This document shows, in pieces, positions 1 to 64,000 of a stretch of DNA of 64,000 nt (the stretch's first letter is position 1; every line of letters begins with the position of its first letter). The position numbers and the translations under genes are program-made. Source of the DNA: Escherichia coli. Its GTDB lineage: Bacteria; Pseudomonadota; Gammaproteobacteria; Enterobacterales; Enterobacteriaceae. The stretch lies in the NCBI RefSeq assembly GCF_016026235.1, contig NZ_CP065613.1. One strand, written 5' to 3'. The notes under the pieces were generated by a model that was not told the DNA's origin, searched no databases, and saw nothing but the letters and a program-made list of their open reading frames with translations.

Positions 1-573
1 ATGACCTTGCTAAAAAAAGGGGCGGCGGCAGATAAAAACAGCGCCCGCGTATCCATCATGATGGGACGCGTGTTTATGGCGAAAGGAGAATACGCCAAAG
101 CCGTCGAAAGTTTGCAACGCGTGATATCCCAGGACAGAGAACTGGTCAGCGAAACGCTGGAAATGTTGCAAACCTGCTATCAGCAGTTGGGTAAAACTGC
201 CGAATGGGCAGAATTCCTGCAACGCGCGGTGGAAGAGAACACCGGTGCCGATGCTGAATTGATGCTTGCTGATATCATCGAAGCGCGCGACGGTAGTGAG
301 GCCGCACAGGTCTATATTACGCGCCAGCTTCAGCGTCATCCGACCATGCGTGTGTTCCATAAGTTAATGGATTACCACTTAAATGAAGCGGAAGAAGGGC
401 GTGCCAAAGAGAGCCTGATGGTGCTGCGTGACATGGTTGGCGAAAAGGTACGTAGTAAGCCTCGTTATCGCTGCCAGAAATGTGGTTTTACCGCATACAC
501 CCTCTACTGGCATTGTCCGTCTTGTCGGGCCTGGTCAACCATTAAACCGATTCGCGGTCTTGATGGCCTGTAA
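1..573 (+). CDS. lapB: LapB/YciM (LPS assembly regulator), C-terminal part; 5' end lies outside the window
   Basis: ORF 1..573; C-terminal rubredoxin-like CxxC...CxxC motif (CQKCGF...CPSC) typical of LapB; position immediately upstream of pyrF. Confidence 0.85.
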   Translation: MTLLKKGAAADKNSARVSIMMGRVFMAKGEYAKAVESLQRVISQDRELVSETLEMLQTCYQQLGKTAEWAEFLQRAVEENTGADAELMLADIIEARDGSEAAQVYITRQLQRHPTMRVFHKLMDYHLNEAEEGRAKESLMVLRDMVGEKVRSKPRYRCQKCGFTAYTLYWHCPSCRAWSTIKPIRGLDGL

Positions 574-765
574 TTTTTTAAAAAAACCGATTTTAGTTAC
601 AACATACTAGTTATTGATGTCCCATTGTGCTCCGGCAACGACGGCGCAGAAAAAGCCTGCCAGGGGAGAAATCGCAACTGTTAATTTTTTATTTCCACGG
701 GTAGAATGCTCGCCGTTTACCTGTTTCGCGCCACTTCCGGTGCCCATCATCAAGAAGGTCTGGTC

Positions 766-1503
766 ATGACGTTAACTGCTTCATCTTCTTCCCGCGCTGT
801 TACGAATTCTCCTGTGGTTGTTGCCCTTGATTATCATAATCGTGATGCCGCGCTGGCCTTTGTCGACAAGATCGACCCACGCGATTGTCGTCTGAAGGTC
901 GGCAAAGAGATGTTTACATTGTTTGGGCCACAGTTTGTGCGCGAACTTCAACAGCGTGGTTTTGATATCTTTCTTGACCTGAAATTCCACGATATCCCCA
1001 ACACTGCAGCGCACGCTGTCGCTGCTGCAGCTGACTTAGGCGTGTGGATGGTGAATGTTCATGCCTCTGGTGGGGCGCGTATGATGACCGCAGCGCGTGA
1101 GGCACTGGTTCCGTTTGGCAAAGATGCACCGCTTTTGATTGCTGTGACAGTGTTGACCAGCATGGAAGCCAGCGACCTGGCCGATCTTGGCGTGACACTG
1201 TCACCTGCAGATTATGCAGAACGTCTGGCGGCACTGACGCAAAAATGTGGCCTTGATGGTGTGGTGTGTTCTGCTCAGGAAGCTGTGCGCTTTAAACAGG
1301 TATTCGGTCAGGAGTTCAAGCTGGTTACGCCGGGCATTCGTCCGCAGGGGAGTGATGCTGGTGACCAGCGCCGCATTATGACGCCAGAACAGGCGTTGGC
1401 GGCTGGTGTTGATTATATGGTGATTGGTCGCCCGGTAACGCAATCGGTAGATCCAGCGCAGACGCTGAAAGCGATCAACGCCTCTTTACAGCGGAGTGCA
1501 TGA
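766..1503 (+). CDS. pyrF: Orotidine-5'-phosphate decarboxylase
   Basis: ORF 706..1503; likely true start at the internal ATG (MTLTASSSS...), giving ~245 aa; OMP decarboxylase signature VVVALDY...[10 protein letters not shown]. Confidence 0.93.
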
Positions 1504-1829
1504 TGAGTGATTCCAACAGCCGTCTGGTCTACTCAACGGAAACCGGACGTATTGATGAGCCAAAAGCGGCCCCAGTACGCCCTAAAGGCGATGGTGTGGT
1601 GCGTATTCAGCGTCAGACCAGTGGACGTAAAGGTAAGGGCGTTTGCCTGATTACCGGTATCGATCTCGATGATGCCGAACTGACAAAACTTGCAGCGGAA
1701 CTGAAGAAAAAATGCGGCTGCGGCGGAGCAGTTAAAGATGGAGTTATTGAAATCCAGGGCGATAAGCGTGATTTATTAAAATCACTACTTGAAGCGAAAG
1801 GGATGAAGGTAAAACTCGCAGGCGGTTAA
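1503..1829 (+). CDS. yciH: SUI1/eIF1-like translation factor YciH
   Basis: ORF 1500..1829 ([11 protein letters not shown]...); start overlaps the pyrF stop (ATGATGA), suggesting translational coupling. Confidence 0.9.
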   Translation: MSDSNSRLVYSTETGRIDEPKAAPVRPKGDGVVRIQRQTSGRKGKGVCLITGIDLDDAELTKLAAELKKKCGCGGAVKDGVIEIQGDKRDLLKSLLEAKGMKVKLAGG

Positions 1830-1834
1830 CATAA

Positions 1835-1860
1835 AAAGCCACGGATATATCCGTGGCTTT
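1835..1860. terminator. Bidirectional intrinsic terminator between yciH (+) and osmB (-)
   Basis: Perfect hairpin AAAGCCACGG-ATATAT-CCGTGGCTTT; followed by a T-run on the minus strand (osmB side) and TTCGAATATTTT on the plus side. Confidence 0.65.
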
Positions 1861-1954
1861 CGAATATTTTACTGTGTGTATTATTCAGTTATTTCGTACT
1901 GAACAGAATCAAGCGTATTATAATTGCGAGTCGATAATCGACATTTATTTACGA

Positions 1955-2173
1955 TTATTTACCGACCTGGTGACCAATAACACCACCGACAGCTGCGCCA
2001 CCTAATGTACCCAACGTACTGCCATCGGTCAGTACTGCACCGCCTAATGCCCCTGCACCCGCGCCGATTGCGGTGTTGCGGTCCCGTTTAGACCAGTTAG
2101 AACAGGCACTCAGAGACATTGCCAGGGTAATTGCCAGAACAGCCGCGGTCATTTTTTTGCTCGTTACAAACAT
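1955..2173 (-). CDS. osmB: Osmotically inducible lipoprotein OsmB
   Basis: 72 aa; lipobox LSAC after the signal peptide; glycine-zipper rich mature region. Confidence 0.93.
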   Translation of the reverse strand: MFVTSKKMTAAVLAITLAMSLSACSNWSKRDRNTAIGAGAGALGGAVLTDGSTLGTLGGAAVGGVIGHQVGK

Positions 2174-2441
2174 AATACTCTCTCCTGAATTTATGATTCA
2201 CGGAAGTAAGCTCTCTATAACTATAATAGCTAAGAATAAGCCTGGTGAAATTATTCCGTGAAATCCGCTCGCGCGCAGGGTTATATCACGCAGGTGATAA
2301 TGACTTCCTGTTATATCGCTGATAATAATTTTATATCTTGAGAGTGTTAATAACAGGTAAATAGTCTTAATTATCAACCAGGAATCATCTTAGAGCGGAT
2401 GATTTGCCAAACTGCAAATCATCCGTAGAGAAGGGAAATGG

Positions 2442-3191
2442 TTAAATGTCAACGACGTGAACGGTGAGTTTACTGTGCTCAAGATGCATCAGATCGCTGG
2501 CGCGTATTTTCGAATCGGTAATCACGCGATTGAATCGCTCAACGGGACCGATGGAGTATGAATGTACAGCACCAAATTTCGAGCTGTCAGTCAGGACTAT
2601 CGCTTCGCACTCTTTTTCCAGCACGGCATTGACCACATCGGTACGCATCATATCGCGACCGGTGAATCCAGTTTCAGGTTGCCAGCCATCAATACCAATA
2701 AATGCTTTGCTGAAATGCACCTGCTGGATGCACTGGCGTGTCAACGGGCCAACCATACTTTCGCTTTTTTTCTGGTACATGCCACCGAGCAAAATGACTT
2801 CACAAGGCGCGTCTTTCAGCAAATGCGCGATGTAGCTGCTGACCGTGATGATAGTGACATTTTTCTTCTGCTCCCCCAGAGTCCGGGCGAGCAGGGCATT
2901 GCTGCTGCCATTTTCGATAAAGATGGTTTCGCCCGGTTGAACCAGTGACGCGGCAAACTCGGCGAGTTCACGCTTCAGCGTATAGTTGCTCATCATACGG
3001 GTTTCGACGTCATCACTATCAAGCGAAACTGCAAAGCCATGTGCACGGCGGAGGTAACTCAGTTTTTCGAGGGTGTTGAGATCCTGGCGAATGGTAACTT
3101 CAGAAACTCCAGTGGCTTTTGCCAGATCGGTTACGCTAACCTGACCCTGGTCAATGACCATCTGTAGAATAGTTTGTTGTCGGGAATTCAT
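2442..3191 (-). CDS. yciT: DeoR-family transcriptional regulator YciT
   Basis: 249 aa; N-terminal HTH (QQTILQMV...[20 protein letters not shown]) plus DeoR C-terminal sugar-binding domain. Confidence 0.9.
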
Positions 3192-3280
3192 CGCTGTAAT
3201 TCTTATAACGTTATAATACTAAATAAAAAAATACTGACGCGCCGGGCATCCTCAAATAGGAAAACCTGAAGGCACGATTG

Positions 3281-3463
3281 TTAAATCTCCCACGGTGCCT
3301 TCGGGATGTCTGGCGTAGATTCAGCAACCTGGCGCAAGAGTTCTGCTTTAAGTATCTCGAGATTATGGATCGCAGAGTGGTAATCGCCTGCCACAAGGAT
3401 ATCTAACACAATATCAATACGTTCGGCAACGCGCTGGGCATCAAATTCAGACATCAAGGACAT
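3281..3463 (-). CDS. yciZ: Small protein YciZ (UPF0509 family)
   Basis: ORF 60 aa; true start possibly the internal Met (MSEFDAQRV...) at 3454. Confidence 0.7.
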
Positions 3464-3601
3464 CCTTATAGCAAAAGGGGGAAAATGAATAATGCAAAAA
3501 TTGCCGCTAAAAGAGAAGTGTTTAACAGCAACGGCTAATTATCATCCAGGAATACGATATATAATGACGGGATATAGCGCTAAGTATATATATTCATCTA
3601 C

Positions 3602-5587
3602 TTATGCGCGCTTCAGATAGCGTTTATACCAGCGTTCGAAGGCGACGGCGGGCATCGGTTTGGCAAACAAAAATCCTTGCCGCTCATTGATCCCGTTCTT
3701 GGTTAAAAAAGCATCTTCCTTTGCACTCTCTACACCTTCGGCGATCACCTGAAGATTCAATGCCTGGGCCACAGCGACGATCGCCCGGACCAGTGACTGC
3801 GAGACAGGTTGTTTGTGAATATCTCGAACAAAAACCTGGTCAAGTTTGATGGCATCGATCGGAAAGCGCGCCAGTTGCGAAAGTGAAGAGTAGCCGGTAC
3901 CAAAATCATCCAGATGCACTTGCGCACCTAGTTGGCTAAATTGTTGAATAACAGACAGTGCCAGTTCATCATTCTCAATCAGACAACTCTCTGTCAGTTC
4001 AACATCTATAGGGCAGTATTCAAAATTGAGTTCCTGGAGAACCTGTTTCAGGGCGGTGAAAATGGTTTGATCGGCGAGCTGACGTGCAGAAATATTTACC
4101 GCCACTCGCAGGTTTATGCCTTTATCCCGCCACTTTGCCACCTGGCGTACGACATCGAGAATCACCCAACGGCCTAAAGGCACAATTAGCCCTGACTCTT
4201 CGGCGTAGGAAATGAAGTCCAACGGTGGAATCAACCCACGTTCAGGTGACTGCCAACGTACTAGTGCTTCCAGACTGCGCACTTCGCCACGCCAGGTGAT
4301 TTTCGGTTGATAGTGAATAACCAACTGATCGTTTTCCAGTGCTTTACGCAAGTTGGTATCCAGCCAGAGATATTCAAATACCCGCTGATTCATTTCTGGA
4401 GTAAAAACGCAAAATTGTCCTCGTCCGCCTTCCTTCGCTGTGTACATTGCTGTGTCGGCGTGACGAATAATAGTCGCGCTGTCCGAACCATGTTCGGGAG
4501 AGAGCGAAATACCTACTGAACAGCTGGTATAAACTTCAATTAAACCAATACGAAAGGGGAGGCGTAAGCGGGTCAAAATTCGTGATGCCATTGCTTCCAG
4601 CGCGCTTTGTGAGGTATTGGATGCCAGTACCAGAAACTCATCGCCACCTGGACGCGCCAACACCTGGTCATGTTCGAGACAGCTTAAAATAGCCAATGAC
4701 ACGTCGCGTAATAACTGGTCACCAAACAAATGCCCATAGGCGTCGTTGACCTTTTTAAAATTATCCAAATCAAGATACACAACCCCAACTTTATTGTTAT
4801 CTGCCTGATTAATAGCGTGATCGATTAACTCCTGCATTGCGTTACGATTCGGCAGTCCGGTGATACTGTCGGTATTTGCCAGAATACGCAGTCGCTCCTG
4901 AGCGCGGCGCTCTTCGGTAATGTCGGTACCGGAACAGATTAAAAAAATCTCGTTTTTGCCACTGCCGCTGTGGACAAATTTATTGCGAAACAGAAACAGC
5001 CGCTGGCCTTTACGTGTTGGTATCCACAGTTCGACTTCATATGCATTGCCGCTTCGAAAAAATACACGGTTATTGCGCCTGGATGCCGCAGCTTCACGAC
5101 GGCTCATAAACAGTTTAAACACGCTTTGCCCAATGACGTCGTGTTCTTTCAACCCTGTGTAATCTTCACATAACCGATTGAAGCGTTGGATATTCCCCCG
5201 GCTGTCGAGAATCACTATTGCGGAATGTGCTTCAGAAACTACCTGCTCAGCAAAGGAAAGCCCGTGTGATAAATCACGAGCAACCGCCGGTGTGTCATGC
5301 CATGCAGACGCGTTGCCAGCCCATTCCCGTTTATTGATTTTTCGTCCTACCAGATGCACAGAAAGATCGCTTTCATCGACGGTCAGACTCATCATCAGGC
5401 TGGAGGTGATGACCGTCATTTCCCTGATGCGAGCAGCCTGTTCGGCAGATAACTGCAATGTACGATCAGGTTCTGTGGTTTCGGTGGTAGAAAAGCGCAA
5501 AACATCGCTGCTTTCCGTCAACCGCCAGTATGGATTGTGCGATCCGAGAAAGTTGTACAACGTTGTGGACTCCCTAACGGTTTTCAT
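3602..5587 (-). CDS. pdeR: c-di-GMP phosphodiesterase PdeR (PAS-GGDEF-EAL)
   Basis: 661 aa; degenerate GGDEF region followed by an EAL domain (EVLARW...DDFGTGYSSL). Confidence 0.9.
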   Translation of the reverse strand: MKTVRESTTLYNFLGSHNPYWRLTESSDVLRFSTTETTEPDRTLQLSAEQAARIREMTVITSSLMMSLTVDESDLSVHLVGRKINKREWAGNASAWHDTPAVARDLSHGLSFAEQVVSEAHSAIVILDSRGNIQRFNRLCEDYTGLKEHDVIGQSVFKLFMSRREAAASRRNNRVFFRSGNAYEVELWIPTRKGQRLFLFRNKFVHSGSGKNEIFLICSGTDITEERRAQERLRILANTDSITGLPNRNAMQELIDHAINQADNNKVGVVYLDLDNFKKVNDAYGHLFGDQLLRDVSLAILSCLEHDQVLARPGGDEFLVLASNTSQSALEAMASRILTRLRLPFRIGLIEVYTSCSVGISLSPEHGSDSATIIRHADTAMYTAKEGGRGQFCVFTPEMNQRVFEYLWLDTNLRKALENDQLVIHYQPKITWRGEVRSLEALVRWQSPERGLIPPLDFISYAEESGLIVPLGRWVILDVVRQVAKWRDKGINLRVAVNISARQLADQTIFTALKQVLQELNFEYCPIDVELTESCLIENDELALSVIQQFSQLGAQVHLDDFGTGYSSLSQLARFPIDAIKLDQVFVRDIHKQPVSQSLVRAIVAVAQALNLQVIAEGVESAKEDAFLTKNGINERQGFLFAKPMPAVAFERWYKRYLKRA

Positions 5588-5787
5588 GATGCATATCCTC
5601 CGGTTAACAGCGGAGTCCGCGGTTAAATAAAAGGAACAACATGACTTACATGAAATTAACGGCGGCTAAACGCATTGTTTTTTTATATATTTATTTGTAA
5701 TCCAGTTTTGGAAAAACGCCAGTTTTCAAACGAAAGTCAGTTAAAAAATCTGCCTGGATATAACGAAGGTAGAGCGGGGAAATAAAC

Positions 5788-5810
5788 GGCCCATCCATGA
5801 GGAATGGGCC
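5788..5810 (-). terminator. Intrinsic terminator downstream of rnb
   Basis: Hairpin GGCCCAT-N9-ATGGGCC 12 bp after the rnb stop, followed on the minus strand by GTTTATTTCC. Confidence 0.5.
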
Positions 5811-5821
5811 GTGAAAGGAGA

Positions 5822-7756
5822 TTACGCGACCGGGCGCGCAATAATGCTGCGGGTTTCCATGCGGACTTCGGCAATGGTGACGTCAATAACGTCAGTTACT
5901 TTGTAAACCGTTTCACCTTTAATTTGTACAGTGCCGTTTTCCTGGCTGCAAACCAGTTCATCGCGCATAGCGTGTAAGAAAGGTGCCGGAATAAAGGCGA
6001 TAGCGCCGTTATCAACCAAACGCACACGCATGCCGCCACGGCTGATATCGACAATTTCCGCCGCGAAACGGGTGTCGGTCCCGGCTTTGTCTTTCAGGAA
6101 GCGTGCGTATAACCAGTCGCCAACATCACGTTCTGCCATCCGGTTGAGACGGCGACGCTCGGCCATTTGGACAGTGATTTCATCCTGTGGGCGCGTCGCA
6201 GTTTCGCCTTTGATAACCGCTTTCAGCAGACGGTGGTTGATCATGTCGCCATATTTACGGATCGGCGAAGTCCAGGTGGCGTATGCTTCCAGACCGAGGC
6301 CAAAGTGAGGACCGGGTTCAGTGCTAATTTCAGCAAATGACTGGAAGCGACGAATGCGGCTGTCGAGGAAACCAGTTGGTTGCGCATCCAGTTCACGACG
6401 CAGTTTGCAGAAACCGTCCAGCGTGAGCACTTCTTCGGCATCGACATGCAGACCGTGCGTTTTCAGCAACGCTGCCAGCGCGTCGGCATTCGCCGGATCA
6501 AAGCCCATATGCACGTTATAGATGCCAAAACCGAGCTTATCGCGCAGTACGCGGGCCGCACAAATGTTAGCGGCAATCATCGCTTCTTCGACGATACGGT
6601 TGGCAATGCGACGAGGCTCGGCGACGATATCCAGCACTTCACCTTTTTCACCGAGAATAAAGCGGTAATCCGGGCGATCTTTAAACACCAGTGCGTGGTT
6701 ATGACGCCACTCGCCGCGGCGTTGGCAAATTTGCGCTAGCAAACGGACTTGTTCGGCAATTGCTTCACTTTCAGGCTGCCAGTCACCGGTATTTTCCAGC
6801 CAGTCAGAAACCTGGTCATACACCAGCTTTGCTTTGGATTCGATGGTGGCGGCAAAGAATTCGATATTATCTTCAATGGTGCCATCAGCGGAGAGCGTCA
6901 TGCGGCATGCCAGTACCGGGCGGACTTCATTGGCGCGCAGTGAGCAGAGATCGTCAGAAAGCTCGCGAGGCAGCATAGGGATGTTGAAGCCAGGCAGATA
7001 GTTGGTGAATGCGCGAATTTTCGCGGCTTTGTCCAGCTTGCTGCCTTCAGCAATCCACGCGGTTGGATCGGCAATCGCCACAATCAGCTGAAGTTTGTCA
7101 TCCGGCAACGCCTTAGCGAAAAGGGCGTCATCCATATCTTCTGTGCTGGCACTGTCGATGGTGACAAAATCCAGCGCGGTCAGATCTTCACGAACCAGAC
7201 CTTCATCGAGCATTTCGGTAGCGACGCCGTCTGGTGCTTCTTTTTCCAGATTATGGCGCGCAAGTGTAACCCACCACGGTACAAAGTGGTCGTCACCAAA
7301 AGTGATGTATTGTGTCAGTTCTGCATAGAAAGAACGATCGCCTTTCAGCGGATGACGGCGCATTTCGGCAACCGCCCAGTCGCCTTCTTTAAACTCGTGG
7401 TTCAGGCCACGGGCTGCGCGGCAAGGAATGGCGTCTTTTAAGAGTGGATGATCAGGAACGATGGCCAGACGGTCATTTTTGCCCTGAACTTTACCCACGA
7501 AACGAGTCAGGAACGGTTCAACCAGTTCTTCTGGCTCTGCGGATTCACGTTCTTTTTCACTGTGGATCACCGCGATAATTCGGTCGCCATGCATGACTTT
7601 TTTCATCTGCGGCGGCGGAATGAAATAACTTTTTTGCGCGTCGACTTCCAGGAAGCCAAAGCCTTTTTCTGTGGCTTTTACCACCCCTTCAGCGCGTGGC
7701 GTCTGGGAATGCAGTTGCTGTTTAAGCTGCGCTAGCAGCGGGTTGTCCTGAAACAT
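5822..7756 (-). CDS. rnb: Exoribonuclease II
   Basis: 644 aa; RNB catalytic domain and C-terminal S1 domain. Confidence 0.95.
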
Positions 7757-7823
7757 AATTGTCTATTTTGGTGGCCATTAGAGCGGCTGACAGTTTTACG
7801 CGAATCTGTCTGACGCGGCAAGG

Positions 7824-8951
7824 TTAATATGTCTCACCCAACGCGATTTTTAAGCGATTTATCCAGCCACACAGCCCGCTCCATACCAGCAGATTAATAA
7901 TCTGCGTTGATGATTTTTCGTGTTCGAGTAAAGGGCTGAACTGGGCGGCGCTAAAGCGATCGGGTGCTCGGGTCAGCCATTGTATCGCCTGAACGGTAGC
8001 GTGCTCAACAGAATGACGGTCAGCCCATTGGTTAATTTCATTTTCGCCCTTGCGCAGAAGGGGGCTGATTTTTTTATATTCATTTGATGAATCCATACAG
8101 GCGGCAAAACAAGCAGGACTGCCATTTATCCGCGCGCATAACAACGCCGCAAGCTGATTATCCGGCTGTGTATTAACCCGTGTACTGTTTAACAACCTTT
8201 CGAGAAGGGAAAGTGAAATAGGGTGGAGAGAGAGTGTTTCGGCCAGTTGGCAAAGTTCTGCTGTTGAACTTTTTGTGTACTCTTCAGGTAGTTTTTCCAC
8301 CTCATAGCTGCTTCGCCAGCGTATTGATTCATCAGCAAACAGTGACGCGTCGGCGTAGTTTTGTATTTCCAGACCGGGTAACCAGCGTACCGGGTGCCCG
8401 AGATAAGCCTGAAATGTCGCAATGGTCCGCGCCTGAAAGCCAATAAAACCAATGATTTGGTTAATGATCACACAGTCCCAGGCAGTAAGACCGACGTCAT
8501 TCAGATGCTGGCGCGATCGGTTGTCGATAATAGAAGGCGAGCTAGCCAGTTGGCGGGCATATTGCGTGATTTGTGCCAACCTATGATTGCTTTCCCTGGA
8601 GGAATCAGGCCCGGGGAGCGGCGTAAGTCGCGCCGAATAGTAGTTACATAACCGCTGGACGCCGCAAACCTGAGCAACCGTCAGGGCCGTAGACAAGCGT
8701 TCATAAGCGGTGAAGGTCTGTGAACGGGTCACGGTAAGCTGGTCAGGGAACAATTCCACTGCAAGAACGCGCGCAGGGACCAGCCATGAAAGGAAGGGAG
8801 CCAGCGTTTCTTCATCATGGATCACGTCGAGCAGAAAGGGATCGCTGACCTTTGCGGCTTCCGGGACCAGAGGCAGAACGTCATACTCCGCAGTACTGGA
8901 TTGCGTTTCATGATACCAGTGGCTTTTGCCGGTGATGTGGCGTTGTTCCAT
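7824..8951 (-). CDS. yciW: Uncharacterized protein YciW (CMD/AhpD-like)
   Basis: ORF 7824..9029; probable start at the internal Met ([13 protein letters not shown]...) giving ~375 aa. Confidence 0.8.
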
Positions 8952-9095
8952 GGGCGCTCCTTGGTCGTAAAGGAAATCGTTATCCTGACGCAAGGCGGGA
9001 AGGGGAGAAAGACGGATCGGCGATAACAAATATCAGAAAGGTATAACAGAGATAACGGGCGGCAGAACGCCGCCCAATATTTACCAACAGAATGA

Positions 9096-9884
9096 TTATT
9101 TCAATTCGAGTTCGTTCATTGCAGCGATGCTGAAACCGCCGTCAACGTGGACCACTTCACCGGAGATACCGGCAGAGAGATCGGAGCACAGGAATGCCGC
9201 AGAGTTACCCACATCTTCAATAGTAACGGTACGGCGAATCGGGGTAACGGCTTCGCAATGAGCCAGCATTTTGCGGAAGTCTTTGATGCCGGAGGCCGCC
9301 AGAGTACGGATCGGACCAGCAGAGATGGCGTTAACACGCACACCTTCCGGACCCATCGCGTTCGCCATATAGCGCACGTTCGCTTCCAGAGACGCTTTTG
9401 CCAGACCCATAACGTTGTAGTTCGGGATAGCGCGCTCAGCGCCAAGGTAGGAAAGGGTCAGAAGGGCAGAACCCGGATTCAGCATGGAGCGGCAAGCTTT
9501 TGCCATTGCAACGAAGCTGTAGGAGCTGATGTCGTGGGCAATTTTGAAGCCTTCACGGGTAACGGCGTTAACATAGTCACCATCCAGCTGATCGCCAGGT
9601 GCAAAACCAATAGAGTGTACGAAACCGTCAAATTTCGGCCAAACTTTCCCCAGTTCAGCGAACATGGTGTCGATGCTGGCATCTTCTGCAACATCGCACT
9701 GCAGAACGATGTCAGAACCCAATTGAGCGGCAAATTCTTCTACGCGGCCTTTCAGTTTGTCGTTCTGGTAGGTGAATGCCAGTTCAGCTCCTTCGCGGTG
9801 CATCGCCTGAGCGATACCGTAGGCGATGGACAGTTTGCTGGCAACACCGGTTACCAGAATGCGCTTACCGGAAAGAAAACCCAT
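9096..9884 (-). CDS. fabI: Enoyl-[acyl-carrier-protein] reductase (NADH)
   Basis: 262 aa; [28 protein letters not shown]... SDR fold with the FabI Tyr/Lys active-site region. Confidence 0.95.
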
Positions 9885-10024
9885 AGCTTTAATCCTTATT
9901 GTTGATGCTTGTTGTGCCTGAAAATCAGGCGATTCGTCGTTTTAGTAAACAGTACGAACAGATAAACGGTTATTATAATCAACCTGGCTGTGAGTGGCTA
10001 TAGCTGCCAGGTCCGACCGGAGCA

Positions 10025-10306
10025 GGGTGCGGGCAGGGTGGGCGCTTTTCCCCTCACCCTAACCCTCTCCCCAGAGGGGCGAGGGGACCGTATTGTGCAA
10101 ATATTGTCACCCCAGCAACAAACAGGCTTATACAGCCCCCTAACCCTTTCAGGGCGTTGGCTGGGGTGAGAGTGAATGGTGGTTCAGACCTTGCCGAATA
10201 TTCTTCATCATCCGCCTCCATGTTTTCACCACAACAGCTATTCGGCTCGGTCGGCCCCCTCGCCCTTTCAGGGAGAGGGTTGGGGTGAGGGTGACCGGCG
10301 GTTCAG
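10025..10306. repeat. Three copies of a ~55 bp GC-rich hairpin repeat (Box C-like) between fabI and ycjD
   Basis: Copy 1 ~10025-10088 (CCCTCACCCTAACCCTCTCCCCAGAGGGGCGAGGGG); copies 2 (~10136-10190) and 3 (~10253-10306) are direct repeats of each other and the inverse of copy 1; each is internally palindromic. Confidence 0.6.
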
Positions 10307-10633
10307 TTCCTGCAGAATAATCTCCAGCACCGCCTCCTCATTACAATCAATCTCGTTATTCCAGAAACGCAGCACGGTCCAGCCCTGCGACTCAAGCCAG
10401 CTAGTGCGCCTGGAATCATAGGCAACTGCCAAATCATGCTGCCCACCATCCAGCTCAACGACTACACGCGCCGAGCAGCAAGCAAAATCGAGAATGTAGC
10501 TCCCCACCGGATGTTGACGGCGAAATTTGAAATCACCAAAACGTCGGCTGCGAAGATATCGCCAGAGCTTTCGTTCCTGCAAAGTGAGATTGCGTCTTAA
10601 ATCACGCGCATTTGATTTTATTTTATCCATCAC
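10268..10633 (-). CDS. ycjD: DUF559 (Vsr-like endonuclease fold) protein YcjD
   Basis: 121 aa ORF; the C-terminal codons (RRSPSPQPSP) are encoded by repeat copy 3. Confidence 0.8.
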   Translation of the reverse strand: MMDKIKSNARDLRRNLTLQERKLWRYLRSRRFGDFKFRRQHPVGSYILDFACCSARVVVELDGGQHDLAVAYDSRRTSWLESQGWTVLRFWNNEIDCNEEAVLEIILQELNRRSPSPQPSP

Positions 10634-10700
10634 CTCATTCTGACAAGATTTAATCTCTTGTCAGAATGAGGTGAATAATCTGGAAGGAGGATTCAGAAAA

Positions 10701-11507
10701 TTAGCGATCTTTACGCCACGCATCCGCCGTCAATGCCTCGCCAAAATGACCGGCAATCAGCCGTTTGGTGAGTTCATGCAGCGGCGATGCCAGCACATCC
10801 GCGGTGCTGCCTCGCTCGACAACCTCGCCCTGATGCATCACCAGCACCTGGTCGCTAATGTGCTTCATCATTCCGATATGCTGGGTAACATAAATATACG
10901 AAATGCCCTGTTTTTCCTGTAATTCCAGCATCAGATTAATCAACTGCGAACGCATCGACATATCCAGTGAAGCGAGGGCTTCATCGGCAATAATGACTTT
11001 TGGGCGCAATATCAGCGCGCGCGCCAGACCCAGACGCTGTTTTTGCCCGGGGGCCAACATATGCGGATAGTAACTGACGTGATCCGGTAGCAGCCCAACC
11101 ATACGCATCGTTTCAATAATCTGTTTGCGACGCTGTTCCGGTTCCAGGTTGGTGTTCAGGCGCAGTGGAAAATCCAGAATTTGCGAGATACGTTGACGGG
11201 GATTCAACGAGGTCGAAGGATCCTGAAAAATCATGCGAATACGCTGACTGCGGAAGGAATAATCGCCAAAATGCAGTGGATGATCGTCAATCAATAACTC
11301 GCCGCTGGTAGGCTCTATCATTCCCGCCAGCATTTTTGCCAGCGTGGATTTACCCGAACCATTCTCGCCAATAATCGCCAGTGTCTGGCCTTCACGTAGC
11401 GTAAAGCTCAAGGGTTTTACCGCTTCTACGGTCTGACGACGAAACCAGCCGGTCCGGTAGCGGAACGTTTTACTTAAATTACGCACTTCAAGCAGCGTTT
11501 CGATCAT
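10701..11507 (-). CDS. sapF: Peptide/putrescine ABC transporter ATPase SapF
   Basis: 268 aa; Walker A GENGSGKST, ABC signature and Walker B. Confidence 0.9.
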   Translation of the reverse strand: MIETLLEVRNLSKTFRYRTGWFRRQTVEAVKPLSFTLREGQTLAIIGENGSGKSTLAKMLAGMIEPTSGELLIDDHPLHFGDYSFRSQRIRMIFQDPSTSLNPRQRISQILDFPLRLNTNLEPEQRRKQIIETMRMVGLLPDHVSYYPHMLAPGQKQRLGLARALILRPKVIIADEALASLDMSMRSQLINLMLELQEKQGISYIYVTQHIGMMKHISDQVLVMHQGEVVERGSTADVLASPLHELTKRLIAGHFGEALTADAWRKDR

Positions 11508-11508
11508 C

Positions 11509-12501
11509 TCACTCTTTCTCCATGTTCAGCGGGAAATGACAGGCATAGAGATGATTTTTCGCCCCCGTCAAACGTGGCGTCACAATGCATTCTCGTTGTG
11601 CATACGGGCAACGTGGCCCCAGACGACAACCAATCGGTAACTGTTCCAGCAGTGGGATAGCGCCGGGCAGCGTATTGAGGCGACTTTTATGCGGCATCGC
11701 GCTGCCGAAGTCTGGTATCGCGCGGATCAGCGCTTGGGTATAAGGATGATGTGGCATCGTCACCAACTCCTTACTCGGCGCGGTTTCCACTGTTTGACCG
11801 CAGTAAAGCACGTTAATTTTATCCGCCCATTGGCTAAGCATTTGTAAGTCATGGCTGATAAGCAAAATAGTGGTATTGCTGTTTTGGTTGAGACGCGTCA
11901 GCAGGCGAAAGATTTGCGCCTGGGTTGTTGGCTCCATTGAGTTGGTCGGTTCGTCAGCAATCAGCAGACGCGGTTGATTCGCCAGTGCAATGGCTATCAT
12001 CACTTTCTGACATTCACCTTCGGTCAACTCATAGGGAAAACTGCGCATCGCATCTTTGTGATCTTTAATCCCCACGCGGTGCAGCAGTTCAATGGCACGG
12101 CGTTTGCGCCAGCCAAAACGCTGCCACCAACGGCCTTTATAGGTCCAGGCTGGGATGTTTTGCATCAACTGGCGACCCACACGTTCTGAAGGGTCAAGAC
12201 ACGACTGCGGTTCCTGGAAAATCATCGACACGTTATGGCCAACCAGTTTGCGCCGTTCGCGTGCGGAGAGACGCAGCAAATCGATATCATCAAAACGCAT
12301 ACGGTCAGCAGTAACACGCCAGTTATCTTTATTCACCCCACAAATCGCTTTCGCAATCAAACTCTTGCCGGAACCGGATTCACCAACAAGACCGCGGATT
12401 TCACCTTCGGTTAAGGTCATACTTACCCGGTCGACGGCTTTAACCCACTCATCACCGGTTTTAAATTCAATGGTCAGGTTACGAATATCGAGTAATGGCA
12501 T
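11509..12501 (-). CDS. sapD: ABC transporter ATPase SapD
   Basis: 330 aa; Walker A GESGSGKS; stop is adjacent to the sapF start. Confidence 0.9.
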
Positions 12502-13391
12502 TATTCCACCCCCGCAATAATCGCACGACGAACGCCATCGCCAAGGAGGTTAACCAACAACACGCTAATCATAATTGCCGCACCTGGCAGCATGACAGTC
12601 CACGGGGCGACATAAATCAGTTCCAGCGCATCACCGAGCATCGCTCCCCATTCAGGCGAGGGGAGTTGTGCGCCGAGATCGAGAAAGCCCAGCGCGGCGA
12701 TATCGAGAATTGCCATCGACAGTGCGCGGGTGATCTCGGTGACCAGCCCGGCGGTGATGTTTGGCATCACAGCAAACCAGAGAATATTCAGCGTTGATGC
12801 GCCATCCAGACGGGCGGCGATAACGTACTCTTTTTCCAGTTCGTCATGCACCATGCTGTAAATCGAACGTACCATACGCGGCAGCAATGCCAGCCAGACA
12901 GCAAACATAGCGTGGGACAAACTCGGTCCGGCAAACGCTACAACGATAATTGCCAACAGCAGGGAAGGGATCGCCAGTAAGGTATCCAGAATATGGTTAA
13001 GCACCGCTGAGCGGAGGCCGTGTGTCGCCCCGGCGAAGGTGCCCAGTACCAGGCCACAGATCGTCGCGGCAAGCGTCACCACAAATGCGCCACCCACGGT
13101 TGGCGCAGCTCCGCTCAGTAAACGGCTTAAAACATCGCGTCCGAGGTCGTCAGTCCCCAGGAAGAAAGAAACTTCGCCATAGCGCGACCATGATGGCGGC
13201 AATAATTGATAACCGAGAAATTGCTGGTCGATGCCGTAAGGCGCAAACCAGCCGCCAAAAATACACAGTACAGCCAGCCCCGCGCAGCCGTACAGGCCGA
13301 CCATCGCAGAGGCGTCACTATAAAATTTGCGCCAGGCGGTACGCAGCGTGCCCGGCGGGCGCTTTTCGCTGTATACGCTATCGTAAGGCAT
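12501..13391 (-). CDS. sapC: ABC transporter permease SapC
   Basis: 296 aa polytopic membrane protein, Opp/Dpp-type permease. Confidence 0.9.
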
Positions 13392-14343
13392 ACCATTCCT
13401 TATGTTTCAGAGGGTTAGCCATGGCACCCAAAATATCAGAAATCACGTTAACAATAATGACCAGTGAGCCACACACCATCACTCCGGCGGAAATGGCTGC
13501 GTAATCCTGCTGGCGGATGGCGTTAATTAACCAGCGCCCTAAACCCGGCCAGCTAAAAACCATTTCGGTGATCATCGCCAGCGTCAGCATGGTGGAAAAC
13601 TGTAAGCCCAGGCGAGGAATAACCGGCGGTAACGCGTTATGCAGAACGTGGCGACGCAAAATAGTAAAGCGCGACAAACCGCGGGTCGCCGCCGCTTTTA
13701 CATAGTTCTGGTCATACACTTCAATAGTGCTGATACGCATCAGGCGGATCACTTCAGTTGTTGGCGCAACCGACAGGGTGATCACGGGCAATATCATATG
13801 GCGGATTGCGCTCATGATCATTTCATCCCGCCATGGTGAGTCCGAAAGCCAGGCATCAATCAACGCAAAACCGGTAATCGGTTTCACTTCGTAGAGCAGA
13901 TCGAAACGCCCTGAAACGGGCAACCAACCTAGCGTGAGTGAACAAAACAGTGTCAACAGAAGCGCCAGCCAGAACACCGGGATTGAAAAGCCCAGTAAGG
14001 CGATGGCGTTGATCAAGTTATCCTGCCACTTATGGCGCGTAATCCCGGCAATCATCCCCACGGGGATGCCAACAATCAGCGCAAAACCGAAGGCGAGGAT
14101 GCACAGTTCCATCGTCGCCGGGAAGACCTCTTTTAACTGTTCGGCAATTGGTTGACCGTTAATGCTGGAAACACCAAAATCCCAGTGGATCAGGCCATTA
14201 AACCAGAACACCCAGGCATTCCACAGTGACGCGCCTTGTAACGGCGCGTGTGGAGTGAAATAGCTCAAGCTGAAGCCAACGAAGGTCAGCAGGAACAAGG
14301 TGACAATCAATAACAAAATGCGGCGTAAGGTGAAGATAATCAT
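13378..14343 (-). CDS. sapB: ABC transporter permease SapB
   Basis: 321 aa polytopic membrane protein; overlaps the sapC start. Confidence 0.9.
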
Positions 14344-15983
14344 GGTTTTTTCACCTCATCCTGTTTCTCGCGATACACCCCAGCAAAGGAGGCGTTACCA
14401 AACGGGCTAAGTACCAGACCTTTGATATCGTACCGATAGGCCTGCAAACGCAATGACGACGCCAGCGGCAAAATGGGCAATTCCTGCGCCAGAATACTCT
14501 GCGCTTCGTCATAGGCTTCAATACGCGCCGCCAACTGCTGCGAGGAGAGCGCCTTACGCAACACGCTGTCGAATTTCGGATCGCACCAGTGGGCGAGGTT
14601 GGTCTGTGAATGAATTGCCGCGCAGCTCAGTAACGGACGGAAGAAACTGTCCGGGTCGTTACTGTCCGTCGCCCAACCGGATAACGTCAGATCATGGCTC
14701 ATATCCATCAACCGCGCCTCCTGAAAGCGACCTTCTACCGGCACAATCACCACTTTTACGCCAACCTGCGCCATATCCGCCTGAATCAGTTCGGCAGTTT
14801 TCAGTGGACTGGGGTTCCACGCCTGCGAACGTGTGGGCACCCACAGTTTCAGCGTTAAATTTTCCAGCCCCAACGACTTCAACTGTTCGCGCGATTTCGC
14901 CGGATTGTATTCAGTAATTTTAGCCTCGTTGTCATAGGCCCACGAGGCGCGCGGTAAAATAGAGGCCGCCGTTTCAGCCGTACCATAATAGATGGATTGC
15001 ATCAGGCGCTGGTTATTAATCGCCAGTGCCAGCGCATGGCGGACAGCGGGATTATTTAGCGGCGGTTTGGCGGTGTTAAATGCCAGATAGGCGACGTTCA
15101 TCCCAGGACGCAGCGTTAAACGCAAGCGCGGGTCGTCACGCAAAATGGATAGCTGGCTGGCAGCAGGCCAGGCCAGAACGTCGCATTCCCCGGTCAGGAG
15201 TTTAGACAGACGTCCGGTGCCGCCGGAGCCTAAATCCACCACCACCTGCGGCATTAACGGTTTACCGCGCCAGAAGTCATCATGACGTTGTAGGCGAATA
15301 AATTGCCCGGCGCGGTATTCCGACAACTGATACGGTCCAGTGCCGACCGGTTGACGGTCGAGTTGCTCCTGGCGATCTTCTTTCTCTAACTTCCGGGCAT
15401 ATTCTGCCGACATGACCGAAGCATAATGGGTTGCGAGGTGCCACAAAAAAGAAGCATCCGGCTGAGCCAGACGGAACTCAACGGTATGATTATCCAGTTT
15501 ACGGACGCTTTTCACGTTATCGGCAAATTGCAGGCTGTCGAAGTAGGGGAAGTTGCTGCCGTTGACGTTATGCCACGGGTTGTTGCGGTCAAAAATTCGC
15601 TGGAAGGTAAACACCACATCGTCGGCATTCATTTTACGAGTGGGAGTAAACCAGTCGGTTTTTTGAAACGGAACATCGCGACGCAGGTGGAAGCGATAGG
15701 TCGCGCCGTTGTCGAGTACTTCCCAGCTTTCGGCAAGTTCCGGCATCAGGCGATAGGTATAGGGATCGACATCCAGCAGTCGATCATAAAACTGGGCGGC
15801 AAGGGTATCGACAATTAACCCACTGCTCGCTTTGGATGGGTTAAAGGTGTTGACTTGCCCGCTGACGCAATAGACAAAACCGCTGTCGCGGATATCAGCA
15901 TGCGGGGGGGATTCAGGCGCGGCGATTGCCTGACCACTCACAAGTCCAGCAATCACCAAAAGAGACGATAATACCTGGCGCAT
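14340..15983 (-). CDS. sapA: Periplasmic substrate-binding protein SapA
   Basis: ORF 14340..16034; probable start at [21 protein letters not shown] (signal peptide); family 5 SBP. Confidence 0.88.
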
Positions 15984-16230
15984 AATATTAGGGATTTTAT
16001 GTAAAGAGGCTATCTTACTAATATTTAATGACATTTGCCATTACCGTTTGTGTTCAGGGGTCGTAATGAGGGCCGTGTGGTTGGTCGTTGAACAGGTGGC
16101 GTCGCCATCTGTTCAACATTCGTACCCGTGATTTCTCTATAACTATAACTCACAGAACAACTTAGCGAGGAGCAGAGCGGTACGATCGTGAGAAACCCAT
16201 TAAAGCACGCTGCAGTGCGTGTCATTGTTA

Positions 16231-16262
16231 GCCGGATGCGGCGTGAACGCTTTATCTGGACA
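16231..16262. repeat. REP (repetitive extragenic palindromic) element
   Basis: GCCGGATGCGGCGTGAACGCTTTATCTGG matches the REP consensus; lies downstream of ymjA. Confidence 0.55.
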
Positions 16263-16294
16263 ACGATACTGACCGATCGTCTGCAATTAAATAA

Positions 16295-16540
16295 TTACTC
16301 ATTACCCCATTGATTCAAAAACTCTGCGATCTCATCAATGCGTACGGGATTAATCCCCGCTTCAGCAGCCATTTCATGTTGGGCTTCTTCGCTGATCTCT
16401 TCATTGTTCATCAAACGGGTGAGCAGTAACTGGAAGTAGTGGGCCAGCGGTGTGCGTTCAGCCTCTGCGACAGGCTCTGCGCATTCGGTCGCGTACTCAT
16501 CGGCAATATCAAAATATTTTAGCGGGATATCGTGGTTCAT
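16295..16540 (-). CDS. ymjA: Small acidic protein YmjA (DUF2543)
   Basis: 81 aa [22 protein letters not shown]... Confidence 0.8.
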
Positions 16541-16673
16541 TATTTGCCCCTGGGGTTAATGCGCTAAGCATAAGGGCGGATGATAGCACTCGTGATCCGG
16601 GTCATACATCTTTTTATAGTTAATGGCGCGGCGCATTACCCTCAGGCAGGATAATGCGGCGCGCATCCGACTA

Positions 16674-18059
16674 TTACGTTTCGCTCACCGGCGTTCTGTC
16701 ACCTTCGTACAGCGGCACTTTGCGATAGCGGCGGATCAGATACCACAAATATGCGCCGCCTAACGAAGCCCATACCAGACCCAGCGTCAGCGAGGTGGCT
16801 TCGAGGTTAATCCACAGCACGCCGACCGTCAGCGCGCCAACCAGCGGCATTAATAAATAGTGGAAGTGTTCCTTCCAGCTTTTATTCATTCCTTTGCGCC
16901 GCCAGAAGTGGTTGAACACCGACAGGTTAACGAAGGTAAACGCTACCAACGCGCCGAAGTTAATTAACGCTGTGGCGGTAACTAAATCGAAGAACAGCGC
17001 CGACATCGCGACAATTCCGACCATAATGACGTTCAGTGCCGGAGTCCGCCATTTTGGGTGCACATAGCCAAACACGCGCTCCGGAAACACATTGTCGCGC
17101 CCCATCACATACAGCAGACGTGACACGCTGGCATGTGAGGCCAGGCCAGACGCTAACGTGTTCACAAACGTGGTGCAGAGGAAAATCGACTGGAACAGCT
17201 TACCGCCGACGTAGAGTGCAATTTCAGGCAGTGCGGCGTCCGGGTCTTTAAAGCGGCTGATATCGGGGAAGAACAGCTGCATAAAGAACGACGCCGCGAT
17301 AAAGATAACGCCACCATAGACCGCCGTCAGGAAGATGGCTTTCGGGATCACGCGTGCGGCGTCTGGTGTCTCTTCCGAAAGTGTGGTCACCGCATCGAAA
17401 CCGAGGAACGAGAAACAGACAATCGTCGCCCCGGTAATAATCGGAATCAGATGCGCGTTCTCGCTGATAAACGGCTGAAGTGACCAGACGGTGCCAACGC
17501 CTTCTCCTTTATGCAGTCCCTGAACCACCAGGAAGATAAACACCACCATGATGGAGATTTGCACCAGTACAAACAGGGTATTGAAGTTAGCGACCAGGTT
17601 GACGCTCTTCAGATTCGCGGCGGTTAAAATGGCGACGAAGGTTACCACCCACACCCACGGCGGCACTTCCGGGAAGAGGGCGGAGAGATAGATTTTCGCC
17701 AACAAAACGTTGATCATCGGCAAAAAGAGATAATCCAGCAGTGATGACCAGCCGACCATAAATCCGACGTGCGGGTTAATCGACTTTTGCGCGTAGGTAT
17801 AGGCCGAACCGGCCTCCGGAAACTGGCGAACCAGTTTGCCGTAGCTGATAGCGGTAAACAGCACGCCCGCCAGCGCCAGCAAATAGGACGCCGGGACGTG
17901 ACCGTCGCTAATGCCAGATACAATGCCAAAGGTATCGAACACAGTCATCGGCGTGAGATAGGCCAGACCCATCATTACCACCTGCCACAATTTCAGTGAT
18001 TTTCGCAGACGGGTTTTGCCGGGTTGCGCAGCAATATTCAGTGGTGAATTAATAGCCAT
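16674..18059 (-). CDS. puuP: Putrescine importer PuuP (APC family)
   Basis: ORF 16674..18113; probable start at [12 protein letters not shown]; about 12 transmembrane segments. Confidence 0.9.
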
Positions 18060-18361
18060 AATTGCTGCCTCCCCTGCGTAATAAGGTTTGCGGTCGTGTC
18101 GACCTGAAATCAAACCTGTTTAGCAAGGGAAGCAAAGGGGGCGGAGTCCAGTCAGTCGCAGGAGGGGCGCATACGCAGCCTCCCTCGCCATGCGGGGATT
18201 TAATCATCGGCATCATCTCATTTCCTCGTCACAGTCTTAATCGTTAACGGAAGCCCGTTGCCGCCTGCGCTCCATAACGCGACATCCGGGAAATGTCTGG
18301 ATTACCAGCAAATGTCAGGCCTGGCTCCGCTCAGGCCGATGAAACAACCCCGCAAGGGGTA

Positions 18362-19780
18362 CTATGCGTTTTTCAACATCCACTCAATTTCTGTTTCTGT
18401 GATGAGGCGCTCAAACTGCAACAGCTCATCATTTTTACAGGCGTGAAACACATGGCAAAACCGTTCGCCTAAATAGCGGCGCAGGTGATCATTCTCGATA
18501 AACTCACCCAGGGCATCGCTCTGGCGAATCGGGAAGGGTAAGCCATCCTGTTCCAGCCCGTTGCCTTCGACTTCTTCCTGCAACGGCAGCTCGTTATCAA
18601 GACCGTGCAAAATACCGGCAAAAATGGCTGCCATCACCAGATATGGGTTGGCATCGGCACCCGCCACGCGATATTCCACGCGGTGATTATGGCGATCGCC
18701 GCATGGAATACGCAGGGCGACGGTACGGTTATTATGGCCCCACGACGCCTGCGTCGGTACATACATCCCCGGCTGGAAGCGGCGATACGAGTTCACGTTT
18801 GGTGCCAGCAACGCCATTGATGACGGCATCAGATCGATCATTCCGGCGAGCATTTTTTTCAGCAGCGGCGAATCTTCGCCTTCCGCGTCAGAAAGCACGT
18901 TCTCGCCACGATTATTTTGCATACTGATATGGATATGCATTCCGCTGCCCGCGTGCTCTTCATACGGCTTCGCCATAAAAGTGGCGTGCATCTTATGCTT
19001 TTCTGCCATCAGACGCACCAGGCGTTTTAGTGCCAGCGCATCATCGCAGGCTTCCAGCACGTTATCAGTATGGTAAAGGTTGATTTCAAACTGACCCGGC
19101 GAGGCCTCAGCGACCGCGCCATCTGCCGGAATCAGCTGTAACTGCGCCAGTTCATCAATATCATTGAGCACATCGGCGAAGTGGTTGAGGTTATCAACCG
19201 AGTAAACCTGGCTTTGTGTATTGCGGTCATCGGTGCCGGGCGCGCAGGGCGGCTGCAGATACCCTTCAGCGTCGCGCTGACGATCCAGTAAATAGAACTC
19301 CAGCTCTACCGCTACGACCGGGAACAATCCGCGCTGGCGCAGCTGCTGCCACAGGCGGTTAAGAACGTTCCGCGGCTCAACGTCAAAGGGAGCGCCATCT
19401 TCATCGACCATGGTCAGGAGCATCTGACCGATAAACTCTGGATCGGCGGCAGAAGGGGTTAAGGAACCAAGAACAGGGACACAGGTACGATCCGGCTCAC
19501 CCATTTCCTGACCCAGGCCTGCTTCTTCTACTACGTTGCCCAGAATATCCATTGCAAACACCGAGGCCGGGAAATAACACCCTTTCTCGAGCTTCTTCAG
19601 GCTTGAAACAGGAATACGTTTTCCACGGAAGCAACCATTCAAATCGGTAAGTAAAACATCAACATATTGCGTATTCGGGTAGCGCTCCAGGTAGCGTTTC
19701 ACTTCCTGCGTAAAGGCGCTACCCCGCCTCTCTTCTGACTGCTGAACAAAGTTCTCTACTTCAACGATATTGGTTTCCAT
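18362..19780 (-). CDS. puuA: Gamma-glutamylputrescine synthetase
   Basis: ORF 18362..19858; probable start at METNIVEVENF; glutamine synthetase-like catalytic domain. Confidence 0.9.
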   Translation of the reverse strand: METNIVEVENFVQQSEERRGSAFTQEVKRYLERYPNTQYVDVLLTDLNGCFRGKRIPVSSLKKLEKGCYFPASVFAMDILGNVVEEAGLGQEMGEPDRTCVPVLGSLTPSAADPEFIGQMLLTMVDEDGAPFDVEPRNVLNRLWQQLRQRGLFPVVAVELEFYLLDRQRDAEGYLQPPCAPGTDDRNTQSQVYSVDNLNHFADVLNDIDELAQLQLIPADGAVAEASPGQFEINLYHTDNVLEACDDALALKRLVRLMAEKHKMHATFMAKPYEEHAGSGMHIHISMQNNRGENVLSDAEGEDSPLLKKMLAGMIDLMPSSMALLAPNVNSYRRFQPGMYVPTQASWGHNNRTVALRIPCGDRHNHRVEYRVAGADANPYLVMAAIFAGILHGLDNELPLQEEVEGNGLEQDGLPFPIRQSDALGEFIENDHLRRYLGERFCHVFHACKNDELLQFERLITETEIEWMLKNA

Positions 19781-19916
19781 GATTCTTCGCCTTTGGTTTG
19801 TTTTCCGCTCGTTATCAAAGCGTAAAATATAATGACCACTATTCGAATCTGTATGCAAACTAAATGTTTGTTAAATGTTAAATTGAGTTTGCAAAAATGA
19901 AAACCCACTGCTAGAT

Positions 19917-19936
19917 TGAAAAAATATTGAACATAA
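19917..19936. promoter_or_regulatory. Candidate PuuR operator in the divergent puuA-puuD control region
   Basis: AAAAATATTGAACAT resembles the recalled PuuR motif AAAATATAATGAACA; related AAATGTT repeats lie at 19862-19885. Confidence 0.35.
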
Positions 19937-19991
19937 AGGTCATTTAAACCGCAGTAATGGCGATAATTTAGTCCACTTTGTGAGATTGAGC

Positions 19992-20756
19992 ATGGAAAAT
20001 ATAATGAACAATCCGGTTATCGGTGTCGTAATGTGCAGGAACAGGCTTAAGGGTCATGCGACCCAGACTCTGCAAGAAAAGTACCTGAATGCCATCATCC
20101 ACGCAGGCGGTTTGCCAATTGCGCTGCCACATGCGCTGGCGGAACCGTCCTTACTTGAACAACTTTTGCCGAAACTCGATGGCATTTATCTTCCTGGTAG
20201 TCCCAGCAATGTGCAGCCGCACCTATATGGTGAAAACGGCGATGAGCCTGACGCCGATCCCGGGCGTGATCTTCTGAGCATGGCGTTAATTAATGCCGCA
20301 CTCGAAAGGCGCATCCCCATTTTCGCCATCTGCCGGGGTTTACAGGAACTGGTGGTGGCAACCGGTGGTTCGTTGCATCGCAAGCTGTGCGAACAGCCTG
20401 AATTGCTGGAACATCGGGAAGATCCCGAACTGCCGGTGGAACAGCAATATGCACCGTCGCATGAAGTTCAGGTTGAAGAGGGGGGATTACTGTCTGCGTT
20501 GTTACCTGAATGTAGCAACTTTTGGGTAAACTCTCTGCATGGACAAGGGGCGAAGGTCGTTAGCCCACGGTTGCGTGTTGAAGCTCGCTCGCCGGATGGC
20601 TTAGTTGAGGCGGTTAGCGTCATCAATCATCCTTTTGCGCTGGGCGTACAGTGGCACCCGGAATGGAACAGTAGCGAGTACGCGCTTTCGCGTATATTGT
20701 TCGAGGGCTTTATCACCGCTTGTCAGCACCATATCGCTGAAAAACAGCGACTCTGA
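19992..20756 (+). CDS. puuD: Gamma-glutamyl-gamma-aminobutyrate hydrolase
   Basis: ORF 19980..20756; class I glutamine amidotransferase-like with catalytic Cys in AICRG. Confidence 0.9.
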   Translation: MENIMNNPVIGVVMCRNRLKGHATQTLQEKYLNAIIHAGGLPIALPHALAEPSLLEQLLPKLDGIYLPGSPSNVQPHLYGENGDEPDADPGRDLLSMALINAALERRIPIFAICRGLQELVVATGGSLHRKLCEQPELLEHREDPELPVEQQYAPSHEVQVEEGGLLSALLPECSNFWVNSLHGQGAKVVSPRLRVEARSPDGLVEAVSVINHPFALGVQWHPEWNSSEYALSRILFEGFITACQHHIAEKQRL

Positions 20757-20782
20757 CCACTACAGTTTAAGGAAATGCAAAT

Positions 20783-21340
20783 ATGAGTGATGAGGGACTG
20801 GCGCCAGGAAAACGCTTGTCGGAAATCCGCCAGCAGCAGGGGCTTTCACAACGTCGTGCCGCCGAACTCTCCGGGCTGACTCACAGTGCTATCAGTACGA
20901 TAGAACAAGATAAAGTCAGCCCTGCCATCAGTACGCTGCAAAAGCTGCTGAAGGTGTATGGTCTGTCACTCTCGGAATTCTTTTCCGAGCCGGAAAAACC
21001 TGATGAGCCGCAGGTCGTCATTAATCAGGACGATTTAATTGAGATGGGCAGTCAGGGTGTGTCAATGAAGCTGGTTCATAACGGTAACCCGAATCGCACG
21101 CTGGCGATGATCTTTGAAACGTACCAGCCGGGCACAACCACTGGGGAAAGAATTAAGCATCAGGGTGAGGAAATAGGCACTGTACTGGAAGGTGAAATTG
21201 TTCTGACGATTAATGGTCAGGATTACCACCTCGTCGCGGGGCAAAGTTATGCCATTAATACCGGCATCCCGCACAGTTTCAGTAATACGTCGGCAGGTAT
21301 TTGCCGAATTATCAGCGCCCATACGCCCACCACGTTTTAA
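20783..21340 (+). CDS. puuR: HTH/cupin repressor PuuR
   Basis: 185 aa; N-terminal XRE-type HTH (LSQRRAAELSGLTHSAISTIEQ) and C-terminal cupin. Confidence 0.9.
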   Translation: MSDEGLAPGKRLSEIRQQQGLSQRRAAELSGLTHSAISTIEQDKVSPAISTLQKLLKVYGLSLSEFFSEPEKPDEPQVVINQDDLIEMGSQGVSMKLVHNGNPNRTLAMIFETYQPGTTTGERIKHQGEEIGTVLEGEIVLTINGQDYHLVAGQSYAINTGIPHSFSNTSAGICRIISAHTPTTF

Positions 21341-21489
21341 TCTTTTTGTTCTGTAAGCCGGGTAAGCGCAATGCGCCCAGCAATCCATAAAGAATGTCGC
21401 CAGAAATAAACGGGCATACGGCCCGGGGATCTCTGCGCCCTGACGTTCACAAACTGCATATATCTGATAGACGTGAAACAGGAGTCATA

Positions 21490-22977
21490 ATGAATTTTCA
21501 TCATCTGGCTTACTGGCAGGATAAAGCGTTAAGTCTCGCCATTGAAACCCGCTTATTTATTAACGGTGAATGTACTGCTGCGGCGGAAAATGAAACCTTC
21601 GAAACATCCGATCCGGTTACCCAGGCACCGCTGGCGAAAATTGCCCGCGGCAAGAGCGTCGATATCGACCGTGCGGTGAGCGCAGCACGCGGCGTATTTG
21701 AACGCGGCGACTGGTCACTCTCTTCTCCGGCTAAACGTAAAGCGGTACTGAATAAACTCGCCGATTTAATGGAAGCCAACGCCGAAGAGCTGGCACTGCT
21801 GGAAACTCTCGACACCGGCAAACCGATTCGTCACAGTCTGCGTGATGATATTCCCGGCGCGGCGCGCGCCATTCGCTGGTACGCCGAAGCGATCGACAAA
21901 GTGTATGGCGAAGTGGCGACCACCAGTAGCCATGAGCTGGCGATGATCGTGCGTGAACCGGTCGGCGTAATTGCCGCCATCGTGCCGTGGAACTTCCCGC
22001 TGCTGCTGACTTGCTGGAAACTCGGCCCGGCGCTGGCGGCGGGAAACAGCGTGATTCTAAAACCGTCTGAAAAATCACCGCTCAGTGCGATTCGTCTCGC
22101 CGGGCTGGCGAAAGAAGCAGGTCTGCCGGATGGCGTACTGAACGTAGTAACGGGTTTTGGTCATGAAGCGGGGCAGGCGCTTTCGCGTCATAACGATATC
22201 GATGCCATCGCCTTTACCGGTTCAACCCGTACCGGGAAACAGCTGCTGAAAGATGCGGGCGACAGCAACATGAAACGCGTCTGGCTGGAAGCGGGCGGCA
22301 AAAGCGCCAACATCGTTTTCGCTGACTGTCCGGATTTGCAACAGGCGGCAAGCGCCACCGCAGCAGGCATCTTCTACAACCAGGGGCAGGTGTGCATCGC
22401 CGGAACGCGCCTGTTGCTGGAAGAGAGCATTGCCGATGAATTCTTAGCCCTGTTAAAACAGCAGGCGCAAAACTGGCAGCTGGGGCATCCGCTCGACCCC
22501 GCAACCACCATGGGCACCTTAATCGACTGCGCCCACGCCGACTCGGTCCATAGCTTTATTCGGGAGGGCGAAGGTAAAGGGCAACTGCTGCTGGATGGCC
22601 GCAACGCCGAACTGGCTGCGGCCATCGGCCCGACAATCTTTGTGGATGTAGACCCGAATGCGTCCTTAAGCCGCGAAGAGATTTTCGGTCCGGTGCTGGT
22701 GGTCACGCGTTTCACATCAGAAGAACAGGCGCTACAGCTTGCCAACGACAGCCAGTACGGCCTTGGCGCGGCGGTATGGACGCGCGACCTCTCCCGCGCG
22801 CACCGCATGAGCCGACGCCTGAAAGCCGGTTCCGTCTTCGTCAATAACTACAACGACGGCGATATGACCGTGCCGTTTGGCGGCTATAAGCAGAGCGGCA
22901 ACGGTCGCGACAAATCCCTGCATGCCCTTGAAAAATTCACCGAACTGAAAACCATCTGGATAAGCCTGGAGGCCTGA
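21490..22977 (+). CDS. puuC: Gamma-glutamyl-gamma-aminobutyraldehyde dehydrogenase
   Basis: ORF 21394..22977; start at MNFHHLAYWQ (ATG 21490 after GGAG); aldehyde dehydrogenase catalytic Cys region QGQVCIAG. Confidence 0.9.
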   Translation: MNFHHLAYWQDKALSLAIETRLFINGECTAAAENETFETSDPVTQAPLAKIARGKSVDIDRAVSAARGVFERGDWSLSSPAKRKAVLNKLADLMEANAEELALLETLDTGKPIRHSLRDDIPGAARAIRWYAEAIDKVYGEVATTSSHELAMIVREPVGVIAAIVPWNFPLLLTCWKLGPALAAGNSVILKPSEKSPLSAIRLAGLAKEAGLPDGVLNVVTGFGHEAGQALSRHNDIDAIAFTGSTRTGKQLLKDAGDSNMKRVWLEAGGKSANIVFADCPDLQQAASATAAGIFYNQGQVCIAGTRLLLEESIADEFLALLKQQAQNWQLGHPLDPATTMGTLIDCAHADSVHSFIREGEGKGQLLLDGRNAELAAAIGPTIFVDVDPNASLSREEIFGPVLVVTRFTSEEQALQLANDSQYGLGAAVWTRDLSRAHRMSRRLKAGSVFVNNYNDGDMTVPFGGYKQSGNGRDKSLHALEKFTELKTIWISLEA

Positions 22978-22978
22978 A

Positions 22979-24259
22979 ATGACCGAACATACCAGCAGTT
23001 ATTACGCCGCCAGTGCGCATAAATACGCGCCATTCGACACGCTGAATGAGTCAATCACCTGCGACGTTTGCGTGGTCGGCGGCGGCTATACCGGGCTGTC
23101 TTCCGCGCTACATCTGGCGGAAGCGGGCTTTGACGTAGTGGTTCTCGAAGCCTCACGCATCGGCTTTGGCGCCAGCGGACGCAACGGCGGACAGCTTGTG
23201 AACTCCTACAGCCGCGACATTGACGTGATCGAAAAAAGCTACGGCATGGACACCGCCCGTATGCTCGGCAGCATGATGTTTGAGGGTGGTGAGATCATCC
23301 GCGAACGTATCAAACGTTATCAGATTGACTGCGACTACCGCCCCGGCGGTCTGTTTGTGGCGATGAATGATAAACAGCTCGCCACACTTGAAGAGCAGAA
23401 AGAGAACTGGGAACGCTACGGCAATAAACAGCTGGAGATGCTGGACGCCAACGCCATTCGCCGCGAGGTCGCCAGCGATCGCTACACTGGTGCGCTGCTG
23501 GATCACAGCGGCGGGCATATTCACCCGCTGAACCTCGCCATTGGTGAAGCGGACGCTATCCGCCTGAACGGCGGGCGCGTGTATGAGCTTTCCGCAGTGA
23601 CGCAGATCCAGCACACCACGCCCGCCGTAGTGCGTACAGCCACAGGTCAGGTGACGGCGAAGTATGTGATTGTCGCCGGGAATGCCTACCTGGGCGATAA
23701 AGTGGAGCCGGAGCTGGCGAAACGCAGCATGCCGTGCGGCACGCAGGTGATCACCACCGAGCGGCTGTCGGAAGATTTAGCCCGTTCCCTTATCCCGAAA
23801 AACTACTGTGTGGAAGACTGTAACTATCTGCTTGATTACTATCGTCTTACCGCCGATAACCGCCTGCTGTATGGCGGCGGCGTAGTGTACGGCGCGCGCG
23901 ACCCGGATGACGTTGAGCGTCTTGTGGTGCCGAAACTGCTGAAAACCTTCCCGCAGTTGAAGGGCGTGAAAATCGACTATCGCTGGACGGGCAACTTCCT
24001 GCTGACCCTGTCACGGATGCCGCAGTTTGGTCGCCTCGATACCAACATCTATTACATGCAGGGTTACAGCGGCCACGGCGTCACCTGTACTCATCTCGCC
24101 GGACGTTTGATTGCCGAACTGCTGCGCGGCGACGCCGAACGTTTCGATGCCTTCGCCAATCTGCCGCATTACCCGTTCCCCGGCGGGCGCACACTGCGTG
24201 TGCCGTTTACCGCGATGGGCGCGGCTTATTACAGCCTGCGCGATCGTCTGGGCGTTTAA
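22979..24259 (+). CDS. puuB: Gamma-glutamylputrescine oxidase (FAD)
   Basis: 426 aa; FAD-binding GxGxxG (VVGGGYTGLS). Confidence 0.9.
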   Translation: MTEHTSSYYAASAHKYAPFDTLNESITCDVCVVGGGYTGLSSALHLAEAGFDVVVLEASRIGFGASGRNGGQLVNSYSRDIDVIEKSYGMDTARMLGSMMFEGGEIIRERIKRYQIDCDYRPGGLFVAMNDKQLATLEEQKENWERYGNKQLEMLDANAIRREVASDRYTGALLDHSGGHIHPLNLAIGEADAIRLNGGRVYELSAVTQIQHTTPAVVRTATGQVTAKYVIVAGNAYLGDKVEPELAKRSMPCGTQVITTERLSEDLARSLIPKNYCVEDCNYLLDYYRLTADNRLLYGGGVVYGARDPDDVERLVVPKLLKTFPQLKGVKIDYRWTGNFLLTLSRMPQFGRLDTNIYYMQGYSGHGVTCTHLAGRLIAELLRGDAERFDAFANLPHYPFPGGRTLRVPFTAMGAAYYSLRDRLGV

Positions 24260-24296
24260 TTTCCGATTAACAGTGAAGAGTCAAAAGGTGTGAAAC

Positions 24297-25562
24297 ATGA
24301 GCAACAATGAATTCCATCAGCGTCGTCTTTCTGCCACCCCGCGCGGGGTTGGCGTGATGTGTAACTTCTTCGCCCAGTCGGCTGAAAACGCCACGCTGAA
24401 GGATGTTGAGGGCAACGAGTACATCGATTTTGCCGCAGGCATTGCGGTGCTGAATACCGGGCATCGCCACCCTGAACTGGTCGCGGCGGTGGAGCAGCAA
24501 CTGCAACAGTTTACCCACACCGCGTACCAGATTGTGCCGTATGAAAGCTACGTCACCCTGGCGGAGAAAATCAATGCCCTTGCGCCGGTGAGCGGGCAGG
24601 CTAAAACCGCGTTCTTCACCACCGGTGCGGAAGCGGTGGAAAACGCGGTGAAAATCGCCCGCGCCCATACCGGACGCCCTGGCGTGATTGCGTTTAGCGG
24701 CGGCTTTCACGGTCGTACGTATATGACTATGGCGTTAACTGGAAAGGTCGCGCCGTACAAAATCGGCTTCGGCCCGTTCCCTGGTTCGGTGTATCACGTA
24801 CCTTATCCGTCAGATTTACACGGCATTTCAACACAGGACTCCCTCGACGCCATCGAACGCTTGTTTAAATCAGACATCGAAGCGAAGCAGGTCGCGGCCA
24901 TTATTTTCGAACCGGTGCAGGGCGAGGGCGGTTTCAACGTTGCGCCAAAAGAGCTGGTTGCCGCCATTCGCCGCCTGTGCGACGAGCACGGTATTGTGAT
25001 GATTGCTGATGAAGTGCAAAGCGGCTTTGCGCGTACCGGTAAGCTGTTTGCCATGGATCATTACGCCGATAAGCCGGATTTAATGACGATGGCGAAAAGC
25101 CTCGCGGGCGGGATGCCGCTTTCGGGCGTGGTCGGTAACGCGAATATTATGGACGCACCCGCGCCGGGCGGGCTTGGCGGCACCTACGCCGGTAACCCGC
25201 TGGCGGTGGCTGCCGCGCACGCGGTGCTCAACATTATCGACAAAGAATCACTCTGTGAACGCGCGAATCAACTGGGCCAGCGTCTGACAAACACGCTGAT
25301 TGATGCCAAAGAAAGCGTTCCGGCCATCGCGGCGGTACGCGGTCTGGGGTCTATGATCGCGGCTGAGTTTAACGATCCGCAAACGGGCGAACCGTCAGCG
25401 GCGATTGCGCAGAAAATCCAGCAACGCGCGCTGGCGCAGGGGCTGCTTCTGCTGACCTGTGGCGCATACGGCAACGTGATTCGTTTCCTGTATCCGCTGA
25501 CCATCCCGGATGCGCAATTCGATGCGGCAATGAAAATTTTGCAGGATGCGCTGAGCGATTAA
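24297..25562 (+). CDS. puuE: 4-aminobutyrate aminotransferase (PLP)
   Basis: 421 aa; class III aminotransferase. Confidence 0.9.
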   Translation: MSNNEFHQRRLSATPRGVGVMCNFFAQSAENATLKDVEGNEYIDFAAGIAVLNTGHRHPELVAAVEQQLQQFTHTAYQIVPYESYVTLAEKINALAPVSGQAKTAFFTTGAEAVENAVKIARAHTGRPGVIAFSGGFHGRTYMTMALTGKVAPYKIGFGPFPGSVYHVPYPSDLHGISTQDSLDAIERLFKSDIEAKQVAAIIFEPVQGEGGFNVAPKELVAAIRRLCDEHGIVMIADEVQSGFARTGKLFAMDHYADKPDLMTMAKSLAGGMPLSGVVGNANIMDAPAPGGLGGTYAGNPLAVAAAHAVLNIIDKESLCERANQLGQRLTNTLIDAKESVPAIAAVRGLGSMIAAEFNDPQTGEPSAAIAQKIQQRALAQGLLLLTCGAYGNVIRFLYPLTIPDAQFDAAMKILQDALSD

Positions 25563-25579
25563 TAGCCCAACGCAATAAT

Positions 25580-25660
25580 GTCTGATACGCTGCGCTTATC
25601 AGACCTGCAAACGACGTATTGATTATGTATGCCGGATAAGGCGTTCACGCCGCATCCGGC
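25580..25660. repeat. BIME: two REP elements between puuE and pspF
   Basis: GTCTGATACGCTGCGCTTATCAGAC (25580-25604) and GCCGGATAAGGCGTTCACGCCGCATCCGGC (25631-25660). Confidence 0.65.
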
Positions 25661-25679
25661 AAGTTGTATTGCCCAAATG

Positions 25680-26657
25680 CTAAATCTGGTGCTTTTTCAA
25701 CAACGCGCGGAACTGATGATAGGTTAACCCCAGCAATTCAGCCGCGCGCTTTTGGTTATATTTCCCCTGTTGCAAACTGAGTTGCAGTAACTCTTTTTCC
25801 TGCTGCATCTGAAACTCGCGTAAATCCAGCGGCAGCGTCGGGAGCGAGGTGGTTTCTGAAACGGCGATGGTTTCTTCAGAGGGACGCCGTTTAAAGGGAT
25901 CAATAATGATGTCATCAAGCGGATAATCGCTGGTGCCGTGGCGATACACTGAACGTTCCACCACGTTTTTCAATTCACGAATATTTCCCGGCCAGCGATA
26001 ATTCAGCAATGTTTCTCTGGCGCGCTCCGTAAACCCCGGGAACAGAGGCAGTTTGATTTCCCGACACATCTGGATGGCAAAGTGTTCTGCCATCAACATA
26101 ATGTCGCTTTCACGCTCGCGCAGTGGCGGCAGTTGCACAACATCGAACGCTAGTCGGTCGAGCAGATCAGCGCGAAAAGTACCTTCATTGACCATCGCCG
26201 GGAGATCGGCATTCGTTGCACATACCAGCCGCACATTCACCTGCAATGGCTGACTACCGCCTACGCGCTCCAGTTCACCGTACTCAATCACGCGCAATAA
26301 TTTTTCCTGCACCATCATCGGTGCCGTAGCGAGTTCATCAAGAAATAGCGTACCGCCGTCGGCACGTTCAAATCTCCCTGGATGACGTTTTTGCGCACCG
26401 GTAAACGCGCCAGCTTCGTGACCAAACAGTTCGGAATCCAGCAGATTTTCATTTAACGCCGCGCAGTTAAGGGAAATAAACGGCCCTTGCCAACGGGAGG
26501 AGAGATAATGCAGGCGGCTGGCGATCAGCTCTTTACCGGTGCCGCGCTCGCCGATGATGAGCACAGGTTTGTCCAGCGGTGCGAGATGCGAAACCTGTTC
26601 CAGCACTTCGAGAAAGCTGTTCGCCTCACCAAGTAAATTATCTTTGTATTCTGCCAT
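25680..26657 (-). CDS. pspF: Sigma-54 dependent activator PspF
   Basis: ORF 25680..26672; AAA+ domain with GAFTGA loop, C-terminal HTH; start probably MAEYKDNLLGEA. Confidence 0.9.
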   Translation of the reverse strand: MAEYKDNLLGEANSFLEVLEQVSHLAPLDKPVLIIGERGTGKELIASRLHYLSSRWQGPFISLNCAALNENLLDSELFGHEAGAFTGAQKRHPGRFERADGGTLFLDELATAPMMVQEKLLRVIEYGELERVGGSQPLQVNVRLVCATNADLPAMVNEGTFRADLLDRLAFDVVQLPPLRERESDIMLMAEHFAIQMCREIKLPLFPGFTERARETLLNYRWPGNIRELKNVVERSVYRHGTSDYPLDDIIIDPFKRRPSEETIAVSETTSLPTLPLDLREFQMQQEKELLQLSLQQGKYNQKRAAELLGLTYHQFRALLKKHQI

Positions 26658-26751
26658 GATGAAATTCGCCACTTGTTAGTGTAATTCGCTAACTCATCCT
26701 GGCATGTTGCTGTTGATTCTTCAATCAGATCTTTATAAATCAAAAAGATAA

Positions 26752-27492
<741 letters not shown>

Positions 27493-27545
27493 TAACATCC
27501 AGGCGGCGTCCGAACGCGCCGCCGCTCATCGTCTAAGGAGTACTT

Positions 27546-27770
27546 ATGAGCGCGCTATTTCTGGCTATTCCGTTAACCATTTTTGTGCTGTTTGTTTTAC
27601 CGATCTGGTTATGGCTGCATTACAGCAATCGTTCTGGTCGCAGTGAATTGTCGCAAAGTGAGCAGCAGCGATTAGCGCAACTGGCTGATGAAGCAAAACG
27701 GATGCGCGAACGTATTCAGGCGCTGGAATCTATTCTTGATGCAGAACATCCGAACTGGAGGGATCGCTAA
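27546..27770 (+). CDS. pspB: Phage shock protein B
   Basis: 74 aa, single transmembrane segment. Confidence 0.9.
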   Translation: MSALFLAIPLTIFVLFVLPIWLWLHYSNRSGRSELSQSEQQRLAQLADEAKRMRERIQALESILDAEHPNWRDR

Positions 27771-28129
27771 TGGCGGGCATTAATCTCAATAAAAAATTAT
27801 GGCGTATTCCACAGCAGGGCATGGTCCGCGGCGTCTGCGCCGGGATTGCCAACTATTTTGATGTACCGGTAAAACTGGTGCGTATCCTGGTGGTGCTGTC
27901 GATTTTCTTCGGTCTGGCGCTGTTTACCCTGGTTGCTTACATCATTTTGTCATTTGCGCTTGATCCAATGCCGGACAACATGGCCTTTGGTGAGCAGCTA
28001 CCTTCCAGCAGCGAATTGCTGGATGAAGTCGACCGTGAACTGGCGGCAAGTGAAACGCGTTTACGCGAGATGGAACGTTATGTCACTTCCGATACTTTCA
28101 CGTTACGTAGCCGTTTCCGTCAACTGTGA
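27770..28129 (+). CDS. pspC: Phage shock protein C
   Basis: 119 aa; start overlaps the pspB stop. Confidence 0.9.
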
Positions 28130-28137
28130 GGAAAGTT

Positions 28138-28359
28138 ATGAATACTCGCTGGCAACAGGCCGGGCAAAAGGTAAAGCCTGGTTTCAAATTAGCAGGCAAG
28201 CTGGTACTTCTTACCGCACTGCGCTATGGCCCGGCGGGTGTAGCGGGCTGGGCGATAAAATCAGTTGCTCGCCGACCGCTGAAAATGTTGCTGGCTGTGG
28301 CGCTGGAACCGCTGTTAAGTCGGGCTGCTAATAAACTGGCACAGCGTTATAAAAGGTGA
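28138..28359 (+). CDS. pspD: Phage shock protein D
   Basis: ORF 28126..28359; probable start at [10 protein letters not shown]. Confidence 0.85.
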
Positions 28360-28433
28360 GGGGAGTTTCGCAAAAATTGTTAAATCTCAGGCGTATAATG
28401 GATGGCAATTTTCATCCATAGAAGGACGCTTAC

Positions 28434-28748
28434 ATGTTTAAAAAAGGCTTACTTGCTCTGGCACTGGTGTTTTCACTGCCCGTTTTCGCCGCTGAACACT
28501 GGATCGATGTTCGTGTTCCAGAGCAGTATCAGCAAGAGCACGTTCAGGGGGCCATCAATATTCCCCTGAAGGAAGTGAAAGAGCGCATTGCCACCGCCGT
28601 TCCGGATAAAAACGACACCGTGAAAGTGTATTGCAATGCCGGACGCCAGTCAGGGCAAGCAAAAGAGATCCTTAGCGAGATGGGATATACCCACGTTGAG
28701 AACGCCGGTGGCCTGAAAGACATCGCAATGCCGAAGGTCAAAGGTTAA
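28434..28748 (+). CDS. pspE: Periplasmic rhodanese (thiosulfate sulfurtransferase) PspE
   Basis: 104 aa; signal peptide and rhodanese active-site Cys (CNAGRQS). Confidence 0.9.
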   Translation: MFKKGLLALALVFSLPVFAAEHWIDVRVPEQYQQEHVQGAINIPLKEVKERIATAVPDKNDTVKVYCNAGRQSGQAKEILSEMGYTHVENAGGLKDIAMPKVKG

Positions 28749-28763
28749 AAGAATTCACCATGA

Positions 28764-28788
28764 GCGGCGCTTATGCGCCGTTTTTTTT
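28764..28788 (+). terminator. Intrinsic terminator after pspE
   Basis: Stem CGGCGC-TTAT-GCGCCG followed by T8. Confidence 0.75.
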
Positions 28789-28932
28789 CTGTCACACCTT
28801 ATTTACATCCCCATAGATTATTTGCGTCAGCTCACAAATACGCTTTTTCCCTGGTAAAAAATGATTTCCTGCGTGACTAAAACCCTTGTGCTCAATTGAC
28901 AGTTTATTTTCTGCGGAGTAGTCTCTCGTTTC

Positions 28933-28948
28933 ATGGGACCGCTACCAC
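28933..28948. promoter_or_regulatory. Candidate YcjW (LacI-family) operator 1, upstream of ycjM
   Basis: ATGGGACCGCTACCAC: imperfect dyad with central CG (TGGnAnC-GnTnCCA pattern), 12 bp upstream of the ycjM ATG; identical 16-mer at 38860-38875. Confidence 0.55.
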
Positions 28949-28959
28949 GGAAAGGCAAC

Positions 28960-30639
28960 ATGAAACAGAAAATTACGGATTACCTGGACGAAATCTACGA
29001 TGGAACATTTACCGCAACTCATTTACAGAAACTTGTAACGCGTCTTGAGAGTGCGAAACGATTAATTACACAGCGACGTAAAAAACACTGGGATGAAAGT
29101 GATGTCGTGTTAATTACCTATGCCGATCAATTTCACAGCAATGATTTAAAACCATTACCCACATTTAATCAGTTTTACCATCAATGGCTGCAAAGCATTT
29201 TTTCACATGTTCATTTGTTGCCGTTTTATCCATGGTCATCTGATGATGGCTTTTCGGTAATTGATTATCATCAGGTCGCCAGTGAAGCGGGGGAGTGGCA
29301 GGATATTCAGCAACTCGGTGAATGCAGTCATTTAATGTTTGATTTTGTCTGCAACCATATGTCGGCAAAAAGTGAATGGTTTAAAAACTATTTACAACAG
29401 CATCCAGGTTTTGAAGATTTTTTTATTGCCGTTGACCCGCAAACCGATCTCAGCGCCGTCACTCGCCCGCGTGCGTTACCGTTATTAACGCCATTCCAGA
29501 TGCGCGATCATTCAACGCGCCATTTATGGACCACCTTTAGTGACGATCAAATTGACCTGAATTACCGTAGCCCTGAAGTGTTGCTGGCGATGGTGGATGT
29601 TTTACTCTGTTACCTTGCGAAAGGTGCTGAGTATGTCCGCCTGGATGCCGTTGGCTTTATGTGGAAAGAGCCGGGAACAAGCTGCATCCATCTGGAAAAA
29701 ACACATCTGATTATCAAACTGTTACGGTCGATTATTGATAACGTTGCGCCAGGTACAGTGATCATTACCGAGACCAATGTTCCGCATAAAGACAACATTG
29801 CTTACTTTGGCGCAGGCGATGACGAAGCACATATGGTGTACCAGTTCTCGCTGCCGCCACTGGTGCTGCATGCGGTGCAAAAACAGAACGTTGAGGCGCT
29901 TTGTGCGTGGGCGCAAAACCTGACACTACCTTCCAGCAACACCACCTGGTTTAACTTCCTCGCCTCTCACGATGGCATCGGGCTAAACCCGCTACGGGGC
30001 TTGTTGCCTGAAAGCGAAATATTAGAGCTGGTCGAGGCGTTACAGCAGGAAGGTGCATTAGTAAACTGGAAAAATAATCCCGACGGTACACGCAGTCCGT
30101 ATGAAATAAATGTGACCTATATGGATGCGTTAAGCCGCCGTGAGAGTAGCGATGAAGAACGTTGCGCCAGGTTTATTCTCGCCCATGCGATTTTGTTAAG
30201 TTTCCCCGGTGTGCCAGCGATATATATTCAAAGTATTCTTGGCTCGCGTAATGATTACGCAGGTGTCGAAAAACTCGGATATAACCGTGCGATTAACCGT
30301 AAAAAATATCACAGTAAAGAGATAACCCGAGAACTGAACGATGAAGCTACATTAAGGCATGCGGTATATCATGAGTTGTCGCGTTTAATTACACTTCGTC
30401 GCAGCCATAACGAGTTTCATCCGGATAATAATTTTACCATCGATACGATTAATTCATCCGTAATGCGTATTCAAAGAAGTAACGCTGATGGTAATTGTCT
30501 GACTGGATTGTTTAATGTCAGTAAAAATATTCAGCATGTAAATATTACTAATCTGCATGGTCGGGATCTGATTAGTGAAGTTGATATATTGGGTAATGAA
30601 ATAACGCTGCGCCCCTGGCAGGTTATGTGGATTAAATAA
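28960..30639 (+). CDS. ycjM: GH13_18 sucrose-phosphorylase-like glycoside phosphorylase (glucosylglycerate phosphorylase)
   Basis: ORF 28933..30639; start at MKQKITDYLDE. Confidence 0.88.
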   Translation: MKQKITDYLDEIYDGTFTATHLQKLVTRLESAKRLITQRRKKHWDESDVVLITYADQFHSNDLKPLPTFNQFYHQWLQSIFSHVHLLPFYPWSSDDGFSVIDYHQVASEAGEWQDIQQLGECSHLMFDFVCNHMSAKSEWFKNYLQQHPGFEDFFIAVDPQTDLSAVTRPRALPLLTPFQMRDHSTRHLWTTFSDDQIDLNYRSPEVLLAMVDVLLCYLAKGAEYVRLDAVGFMWKEPGTSCIHLEKTHLIIKLLRSIIDNVAPGTVIITETNVPHKDNIAYFGAGDDEAHMVYQFSLPPLVLHAVQKQNVEALCAWAQNLTLPSSNTTWFNFLASHDGIGLNPLRGLLPESEILELVEALQQEGALVNWKNNPDGTRSPYEINVTYMDALSRRESSDEERCARFILAHAILLSFPGVPAIYIQSILGSRNDYAGVEKLGYNRAINRKKYHSKEITRELNDEATLRHAVYHELSRLITLRRSHNEFHPDNNFTIDTINSSVMRIQRSNADGNCLTGLFNVSKNIQHVNITNLHGRDLISEVDILGNEITLRPWQVMWIK

Positions 30640-30652
30640 AAAGGAACATCTC

Positions 30653-31945
30653 ATGATTAAATCAAAAATCGTGCTGTTATCAGCACTGGTTTCCTGCGCC
30701 CTGATTTCAGGCTGTAAAGAAGAAAATAAAACGAATGTATCCATCGAATTTATGCATTCTTCGGTGGAGCAGGAGCGCCAGGCCGTTATCAGTAAATTGA
30801 TTGCCCGTTTTGAAAAAGAAAACCCTGGCATCACCGTTAAGCAAGTGCCCGTGGAAGAAGATGCCTATAACACTAAAGTCATTACTCTTTCACGTAGCGG
30901 TTCGCTGCCGGAAGTGATCGAAACCAGCCATGACTACGCCAAAGTGATGGACAAAGAGCAGCTTATCGATCGCAAAGCGGTTGCCACAGTCATCAGCAAC
31001 GTTGGTGAAGGCGCGTTTTACGATGGCGTACTGCGTATTGTGCGTACCGAAGATGGTAGCGCATGGACCGGTGTTCCTGTCAGCGCCTGGATTGGCGGTA
31101 TCTGGTATCGCAAAGATGTGCTGGCAAAAGCGGGGCTTGAGGAGCCGAAAAACTGGCAACAGCTGCTGGACGTTGCACAGAAACTGAATGACCCGGCGAA
31201 TAAAAAATACGGCATTGCGCTGCCTACAGCAGAAAGCGTGTTGACGGAACAATCCTTCTCCCAGTTTGCGTTATCCAACCAGGCTAACGTCTTTAACGCC
31301 GAAGGCAAAATCACCCTTGATACACCAGAGATGATGCAGGCACTGACCTATTACCGCGACCTTGCTGCCAACACTATGCCGGGTTCTAACGACATCATGG
31401 AAGTGAAAGACGCCTTTATGAACGGCACCGCGCCGATGGCGATTTACTCCACCTATATCCTTCCGGCTGTGATTAAAGAAGGCGACCCGAAAAACGTCGG
31501 TTTCGTGGTGCCAACCGAGAAAAACTCTGCGGTCTACGGCATGTTGACCTCGCTGACCATTACCGCCGGGCAAAAGACCGAAGAGACGGAAGCAGCAGAA
31601 AAATTTGTCACCTTTATGGAGCAGGCAGACAACATTGCCGACTGGGTGATGATGTCGCCAGGTGCTGCGCTGCCGGTGAATAAAGCGGTTGTCACTACCG
31701 CCACCTGGAAAGACAACGACGTTATTAAGGCGCTGGGTGAACTACCGAATCAGCTAATCGGTGAACTGCCAAATATTCAGGTCTTTGGTGCAGTAGGGGA
31801 TAAAAACTTTACCCGCATGGGTGATGTGACGGGTTCTGGCGTGGTGAGCTCCATGGTGCATAACGTCACCGTGGGTAAAGCCGATCTCCCTGGCACGCTG
31901 CAAGCGAGCCAGAAAAAGCTGGATGAACTGATCGAACAGCACTAA
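30653..31945 (+). CDS. ycjN: Sugar ABC transporter periplasmic binding protein
   Basis: 430 aa; lipoprotein-type signal (LISGC). Confidence 0.9.
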   Translation: MIKSKIVLLSALVSCALISGCKEENKTNVSIEFMHSSVEQERQAVISKLIARFEKENPGITVKQVPVEEDAYNTKVITLSRSGSLPEVIETSHDYAKVMDKEQLIDRKAVATVISNVGEGAFYDGVLRIVRTEDGSAWTGVPVSAWIGGIWYRKDVLAKAGLEEPKNWQQLLDVAQKLNDPANKKYGIALPTAESVLTEQSFSQFALSNQANVFNAEGKITLDTPEMMQALTYYRDLAANTMPGSNDIMEVKDAFMNGTAPMAIYSTYILPAVIKEGDPKNVGFVVPTEKNSAVYGMLTSLTITAGQKTEETEAAEKFVTFMEQADNIADWVMMSPGAALPVNKAVVTTATWKDNDVIKALGELPNQLIGELPNIQVFGAVGDKNFTRMGDVTGSGVVSSMVHNVTVGKADLPGTLQASQKKLDELIEQH

Positions 31946-31965
31946 ACCCAGGACAGGAATCCGCA

Positions 31966-32847
31966 ATGAACAGGCTTTTTTCAGGTCGTTCCGATATGCC
32001 CTTTGCGCTGCTGCTTCTCGCGCCCAGCTTATTACTGCTGGGTGGTCTGGTGGCCTGGCCAATGGTGTCGAATATCGAAATCAGTTTTTTACGTCTGCCG
32101 CTCAATCCCAACATCGAGTCAACCTTTGTTGGGGTGAGTAACTATGTGCGTATCCTCTCCGAGCCCGGCTTCTGGCACTCGCTGTGGATGACGGTCTGGT
32201 ATACCGCGCTGGTGGTGGCGGGCAGCACCGTCCTCGGGCTGGCAGTGGCGATGTTTTTCAACCGCGAGTTCCGCCTGCGCAAAACCGCGCGTTCGCTGGT
32301 GATCCTCTCCTACGTAACGCCGTCCATTTCGCTGGTGTTTGCCTGGAAATACATGTTCAACAACGGCTACGGCATTGTGAACTACCTCGGCGTCGATCTT
32401 CTGCATCTCTATGAGCAGGCACCACTGTGGTTCGATAATCCGGGCAGTAGCTTTGTGCTGGTGGTGCTGTTCGCCATCTGGCGCTACTTCCCGTATGCCT
32501 TTATCTCGTTTCTGGCGATTTTGCAGACCATCGACAAATCGCTGTACGAAGCGGCAGAGATGGATGGCGCTAATGCCTGGCAACGGTTTCGTATCGTCAC
32601 GCTGCCCGCGATTATGCCGGTCCTGGCGACGGTGGTGACCCTGCGCACCATCTGGATGTTCTACATGTTCGCGGATGTTTATTTGCTGACGACCAAGGTC
32701 GATATTCTCGGTGTATATCTCTACAAAACCGCCTTTGCCTTTAATGACTTAGGGAAAGCGGCGGCGATCTCGGTGGTGCTATTCATCATTATTTTCGCTG
32801 TCATTCTGCTGACCAGAAAACGGGTGAACCTCAATGGCAACAAATAA
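31966..32847 (+). CDS. ycjO: Sugar ABC transporter permease
   Basis: 293 aa; MalF/G-type permease. Confidence 0.9.
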   Translation: MNRLFSGRSDMPFALLLLAPSLLLLGGLVAWPMVSNIEISFLRLPLNPNIESTFVGVSNYVRILSEPGFWHSLWMTVWYTALVVAGSTVLGLAVAMFFNREFRLRKTARSLVILSYVTPSISLVFAWKYMFNNGYGIVNYLGVDLLHLYEQAPLWFDNPGSSFVLVVLFAIWRYFPYAFISFLAILQTIDKSLYEAAEMDGANAWQRFRIVTLPAIMPVLATVVTLRTIWMFYMFADVYLLTTKVDILGVYLYKTAFAFNDLGKAAAISVVLFIIIFAVILLTRKRVNLNGNK

Positions 32848-33676
32848 ACGCACACTCAGTCGCATCGGTTTTTACTGCGGGCTGGCGCTGTTTCTCATCA
32901 TCACGCTATTTCCGTTTTTTGTGATGCTGATGACCTCGTTCAAGGGCGCGAAAGAGGCGATCTCACTGCATCCTACGCTGCTGCCGCAGCAGTGGACGCT
33001 GGAGCATTACGTCGACATTTTTAACCCGATGATTTTCCCGTTTGTCGACTACTTCCGTAACAGTCTGGTGGTGTCGGTGGTTTCATCCGTGGTGGCGGTA
33101 TTCCTCGGCATTCTTGGGGCTTACGCGCTTTCCCGCCTGCGCTTTAAAGGTCGGATGACCATCAATGCCAGCTTTTACACGGTGTATATGTTCTCTGGCA
33201 TTTTGCTGGTGGTGCCGCTGTTCAAAATCATCACCGCGCTGGGCATTTACGACACCGAGATGGCGCTGATCATCACCATGGTGACGCAAACTCTGCCCAC
33301 CGCCGTGTTTATGCTGAAAAGCTACTTCGACACCATCCCCGATGAGATCGAAGAAGCGGCGATGATGGATGGCCTCAACCGTCTGCAAATTATCTTCCGC
33401 ATCACCGTGCCGTTGGCGATGTCCGGGCTGATATCCGTGTTCGTCTACTGCTTTATGGTGGCGTGGAACGACTATCTGTTTGCGTCGATTTTCCTCTCCA
33501 GCGCCAGCAATTTCACCTTACCGGTGGGCCTGAACGCGCTGTTCAGTACGCCAGATTACATCTGGGGACGGATGATGGCGGCCTCACTGGTGACCGCATT
33601 GCCGGTGGTGATTATGTATGCGCTTTCGGAACGTTTTATTAAGAGTGGTTTGACCGCCGGTGGCGTGAAGGGCTAA
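32834..33676 (+). CDS. ycjP: Sugar ABC transporter permease
   Basis: 280 aa; overlaps the ycjO end. Confidence 0.9.
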   Translation: MATNKRTLSRIGFYCGLALFLIITLFPFFVMLMTSFKGAKEAISLHPTLLPQQWTLEHYVDIFNPMIFPFVDYFRNSLVVSVVSSVVAVFLGILGAYALSRLRFKGRMTINASFYTVYMFSGILLVVPLFKIITALGIYDTEMALIITMVTQTLPTAVFMLKSYFDTIPDEIEEAAMMDGLNRLQIIFRITVPLAMSGLISVFVYCFMVAWNDYLFASIFLSSASNFTLPVGLNALFSTPDYIWGRMMAASLVTALPVVIMYALSERFIKSGLTAGGVKG

Positions 33677-33706
33677 AGCGGCCAGTTTCTTTACAAGGAG
33701 TTTTAA

Positions 33707-34759
33707 ATGAAAAAGTTAGTAGCCACAGCACCCCGTGTTGCTGCGCTGGTTGAGTATGAAGATCGGGCGATTTTAGCCAATGAAGTGAAAATCCGCGTGC
33801 GTTTCGGCGCACCGAAACACGGAACGGAAGTGGTCGACTTCCGCGCCGCCAGCCCGTTTATCGATGAAGACTTTAACGGCGAATGGCAGATGTTCACTCC
33901 GCGTCCGGCAGATGCGCCGCGCGGCATTGAGTTTGGCAAATTCCAGCTTGGCAACATGGTGGTTGGCGACATTATCGAGTGCGGCAGCGACGTTACCGAC
34001 TACGCGGTGGGCGACAGCGTATGCGGCTACGGCCCGCTCTCCGAGACGGTCATCATTAACGCGGTGAATAACTACAAGCTGCGCAAAATGCCGGAAGGCA
34101 GCTCGTGGGAAAACGCCGTTTGTTACGACCCGGCGCAGTTTGCCATGAGCGGCGTGCGCGATGCCAACGTGCGCGTGGGTGATTTTGTTGTGGTGGTAGG
34201 GCTTGGCGCGATTGGTCAAATTGCCATTCAACTGGCGAAACGCGCTGGCGCGTCGGTCGTGATTGGCGTCGATCCTATCGCCCATCGCTGTGATATTGCC
34301 CGTCGCCACGGCGCGGATTTCTGCCTTAACCCCATTGGTACTGACGTAGGCAAAGAGATCAAAACGCTGACCGGCAAGCAGGGTGCCGATGTGATTATCG
34401 AAACCAGCGGCTATGCCGACGCGCTGCAATCGGCGTTCCGCGGTCTGGCCTACGGTGGCACCATCTCCTATGTCGCGTTTGCCAAACCATTTGCTGAAGG
34501 TTTTAACCTCGGACGCGAAGCGCATTTCAATAACGCCAAAATTGTTTTCTCCCGCGCGTGCAGCGAACCGAACCCGGATTATCCGCGCTGGAGCCGTAAG
34601 CGTATTGAAGAAACCTGCTGGGAACTGCTGATGAACGGTTATCTCAATTGCGAAGATTTAATCGACCCGGTAGTGACCTTTGCCAATAGCCCGGAAAGCT
34701 ACATGCAGTATGTCGATCAGCATCCGGAACAGAGCATCAAAATGGGCGTTACGTTTTAA
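33707..34759 (+). CDS. ycjQ: Zn-dependent medium-chain sugar dehydrogenase
   Basis: 350 aa; MDR family with GLGAIG Rossmann motif. Confidence 0.9.
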   Translation: MKKLVATAPRVAALVEYEDRAILANEVKIRVRFGAPKHGTEVVDFRAASPFIDEDFNGEWQMFTPRPADAPRGIEFGKFQLGNMVVGDIIECGSDVTDYAVGDSVCGYGPLSETVIINAVNNYKLRKMPEGSSWENAVCYDPAQFAMSGVRDANVRVGDFVVVVGLGAIGQIAIQLAKRAGASVVIGVDPIAHRCDIARRHGADFCLNPIGTDVGKEIKTLTGKQGADVIIETSGYADALQSAFRGLAYGGTISYVAFAKPFAEGFNLGREAHFNNAKIVFSRACSEPNPDYPRWSRKRIEETCWELLMNGYLNCEDLIDPVVTFANSPESYMQYVDQHPEQSIKMGVTF

Positions 34760-34776
34760 TTCAAAGGAATGAAAAA

Positions 34777-35565
34777 ATGAAAATAGGCACACAGAATCAG
34801 GCATTCTTTCCGGAAAACATTCTGGAGAAATTTCGTTATATCAAAGAGATGGGCTTCGATGGTTTTGAGATTGACGGCAAACTGCTGGTCAACAATCTCG
34901 AAGAAGTCAAAGCAGCAATCAAAGAAACCGGTTTACCGGTGACCACCGCCTGCGGTGGCTATGACGGTTGGATTGGCGACTTTATCGAAGAGCGTCGTCT
35001 TAATGGCTTAAAGCAGATCGAACGCATTCTCGAAGCGCTGGCAGAAGTGGGGGGTAAGGGTATCGTCGTTCCGGCAGCGTGGGGCATGTTTACCTTCCGC
35101 TTACCGCCGATGACCTCGCCGCGTAGCCTGGACGGCGACCGCAAAATGGTGAGTGATTCCCTGCGCGTACTGGAACAGGTCGCCGCGCGTACCGGAACCG
35201 TGGTGTATCTCGAACCGTTAAACCGCTATCAGGATCATATGATCAACACCCTCGCCGATGCCCGCCGTTACATCGTCGAAAACGATCTTAAACATGTACA
35301 GATTATCGGCGATTTCTATCACATGAATATCGAAGAAGATAACCTGGCGCAGGCGCTGCATGACAACCGCGACCTGCTCGGTCATGTGCATATTGCGGAT
35401 AACCATCGCTACCAGCCGGGCAGCGGCACCCTGGATTTCCACGCGCTGTTTGAACAGCTGCGCGCGGATAACTATCAGGGCTATGTAGTGTACGAAGGGC
35501 GTATCCGGGCGGAAGATCCTGCCCAGGCGTACCGTGATTCGTTGGCCTGGTTGCGTACCTGCTAA
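34777..35565 (+). CDS. ycjR: Sugar phosphate isomerase/epimerase (TIM barrel)
   Basis: 262 aa. Confidence 0.9.
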   Translation: MKIGTQNQAFFPENILEKFRYIKEMGFDGFEIDGKLLVNNLEEVKAAIKETGLPVTTACGGYDGWIGDFIEERRLNGLKQIERILEALAEVGGKGIVVPAAWGMFTFRLPPMTSPRSLDGDRKMVSDSLRVLEQVAARTGTVVYLEPLNRYQDHMINTLADARRYIVENDLKHVQIIGDFYHMNIEEDNLAQALHDNRDLLGHVHIADNHRYQPGSGTLDFHALFEQLRADNYQGYVVYEGRIRAEDPAQAYRDSLAWLRTC

Positions 35566-35574
35566 GAGGTCTTT

Positions 35575-36630
35575 GTGAAAAGTGCAATGACAAGCTCTCC
35601 GCTGCGGGTCGCGATAATAGGCGCAGGCCAAGTGGCGGATAAGGTTCATGCTTCGTACTACTGCACCCGCAACGATCTGGAACTGGTGGCTGTCTGTGAC
35701 AGCCGCCTTTCCCAGGCGCAGGCGCTGGCAGATAAATACGGTAATGCATCCGTGTGGGACGATCCGCAGGCCATGCTGCTGGCGGTGAAACCTGATGTGG
35801 TTAGCGTCTGCTCACCTAACCGTTTTCATTACGAACATACCCTGATGGCACTGGAAGCGGGCTGCCATGTGATGTGCGAAAAACCGCCCGCCATGACGCC
35901 AGAACAGGCGCGGGAAATGTGCGATACCGCGCGCAAACTGGGCAAGGTGCTGGCCTACGACTTTCACCATCGTTTTGCGCTCGATACGCAACAGCTGCGT
36001 GAACAGGTGACCAACGGCGTTTTGGGAGAGATTTACGTTACCACCGCCCGCGCCCTGCGTCGCTGCGGCGTTCCCGGCTGGGGCGTCTTTACCAATAAAG
36101 AACTGCAGGGTGGTGGCCCGCTGATCGACATCGGCATTCATATGCTGGATGCTGCGATGTATGTGCTGGGCTTTCCGGCGGTGAAAAGCGTGAATGCGCA
36201 TAGCTTTCAAAAGATCGGCACGCAAAAGAGCTGTGGTCAATTTGGCGAGTGGGATCCGGCAACTTATAGCGTCGAAGATTCGCTGTTTGGCACCATTGAA
36301 TTTCATAACGGCGGCATTCTGTGGCTGGAAACGTCATTTGCACTCAACATCCGCGAACAGTCGATTATGAACGTCAGCTTTTGTGGTGATAAAGCCGGTG
36401 CGACGCTGTTTCCAGCACATATCTACACCGATAACAACGGTGAATTAATGACGCTGATGCAACGGGAAATGGCAGACGACAACCGCCATTTGCGCAGCAT
36501 GGAAGCCTTTATCAATCACGTACAGGGCAAGCCCGTGATGATAGCCGACGCCGAGCAGGGGTACATCATCCAGCAACTGGTGGCGGCGTTGTATCAATCC
36601 GCAGAAACAGGGACGCGTGTGGAATTATGA
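35575..36630 (+). CDS. ycjS: Gfo/Idh/MocA-family NAD-dependent oxidoreductase
   Basis: 351 aa; N-terminal Rossmann LRVAIIGAGQVA. Confidence 0.9.
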   Translation: MKSAMTSSPLRVAIIGAGQVADKVHASYYCTRNDLELVAVCDSRLSQAQALADKYGNASVWDDPQAMLLAVKPDVVSVCSPNRFHYEHTLMALEAGCHVMCEKPPAMTPEQAREMCDTARKLGKVLAYDFHHRFALDTQQLREQVTNGVLGEIYVTTARALRRCGVPGWGVFTNKELQGGGPLIDIGIHMLDAAMYVLGFPAVKSVNAHSFQKIGTQKSCGQFGEWDPATYSVEDSLFGTIEFHNGGILWLETSFALNIREQSIMNVSFCGDKAGATLFPAHIYTDNNGELMTLMQREMADDNRHLRSMEAFINHVQGKPVMIADAEQGYIIQQLVAALYQSAETGTRVEL

Positions 36631-38894
36631 CCAGGCCAGTAACGTTATCAGAACCCCATTTCAGCCAGCATACCCTGAACAAGTATGCATCGCTGATGGC
36701 GCAGGGGAACGGCTATCTTGGGCTTCGCGCCAGCCATGAAGAAGATTACACGCGCCAGACGCGAGGGATGTATCTGGCGGGGCTGTATCATCGGGCGGGA
36801 AAAGGTGAAATCAACGAACTGGTGAACCTGCCTGATATCTTGGGGATGGAGATTGCCATAAATGGTGAGGTTTTCTCGTTATCCCGCGAAGCCTGGCAGC
36901 GTGAACTTGACTTTGCCAGTGGAGAATTACGCCGTAGCGTTGTCTGGCGTACCAGCAACGGCACAGGTTACACCATCGCCAGCCGTCGCTTTGTTTCGGC
37001 AGACCAACTGCCGCTCATTGTGCTGGAAATCACTATTACGCCACTGGACGCCGACGCGTCAGTGCTGATTTCAACAGGTATCGACGCTACGCAAACCAAC
37101 CACGGTCGCCAACATCTCGACGAAACCCAGGTGCGGGTGTTTGGTCAGCATCTGATGCAGGGGATCTACACCACCCAGGATGGACGCAGTGATGTGGCCA
37201 TCAGCTGTTGCTGTATGGTGAGCGGTGATGTGCAGCAATGCTATACCGCCAAAGAGCGCCGTTTGCAGCAACATACCAGTGCGCAGCTTCATGCAGGCGA
37301 GACAGTGACGTTGCAAAAACTGGTGTGGATCGACTGGCGGGATGACAGGCAAGCCGTTTTAGACGAGTGGGGCAGCGCGTCGCTTCGCCAGCTTGAAATG
37401 TGCGCGCAGCAGAGTTACGACCAACTTCTTGCAGTATCAACAGAAAACTGGCGTCAATGGTGGCAGAAACGTCGTATCACGGTAAATGGCGGCGAAGCGC
37501 ACGATCAGCAAGCGTTAGATTATGCGCTTTATCATCTGCGCATCATGACGCCTGCCCACGACGAGCGCAGCAGCATTGCGGCAAAAGGCTTAACCGGCGA
37601 AGGCTACAAAGGCCACGTTTTCTGGGATACAGAAGTATTTTTGTTACCGTTTCATCTGTTTAGCGATCCGACGGTTGCCCGAAGTTTACTGCGTTATCGC
37701 TGGCACAACTTGCCAGGCGCGCAGGAGAAAGCGCGACGCAACGGCTGGCAGGGCGCGCTATTTCCGTGGGAAAGCGCGCGCAGCGGCGAAGAAGAGACGC
37801 CGGAATTTGCCGCCATTAACATTCGCACCGGGCTGCGGCAAAAAGTGGCCTCGGCGCAGGCGGAACATCATCTGGTGGCCGATATCGCCTGGGCGGTTAT
37901 TCAATACTGGCAGACCACGGGGGATGAAAGTTTCATTGCGCATGAAGGCATGGCGCTACTTCTGGAAACTGCAAAGTTCTGGATTAGCCGCGCGGTGAGG
38001 GTTAACGACCGTCTGGAAATTCATGATGTTATTGGGCCTGACGAATATACCGAACATGTCAATAATAACGCCTTCACCAGCTATATGGCGTATTACAACG
38101 TCCAGCAGGCGCTGAGTATTGCCCGCCAGTTTGGCTGTAGCGACGATGCGTTTATCCATCGCGCCGAAATGTTCCTTAAAGAACTGCGGCTGCCAGAAAT
38201 TCAGCCCGACGGCGTTTTGCCGCAGGATGATTCGTTTATGGCTAAGCCGGCGATTAATCTGGCGAAATACAAAGCGGCGGCGGGGAAGCAAACCATTCTG
38301 CTGGATTATTCACGCGCAGAAGTGAACGAGATGCAAATCCTCAAACAAGCTGATGTGGTGATGCTCAATTACATGCTGCCGGAGCAGTTCTCAGCGGCAT
38401 CGTGTCTTGCCAATCTGCAATTTTATGAACCGCGCACTATTCACGACTCGTCATTAAGTAAAGCAATCCACGGCATTGTTGCCGCACGCTGTGGCCTGCT
38501 GACCCAAAGTTATCAGTTCTGGCGCGAGGGGACTGAAATCGATCTTGGTGCTGATCCGCATAGTTGTGATGATGGTATCCATGCTGCCGCAACTGGCGCT
38601 ATCTGGCTGGGGGCGATTCAGGGTTTTGCCGGGGTGAGCGTGCGTGACGGTGAATTGCATCTCAATCCGGCGTTACCTGAGCAGTGGCAACAGTTGTCTT
38701 TCCCTCTGTTCTGGCAGGGCTGCGAATTACAGGTCACGCTCGACGCGCAGCGTATTGCGATTCGAACTTCTGCGCCCGTTTCACTGCGTTTGAACGGGCA
38801 GCTTATATCCGTGGCTGAAGAATCTGTTTTCTGTTTGGGTGATTTTATTTTGCCCTTCAATGGGACCGCTACCACACATCAGGAGGATGAATGA
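36627..38894 (+). CDS. ycjT: GH65 glycoside phosphorylase (kojibiose phosphorylase)
   Basis: 755 aa; start overlaps the ycjS stop. Confidence 0.9.
38860..38875. promoter_or_regulatory. Candidate YcjW operator 2, inside the 3' end of ycjT and upstream of ycjU
   Basis: Exact copy of ATGGGACCGCTACCAC, 16 bp upstream of the ycjU ATG. Confidence 0.55.
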
Positions 38895-39550
38895 AACTGC
38901 AAGGGGTAATTTTCGATCTGGATGGTGTAATCACCGATACCGCGCATCTGCATTTCCAGGCGTGGCAGCAGATTGCCGCTGAAATTGGCATCAGCATTGA
39001 TGCGCAGTTTAACGAATCCCTAAAAGGGATCAGCCGCGATGAGTCTCTGCGGCGCATTCTGCAACACGGGGGCAAAGAGGGCGACTTTAACTCGCAGGAG
39101 AGGGCGCAACTGGCGTATCGCAAAAATCTGCTCTATGTCCACTCACTGCGCGAGTTGACGGTCAACGCTGTTCTACCCGGCATTCGCTCTTTGCTGGCAG
39201 ATCTCCGTGCACAGCAGATCCCGGTTGGGCTGGCTTCTGTCTCCCTGAATGCGCCGACGATTTTAGCGGCGCTGGAGCTGCGCGAGTTTTTCACCTTCTG
39301 CGCGGATGCTTCCCAACTTAAAAACTCGAAACCGGACCCGGAAATCTTTCTCGCCGCCTGTGCAGGGCTGGGCGTGCCGCCGCAGGCATGTATCGGCATT
39401 GAAGATGCGCAGGCGGGCATTGACGCCATTAACGCCAGCGGTATGCGCTCGGTGGGGATCGGCGCGGGCATAACCGGGGCGCAATTACTATTGCCTTCAA
39501 CGGACTCCCTGACCTGGTCGCGGTTATCGGCCTTCTGGCAAAACGTATAG
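38891..39550 (+). CDS. ycjU: Beta-phosphoglucomutase (HAD superfamily)
   Basis: 219 aa; HAD motif I ([10 protein letters not shown]). Confidence 0.9.
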
Positions 39551-39563
39551 CAAAGGAATCAAC

Positions 39564-40646
39564 ATGGCTCAGCTTTCGTTACAACATATTCAAAAAATCT
39601 ACGATAACCAGGTGCATGTGGTGAAGGACTTCAACCTGGAAATTGCCGATAAAGAGTTCATCGTGTTTGTCGGTCCGTCAGGCTGCGGTAAGTCGACCAC
39701 CCTGCGCATGATTGCTGGGCTTGAGGAGATCAGCGGCGGCGATCTGTTGATCGACGGCAAACGAATGAATGACGTTCCAGCCAAAGCACGCAATATAGCG
39801 ATGGTGTTCCAGAACTACGCGTTGTATCCGCATATGACGGTTTACGACAACATGGCGTTTGGCCTGAAGATGCAAAAAATCGCCAAAGAGGTGATTGATG
39901 AGCGGGTGAACTGGGCGGCGCAAATTCTCGGCCTGCGTGAGTACCTGAAACGCAAGCCGGGCGCGCTTTCCGGCGGGCAACGCCAGCGTGTGGCGCTCGG
40001 GCGGGCGATTGTGCGCGAAGCGGGCGTGTTTTTAATGGATGAACCACTCTCTAACCTTGATGCCAAGCTGCGCGTGCAAATGCGCGCAGAGATCAGCAAG
40101 CTGCACCAGAAGCTGAATACCACCATGATCTACGTGACCCACGATCAGACCGAAGCGATGACCATGGCGACGCGGATTGTGATTATGAAGGATGGGATTG
40201 TTCAGCAAGTTGGTGCGCCGAAAACGGTTTATAACCAACCAGCGAATATGTTTGTTGCCGGATTTATTGGATCACCGGCGATGAATTTTATTCGTGGCAC
40301 GATCGATGGCGATAAATTCGTTACGGAAACGCTTAAATTAACCATTCCCGAAGAGAAATTAGCGGTTCTGAAAACACAGGGAAGTTTGCATAAGCCCATC
40401 GTGATGGGAATACGTCCGGAAGATATTCATCCGGACGCGCAAGAGGAAAATAACATTTCCGCCAAAATTAGCGTGGCAGAATTAACCGGTGCGGAATTTA
40501 TGCTCTACACCACGGTTGGGGGGCACGAGTTAGTGGTCCGTGCTGGTGCGTTAAATGATTATCATGCAGGAGAAAATATCACTATTCATTTTGATATGAC
40601 GAAATGTCATTTCTTTGATGCAGAAACGGAAATAGCAATTCGCTAA
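39564..40646 (+). CDS. ycjV: Sugar ABC transporter ATPase (MalK-like), full length
   Basis: 360 aa; Walker A GPSGCGKST, signature LSGGQRQR, C-terminal regulatory domain present. Confidence 0.9.
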   Translation: MAQLSLQHIQKIYDNQVHVVKDFNLEIADKEFIVFVGPSGCGKSTTLRMIAGLEEISGGDLLIDGKRMNDVPAKARNIAMVFQNYALYPHMTVYDNMAFGLKMQKIAKEVIDERVNWAAQILGLREYLKRKPGALSGGQRQRVALGRAIVREAGVFLMDEPLSNLDAKLRVQMRAEISKLHQKLNTTMIYVTHDQTEAMTMATRIVIMKDGIVQQVGAPKTVYNQPANMFVAGFIGSPAMNFIRGTIDGDKFVTETLKLTIPEEKLAVLKTQGSLHKPIVMGIRPEDIHPDAQEENNISAKISVAELTGAEFMLYTTVGGHELVVRAGALNDYHAGENITIHFDMTKCHFFDAETEIAIR

Positions 40647-40690
40647 ATACAGGGGGAAGGCATTCCCCCAGAATAATACAAGGAACAATA

Positions 40691-41596
40691 ATGAAAAAGT
40701 TATTACCCTGTACCGCACTGGTGATGTGTGCGGGAATGGCCTGCGCACAGGCCGAGGAAAAGAACGACTGGCACTTTAATATCGGCGCGATGTACGAAAT
40801 AGAAAACGTCGAGGGTTATGGCGAAGATATGGATGGGCTGGCGGAGCCTTCAGTCTATTTTAATGCCGCCAACGGGCCGTGGAGAATTGCTCTGGCCTAT
40901 TATCAGGAAGGGCCGGTAGATTATAGCGCGGGTAAACGTGGAACGTGGTTTGATCGCCCGGAGCTGGAGGTGCATTATCAGTTCCTCGAAAACGATGATT
41001 TCAGTTTCGGCCTGACCGGCGGTTTCCGTAATTATGGTTATCACTACGTTGATGAACCGGGTAAAGACACGGCGAATATGCAGCGCTGGAAAATCGCGCC
41101 AGACTGGGATGTGAAACTGACTGACGATTTACGTTTCAACGGTTGGTTGTCGATGTATAAATTTGCCAACCATCTGAACACTACCGGTTACGCTGATACC
41201 CGTGTCGAAACGGAAACAGGTCTGCAATATACCTTCAACGAAACGGTTGCCTTGCGAGTGAACTATTATCTCGAGCGCGGCTTCAATATGGACGACAGCC
41301 GCAATAACGGTGAGTTTTCCACGCAAGAAATTCGCGCCTATTTGCCGCTGACGCTCGGCAACCACTCGGTGACGCCGTATACGCGCATTGGGCTGGATCG
41401 CTGGAGTAACTGGGACTGGCAGGATGATATTGAACGTGAAGGCCATGATTTTAACCGTGTAGGTTTATTTTACGGTTATGATTTCCAGAACGGACTTTCC
41501 GTTTCGCTGGAATACGCGTTTGAGTGGCAGGATCACGACGAAGGCGACAGTGATAAATTCCATTATGCAGGTGTCGGCGTAAATTACTCGTTCTGA
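40691..41596 (+). CDS. ompG: Outer membrane porin OmpG
   Basis: 301 aa; signal peptide and beta-barrel ending in a C-terminal aromatic residue (YSF). Confidence 0.9.
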   Translation: MKKLLPCTALVMCAGMACAQAEEKNDWHFNIGAMYEIENVEGYGEDMDGLAEPSVYFNAANGPWRIALAYYQEGPVDYSAGKRGTWFDRPELEVHYQFLENDDFSFGLTGGFRNYGYHYVDEPGKDTANMQRWKIAPDWDVKLTDDLRFNGWLSMYKFANHLNTTGYADTRVETETGLQYTFNETVALRVNYYLERGFNMDDSRNNGEFSTQEIRAYLPLTLGNHSVTPYTRIGLDRWSNWDWQDDIEREGHDFNRVGLFYGYDFQNGLSVSLEYAFEWQDHDEGDSDKFHYAGVGVNYSF

Positions 41597-41610
41597 TAAT
41601 GGGCTAAATT

Positions 41611-41685
41611 GCCGGATGCGGCGCGAGTACTTTATCCGATCTATAAATGTAGGCCGGATAAGATGCGCTAGCATCGCATCCGGCA
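41611..41685. repeat. BIME: two REP elements between ompG and ycjW
   Basis: GCCGGATGCGGCGCGAG...CTTTATCCG and GCCGGATAAGATGCGCTAGCATCGCATCCGGC. Confidence 0.65.
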
Positions 41686-41706
41686 TTCAGGCAAGGTAGC
41701 TGGTAT

Positions 41707-42705
41707 TTATTTCAGCGTCATATGCGTGGCAACGGTAATATTCTGTGGTGACGGTTTTCCAGAAATTAAGCGGAATAATAACTCGCAGCTTTTTTGACCT
41801 AACTCCTGCGTCGGAACATCGATGCCGCCTGGTGCAGGCGTTAAAATAAACGACAGCGTTTCATTACTATAACCCACCACCGCTAACTGCTGCGGAATAG
41901 CAATATTTTTCTCTGCCGCCGCACGATAAATGCTCATTAATTTCAGGCTGTCAGTGGCAAACACTGCCTCAGGCAACGGTGACTGACTTAATAATTGCCG
42001 TGCTGCTTGCAGTGCTGTTTCATGGGTATAACCGCCATCAACAATCCATTCATCACGCACTGCAATATTATGCGCGGACAGACTTTGCTTATAGCCATTA
42101 ACGCGGTCAACCGAAACATGGACATCAAGCGACGCATGCAGACAGGCAATATTTTGATGCCCACTTTCAATTAATGCATCGGTCAACGCAATGCTGTCGC
42201 CAAAATTATCGGTATCGACAGAATAAACATGGGCATATTGACCTTCAACTTTGCCAATCACCACCACAGGAATATCGTATTTATCAAGTTGGGCAAAAAA
42301 TGACTCATCCGCTGGCGAACTTAGCATAATAATGCCTTTAATCATTTTCTGCTTAATTTTGCTTTCACATTTTTGTAAGTCTTCTGCCAGGTTGTGCGAC
42401 GTTTGTAATATCACGTCGAAACCTTCTTCTTCCGCTTTGGCGGTGATGGCATGTAGAACTTCTGAGAAAAACGGATTACCCGCCGTAGTTTTGGTCGAAC
42501 GGGTAGAAATCACCATAATGGCATCAAAACCCGAAGAGGTCAGCGCGCGGGCCAGCTTGTTTGGCTGATACTGTAATTCTTCAATGGCCCGTAACACTTT
42601 TTCGCGCGCTTCCGGGGAGATATTAGTTTGCTTATTCAGCACGCGTGATACGGTGGATTTTGATACGCCTGCAACCCTGGCAATATCATAAATAGTAGGG
42701 GACAT
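41707..42705 (-). CDS. ycjW: LacI-family transcriptional repressor YcjW
   Basis: 332 aa; N-terminal HTH ([21 protein letters not shown]) and periplasmic-binding-protein-like core. Confidence 0.9.
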
Positions 42706-42859
42706 AGGTCAGGAACTCCGTCCGAACGTGAATGCTGCACATCTTATGGAGTTCGCCCGTCGATGACAACACGGGCAGTTGATAATCAATGGCCTGGCCC
42801 CCACATTCATATCCTTACGAATGATTTTTTTCTGGTCTTCAGAGCAGCACAGGACAGCA

Positions 42860-44257
42860 ATGAAGCGACTTAAAAATGAACTTAATGCGCTGGTGAATCG
42901 GGGTGTCGACAGACATCTGCGCCTCGCCGTAACCGGACTAAGCCGCAGCGGCAAAACAGCGTTTATCACTGCGATGGTCAATCAGTTGCTCAATATTCAC
43001 GCCGGAGCACGCTTGCCGCTGTTAAGCGCGGTGCGTGAAGAGCGTCTGCTGGGCGTAAAACGCATTCCTCAGCGTGACTTTGGCATTCCGCGCTTCACAT
43101 ATGATGAAGGACTGGCGCAGTTATATGGCGATCCTCCCGCCTGGCCGACGCCTACGCGCGGCGTCAGCGAAATTCGCCTGGCGCTACGCTATAAATCGAA
43201 CGATTCGCTGCTGCGCCACTTTAAGGATACCTCCACGCTGTATCTGGAGATTGTGGATTACCCTGGCGAATGGCTGCTCGACCTGCCGATGCTGGCGCAG
43301 GATTACTTAAGCTGGTCGCGGCAGATGACAGGCTTGCTCAATGGTCAGCGCGGCGTGTGGTCGGCGAAATGGCGGATGATGTGCGAAGGTCTGGACCCGT
43401 TAGCGCCTGCCGACGAAAACCGACTGGCAGACATTGCCGCCGCGTGGACCGATTATCTCCACCACTGTAAACAGCAGGGGCTGCACTTTATTCAGCCTGG
43501 GCGCTTTGTCTTGCCGGGGGATATGGCAGGTGCGCCCGCGCTGCAATTCTTCCCGTGGCCGGATGTCGATGCCTGGGGCGAGTCCAAACTGGCGCAGGCC
43601 GATAAGCACACCAATGCCGGAATGCTGCGCGAGCGGTTTAATTATTACTGCGAGAAGGTGGTGAAGGGGTTCTATAAGAATCATTTTCTGCGCTTTGACC
43701 GCCAGATTGTGCTGGTGGATTGCCTGCAACCTCTCAACAGTGGGCCACAGGCATTTAATGATATGCGTCTGGCACTGACGCAGCTGATGCAAAGTTTCCA
43801 CTACGGGCAGCGCACGCTGTTTCGCCGCTTATTCTCGCCGGTTATCGACAAACTGCTGTTTGCCGCGACGAAAGCGGACCATGTAACGGTCGATCAGCAC
43901 GCCAATATGGTTTCATTACTGCAACAACTGATTCAGGATGCCTGGCAAAATGCGGCGTTTGAAGGGATTAGTATGGATTGCCTGGGGCTGGCCTCGGTGC
44001 AGGCGACCACCAGCGGCATTATTGACGTCAACGGCGAGAAAATTCCGGCATTGCGCGGTAACCGGCTCAGCGATGGTGCGCCTCTCACCGTTTACCCCGG
44101 TGAAGTTCCTGCGCGTTTGCCCGGTCAGGCGTTCTGGGACAAGCAAGGGTTCCAGTTTGAAGCGTTTCGCCCGCAGGTGATGGATGTCGACAAACCACTA
44201 CCGCATATTCGTCTTGATGCTGCGCTGGAATTTTTAATAGGAGATAAATTGCGATGA
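42860..44257 (+). CDS. ycjX: YcjX family P-loop NTPase
   Basis: ORF 42779..44257; start at MKRLKNELN (ATG 42860); Walker A GLSRSGKT. Confidence 0.85.
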
Positions 44258-45315
44258 CCGAACCGTTAAAACCACGTATTGATTTCGACGGTCCGCTGGA
44301 GGTCGATCAGAATCCAAAATTCAGGGCGCAGCAGACCTTTGACGAAAATCAGGCGCAAAATTTTGCCCCGGCCACGCTCGACGAAGCGCAGGAAGAAGAG
44401 GGGCAAGTCGAAGCGGTAATGGACGCAGCGTTACGTCCGAAACGCAGCCTGTGGCGCAAAATGGTGATGGGCGGGCTGGCTCTGTTTGGCGCAAGCGTTG
44501 TCGGGCAGGGCGTGCAGTGGACAATGAATGCCTGGCAAACTCAGGACTGGGTGGCGCTGGGTGGATGTGCCGCTGGGGCATTGATTATCGGCGCTGGCGT
44601 AGGTTCTGTGGTAACAGAGTGGCGGCGCTTATGGCGCTTGCGACAGCGCGCCCATGAACGCGACGAAGCGCGTGATTTATTGCATAGCCACGGAACCGGC
44701 AAAGGCCGCGCATTTTGCGAAAAACTGGCGCAGCAGGCGGGCATCGATCAGTCACATCCGGCGCTGCAACGCTGGTATGCCTCAATCCATGAAACGCAAA
44801 ACGACCGTGAAGTGGTCAGTTTGTATGCGCATTTGGTCCAGCCAGTTTTAGATGCCCAGGCGCGGCGCGAAATCAGCCGTTCGGCAGCGGAATCAACGTT
44901 GATGATTGCGGTCAGCCCGCTGGCGCTGGTGGATATGGCATTTATCGCCTGGCGCAATCTGCGTTTGATTAATCGCATCGCCACGCTGTATGGCATTGAA
45001 CTGGGGTATTACAGCCGTTTGCGCCTGTTCAAGCTGGTATTGCTGAATATCGCTTTCGCCGGAGCCAGCGAATTGGTGCGCGAAGTGGGGATGGACTGGA
45101 TGTCGCAAGATCTCGCTGCTCGTTTGTCTACCCGCGCAGCTCAGGGGATTGGTGCTGGGCTTCTGACTGCACGACTCGGGATTAAAGCTATGGAGCTTTG
45201 CCGCCCACTGCCGTGGATTGACGATGACAAACCTCGCCTCGGGGATTTCCGTCGTCAGCTTATCGGTCAGGTGAAAGAAACGCTGCAAAAAGGCAAAACG
45301 CCCAGCGAAAAATAA
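44254..45315 (+). CDS. ycjF: YcjF family inner membrane protein (DUF697)
   Basis: 353 aa; overlaps the ycjX stop. Confidence 0.85.
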
Positions 45316-45374
45316 TGCAATATCGGGTGCTGACCGGATATCTTTACGCCGAAGTGCCCGTTTTTCCGTCTTTG

Positions 45375-45392
45375 TGTCAATGATTGTTGACA
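45375..45392. promoter_or_regulatory. TyrR box in the tyrR promoter region
   Basis: TGTCAA-TGATTG-TTGACA, a palindrome matching the TGTAAA-N6-TTTACA pattern, 70 bp upstream of the tyrR ATG. Confidence 0.6.
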
Positions 45393-45462
45393 GAAACCTT
45401 CCTGCTATCCAAATAGTGTCATATCATCATATTAATTGTTCTTTTTTCAGGTGAAGGTTCCC

Positions 45463-55203: not shown

Positions 55204-56496
55204 CTGAGGAATCCCCAGAAAACAAGACAGGCATAGTGAGATGTGATCTAATTGATTGTGCTAACAATTTCAAGGAGATCACCACTATGCCTGCACGTTC
55301 ATTATGCCAAAATTTCCTTAACAATATACTGGCCCCTTTGCATCTTTACCGTCAAAAATCACTGATTGACGCAACTAATGCTGTAATAAATGGCGCTTCC
55401 CTCACACTTACCAGTATCGGGCGTCATTTAACCGGTACGGCATCAGTTAAAAACAAAATAAAGCGGGTGGATCGACTGTTGGGGAATCGACATTTGCAAA
55501 ATGAGGTTTCCACCATTTTTCAGCGAATTACCCAAAAGATTACGCGGGGAATGTCTCGTGTTGTGATACTCATTGACTGGAGTGCTTATCATGCCTCTCG
55601 TTTTCAGCTTTTGCGGGCAAGCCTGGCATGTGACGGGCGTTCTTTACCGTTGATGAGTTGTGTCGTTCCATCATCACAGACAGCGAATGCAGATGTACAT
55701 GAGCGTTTTCTGGAATCGCTTGCTGAGTGCTTTTCCCCGGGACTGATGTCATTGTTATTACAGATGCCGGTTTTCAGGGGCGATGGTTCCAACAGCTCCG
55801 CTCCCGTGGCTGGACCTATATTTGCCGGGTACTGGGCAATCATTATTACAATGTTGGTAATGGCTGGGAAAAGGTGTCGGACTCAGGCACAAAAGCATCA
55901 ACGACAGCAATTTATTTAGGTGAAGGCCTGCTGGGTCGAGATAAAAATGCACAACATGAAGGGCATTTTTATCTTTATAAAAGTAAGCCTAAAGGTCGTA
56001 GATTTAAACGCTCGAAGGAAAGAGCAACCAGACCATCGGTGACGGCTAAAGCTCGTACTGCCGGGAAATCACCATGGTTTATTTTCACAAACAGTACTGA
56101 GTTCTCGCCAAAACAGGTAATGAAATTATACAGCCGTAGAATGCAAATTGAGCAAAATTTCAGGGATGAAAAAAATCCTCGCTGGGGATTTGGACTACGG
56201 TTTGGTGCCAGTCATTCATCCGGGCGGGTCACGGTATTGAGTCTGATCGCAACATTAGCCAGTATCATTATGTGGTTAAGCGGTTTCAGCCTGGAAAACA
56301 AAGGGATACATCATAAATATCAGGCAAATACAGTGAAGCACAGGCGAGTCATCTCGTTATTAAAACTGGCGGAGAATGTGATTCGACATTCTCCACTCAT
56401 ACTAAACACACTGTCACTTGACGCAGGGCTGAAAGTTCTACAGCAACGGTATACCAATATGATAATGGTTTACTAAATTTTCTGGGGATCCCTCAG
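55204..56496 (+). mobile_element. IS10-like (IS4-family) insertion sequence, copy 1 (1293 bp)
   Basis: Terminal inverted repeats CTGAGGAATCCCCAGAAAA / TTTTCTGGGGATCCCTCAG; flanked by direct repeat AGATTGTCC(C). Confidence 0.9.
55287..56476 (+). pseudogene. IS10-like transposase, frameshifted (copy 1)
   Basis: Reading frame splits into ORFs 55197..55919 and 55727..56476; C4 run at 55735-55738 where copy 2 has C5. Confidence 0.85.
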
Positions 56497-57931
56497 AGAT
56501 TGTCCCCGGCGTTGCGACTCAGTGGAAAAGTAATGACAACCGTATCTGGACTTTTACCCTGCGCGATAACGCAAAATGGGCGGATGGCACACCGGTAACG
56601 GCGCAAGATTTTGTCTACAGCTGGCAACGTCTGGTGGACCCGAAAACGCTATCGCCATTTGCATGGTTTGCCGCGCTGGCGGGAATCAACAACGCACAGG
56701 CGATTATTGATGGTAAAGCTACGCCAGACCAGCTTGGCGTCACCGCAGTTGATGCCCATACTTTGAAAATTCAGCTTGATAAACCGTTGCCGTGGTTTGT
56801 GAATTTAACCGCTAACTTTGCCTTCTTCCCGGTGCAAAAAGCCAACGTAGAAAGCGGTAAAGAGTGGACGAAACCCGGAAATCTGATCGGCAATGGCGCT
56901 TATGTTCTTAAAGATCGCGTAGTCAATGAAAAACTGGTCGTGGTACCGAATACCCATTATTGGGATAACGCCAAAACGGTGCTGCAAAAAGTGACTTTCC
57001 TGCCAATTAATCAGGAATCCGCAGCCACTAAGCGTTACCTCGCGGGGGATATTGATATCACCGAATCCTTCCCGAAAAATATGTATCAGAAGCTGTTGAA
57101 GGATATTCCGGGGCAGGTTTATACGCCGCCGCAGCTCGGGACCTATTATTATGCGTTTAACACGCAAAAAGGGCCGACGGCAGATCAGCGCGTTCGCCTG
57201 GCATTAAGTATGACGATAGATCGCCGCCTGATGACCGAAAAAGTGTTGGGAACGGGCGAAAAGCCAGCGTGGCATTTTACACCAGATGTTACCGCCGGAT
57301 TTACGCCGGAACCTTCGCCGTTTGAACAAATGAGTCAGGAAGAACTGAATGCGCAGGCAAAAACTTTGTTGAGCGCAGCTGGTTATGGTCCGCAAAAACC
57401 GCTGAAGCTGACGCTTTTGTATAACACTTCAGAAAACCATCAAAAAATTGCGATTGCTGTAGCATCGATGTGGAAAAAGAACCTTGGCGTAGATGTTAAA
57501 TTGCAAAATCAGGAATGGAAAACCTATATCGATAGCCGTAACACCGGCAATTTTGATGTTATCCGCGCCTCGTGGGTGGGGGATTATAATGAACCCTCCA
57601 CTTTCCTGACATTATTAACGTCAACGCATTCAGGAAATATTTCACGCTTTAACAATCCGGCATACGACAAAGTTCTGGCCCAGGCATCGACGGAAAATAC
57701 CGTTAAAGCGCGTAATGCCGATTACAACGCGGCAGAAAAAATCCTCATGGAGCAAGCACTGATTGCACCAATTTATCAATATACCAATGGACGATTAATC
57801 AAGCCGTGGCTGAAAGGTTATCCCATTAATAACCCGGAAGATGTGGCGTACAGCCGGACTATGTATATTGTGAAGCATTGATGTGATGGGAACTGGCGTT
57901 ACCCTTGTGGATAACGCCAGTGATGTCTGAT

Positions 57932-58963
57932 TTAGCGCCCCTGTTCCGGCGGTGTAATGTTATCCATATACAGCGTCTGGCTGGGGAAGGCAAAGTCCGC
58001 GCCGTGTGACTGCACAATATCGATAATCTTCAAATAAACGTCTTGCTGTGCAGCAAGCCATTCAGCCCATACCGTGGTTTTGGTAAAGCAATAAACCATA
58101 ATATTCAATGACGAGTCGGCAAACTGGTTGAAATAAACCAGTAAGGTTTGTCGCTGGTCGATGGCCGGGTGATTTTTCAGCATCTCACGTACGGCTTCGA
58201 CAATAACGCCCACTTTTGCCGCATCCTCATAACGTAAACCAATGGTCGTGGTAATGCGGCGGTTGGTCATTCGTCCTGGGTTTTCTACGCTGATCGACGA
58301 AAACAGCGAGTTCGGTACGTACAATGGACGATTATCAAAGGTCGTAATTTTGGTAATTCGCCAGCCAATTTCCGCTACTGTACCTTCGATATTTCTGTCC
58401 GGTGAACGGATCCAGTCGCCAATACTGAAAGGACGGTCGAAATAGAGCATGATCCCGGAAAAGAAATTGCTCAGAATATCTTTACCGGCCATACCGACAG
58501 CCAGACCACCAATACCACCAAAGGTCAGCAAGCCAGAAAGGCTCATGCCGAAATGTTCGCCATAAAGCAGAACAAGCACCACAATAATGGTGATTTTGAT
58601 AATGCGCGACATAATCCGCGCACTGGTGATATCGCGACCTTTTTTAATCTGCTGTTTTTCAAACTGATTAATCAGCAAAAATAGCTTAATCGTCAGAATA
58701 ACCGCAATCAGGGACGTACAGATAAAATCGATAACGCCTGGGGTGATAAATTTGAGTTTATAGTTTTCTATAACATAATTAATAATGCTACCAACAGCAC
58801 TGATAATTATGGTGTAGATTAAAAATTGCACCGCATGGAATAAAAAACCTTTTCTTTTACGATTTCCGCGGCGAAACCAAAAGCTCATCAGAATCAATGC
58901 TGCGCAGCTACCGAAAATAATGACCAGATTAAGCGCATTATTTGTAAACAGTTCAGCGATCAT
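57932..58963 (-). CDS. ynaI: MscS-family mechanosensitive channel
   Basis: 343 aa; N-terminal transmembrane helices and MscS beta-domain. Confidence 0.9.
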
Positions 58964-59206
58964 TGTTTTATCAGGCTCCTCCAGATAATTGTCGTCATGC
59001 CGGAAACCCCTGGCGGGGCTATTTTACCGCGACAATTCATTCAGATCATCAATAGTCAGGGAAGGAAGTAGCAACATTAGCTAACTAATCAATGCGTTGA
59101 TTGTAAATCCAGCTAAGAGGTGAGGTTTTCAGAGCAGACAACGGTGAAATGTCATGGTATTGTTACGTTTAGGTAACAAGAAATTTGTCTGCACAAGGAT
59201 TACATC

Positions 59207-59464
59207 ATGATTATGGCGAAACTGAAGTCAGCGAAAGGGAAGAAATTTCTCTTTGGTTTGTTGGCGGTTTTCATTATTGCGGCGTCGGTTGTGACTCGCG
59301 CGACTATCGGCGGCGTTATAGAACAGTACAATATTCCGCTGTCTGAGTGGACGACATCAATGTATGTGATTCAGTCATCGATGATTTTTGTTTATAGCCT
59401 GGTTTTTACTGTGTTGCTGGCAATCCCGTTAGGAATTTATTTCCTTGGTGGCGAAGAGCAGTAA
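59207..59464 (+). CDS. ynaJ: Small inner membrane protein YnaJ (DUF2534)
   Basis: 85 aa with two hydrophobic segments. Confidence 0.8.
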   Translation: MIMAKLKSAKGKKFLFGLLAVFIIAASVVTRATIGGVIEQYNIPLSEWTTSMYVIQSSMIFVYSLVFTVLLAIPLGIYFLGGEEQ

Positions 59465-59473
59465 GTAAAAAAT

Positions 59474-59493
59474 AGGCCCGATAACTCGGGCCT
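59474..59493. terminator. Bidirectional intrinsic terminator between ynaJ (+) and uspE (-)
   Basis: Stem GGCCCG-ATAACT-CGGGCC; minus strand continues with ATTTTTTAC. Confidence 0.65.
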
Positions 59494-59513
59494 TGTCAGT
59501 TATTGAAGAGTCG

Positions 59514-60464
59514 TTAATCGTCTTCTTCGTCATCCAGCTCAACGGGTGTCTGATACTGGTCAGGTTTAATGACCAGCAGGTCGCAGCGAAGATGATCAAT
59601 CACCTGTTCCGCCGTGTTGCCGAGGAATGCTGCTGAAATACCGGTACGTCCTACCGTGCCCAGAACCACAATCCCCGCCTGTAAGTGCTCCGCCAAATCA
59701 GGAATCACCTCTTCTGGCAGACCTTTTTCTACGTGCGTCATGTTTTCATTAATGCCGAATTTCTGCCGCAGAGCTTTCATTGCCAGCAAATGTTGCCCAC
59801 GAATGGCATCGTTATAAACGCTCGGATCAAATTCCGGCAGTTCAATCGCGATATTAATTGGCGTTACTGGGTAAGCGCCAACCAGATGAACTTCGGTATG
59901 GTTGACTTGTTCTGCCAGTTCGATCGTCTCTTTGACCAGTTTTTCATTGAGCGCATTATGATACGGCTCTTCACTGGCGAGATTCACCGCCACCAGCGCC
60001 TTACCTCCTTCCGGCCACGGCTGGTCTTTCACCATCCACACCGGGCTTGGGCATTTGCGTAACAGATGCCAGTCCGTTGGCGTAAAAATCACCGCTTCCA
60101 GACGGTCATGTTGGTGCGCCATTTTTAGCACCAAATCGTGCCCGCCGCTGATCACTTCCTGAATGATGGCTTCGAAAGGACGGTTATGCCAGACCACTTT
60201 AATTTCAATGGGAACGCCAGCATTGAGATAATATTTTGCCTGCTCGTGGATCCAGGCTGTACGCTGGCTGATGACGCCCTGACGCATAGCCGTACGTTCG
60301 TCCGGGGAGAGCAGGGTGGTCATTTCGTATGAGAAGTCATAGATCGGCAAAAAGGCTTTAATTTTGCCACCAATCCGTTGATGTAAATAAACAGCTCGCC
60401 GCAATGCTGGTTGGTCGTCCTGGTTAGGATCGATAACAACGAGCATGTTCTGATACATAGCCAT
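59514..60464 (-). CDS. uspE: Tandem-domain universal stress protein E
   Basis: ORF 59514..60491; probable start [12 protein letters not shown]; two UspA domains. Confidence 0.9.
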
Positions 60465-60615
60465 ACAGGGTCTCCTTACAACAACTGTCAACGCAGTTTG
60501 TAATTAAAAGATTAACCCATATCTGGTGAATGAAACAGTGATGAACCTTCTGCCAGATCAATAAATCAGAAAAATTTAATGATATGACAGAAGGATAGTG
60601 AGTTATGCGGAAAAA

Positions 60616-61368
60616 TCAGGCAACGTTACGCGTATGACCAGCAAGCTGGGCCAGCGCATCGTTATTTTCGATGGTGATGTATTTACCTTTGACTGCCAGC
60701 ATACCGCTTTTCTGGAAGCGACCTAGCAGACGGCTGATGGTTTCTACCGTCAGGCCCAGATAGTTACCGATATCGCCACGAGTCATCGTCAGGCGGAATT
60801 CACGAGGGGAGAAGCCGCGTTGGGCAAAACGACGGGACAGGTTGTAGATGAATGCAGCCAGACGTTCCTCGGCATTTTTCTTCGACAACAGCAAGATCAT
60901 GTCCTGATCGCCTTTGATTTCACCGCTCATCAGACGCATCATCTGCTGACGCAGATTCGGCATTTTACCGGACAAATCGTCCAGCGTTTCGAACGGGATT
61001 TCACATACCATCGAGGTTTCCAGCGCCTGAGCGAAGCTCGGGTGATGGCCGCTGCCGATGGCGTCAAATCCCACCAGGTCGCCAGCTAAATGGAAACCAG
61101 TGATTTGCTCGTCGCCTTGCTCAGTGATGGTATAACTTTTAATCGTACCGGAGCGGATGGCATAAAGCGATTTAAGTTCATCACCAGCCTTAAACAGCGT
61201 CTGGCCTTTCTGAATAGGCTTCTTCCGCTCAATGATATTATCAAGCTGATCAAGCTCATGTTCGTTGAGTGTGAACGGGATGCAAAGCTGGCTGATGCTG
61301 CAATCCTGGCAATGGATAGCACAACCGCCAGACTGAATGCGCCGTATAATTCGCTTTTCCGGGATCAT
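60616..61368 (-). CDS. fnr: Anaerobic global regulator FNR (CRP family, [4Fe-4S])
   Basis: ORF 60616..61425; start at [29 protein letters not shown] (N-terminal Cys cluster); C-terminal HTH. Confidence 0.95.
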
Positions 61369-61387
61369 AGGTCTGCTCAAGCCGTAA

Positions 61388-61401
61388 TTGATATTTGTCA
61401 A
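61388..61401. promoter_or_regulatory. FNR-box-like site in the fnr promoter (candidate autoregulation site)
   Basis: TTGAT-ATTT-GTCAA versus consensus TTGAT-N4-ATCAA; 20-33 bp upstream of the fnr ATG. Confidence 0.5.
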
Positions 61402-61497
61402 TTTTAACATCTTTTTAGGGAGCAAGTAAGTCTAAGCAAACCTTAACAGCAGAGAATTCCGATATTAGATGTAAATATATGTCTATCTATTTGAAAA

Positions 61498-61515
61498 CCC
61501 TTAAGTTGTTAAGGG
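61498..61515 (-). terminator. Intrinsic terminator downstream of ogt
   Basis: Stem CCCTTAA-GTTG-TTAAGGG; minus strand continues with TTTTCAAA. Confidence 0.6.
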
Positions 61516-61562
61516 TAACTTTACATAAAAGTGTGAACAAGCTGGCACAAATTGTTTAATGT

Positions 61563-62078
61563 TTACAGCAAAAGATAACCTTCGTGGCGCAATAACCACT
61601 CTTTTCGCTGAACTCCGCCTGCATATCCGGTCATGGTGCCGTTTCGGCCAATAACCCGATGGCAAGGTACGACGATGCTGATGGGATTCGATCCGTTTGC
61701 CGCACCAACGGCACGCGCCGCGCCAGGGCGGCCCAATTGTTCAGCCAGTTGGCCGTAATGCATTACCTGCCCGCAGGGGATAGTGCGTAGAGTTTTCCAG
61801 ACTTCGCGCTGAAATGGCGTCCCCCCTGTGGCAGTGGGAAGCGTATCAATAATGCTAAGATTACCGGCAAAATAATCACGAAGCTTGTCGCTTAAACCGC
61901 CTGGGTTGGTGGCAGAAATGCGCTCATAGCCTTCTTTGCGATAATGGATGTCCAGCAGCTGCACCATGCGTTCGCTGTACTCTTCCCATTCAACCGCCCG
62001 CAGGCGAAATTGCTCATCGCAAATCACCCACAGTGGACCCAGTGGCGTGGCAATTTTTTCTTCAAGTAATCTCAGCAT
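61563..62078 (-). CDS. ogt: O6-alkylguanine-DNA alkyltransferase
   Basis: 171 aa; active site PCHRV. Confidence 0.93.
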
Positions 62079-62112
62079 CCGTTCTCTCTTAAGACAAACG
62101 TGGGTAAATCCC

Positions 62113-63406
62113 CTGAGGAATCCCCAGAAAACAAGACAGGCATAGTGAGATGTGATCTAATTGATTGTGCTAACAATTTCAAGGAGATCACCACTATGCC
62201 TGCACGTTCATTATGCCAAAATTTCCTTAACAACATACTGGCCCCTTTGCATCTTTACCGTCAAAAATCACTGATTGACGCAACTAATGCTGTAATAAAT
62301 GGCGCTTCCCTCACACTTACCAGTATCGGGCGTCATTTAACCGGTACGGCATCAGTTAAAAACAAAATAAAGCGGGTGGATCGACTGTTGGGGAATCGAC
62401 ATTTGCAAAATGAGGTTTCCACCATTTTTCAGCGAATTACCCAAAAGATTACGCGGGGAATGTCTCGTGTTGTGATACTCATTGACTGGAGTGCTTATCA
62501 TGCCTCTCGTTTTCAGCTTTTGCGGGCAAGCCTGGCATGTGACGGGCGTTCTTTACCGTTGATGAGTTGTGTCGTTCCATCATCACAGACAGCGAATGCA
62601 GATGTACATGAGCGTTTTCTGGAATCGCTTGCTGAGTGCTTTTCCCCCGGGACTGATGTCATTGTTATTACAGATGCCGGTTTTCAGGGGCGATGGTTCC
62701 AACAGCTCCGCTCCCGTGGCTGGACCTATATTTGCCGGGTACTGGGCAATCATTATTACAATGTTGGTAATGGCTGGGAAAAGGTGTCGGACTCAGGCAC
62801 AAAAGCATCAACGACAGCAATTTATTTAGGTGAAGGCCTGCTGGGTCGAGATAAAAATGCACAACATGAAGGGCATTTTTATCTTTATAAAAGTAAGCCT
62901 AAAGGTCGTAGATTTAAACGCTCGAAGGAAAGAGCAACCAGACCATCGGTGACGGCTAAAGCTCGTACTGCCGGGAAATCACCATGGTTTATTTTCACAA
63001 ACAGTACTGAGTTCTCGCCAAAACAGGTAATGAAATTATACAGCCGTAGAATGCAAATTGAGCAAAATTTCAGGGATGAAAAAAATCCTCGCTGGGGATT
63101 TGGACTACGGTTTGGTGCCAGTCATTCATCCGGGCGGGTCACGGTATTGAGTCTGATCGCAACATTAGCCAGTATCATTATGTGGTTAAGCGGTTTCAGC
63201 CTGGAAAACAAAGGGATACATCATAAATATCAGGCAAATACAGTGAAGCACAGGCGAGTCATCTCGTTATTAAAACTGGCGGAGAATGTGATTCGACATT
63301 CTCCACTCATACTAAACACACTGTCACTTGACGCAGGGCTGAAAGTTCTACAGCAACGGTATACCAATATGATAATGGTTTACTAAATTTTCTGGGGATC
63401 CCTCAG
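62113..63406 (+). mobile_element. IS10-like (IS4-family) insertion sequence, copy 2 (1294 bp, intact)
   Basis: Same terminal repeats as copy 1; flanked by direct repeat GGTAAATCC(C); same orientation as copy 1. Confidence 0.9.
62196..63386 (+). CDS. IS10-like DDE transposase (IS4 family)
   Basis: 396 aa; motifs IKRVDRLLGNRHL, ITDAGF, YSRRMQIEQNFRD, YQANTV match IS10 transposase blocks; SD AAGGAG 9 nt before the ATG. Confidence 0.88.
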   Translation: MPARSLCQNFLNNILAPLHLYRQKSLIDATNAVINGASLTLTSIGRHLTGTASVKNKIKRVDRLLGNRHLQNEVSTIFQRITQKITRGMSRVVILIDWSAYHASRFQLLRASLACDGRSLPLMSCVVPSSQTANADVHERFLESLAECFSPGTDVIVITDAGFQGRWFQQLRSRGWTYICRVLGNHYYNVGNGWEKVSDSGTKASTTAIYLGEGLLGRDKNAQHEGHFYLYKSKPKGRRFKRSKERATRPSVTAKARTAGKSPWFIFTNSTEFSPKQVMKLYSRRMQIEQNFRDEKNPRWGFGLRFGASHSSGRVTVLSLIATLASIIMWLSGFSLENKGIHHKYQANTVKHRRVISLLKLAENVIRHSPLILNTLSLDAGLKVLQQRYTNMIMVY

Positions 63407-63554
63407 GGTAAATCCCCGGACCTATCGGCAGACCAACAAGATACCACGCCAGCAACATCAGCAGCCATACCACCAAAAAGATAAGCGGATAGGGCAAGAC
63501 TAACGAATAGTAAGTACCCAGTTTCGCGTCTGGTTTGTCGCAGTCTGATAGCAT
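63348..63554 (-). CDS. Small hydrophobic ORF whose native C-terminus is replaced by IS-derived codons
   Basis: ATG at 63552-63554 (MLSDCDKPDAKLGTYYSLVLPYPLIFLVVWLLMLLAWYLVGLPIGPGIYP...); the frame runs into the IS end at 63406; without the IS it would end ...GIYPRLS ~10 bp before the ogt start; no clear SD. Confidence 0.25.
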   Translation of the reverse strand: MLSDCDKPDAKLGTYYSLVLPYPLIFLVVWLLMLLAWYLVGLPIGPGIYPEGSPENLVNHYHIGIPLL

Positions 63555-64000
63555 AAAGCGATTTTTTGATTTTTCTGCCTGAAGAAATGAGGGCAAGCCA
63601 TCACATGGATCGAGGGTGGGATAATTCCAGTCAGTGAAATTTTACCGTAGGCTATCTGTTATTTGATTCTGTGGCGTGATAGCCGCCAGACACCACTGAA
63701 CTCGTCACTCATTCCCCAATCCCGGCGAGAATGTGGTTATTTACAGAGCTAAAAATGAATAAAAAATAGAGCCTGTCGACATCCGCCAGACTCTACAGTA
63801 CACACAGCAGTGCATCCTCGTCTTAAATCCGGCCTGGGGTCCTTGTGACCGGTGACAGTGTTATAACGGTTTTACCCATCCGTTGCCAATTTTCTTCAGT
63901 GACAGATTTCACGAAAATATAAGTTAAATCATTTGTCTTGTGATTGCATAATCATGCATCGTTAATCGACGAGTAAATTTACCGGGCGAGTAGCCCGTTC

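Follow-up and report, generated by a model that had tools for sequence, protein, structure and literature searches.

This locus raises the question of whether the transposase of an Escherichia coli insertion sequence, whose start codon lies within a long palindrome carrying GATC sites, is controlled in the manner of IS10/Tn10. Control of that kind had been proposed in a preliminary description of the window, i.e., the whole 64,000-nucleotide stretch of DNA that was analysed, and the proposal agrees with all of the sequence-level tests that were run (hairpin, promoters, GATC register and ends). The hairpin corresponds in ISEc60 to the transposase control region of IS10/Tn10 and, judging from the sequence, most likely works alike. 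It is an expected feature and not a new type of system. In IS10, the antisense RNA-OUT is 69 nt long, ends at nt 47 and overlaps the transposase mRNA by 35 nt, and a Dam site overlaps the −10 element (PMC5006887). According to Davis et al. (1985), as cited in a later paper (PMC13181058), the IS10 translation signals are sequestered in secondary structure. A literature search on ISEc60, ISSfl3, IS1330 and ISSd1 turned up no account of how these elements are regulated.

Identity, copies and ends of the element

Both copies of the element in the window are named ISEc60 by annotation. Copy 2 (62113–63406, + strand, 1,294 bp) carries an intact transposase gene (62196–63386, + strand) encoding a 396-aa protein of the IS4 family with a DDE_Tnp_1 domain. 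The NCBIfam model NF033591 (IS4 family) matches this protein over its full length with 360.5 bits against a cut-off of 152, PF01609 is present in its homologues, and it is 36% identical to the IS10A/ISVsa5 transposase over 93% of the length. Copy 1 (55204–56496, + strand, 1,293 bp) interrupts mppA in the same orientation as copy 2, flanked by the duplicated block AGATTGTCCC, and its transposase gene is frameshifted by a 1-bp deletion in a run of C (55735–55738, corresponding to 62644–62648 in copy 2). The control regions of the two copies are the same, with an identical 66-nt hairpin at 55228–55293 and the ATG at 55287 in copy 1, so that the structure had rightly been reported for both.

The left ("outside") terminal inverted repeat of copy 2, CTGAGGAATCCCCAGAAAA (62113–62131, + strand), has no GATC and reads GAATC at bp 6–10, whereas the right ("inside") repeat, TTTTCTGGGGATCCCTCAG (63388–63406, + strand), has a GATC at 63397–63400, i.e., at bp 7–10 from the end. 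This third GATC had been absent from the preliminary description. The ends of ISEc60, CTGAGGAATCCCC and CTGAGGGATCCCC, agree with those of IS10, CTGATGAATCCCC and CTGAGAGATCCCC, at 12 of 13 positions and are of the type CTGA(N)GAATCCCC. By these sequence comparisons, ISEc60 belongs to the IS10 group of the IS4 family.

The block GGTAAATCCC is duplicated on both sides of copy 2 (62103–62112 and 63407–63416). At six insertions the identical block is 10 bp, or 9 bp, the duplication length expected of the IS10 group, if the C preceding CTGAGG is counted as part of the element; a C is found there at every target regardless. The same ISEc60 insertion was searched for in other complete E. coli genomes and was not found there. 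The element reaches dozens of copies in some enteroinvasive E. coli or Shigella-like genomes, the highest figure for a single genome being 39 places. A 12-bp hairpin inside the transposase gene was set aside, as relatives do not keep it.

A hairpin over the transposase start codon

The palindrome in copy 2 is imperfect, spans 66 nt (62137–62202) and can form a hairpin on either strand. Its outer helix is a perfect 11-bp pairing of CAGGCATAGTG (62137–62147) with CACTATGCCTG (62192–62202), the latter arm containing the ATG at 62196. Arms of nine nucleotides had been described previously, GGCATAGTG (62139–62147) and CACTATGCC (62192–62200); these are indeed reverse complements, but the full helix is two pairs longer, and the position of the ATG within the 3′ arm agrees on re-reading. 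The inner helix pairs GTGATCT (62152–62158) with AGATCAC (62185–62191) over 7 bp, and an interrupted apical helix pairs 62161–62168 with 62173–62182. The Shine–Dalgarno sequence (SD) AAGGAG (62181–62186, + strand) lies 9 nt 5′ of the ATG and is partly paired in the long transcript. The inner helix had been said to include the SD; the helix itself stands, but only the AG of AAGGAG pairs there, while the AA lies in the apical helix and the GG in an internal loop. In the predicted fold of the long transcript, the mean unpaired probability is 0.34 for the SD and 0.00 for the AUG, such that the model has the start codon firmly masked and the SD only in part.

RNA folding, which had been suggested as a check, was run and the hairpin forms, with a minimum free energy (MFE) on the + strand of −33.7 kcal/mol against −15.1 ± 2.8 kcal/mol for shuffled sequences (z = −6.75; none of 200 shuffles equal to it). 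The − strand gives −33.4 kcal/mol (z = −6.41). The raw energy is unremarkable: 81-nt windows average −19.3 ± 5.9 kcal/mol, and about 47 loci of the GC-richer 64-kb window equal or beat the hairpin. The raw energy ranking was therefore dropped as evidence, and the case rests on the composition-corrected z-score and on conservation. By mononucleotide shuffling, 0.55 perfect inverted repeats of at least 11 bp with a loop of at most 60 nt are expected per 64 kb. A chance palindrome is ruled out by the shuffle z-scores, the covariation described below and this expected count.

Conservation and covariation

Fifty-one distinct relatives, IS10 and IS10A among them, were aligned with MAFFT without fitting to structure. 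The outer helix is 91.6% paired across these relatives, with both-sided change in 9 of the 11 pairs (for example, CAT/ATG becoming CAC/GTG), and 95.8% paired when only the Enterobacterales clade is considered. Covariation scores 0.259, compared with 0.131 ± 0.007 for shuffles (0 of 500 reaching it) and at most 0.115 when the partners were slid. Comparison among relatives thus indicates that the hairpin is maintained through compensatory substitutions. RNAalifold on the full 51-sequence alignment recovers only eight pairs, all in the outer helix, since distant groups are not correctly aligned with one another in the inner parts; pairs were therefore counted on the structure taken from the ISEc60 fold, a choice that biases the measure of cells paired in its favour over the slid controls. 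Among G–U pairs, 55 are valid only on the + strand and 47 only on the − strand, and this G–U/A–C strand asymmetry is uninformative as to which strand, or both, is selected.

Inward promoter and Dam sites

The candidate homologue of the IS10 inward promoter, pIN, lies within the 5′ half of the palindrome and just before it. Its predicted −35 element, AAGACA (62133–62138, + strand), occupies the alignment columns of the IS10 TGGATA and is separated by 17 bp from a predicted extended −10 element, TG-A-TCTAAT (62153–62161, + strand), in which the GATC at 62154–62157 takes positions −14 to −11. The predicted mRNA start at 62168–62169 (+ strand), placed by spacing and by alignment to IS10 bp 81, falls in the hairpin loop; the predicted leader of 27–28 nt would therefore lack the 5′ arms of the hairpin.

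This first GATC is present in 47 of the 51 relatives, the four exceptions being Oceanimonas elements. Its distance to the ATG is 39–43 nt in 30 of the 30 elements with the site (−42 in ISEc60, −41 in IS10). Around it, TGATC(T/A)A(A/C)T shows conservation of 90% or more, and no relative departs from T at −7 (62161; 51/51). Two GATC sites had been noted in the stem. The second, which is at 62186–62189 and not at 62185–62188, pairs with the first in the inner helix as its palindromic counterpart and lacks conservation of its own (24/51), so that the pair amounts to one conserved site and its echo in the opposite arm. At the termini, a GATC at bp 7–10 is found in the inside end of 32 of 37 elements and in the outside end of 8 of 37; ISEc60, with a GATC in the inside end and none in the outside end, has the same Dam asymmetry as IS10. 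The placement of the GATC sites matches a Dam-regulated element of the IS10 type and suggests that ISEc60 is sensitive to Dam.

A generic scan of 62050–62350 for sigma-70 promoters and intrinsic terminators found nothing. The case for promoters is therefore built on conservation and on homology to IS10. Neither proposed promoter is canonical: the second base of the pIN hexamer is C, and the outward promoter, pOUT, lacks a good −35.

Outward promoter and antisense RNA

The predicted pOUT homologue is an extended −10 element, TGGCATAAT (62210–62218, − strand), whose TGnCAnAnT pattern is conserved across the clade at a constant distance from the stem base (in ISEc60, 7 nt from G62203). The base that gives the −7 T of pOUT is A in 35 of 43 distinct sequences, over codons for eight different amino acids; the motif lies inside the transposase reading frame, where it covers an invariant Cys-Gln/His, and its conservation could thus in part reflect constraint on the protein. 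The predicted antisense RNA (62128–62203, − strand, about 70–76 nt) would start at G62203 at the stem base, with an inferred 3′ end, and would consist of a stem-loop of −31.6 kcal/mol followed by the tail UCUUGUUUUCU. The tract 3′ of the antisense stem is U-rich in ISEc60 (UCUUGUUUUCU) and conserved, reading UCUUUUUUU in most relatives. The RNA would be perfectly complementary to the first 35–36 nt of the predicted mRNA. Positions 81, 115 and 47 of IS10 align with 62169, 62203 and 62134 of ISEc60, and the stem aligns column for column with RNA-OUT. The ISEc60 stem-loop is thus antisense to the transposase 5′ end, with a 5′ side that spans the start codon, as in an RNA of the RNA-OUT type.

The Rfam model of RNA-OUT (RF00240) gave no match at E ≤ 10 in a 10-kb search. 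In a 161-nt search it scored 16.8 bits at 62133–62203 on the − strand, against a gathering threshold of 41, and so did not outscore generic hairpin or miRNA-precursor models; the positive controls IS10 and IS10A scored 98.8 and 85.9 bits. A covariance model built from the ISEc60/ISSfl3 clade alone recovers the held-out IS10 RNA-OUT (24.3 bits, E = 8.2e-5) and also matches elements of Oceanimonas, Colwellia, Pseudoalteromonas and Legionella, in each case at the corresponding position and on the corresponding strand; its E-values are rough, IS10A is missed and Arcobacter reaches only E = 0.28. In the 64-kb window, its matches are the two ISEc60 copies only.

Proposed mechanism and alternatives

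By analogy with IS10, a weak inward promoter (AAGACA-17-TCTAAT with the upstream TG) would produce transposase mRNA from about 62168–62169 in the hairpin loop, and this normal mRNA, lacking the 5′ arms, would therefore have an open ribosome-binding site (RBS). A transcript from outside, e.g., mppA read-through into copy 1, would carry both arms and adopt the −33.7 kcal/mol fold, in which the AUG and part of the SD would be buried, a case of fold-back inhibition. From pOUT (TGGCATAAT, 62218–62210 on the − strand), an antisense RNA of about 70–76 nt would begin at about 62203, its stem-loop formed by the same palindrome; its first 35 nt or so would pair with the mRNA 5′ end and block ribosome binding in trans. 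With many genomic copies, the antisense RNA may cause multicopy inhibition. The GATC in the pIN −10 (62154–62157) and that in the inside end (63397–63400) would couple transposase synthesis and end activity to Dam methylation, and hence to passage of the replication fork.

Thermodynamic prediction is consistent with this scheme. For the short transcript, the unpaired probability is 0.38–0.49 at the AUG and 0.62 over the RBS window. With read-through it falls to 0.00 at the AUG, also in the mppA context of copy 1, and to 0.22 over the RBS window. Of 30 relatives, 26 have an AUG unpaired probability of 0.03 or less in the long transcript, and all 30 have a less accessible RBS window there; IS10 behaves alike. 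In these models, pairing of the start codon is confined to transcripts initiated 5′ of the element's own promoter, as in fold-back inhibition.

An alternative that we consider unlikely is that the palindrome serves only the stability of the outward small RNA, the sense hairpin in read-through transcripts being a by-product. The clade model scores the − strand at 88.2 bits and the + strand at 24.0, being itself trained on the − strand, and the conserved U-rich tract behind the − strand stem is what a discrete small RNA would be expected to have; in IS10, moreover, the stem sets RNA-OUT stability, and the mutations R5 and HH104 destabilise it (PMC5006887). However, any transcript with both arms must adopt the −33.7 kcal/mol fold, in which the AUG is 0.00 unpaired, IS10 offers a documented case of fold-back masking, and the G–U pairs specific to the + strand are at least as many as those specific to the − strand (55 versus 47). 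It is very improbable that there is no internal pIN, all mRNA coming from upstream or outside, the stem-loop acting as a constitutive cis block like that over the IS200 RBS and the GATC region being otherwise used. The empty sigma-70 scan and the C at the second position of the proposed −10 would fit this account, but TG-n-TCnAnT is at least 90% conserved in non-coding DNA with an invariant −7 T and an ATG distance of 39–43 nt, which exceeds the needs of pairing because the opposite arm is free to vary, and the block aligns exactly with the mapped pIN of IS10, which shares the C.

The palindrome also lies less than 90 bp from the outside end, and in IS10 the outside end region is bound by transposase and IHF. 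A role in DNA rather than RNA, as a cruciform or as a site for transposase or a host protein near that end, is nevertheless hardly credible, since pairing is kept by compensatory changes where the sequence is not, and about 100 cells of the G–U type preserve RNA pairing yet break DNA symmetry. A search of 62113–62200 for the IHF consensus with at most one mismatch found none. The preferred reading remains control of the IS10 type, in which the palindrome would act in both the mRNA and the antisense RNA.

Relation to other elements

ISEc60 resembles IS10/Tn10 in its transposase (36% identity), its terminal repeats and a hairpin with the start codon in its 3′ arm, in a GATC placed in the same register of a TG-extended −10 element 41–42 nt 5′ of the ATG, in the predicted 27–28-nt leader, 35-nt sense/antisense overlap and antisense start at the stem base, and in a GATC at bp 7–10 of the inside end only. 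Each motif has its positional match in IS10. The sequence of ISEc60 has nevertheless diverged beyond the reach of RF00240 (16.8 versus 41 bits), and its left end, with the ATG at bp 84 instead of 108, is shorter by 24 bp and contains no IHF consensus. ISEc60 has the strong SD AAGGAG, whereas IS10 has no clear SD (PMC6601013). The ISEc60 stem is more regular and more stable over the same span (−33.7 versus about −19 kcal/mol), a U-rich, terminator-like tail not found in IS10 follows its antisense stem, and its predicted pOUT is of the extended −10 type with no obvious −35.

Closer relatives are the ISSfl3/IS1330-type elements of Shigella, Yersinia, Salmonella, Photorhabdus and others, whose transposases are 50–55% identical to that of ISEc60. 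They share the hairpin, the GATC-containing −10, an outward TGnCATAnT, the U-tract and the asymmetry of the ends; many have 14–20 additional bases separating the hairpin from the terminal repeat, and the SD of this group is weaker (AATGAG or AAGG). IS50/Tn5 likewise has Dam sites over its transposase promoter and its inside end. Unlike ISEc60 as proposed here, however, IS50/Tn5 has no antisense RNA and is controlled via a truncated inhibitor protein. In IS200, the antisense art200 over the 5′ UTR and an RBS-hiding mRNA structure act as independent layers (PMC4513863), which is similar in outline, but the HUH-type transposase is unrelated, the normal mRNA, and not read-through transcripts alone, contains the occluding stem, and there is no Dam component.

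A wider reading, which we favour with some reservation, is that a three-part IS10 control module (an antisense stem with the start codon, a Dam site in the inward −10 and a further Dam site confined to the inside end) is ancestral and spread more widely than the curated RNA-OUT. It would extend over ISEc60/ISSfl3/IS1330 of the Enterobacterales, Oceanimonas, Colwellia/Pseudoalteromonas, Legionella and Arcobacter, and would have been rebuilt in the ISEc60/ISSfl3 branch with a stronger and more regular stem, an antisense U-tract terminator and a strong SD, and would have lost the IHF site. The IS10 paradigm of multicopy inhibition, protection from outside promoters and coupling to replication by way of Dam can be extended to ISEc60 and its relatives as a testable prediction. 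The current Rfam RNA-OUT model is too narrow, and a broader one built from the present alignment would annotate antisense RNAs in many unannotated IS10-group elements. The practical value is modest, and understanding of this class of regulation is unchanged. In copy 2, the predicted outward promoter may now read toward ogt, 35 bp away.

A hairpin over the transposase start codon of ISEc60

An insertion sequence of 1,294 bp occurs twice in the window, as copy 1 (55204-56496) and copy 2 (62113-63406), and RefSeq annotates identical elements as ISEc60. The 396-aa transposase matches the IS4-family model over its full length (360.5 bits, cut-off 152) and is 36% identical to that of IS10A/ISVsa5 and 52% identical to that of ISSfl3; the termini read CTGAGGAATCCCC and CTGAGGGATCCCC, compared with CTGATGAATCCCC and CTGAGAGATCCCC in IS10. 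Just two differences separate the copies, a synonymous SNP (T at 55325 in copy 1, C at 62234 in copy 2) and a 1-bp deletion that leaves C4 in copy 1 (55735-55738) in place of the C5 of copy 2 (62644-62648) and of the reference protein, so that the copy 1 transposase gene is frameshifted. Copy 1 is probably a dead copy with its control region and ends intact. A perfect 12-bp inverted repeat with a 12-nt loop, AGATAAAAATGC/GCATTTTTATCT, was also observed within the transposase coding sequence (62849-62860/62873-62884; 55939-55974 in copy 1); it is not conserved in the relatives, except for a partial version in L001, a Buttiauxella gaviniae locus.

The transposase start codon lies in a 66-nt imperfect palindrome (62137-62202; 55228-55293 in copy 1), for which folding predicts a stem-loop of -33.7 kcal/mol on the plus strand (z -6.75, 0/200 shuffles as good) and -33.4 kcal/mol on the minus strand (z -6.41). 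In the predicted fold, the outer helix (11 bp) includes the ATG and is separated by an internal loop of 4 nt from the inner helix, GTGATCT/AGATCAC (7 bp), which is followed by an apical helix with interruptions. A preliminary description had reported such a stem-loop, and direct reading of the window located its sequences, two corrections apart: the outer helix, described as a 9-bp repeat, is perfect over 11 bp (62137-62147 with 62192-62202), and the second of two GATC sites lies at 62186-62189, one base further right, the first being as described. The inner helix is present, and the structure does recur in copy 1, each copy holding one of the two exact occurrences of the 27-nt hairpin core in the window. 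Masking of the translation start holds in the fold for the AUG, which is wholly paired (unpaired probability 0.00), and just partly for the Shine–Dalgarno (SD) sequence AAGGAG (mean 0.34).

By chance, as judged from shuffles, 64 kb would contain 0.55 perfect inverted repeats of 11 bp that enclose a loop of up to 60 nt. Because the raw folding energy is unexceptional for this GC-richer window, it is the composition-corrected scores and the conservation that carry weight. Relatives were collected as 79 loci from one-genome-per-species contigs, plus plasmid IS10A, ISVsa5 and ISSfl3, of which ISVsa5 is identical to IS10 in the control region; 51 distinct sequences were aligned with MAFFT from -68 to +14. 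The start codon lies within the hairpin 3' arm in every complete element collected. Pairing of the ISEc60 structure reaches 78.1% overall and 91.6% in the outer helix, where 9/11 pairs show two-sided changes, and in the Enterobacterales clade alone 95.8% in the outer helix and 81.9% in the inner part. Compensatory changes include CAT/ATG to CAC/GTG in two GTG-start elements, CAGGCAT/ATGCCTG to GCAAGC/GCTTGC in Legionella, and ACACAT/ATGTG(T) in IS10 versus GCGCAT/ATGCGC in IS10A. Covariation scores 0.259, compared with 0.131 ± 0.007 in shuffles (0/500 reach it) and a maximum of 0.115 for slid partners. Since the helices stay paired through two-sided changes and covariation exceeds that of shuffles, the alignment indicates selection for pairing in the hairpin. 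Counts of G-U strand asymmetry (55 vs. 47) do not distinguish which RNA strand is selected. At L064, another related locus (515-610), the apical part carries a tandem triplication (AAATTCAAC x3) with the outer and inner helices kept, and this hairpin scores 46.9 bits with covariance model R1.

Predicted inward promoter and predicted protection from read-through

Transposase expression in IS10 is controlled by Dam methylation and by the 69-nt antisense RNA-OUT, which is complementary over its first 35 nt to the translation initiation region in RNA-IN, the mRNA for transposase; RNA-OUT ends at nt 47, and a Dam site overlaps the -10 of the inward promoter, pIN (PMC5006887). Starts derived from these numbers are bp 115 for RNA-OUT and bp 81 for RNA-IN, and IS10 bp 81, 115 and 47 align to 62169, 62203 and 62134, respectively, in the window. 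A TGATC(T/A)A(A/C)T block is at least 90% conserved across the 51 sequences, and its last T, the -7 of the -10 hexamer, is invariant (51/51). IS10 and ISEc60 share the layout T(-15) G(-14) A(-13) T(-12) C(-11), a predicted extended -10 whose hexamer is weakened in both by the C of the Dam site, and their -35 hexamers (TGGATA and AAGACA) occupy the same alignment columns with 17-bp spacing. The distance from GATC to start codon is 39-43 nt in all 30 examined elements having the site (-42 in ISEc60, -41 in IS10).

The transcript from the predicted pIN start folds weakly (-6.7 kcal/mol), with an unpaired probability of 0.38-0.49 for the AUG and 0.62 for the -20 to +13 segment. The hairpin is predicted to form in transcripts that read through from flanking DNA, which for copy 1 is mppA, with the AUG at 0.00 and the -20 to +13 segment at 0.19-0.23, and IS10 gave the same pattern in the same calculation. 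Among 30 relatives, the AUG of the long transcript is at most 0.03 unpaired in 26, and the ribosome-binding region is less accessible in the long than in the short transcript in all 30. This modelled accessibility matches the fold-back protection of IS10 from external promoters, as PMC13181058 describes it in the passage citing Davis et al. 1985. Copy 1 is a natural read-through case, lying inside mppA (54965-55207) in the same orientation; the mppA frame stops at the TGA (55205-55207) of the IS terminus (CC-TGA-GG), 21 nt upstream of the hairpin. The transposase frame itself has no in-frame stop between the left end of the IS and the ATG (62100-62195), and databases hold 557-680-aa 'fusion' ORFs (proteins P0001-P0008) in which the transposase is joined to pieces of host genes such as aldA and ydbC. 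Erroneous gene calling probably accounts for these, but translational read-in after an in-frame insertion could in principle get round the predicted fold-back block.

Predicted antisense RNA

A minus-strand motif, TGnCAnAnT (TGGCATAAT at 62218-62210 in ISEc60), keeps a constant distance to the stem base and predicts an antisense start at G62203, which is homologous to the IS10 RNA-OUT start and is also where a weak Rfam alignment begins. The motif sits in coding sequence, and its -7 T comes from a codon third position, at which A is kept in 35/43 distinct sequences across codons for 8 amino acids, a pattern that points to constraint at the nucleotide level. Sense and antisense RNAs are predicted to overlap by 35 nt (62169-62203), the same as in IS10, and the predicted antisense RNA and mRNA 5' end form a perfect 36-bp duplex. 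The antisense RNA is predicted to form a stem-loop of -31.6 kcal/mol with UCUUGUUUUCU as its tail, for which most relatives have UCUUUUUUU; from this stem-loop and U-rich tail, it looks as if the RNA ends at an intrinsic terminator in the ISEc60/ISSfl3 branch.

Dam sites

The 5'-arm GATC is present in 47/51 sequences and the 3'-arm GATC in just 24/51. As GATC is its own reverse complement, a second site is automatic in a perfectly paired helix, and in relatives it is often lost via G-U-compatible changes (AGGTCAC). The 3'-arm copy thus appears to be a pairing echo, leaving one candidate functional GATC in the hairpin, not two. The four sequences lacking the 5'-arm site are Oceanimonas elements (L050, L052, L054 and L055), which keep the start-codon hairpin. 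A further GATC lies at bp 7-10 of the inside (right) end of ISEc60, where the outside (left) end reads GAATC; family-wide, the end site is present in 32/37 inside and 8/37 outside ends, the same arrangement as in IS10. The two complete elements among those four from Oceanimonas show the reverse, with GATC in the outside end and none in the inside end.

Relationship to IS10

With the Rfam RNA-OUT model, the positive controls IS10 and IS10A score 98.8 and 85.9 bits, whereas ISEc60 scores 16.8 bits, below the threshold of 41 and not above what generic hairpin models give, and thus is not a member by the Rfam criterion. A covariance model was built on the ISEc60/ISSfl3 clade alone (38 minus-strand sequences), with distant elements held out. 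It recovers the IS10 RNA-OUT locus (24.3 bits, E 8.2e-5, E-values being rough) and matches Oceanimonas (33-36 bits), Colwellia (40.8), Pseudoalteromonas (30.4) and Legionella (24-25), all at the homologous position and strand; IS10A is missed and Arcobacter reaches just E 0.28. In the 64-kb window it finds the two ISEc60 copies and nothing else. These matches, together with their positions, support a control module homologous beyond the reach of the curated Rfam model.

The elements differ in several respects. The ATG is at bp 84 in ISEc60 and bp 108 in IS10; the ISEc60 stem is more regular and more stable; the U-rich antisense tail is absent from IS10; and the predicted outward promoter, unlike that of IS10, has an extended -10 but no evident -35. 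ISEc60 has a strong SD, whereas IS10 lacks a clear one (PMC6601013). In addition, a search for the IHF consensus in the left end of ISEc60 found none, a difference from IS10. Conservation, covariation and motif positions support the resemblance to IS10 transposase control proposed in the preliminary description. A literature search turned up no published study of how ISEc60, ISSfl3 or IS1330 is regulated. The ISEc60 control region is an uncharacterised example of a familiar regulatory design that came down, together with the transposase, from the IS10 lineage, and a specialist would expect IS10-type control here.

Insertion sites and neighbourhood

Six independent ISEc60 insertions all have targets of the form GG(G/A)N4-5TCCCC, resembling the element's own terminus GGAATCCCC. 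The duplicated blocks lie at 55194-55203/56497-56506 (copy 1) and 62103-62112/63407-63416 (copy 2), with others in the related loci L083-L086, and comprise 10 bp, or 9 bp plus an extra C assigned to the element. ISSfl3-type relatives have GC...GCG-type target sites instead.

Copy 2 lies upstream of ogt (61563-62078, minus strand), whose start codon is 35 bp from the left end of the element (62113), and the predicted outward promoter is directed toward ogt. The outward promoter of IS10, pOUT, activates flanking genes. The insertion may split ogt from its own promoter, with IS read-out as a replacement. A short minus-strand ORF ending just before ogt is interrupted by copy 2. The McaS sRNA gene (63758-63853, minus strand, 108.8 bits) lies about 350 bp from copy 2; by the K-12 gene order, ogt-abgT-abgB-abgA-abgR-mcaS, the abg operon seems to be mostly missing between ogt and mcaS. 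This junction was found in no complete E. coli genome of the collection searched, which suggests a Shigella-like genome. Directly upstream of the ISEc60-like element at L001, positions 169-339 match the Rfam sok model at 105 bits, a hok/sok-type antitoxin RNA.

Follow-up and report, generated by a model that had tools for sequence, protein, structure and literature searches.

The ogt promoter of Escherichia coli K-12, which is activated by NarL and repressed by Fis (Ruanto et al. 2020, PMC7419079), is described as having a -10 hexamer TATCTT with an A at -11 and an extended -10, together with two NarL 7-2-7 sites centered at -44.5 and -77.5 (PMC7419079). The K-12 map of this part of the chromosome reads ogt-abgT-abgB-abgA-abgR-mcaS-smrA, and the whole ogt promoter lies inside the 3' end of abgT. 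The mcaS gene (b4426, also isrA or IS061) specifies the small RNA McaS, whose synthesis is activated by cAMP-CRP (PMC3634460) and which exerts Hfq-dependent repression and cleavage of csgD mRNA, activates flhDC and, by titrating CsrA, activates (de-represses) pgaA (PMC6061853, PMC3634460, PMC10729762). K-12 McaS carries four GGA motifs, two of which bind CsrA, and the 5'-most of the four overlaps a flhD pairing site (PMC10729762). A second arrangement of the same interval is represented in RefSeq by strains EC958, Nissle 1917, and 90-3040, in which the abg genes are deleted down to pseudogene stubs of abgT and abgR and a gene for an AraC-family regulator is a neighbor. A third system that bears on what follows is ISEc60, an IS10-like insertion sequence of the IS4 family with a DDE transposase, a target duplication of 9-10 bp, and IS10-like CTGAGGAATCCCC ends. 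The DNA described here is the last part (positions 63407-64000, hereafter the tail) of a 64,000-nucleotide stretch of E. coli sequence, which we refer to as the window.

The ogt-smrA interval in its abg-deleted form

The upstream genes in the ORF list of the window (uspE, fnr, and ogt) place it in the E. coli chromosome, and alignments together with RefSeq annotation identify the tail as the chromosomal interval between ogt and smrA in its abg-deleted form. The 601-bp tail is matched in 5402 of the 5426 complete E. coli genomes; a single contiguous match, corresponding to the deleted arrangement, is found in 1170 of the 5426, with a best identity of 99.8%. Strain 90-3040, which is contiguous with the tail at this identity, has in RefSeq the order ogt, an incomplete AbgT-family pseudogene, a frameshifted and incomplete LysR-family pseudogene, an AraC-family regulator, an MFS pseudogene, and smrA. 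When the tail is aligned to K-12, the 3' end of abgT is fused straight to the 3' end of abgR, and mcaS follows. The junction, at 63539-63544, accounts for the absence of approximately 5 kb (most of abgT, all of abgB and abgA, and approximately 75% of abgR), and a TGT microhomology is possible at this site.

The junction is identical in 90-3040, EC958 (ST131), and Nissle 1917, and the annotated gene layout of EC958, Nissle 1917, and CU42ET-1 is that of the window. This common junction and layout points to one old deletion event, which would have taken the abg sequences just listed and given rise to a widespread haplotype. The window shares with the RefSeq members of this haplotype the junction, the abgT and abgR pseudogene stubs, and the AraC-family neighbor, and differs from them in also bearing an insertion sequence (IS).

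The identities and boundaries of the parts, as established by these comparisons, make it highly probable in our judgment that the tail is the ogt/abg/mcaS locus, composed of abgT and abgR stubs, the ogt promoter, mcaS, and the end of the AraC-family gene. Each of these parts corresponds to a feature that is already known. An earlier note on this DNA, prepared from the sequence alone, had described the region as poor in ORFs, and the ORF list bears this out: no complete ORF of at least 60 aa lies in 63600-64000, the longest being of 34 aa. ORFs cut by the window edge are not in the list, and the AraC-family gene on the minus strand, which is a real gene, is one of them. The scarcity of ORFs reflects what the region is made of, namely promoters, a non-coding RNA gene, and pieces of pseudogenes.

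The mcaS gene

The same note had raised the option of a small RNA without giving a location for it, and this option proved right: a full-length mcaS gene of 96 nt lies on the minus strand at 63758-63853. It matches Rfam family RF00115 over model positions 1-96 of 96 with a score of 108.8 bits, compared with a gathering score of 42, and an E value of approximately 1e-20. McaS is the single Rfam family found in the whole window, and a permissive Rfam scan of 61000-64000 (E up to 1) returned McaS alone. The minimum-free-energy fold consists of three hairpins followed by UUUUUU, the last hairpin being the Rho-independent terminator. A simple terminator scan misses this terminator, whose stem is long and contains a bulge, whereas the covariance model and the fold both show it. 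The covariance-model alignment keeps all pairs; the z-score based on fold only is weak (-1.6).

The position of the gene is that expected of mcaS, since it adjoins the 3' end of abgR on the opposite strand and on the smrA (ydaL) side: the abgR remnant ends at 63752, the 3' end of mcaS is at 63758, and in relatives smrA comes after the AraC-family gene and an efflux cluster. All four GGA motifs are present at positions corresponding to those in K-12, from which CsrA binding is predicted. Score, full-length match, three stem-loops, U-tract, position, and GGA motifs thus together identify the gene as a member of RF00115.

Compared with b4426 of K-12, the copy in the window has the same three-hairpin architecture, U-tract terminator, and four GGA motifs, and occupies the same site by the abgR 3' end, convergent with abgR. 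The 3' two-thirds of the RNA are nearly identical between the two and show single changes in the second hairpin and the stem of the terminator. In the 5' hairpin the stem is preserved, but most positions of the loop differ, the loop reading UCACAAGGACCCCAG in the window and GCAGAGGAGACAAU in K-12; in the Rfam consensus this loop is variable except for the GGA. The 5' hairpin (63829-63853, minus strand) marks a natural allele in which the loop is largely rewritten and the GGA kept; the K-12 loop overlaps a site of flhD pairing and CsrA binding. Alleles of the type found in the window are the minority, occurring in approximately 1457 genomes versus approximately 3925 for the K-12 type. Judging from the extent of the loop change, the target range of this McaS could differ from that of K-12.

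The region upstream of mcaS (63854-63923, minus strand) is 92.9% identical to its counterpart in K-12. The transcription start of mcaS was placed by counting from the K-12 annotation and published descriptions. We assign a putative -10 box TATAAC to 63865-63860, a putative -35 box TTGGCA to 63889-63884, and a candidate CRP site, a palindrome resembling the CRP consensus (CGTGAAATCTGTCACT), to 63913-63898, all on the minus strand. The conservation of this promoter region and the CRP-like palindrome are consistent with the reported activation by cAMP-CRP (PMC3634460). By analogy with K-12, we infer that mcaS of the window is expressed and acts as it does there; with a promoter and a terminator of its own, the gene would make an Hfq- and CsrA-binding small RNA.

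In place of the mcaS-smrA spacer found upstream of mcaS in K-12, the window has the AraC-family gene. The stop codon of that gene is 71 nt upstream of mcaS on the same strand, and no recognizable terminator-like site lies between the two, so that McaS might also, or even mainly, be processed from the 3' untranslated region (UTR) of a read-through AraC-family mRNA, instead of being made solely from its own promoter. We regard this route as unlikely, given that the K-12 promoter region is conserved, including the -10, -35, and CRP-like elements, and that K-12 makes McaS without an upstream AraC-family gene. The suggestion in the earlier note that the region could be a 3' UTR therefore holds in a weak sense only, that of the downstream position and shared orientation of mcaS, and we retain transcription of mcaS from its own promoter as the preferred reading. 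In the PGAP-annotated non-K-12 records that we inspected, mcaS is unannotated and the feature under the match is given as "none", so that the locus looks empty in standard annotation.

Remnants of abgR and abgT and the ogt promoter

The abgR remnant occupies 63545-63752 on the plus strand and corresponds to AbgR residues ~231-302. In a tblastn comparison it aligns to AbgR residues 231-248 and 260-302 in different frames, with an in-frame stop in each, and hence contains two in-frame stops and a frameshift. Relatives in RefSeq have at this position a [quoted passage not shown], and the unbroken frame with an N-terminal helix-turn-helix and a C-terminal substrate-binding domain that characterizes a LysR-type AbgR is not present in the tail. 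The DNA of the remnant is 74.8% identical to K-12, a value that reaches 97.7% in the abgT stub and 98.4% in ogt. This divergence is, on the sequence comparison, too large for ordinary drift within the species, and it may point to a haplotype that is old or was imported, more than to decay of recent date. Remnant-type abgR at an identity of at least 80% is found in 1172 genomes, a number close to that of the genomes with the deletion (1170), and the other 4196 genomes match it at ~75% through the intact gene of the K-12 type. We saw no intact abgR of the divergent allele; the genomes inspected among the 1172 hold the remnant only.

That 1170 genomes retain this stretch and its junction, at an identity of at least 95% within the haplotype, could be explained if 63545-63752 had gained a new function as a further small RNA or a regulatory site. 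We give this very little credence, as the stretch has no Rfam match even at E values up to 1 and no promoter or terminator pair called within it, Nissle-type strains have a further 19-bp deletion there, and its stops and frameshift are as in a decaying pseudogene. The abgR stub in the tail is most probably just that, decayed and functionless.

The abgT remnant (63407-63538, minus strand) contains the codons for AbgT residues 462-505 of 508, and the last three codons and the stop sit to the left of the IS. All 44 residues are identical to residues 462-505 of K-12 AbgT (tblastn), and the DNA is 97.7% identical, with three differences that are all synonymous. A hydrophobic ORF that the earlier note had singled out for a homology search has this remnant as its body: residues 7-49 of the ORF match the last 43 positions of AbgT profiles, corresponding to positions 462-504 of 508 in NCBIfam NF008459 (81 bits, compared with a cut-off of 864) and to positions 457-498 of 502 in Pfam PF03806. 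A member of the AbgT family has a full length of approximately 500 aa and reaches the curated score; the match here is partial, is confined to a C-terminal fragment, and falls far under the cut-off, which marks the remnant as a pseudogene rather than a functional member. In RefSeq relatives PGAP likewise annotates the stub as a pseudogene, "AbgT family transporter, incomplete".

Embedded in this remnant is the NarL-dependent ogt promoter (63431-63516, minus strand). We located its elements by our own count on the K-12 and window sequences from the published description (PMC7419079), and the putative +1, placed in the same way, falls near 63431. The extended -10 TGgTATCTT (hexamer at 63443-63438), the NarL II site TATCTTTTTGGTGGTA (63483-63468, center -44.5), and the NarL I site TACTTACTATTCGTTA (63516-63501, center -77.5) are all on the minus strand and identical to K-12, so that a -10 with its extended TG and two 7-2-7 sites at the published spacing are all in place at the sequence level. 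The window thus shares with the K-12 promoter of Ruanto et al. (2020, PMC7419079) the extended -10, both NarL sites, and their spacing; it differs in that 132 bp are left of the surrounding abgT, up to a point ~20 bp upstream of NarL I. With homology to abgT stopping at 63538, this close to NarL I, the deletion spared almost exactly the ogt promoter, and selection presumably limited the deletion boundary so as to spare it. The stub has lost its coding role for the transporter and has kept a complete NarL-activated promoter for ogt. A deletion of ~10 bp between the NarL sites has been noted in some pathogenic strains (PMC7419079), and this remark fits Nissle 1917, which, at the equivalent of ~63485-63500, has a 12-bp deletion and several substitutions between or at the NarL sites.

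The hydrophobic ORF exists as the earlier note had described it, with an ATG at 63554-63552 on the minus strand and no obvious Shine-Dalgarno sequence, none being visible upstream; its extent is different. Of the 53 codons ascribed to it, 49 lie outside the IS, and the ORF does not end at the insertion but extends by another 19 codons inside the IS, stops at 63348, and is 68 aa long. In relatives that lack the IS, 90-3040 among them, the ORF would have 54 aa and run to the stop of abgT itself. The first six codons, including the ATG, cross the deletion junction into DNA antisense to the abgR stub, and the Pfam and NCBIfam matches start only at residue 7; with its start codon derived from antisense abgR DNA, the ORF is a chimera of the junction. 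It is hydrophobic because it codes for the last transmembrane segment of AbgT.

If a true gene for a small membrane protein had been created at the abgT/abgR junction, it would account for an ORF that starts with ATG and encodes a single, strongly hydrophobic helix (54 aa in the IS-free relatives) and for the identity of its 44 AbgT-derived residues to K-12, where all three DNA differences are synonymous. The ORF, however, lacks the ribosome-binding site, the conserved start, and the intact frame conserved in relatives that such a gene would have. No promoter is called upstream of it; its ATG, which lies in the antisense abgR remnant, reads ATA in EC958; in Nissle the 12-bp deletion and further changes fall within it; and its C terminus is altered by the IS in the window. 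PGAP treats its DNA as a pseudogene, and the embedded ogt promoter already explains why that DNA is conserved. The small protein raised as an option in the earlier note is for these reasons not supported, the ORF being the C-terminal stub of AbgT, and we consider a coding function of the ORF very improbable.

The AraC-family gene end and an ISEc60-like element in the ogt leader

The tail is closed by the 3' end of an AraC-family regulator gene (63924-64000, minus strand; stop at 63924-63926) that continues past the edge of the window. The translation of 63998-63924 gives the last 24 codons, TGYSPGKFTRRLTMHDYAITRQMI, and the stop, and all 24 residues are identical to the C termini of WP_074433484.1 of 90-3040 and of a 271-aa protein of EC958. 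These two proteins carry the Pfam domains HTH_18 and HTH_AraC. In EC958, Nissle 1917, and CU42ET-1 the gene is followed by divergent HlyD and DHA2-MFS efflux genes and then smrA, and the gene whose end is seen in the tail would, as in these relatives, head an HlyD/MFS efflux cluster. Upstream of the mcaS promoter, K-12 keeps 36 bp of the 3' end of the AraC-family gene at 78% identity (positions 8823-8858 of the K-12 excerpt, equivalent to 63924-63959). This relic suggests that the AraC/HlyD/MFS efflux cluster, kept in the abg-deleted haplotype, was probably lost from the abg-intact haplotype of K-12.

The hairpin CGGGC-GAGTA-GCCCG, which the earlier note had placed one base off at 63984-63998, is real and lies at 63983-63997, inside the AraC-family coding sequence, where it is formed by the codons T-G-Y-S-P-G of a conserved C-terminal AraC motif ~19 codons before the stop. 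Perfect G+C-rich hairpins of 5 bp number 131 in the 64-kb window, or ~2 per kb, and the presence of this one at the edge is therefore not more than chance. Its reading as the intrinsic terminator of the minus-strand gene beyond the window, for which a stable stem of five G+C pairs with a 5-nt loop (~-10 kcal/mol) can be cited, has almost no credence and is refuted by the reading frame, which runs on for ~19 codons to 63924-63926; the minus-strand sequence after the hairpin, GUAAAUUUAC, has no U-run, neither strand has a T-run after it, and the terminator scan makes no call at this site, so that of the features of a Rho-independent terminator the stem is present and the U-run and the location after a stop codon are absent.

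At its other end the tail abuts an ISEc60-like insertion sequence of the IS4 family, the second of two copies in the window (62113-63406, plus strand; 1294 bp). Its transposase gene (62196-63386) is intact and encodes 396 aa that match NCBIfam NF033591 with 360.5 bits, compared with a cut-off of 152. The terminal inverted repeats, CTGAGGAATCCCCAGAAAA and CTGAGGGATCCCCAGAAAA, match at 18 of 19 positions, and the target-site duplication GGTAAATCCC is present in a left copy at 62103-62112 and a right copy at 63407-63416; were the start of the IS set one C earlier, the duplication would be of 9 bp instead of 10. In 90-3040, EC958, Nissle, and K-12 the site is empty and present once. Copy 2 shares 99.8% identity with elements that carry the annotation "IS4-like element ISEc60 family transposase", and the DDE transposase, the inverted repeats, and the 10-bp duplications around both copies identify the elements as members of the IS4 family (ISEc60), from which copy 2 shows no notable difference; copy 1 has a frameshifted transposase gene. 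Copy 1, at 55204-56496 with the duplication AGATTGTCCC, interrupts mppA, the gene for the murein tripeptide-binding protein. Relative to copy 2, it has one C fewer in a C-run (55735 versus 62644), which shifts the transposase frame after ~150 residues, and one single-nucleotide difference (55325 T versus 62234 C). The exact junction of copy 2 has no match among the GTDB species representatives, and none of the 5426 complete E. coli genomes has a match that spans both of its junctions.

The target of copy 2 lies at approximately +16 to +25 of the 49-nt ogt leader, a position that follows from the counted transcription start, and the NarL promoter and the ATG of ogt (62078) are now 1.3 kb apart. 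The element has landed so as to part the start codon of ogt from its promoter, and this separation of promoter and gene by a 1.3-kb IS is a further difference from K-12. Within copy 2, a terminator-like hairpin with an 11-bp stem and a T-rich tail (63306-63279, minus strand) faces the ogt promoter, and a consensus scan of 61950-62450 found no outward-facing (pOUT-like) promoter at the left, ogt-proximal end of the IS. From this arrangement we infer that the IS uncouples ogt from nitrate control in the strain of the window.

The tail had been flagged for a possible new small protein or small RNA and resolves into known parts, and seemingly empty intergenic DNA at the mcaS locus is worth checking against Rfam. 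We propose, tentatively and as a pair of ideas that we would sooner doubt than accept, that the IS may cut ogt off from its NarL/nitrate-responsive promoter and that the minority McaS allele may shift target preference. If the second were true, an altered McaS preference would travel with the abg-deleted, AraC/efflux-bearing haplotype. If the first were true, O6-alkylguanine repair would be uninduced during nitrate respiration and alkylation mutagenesis could rise. As a presumed natural regulatory mutation, the IS between the ogt promoter and ogt is simple and can be tested.
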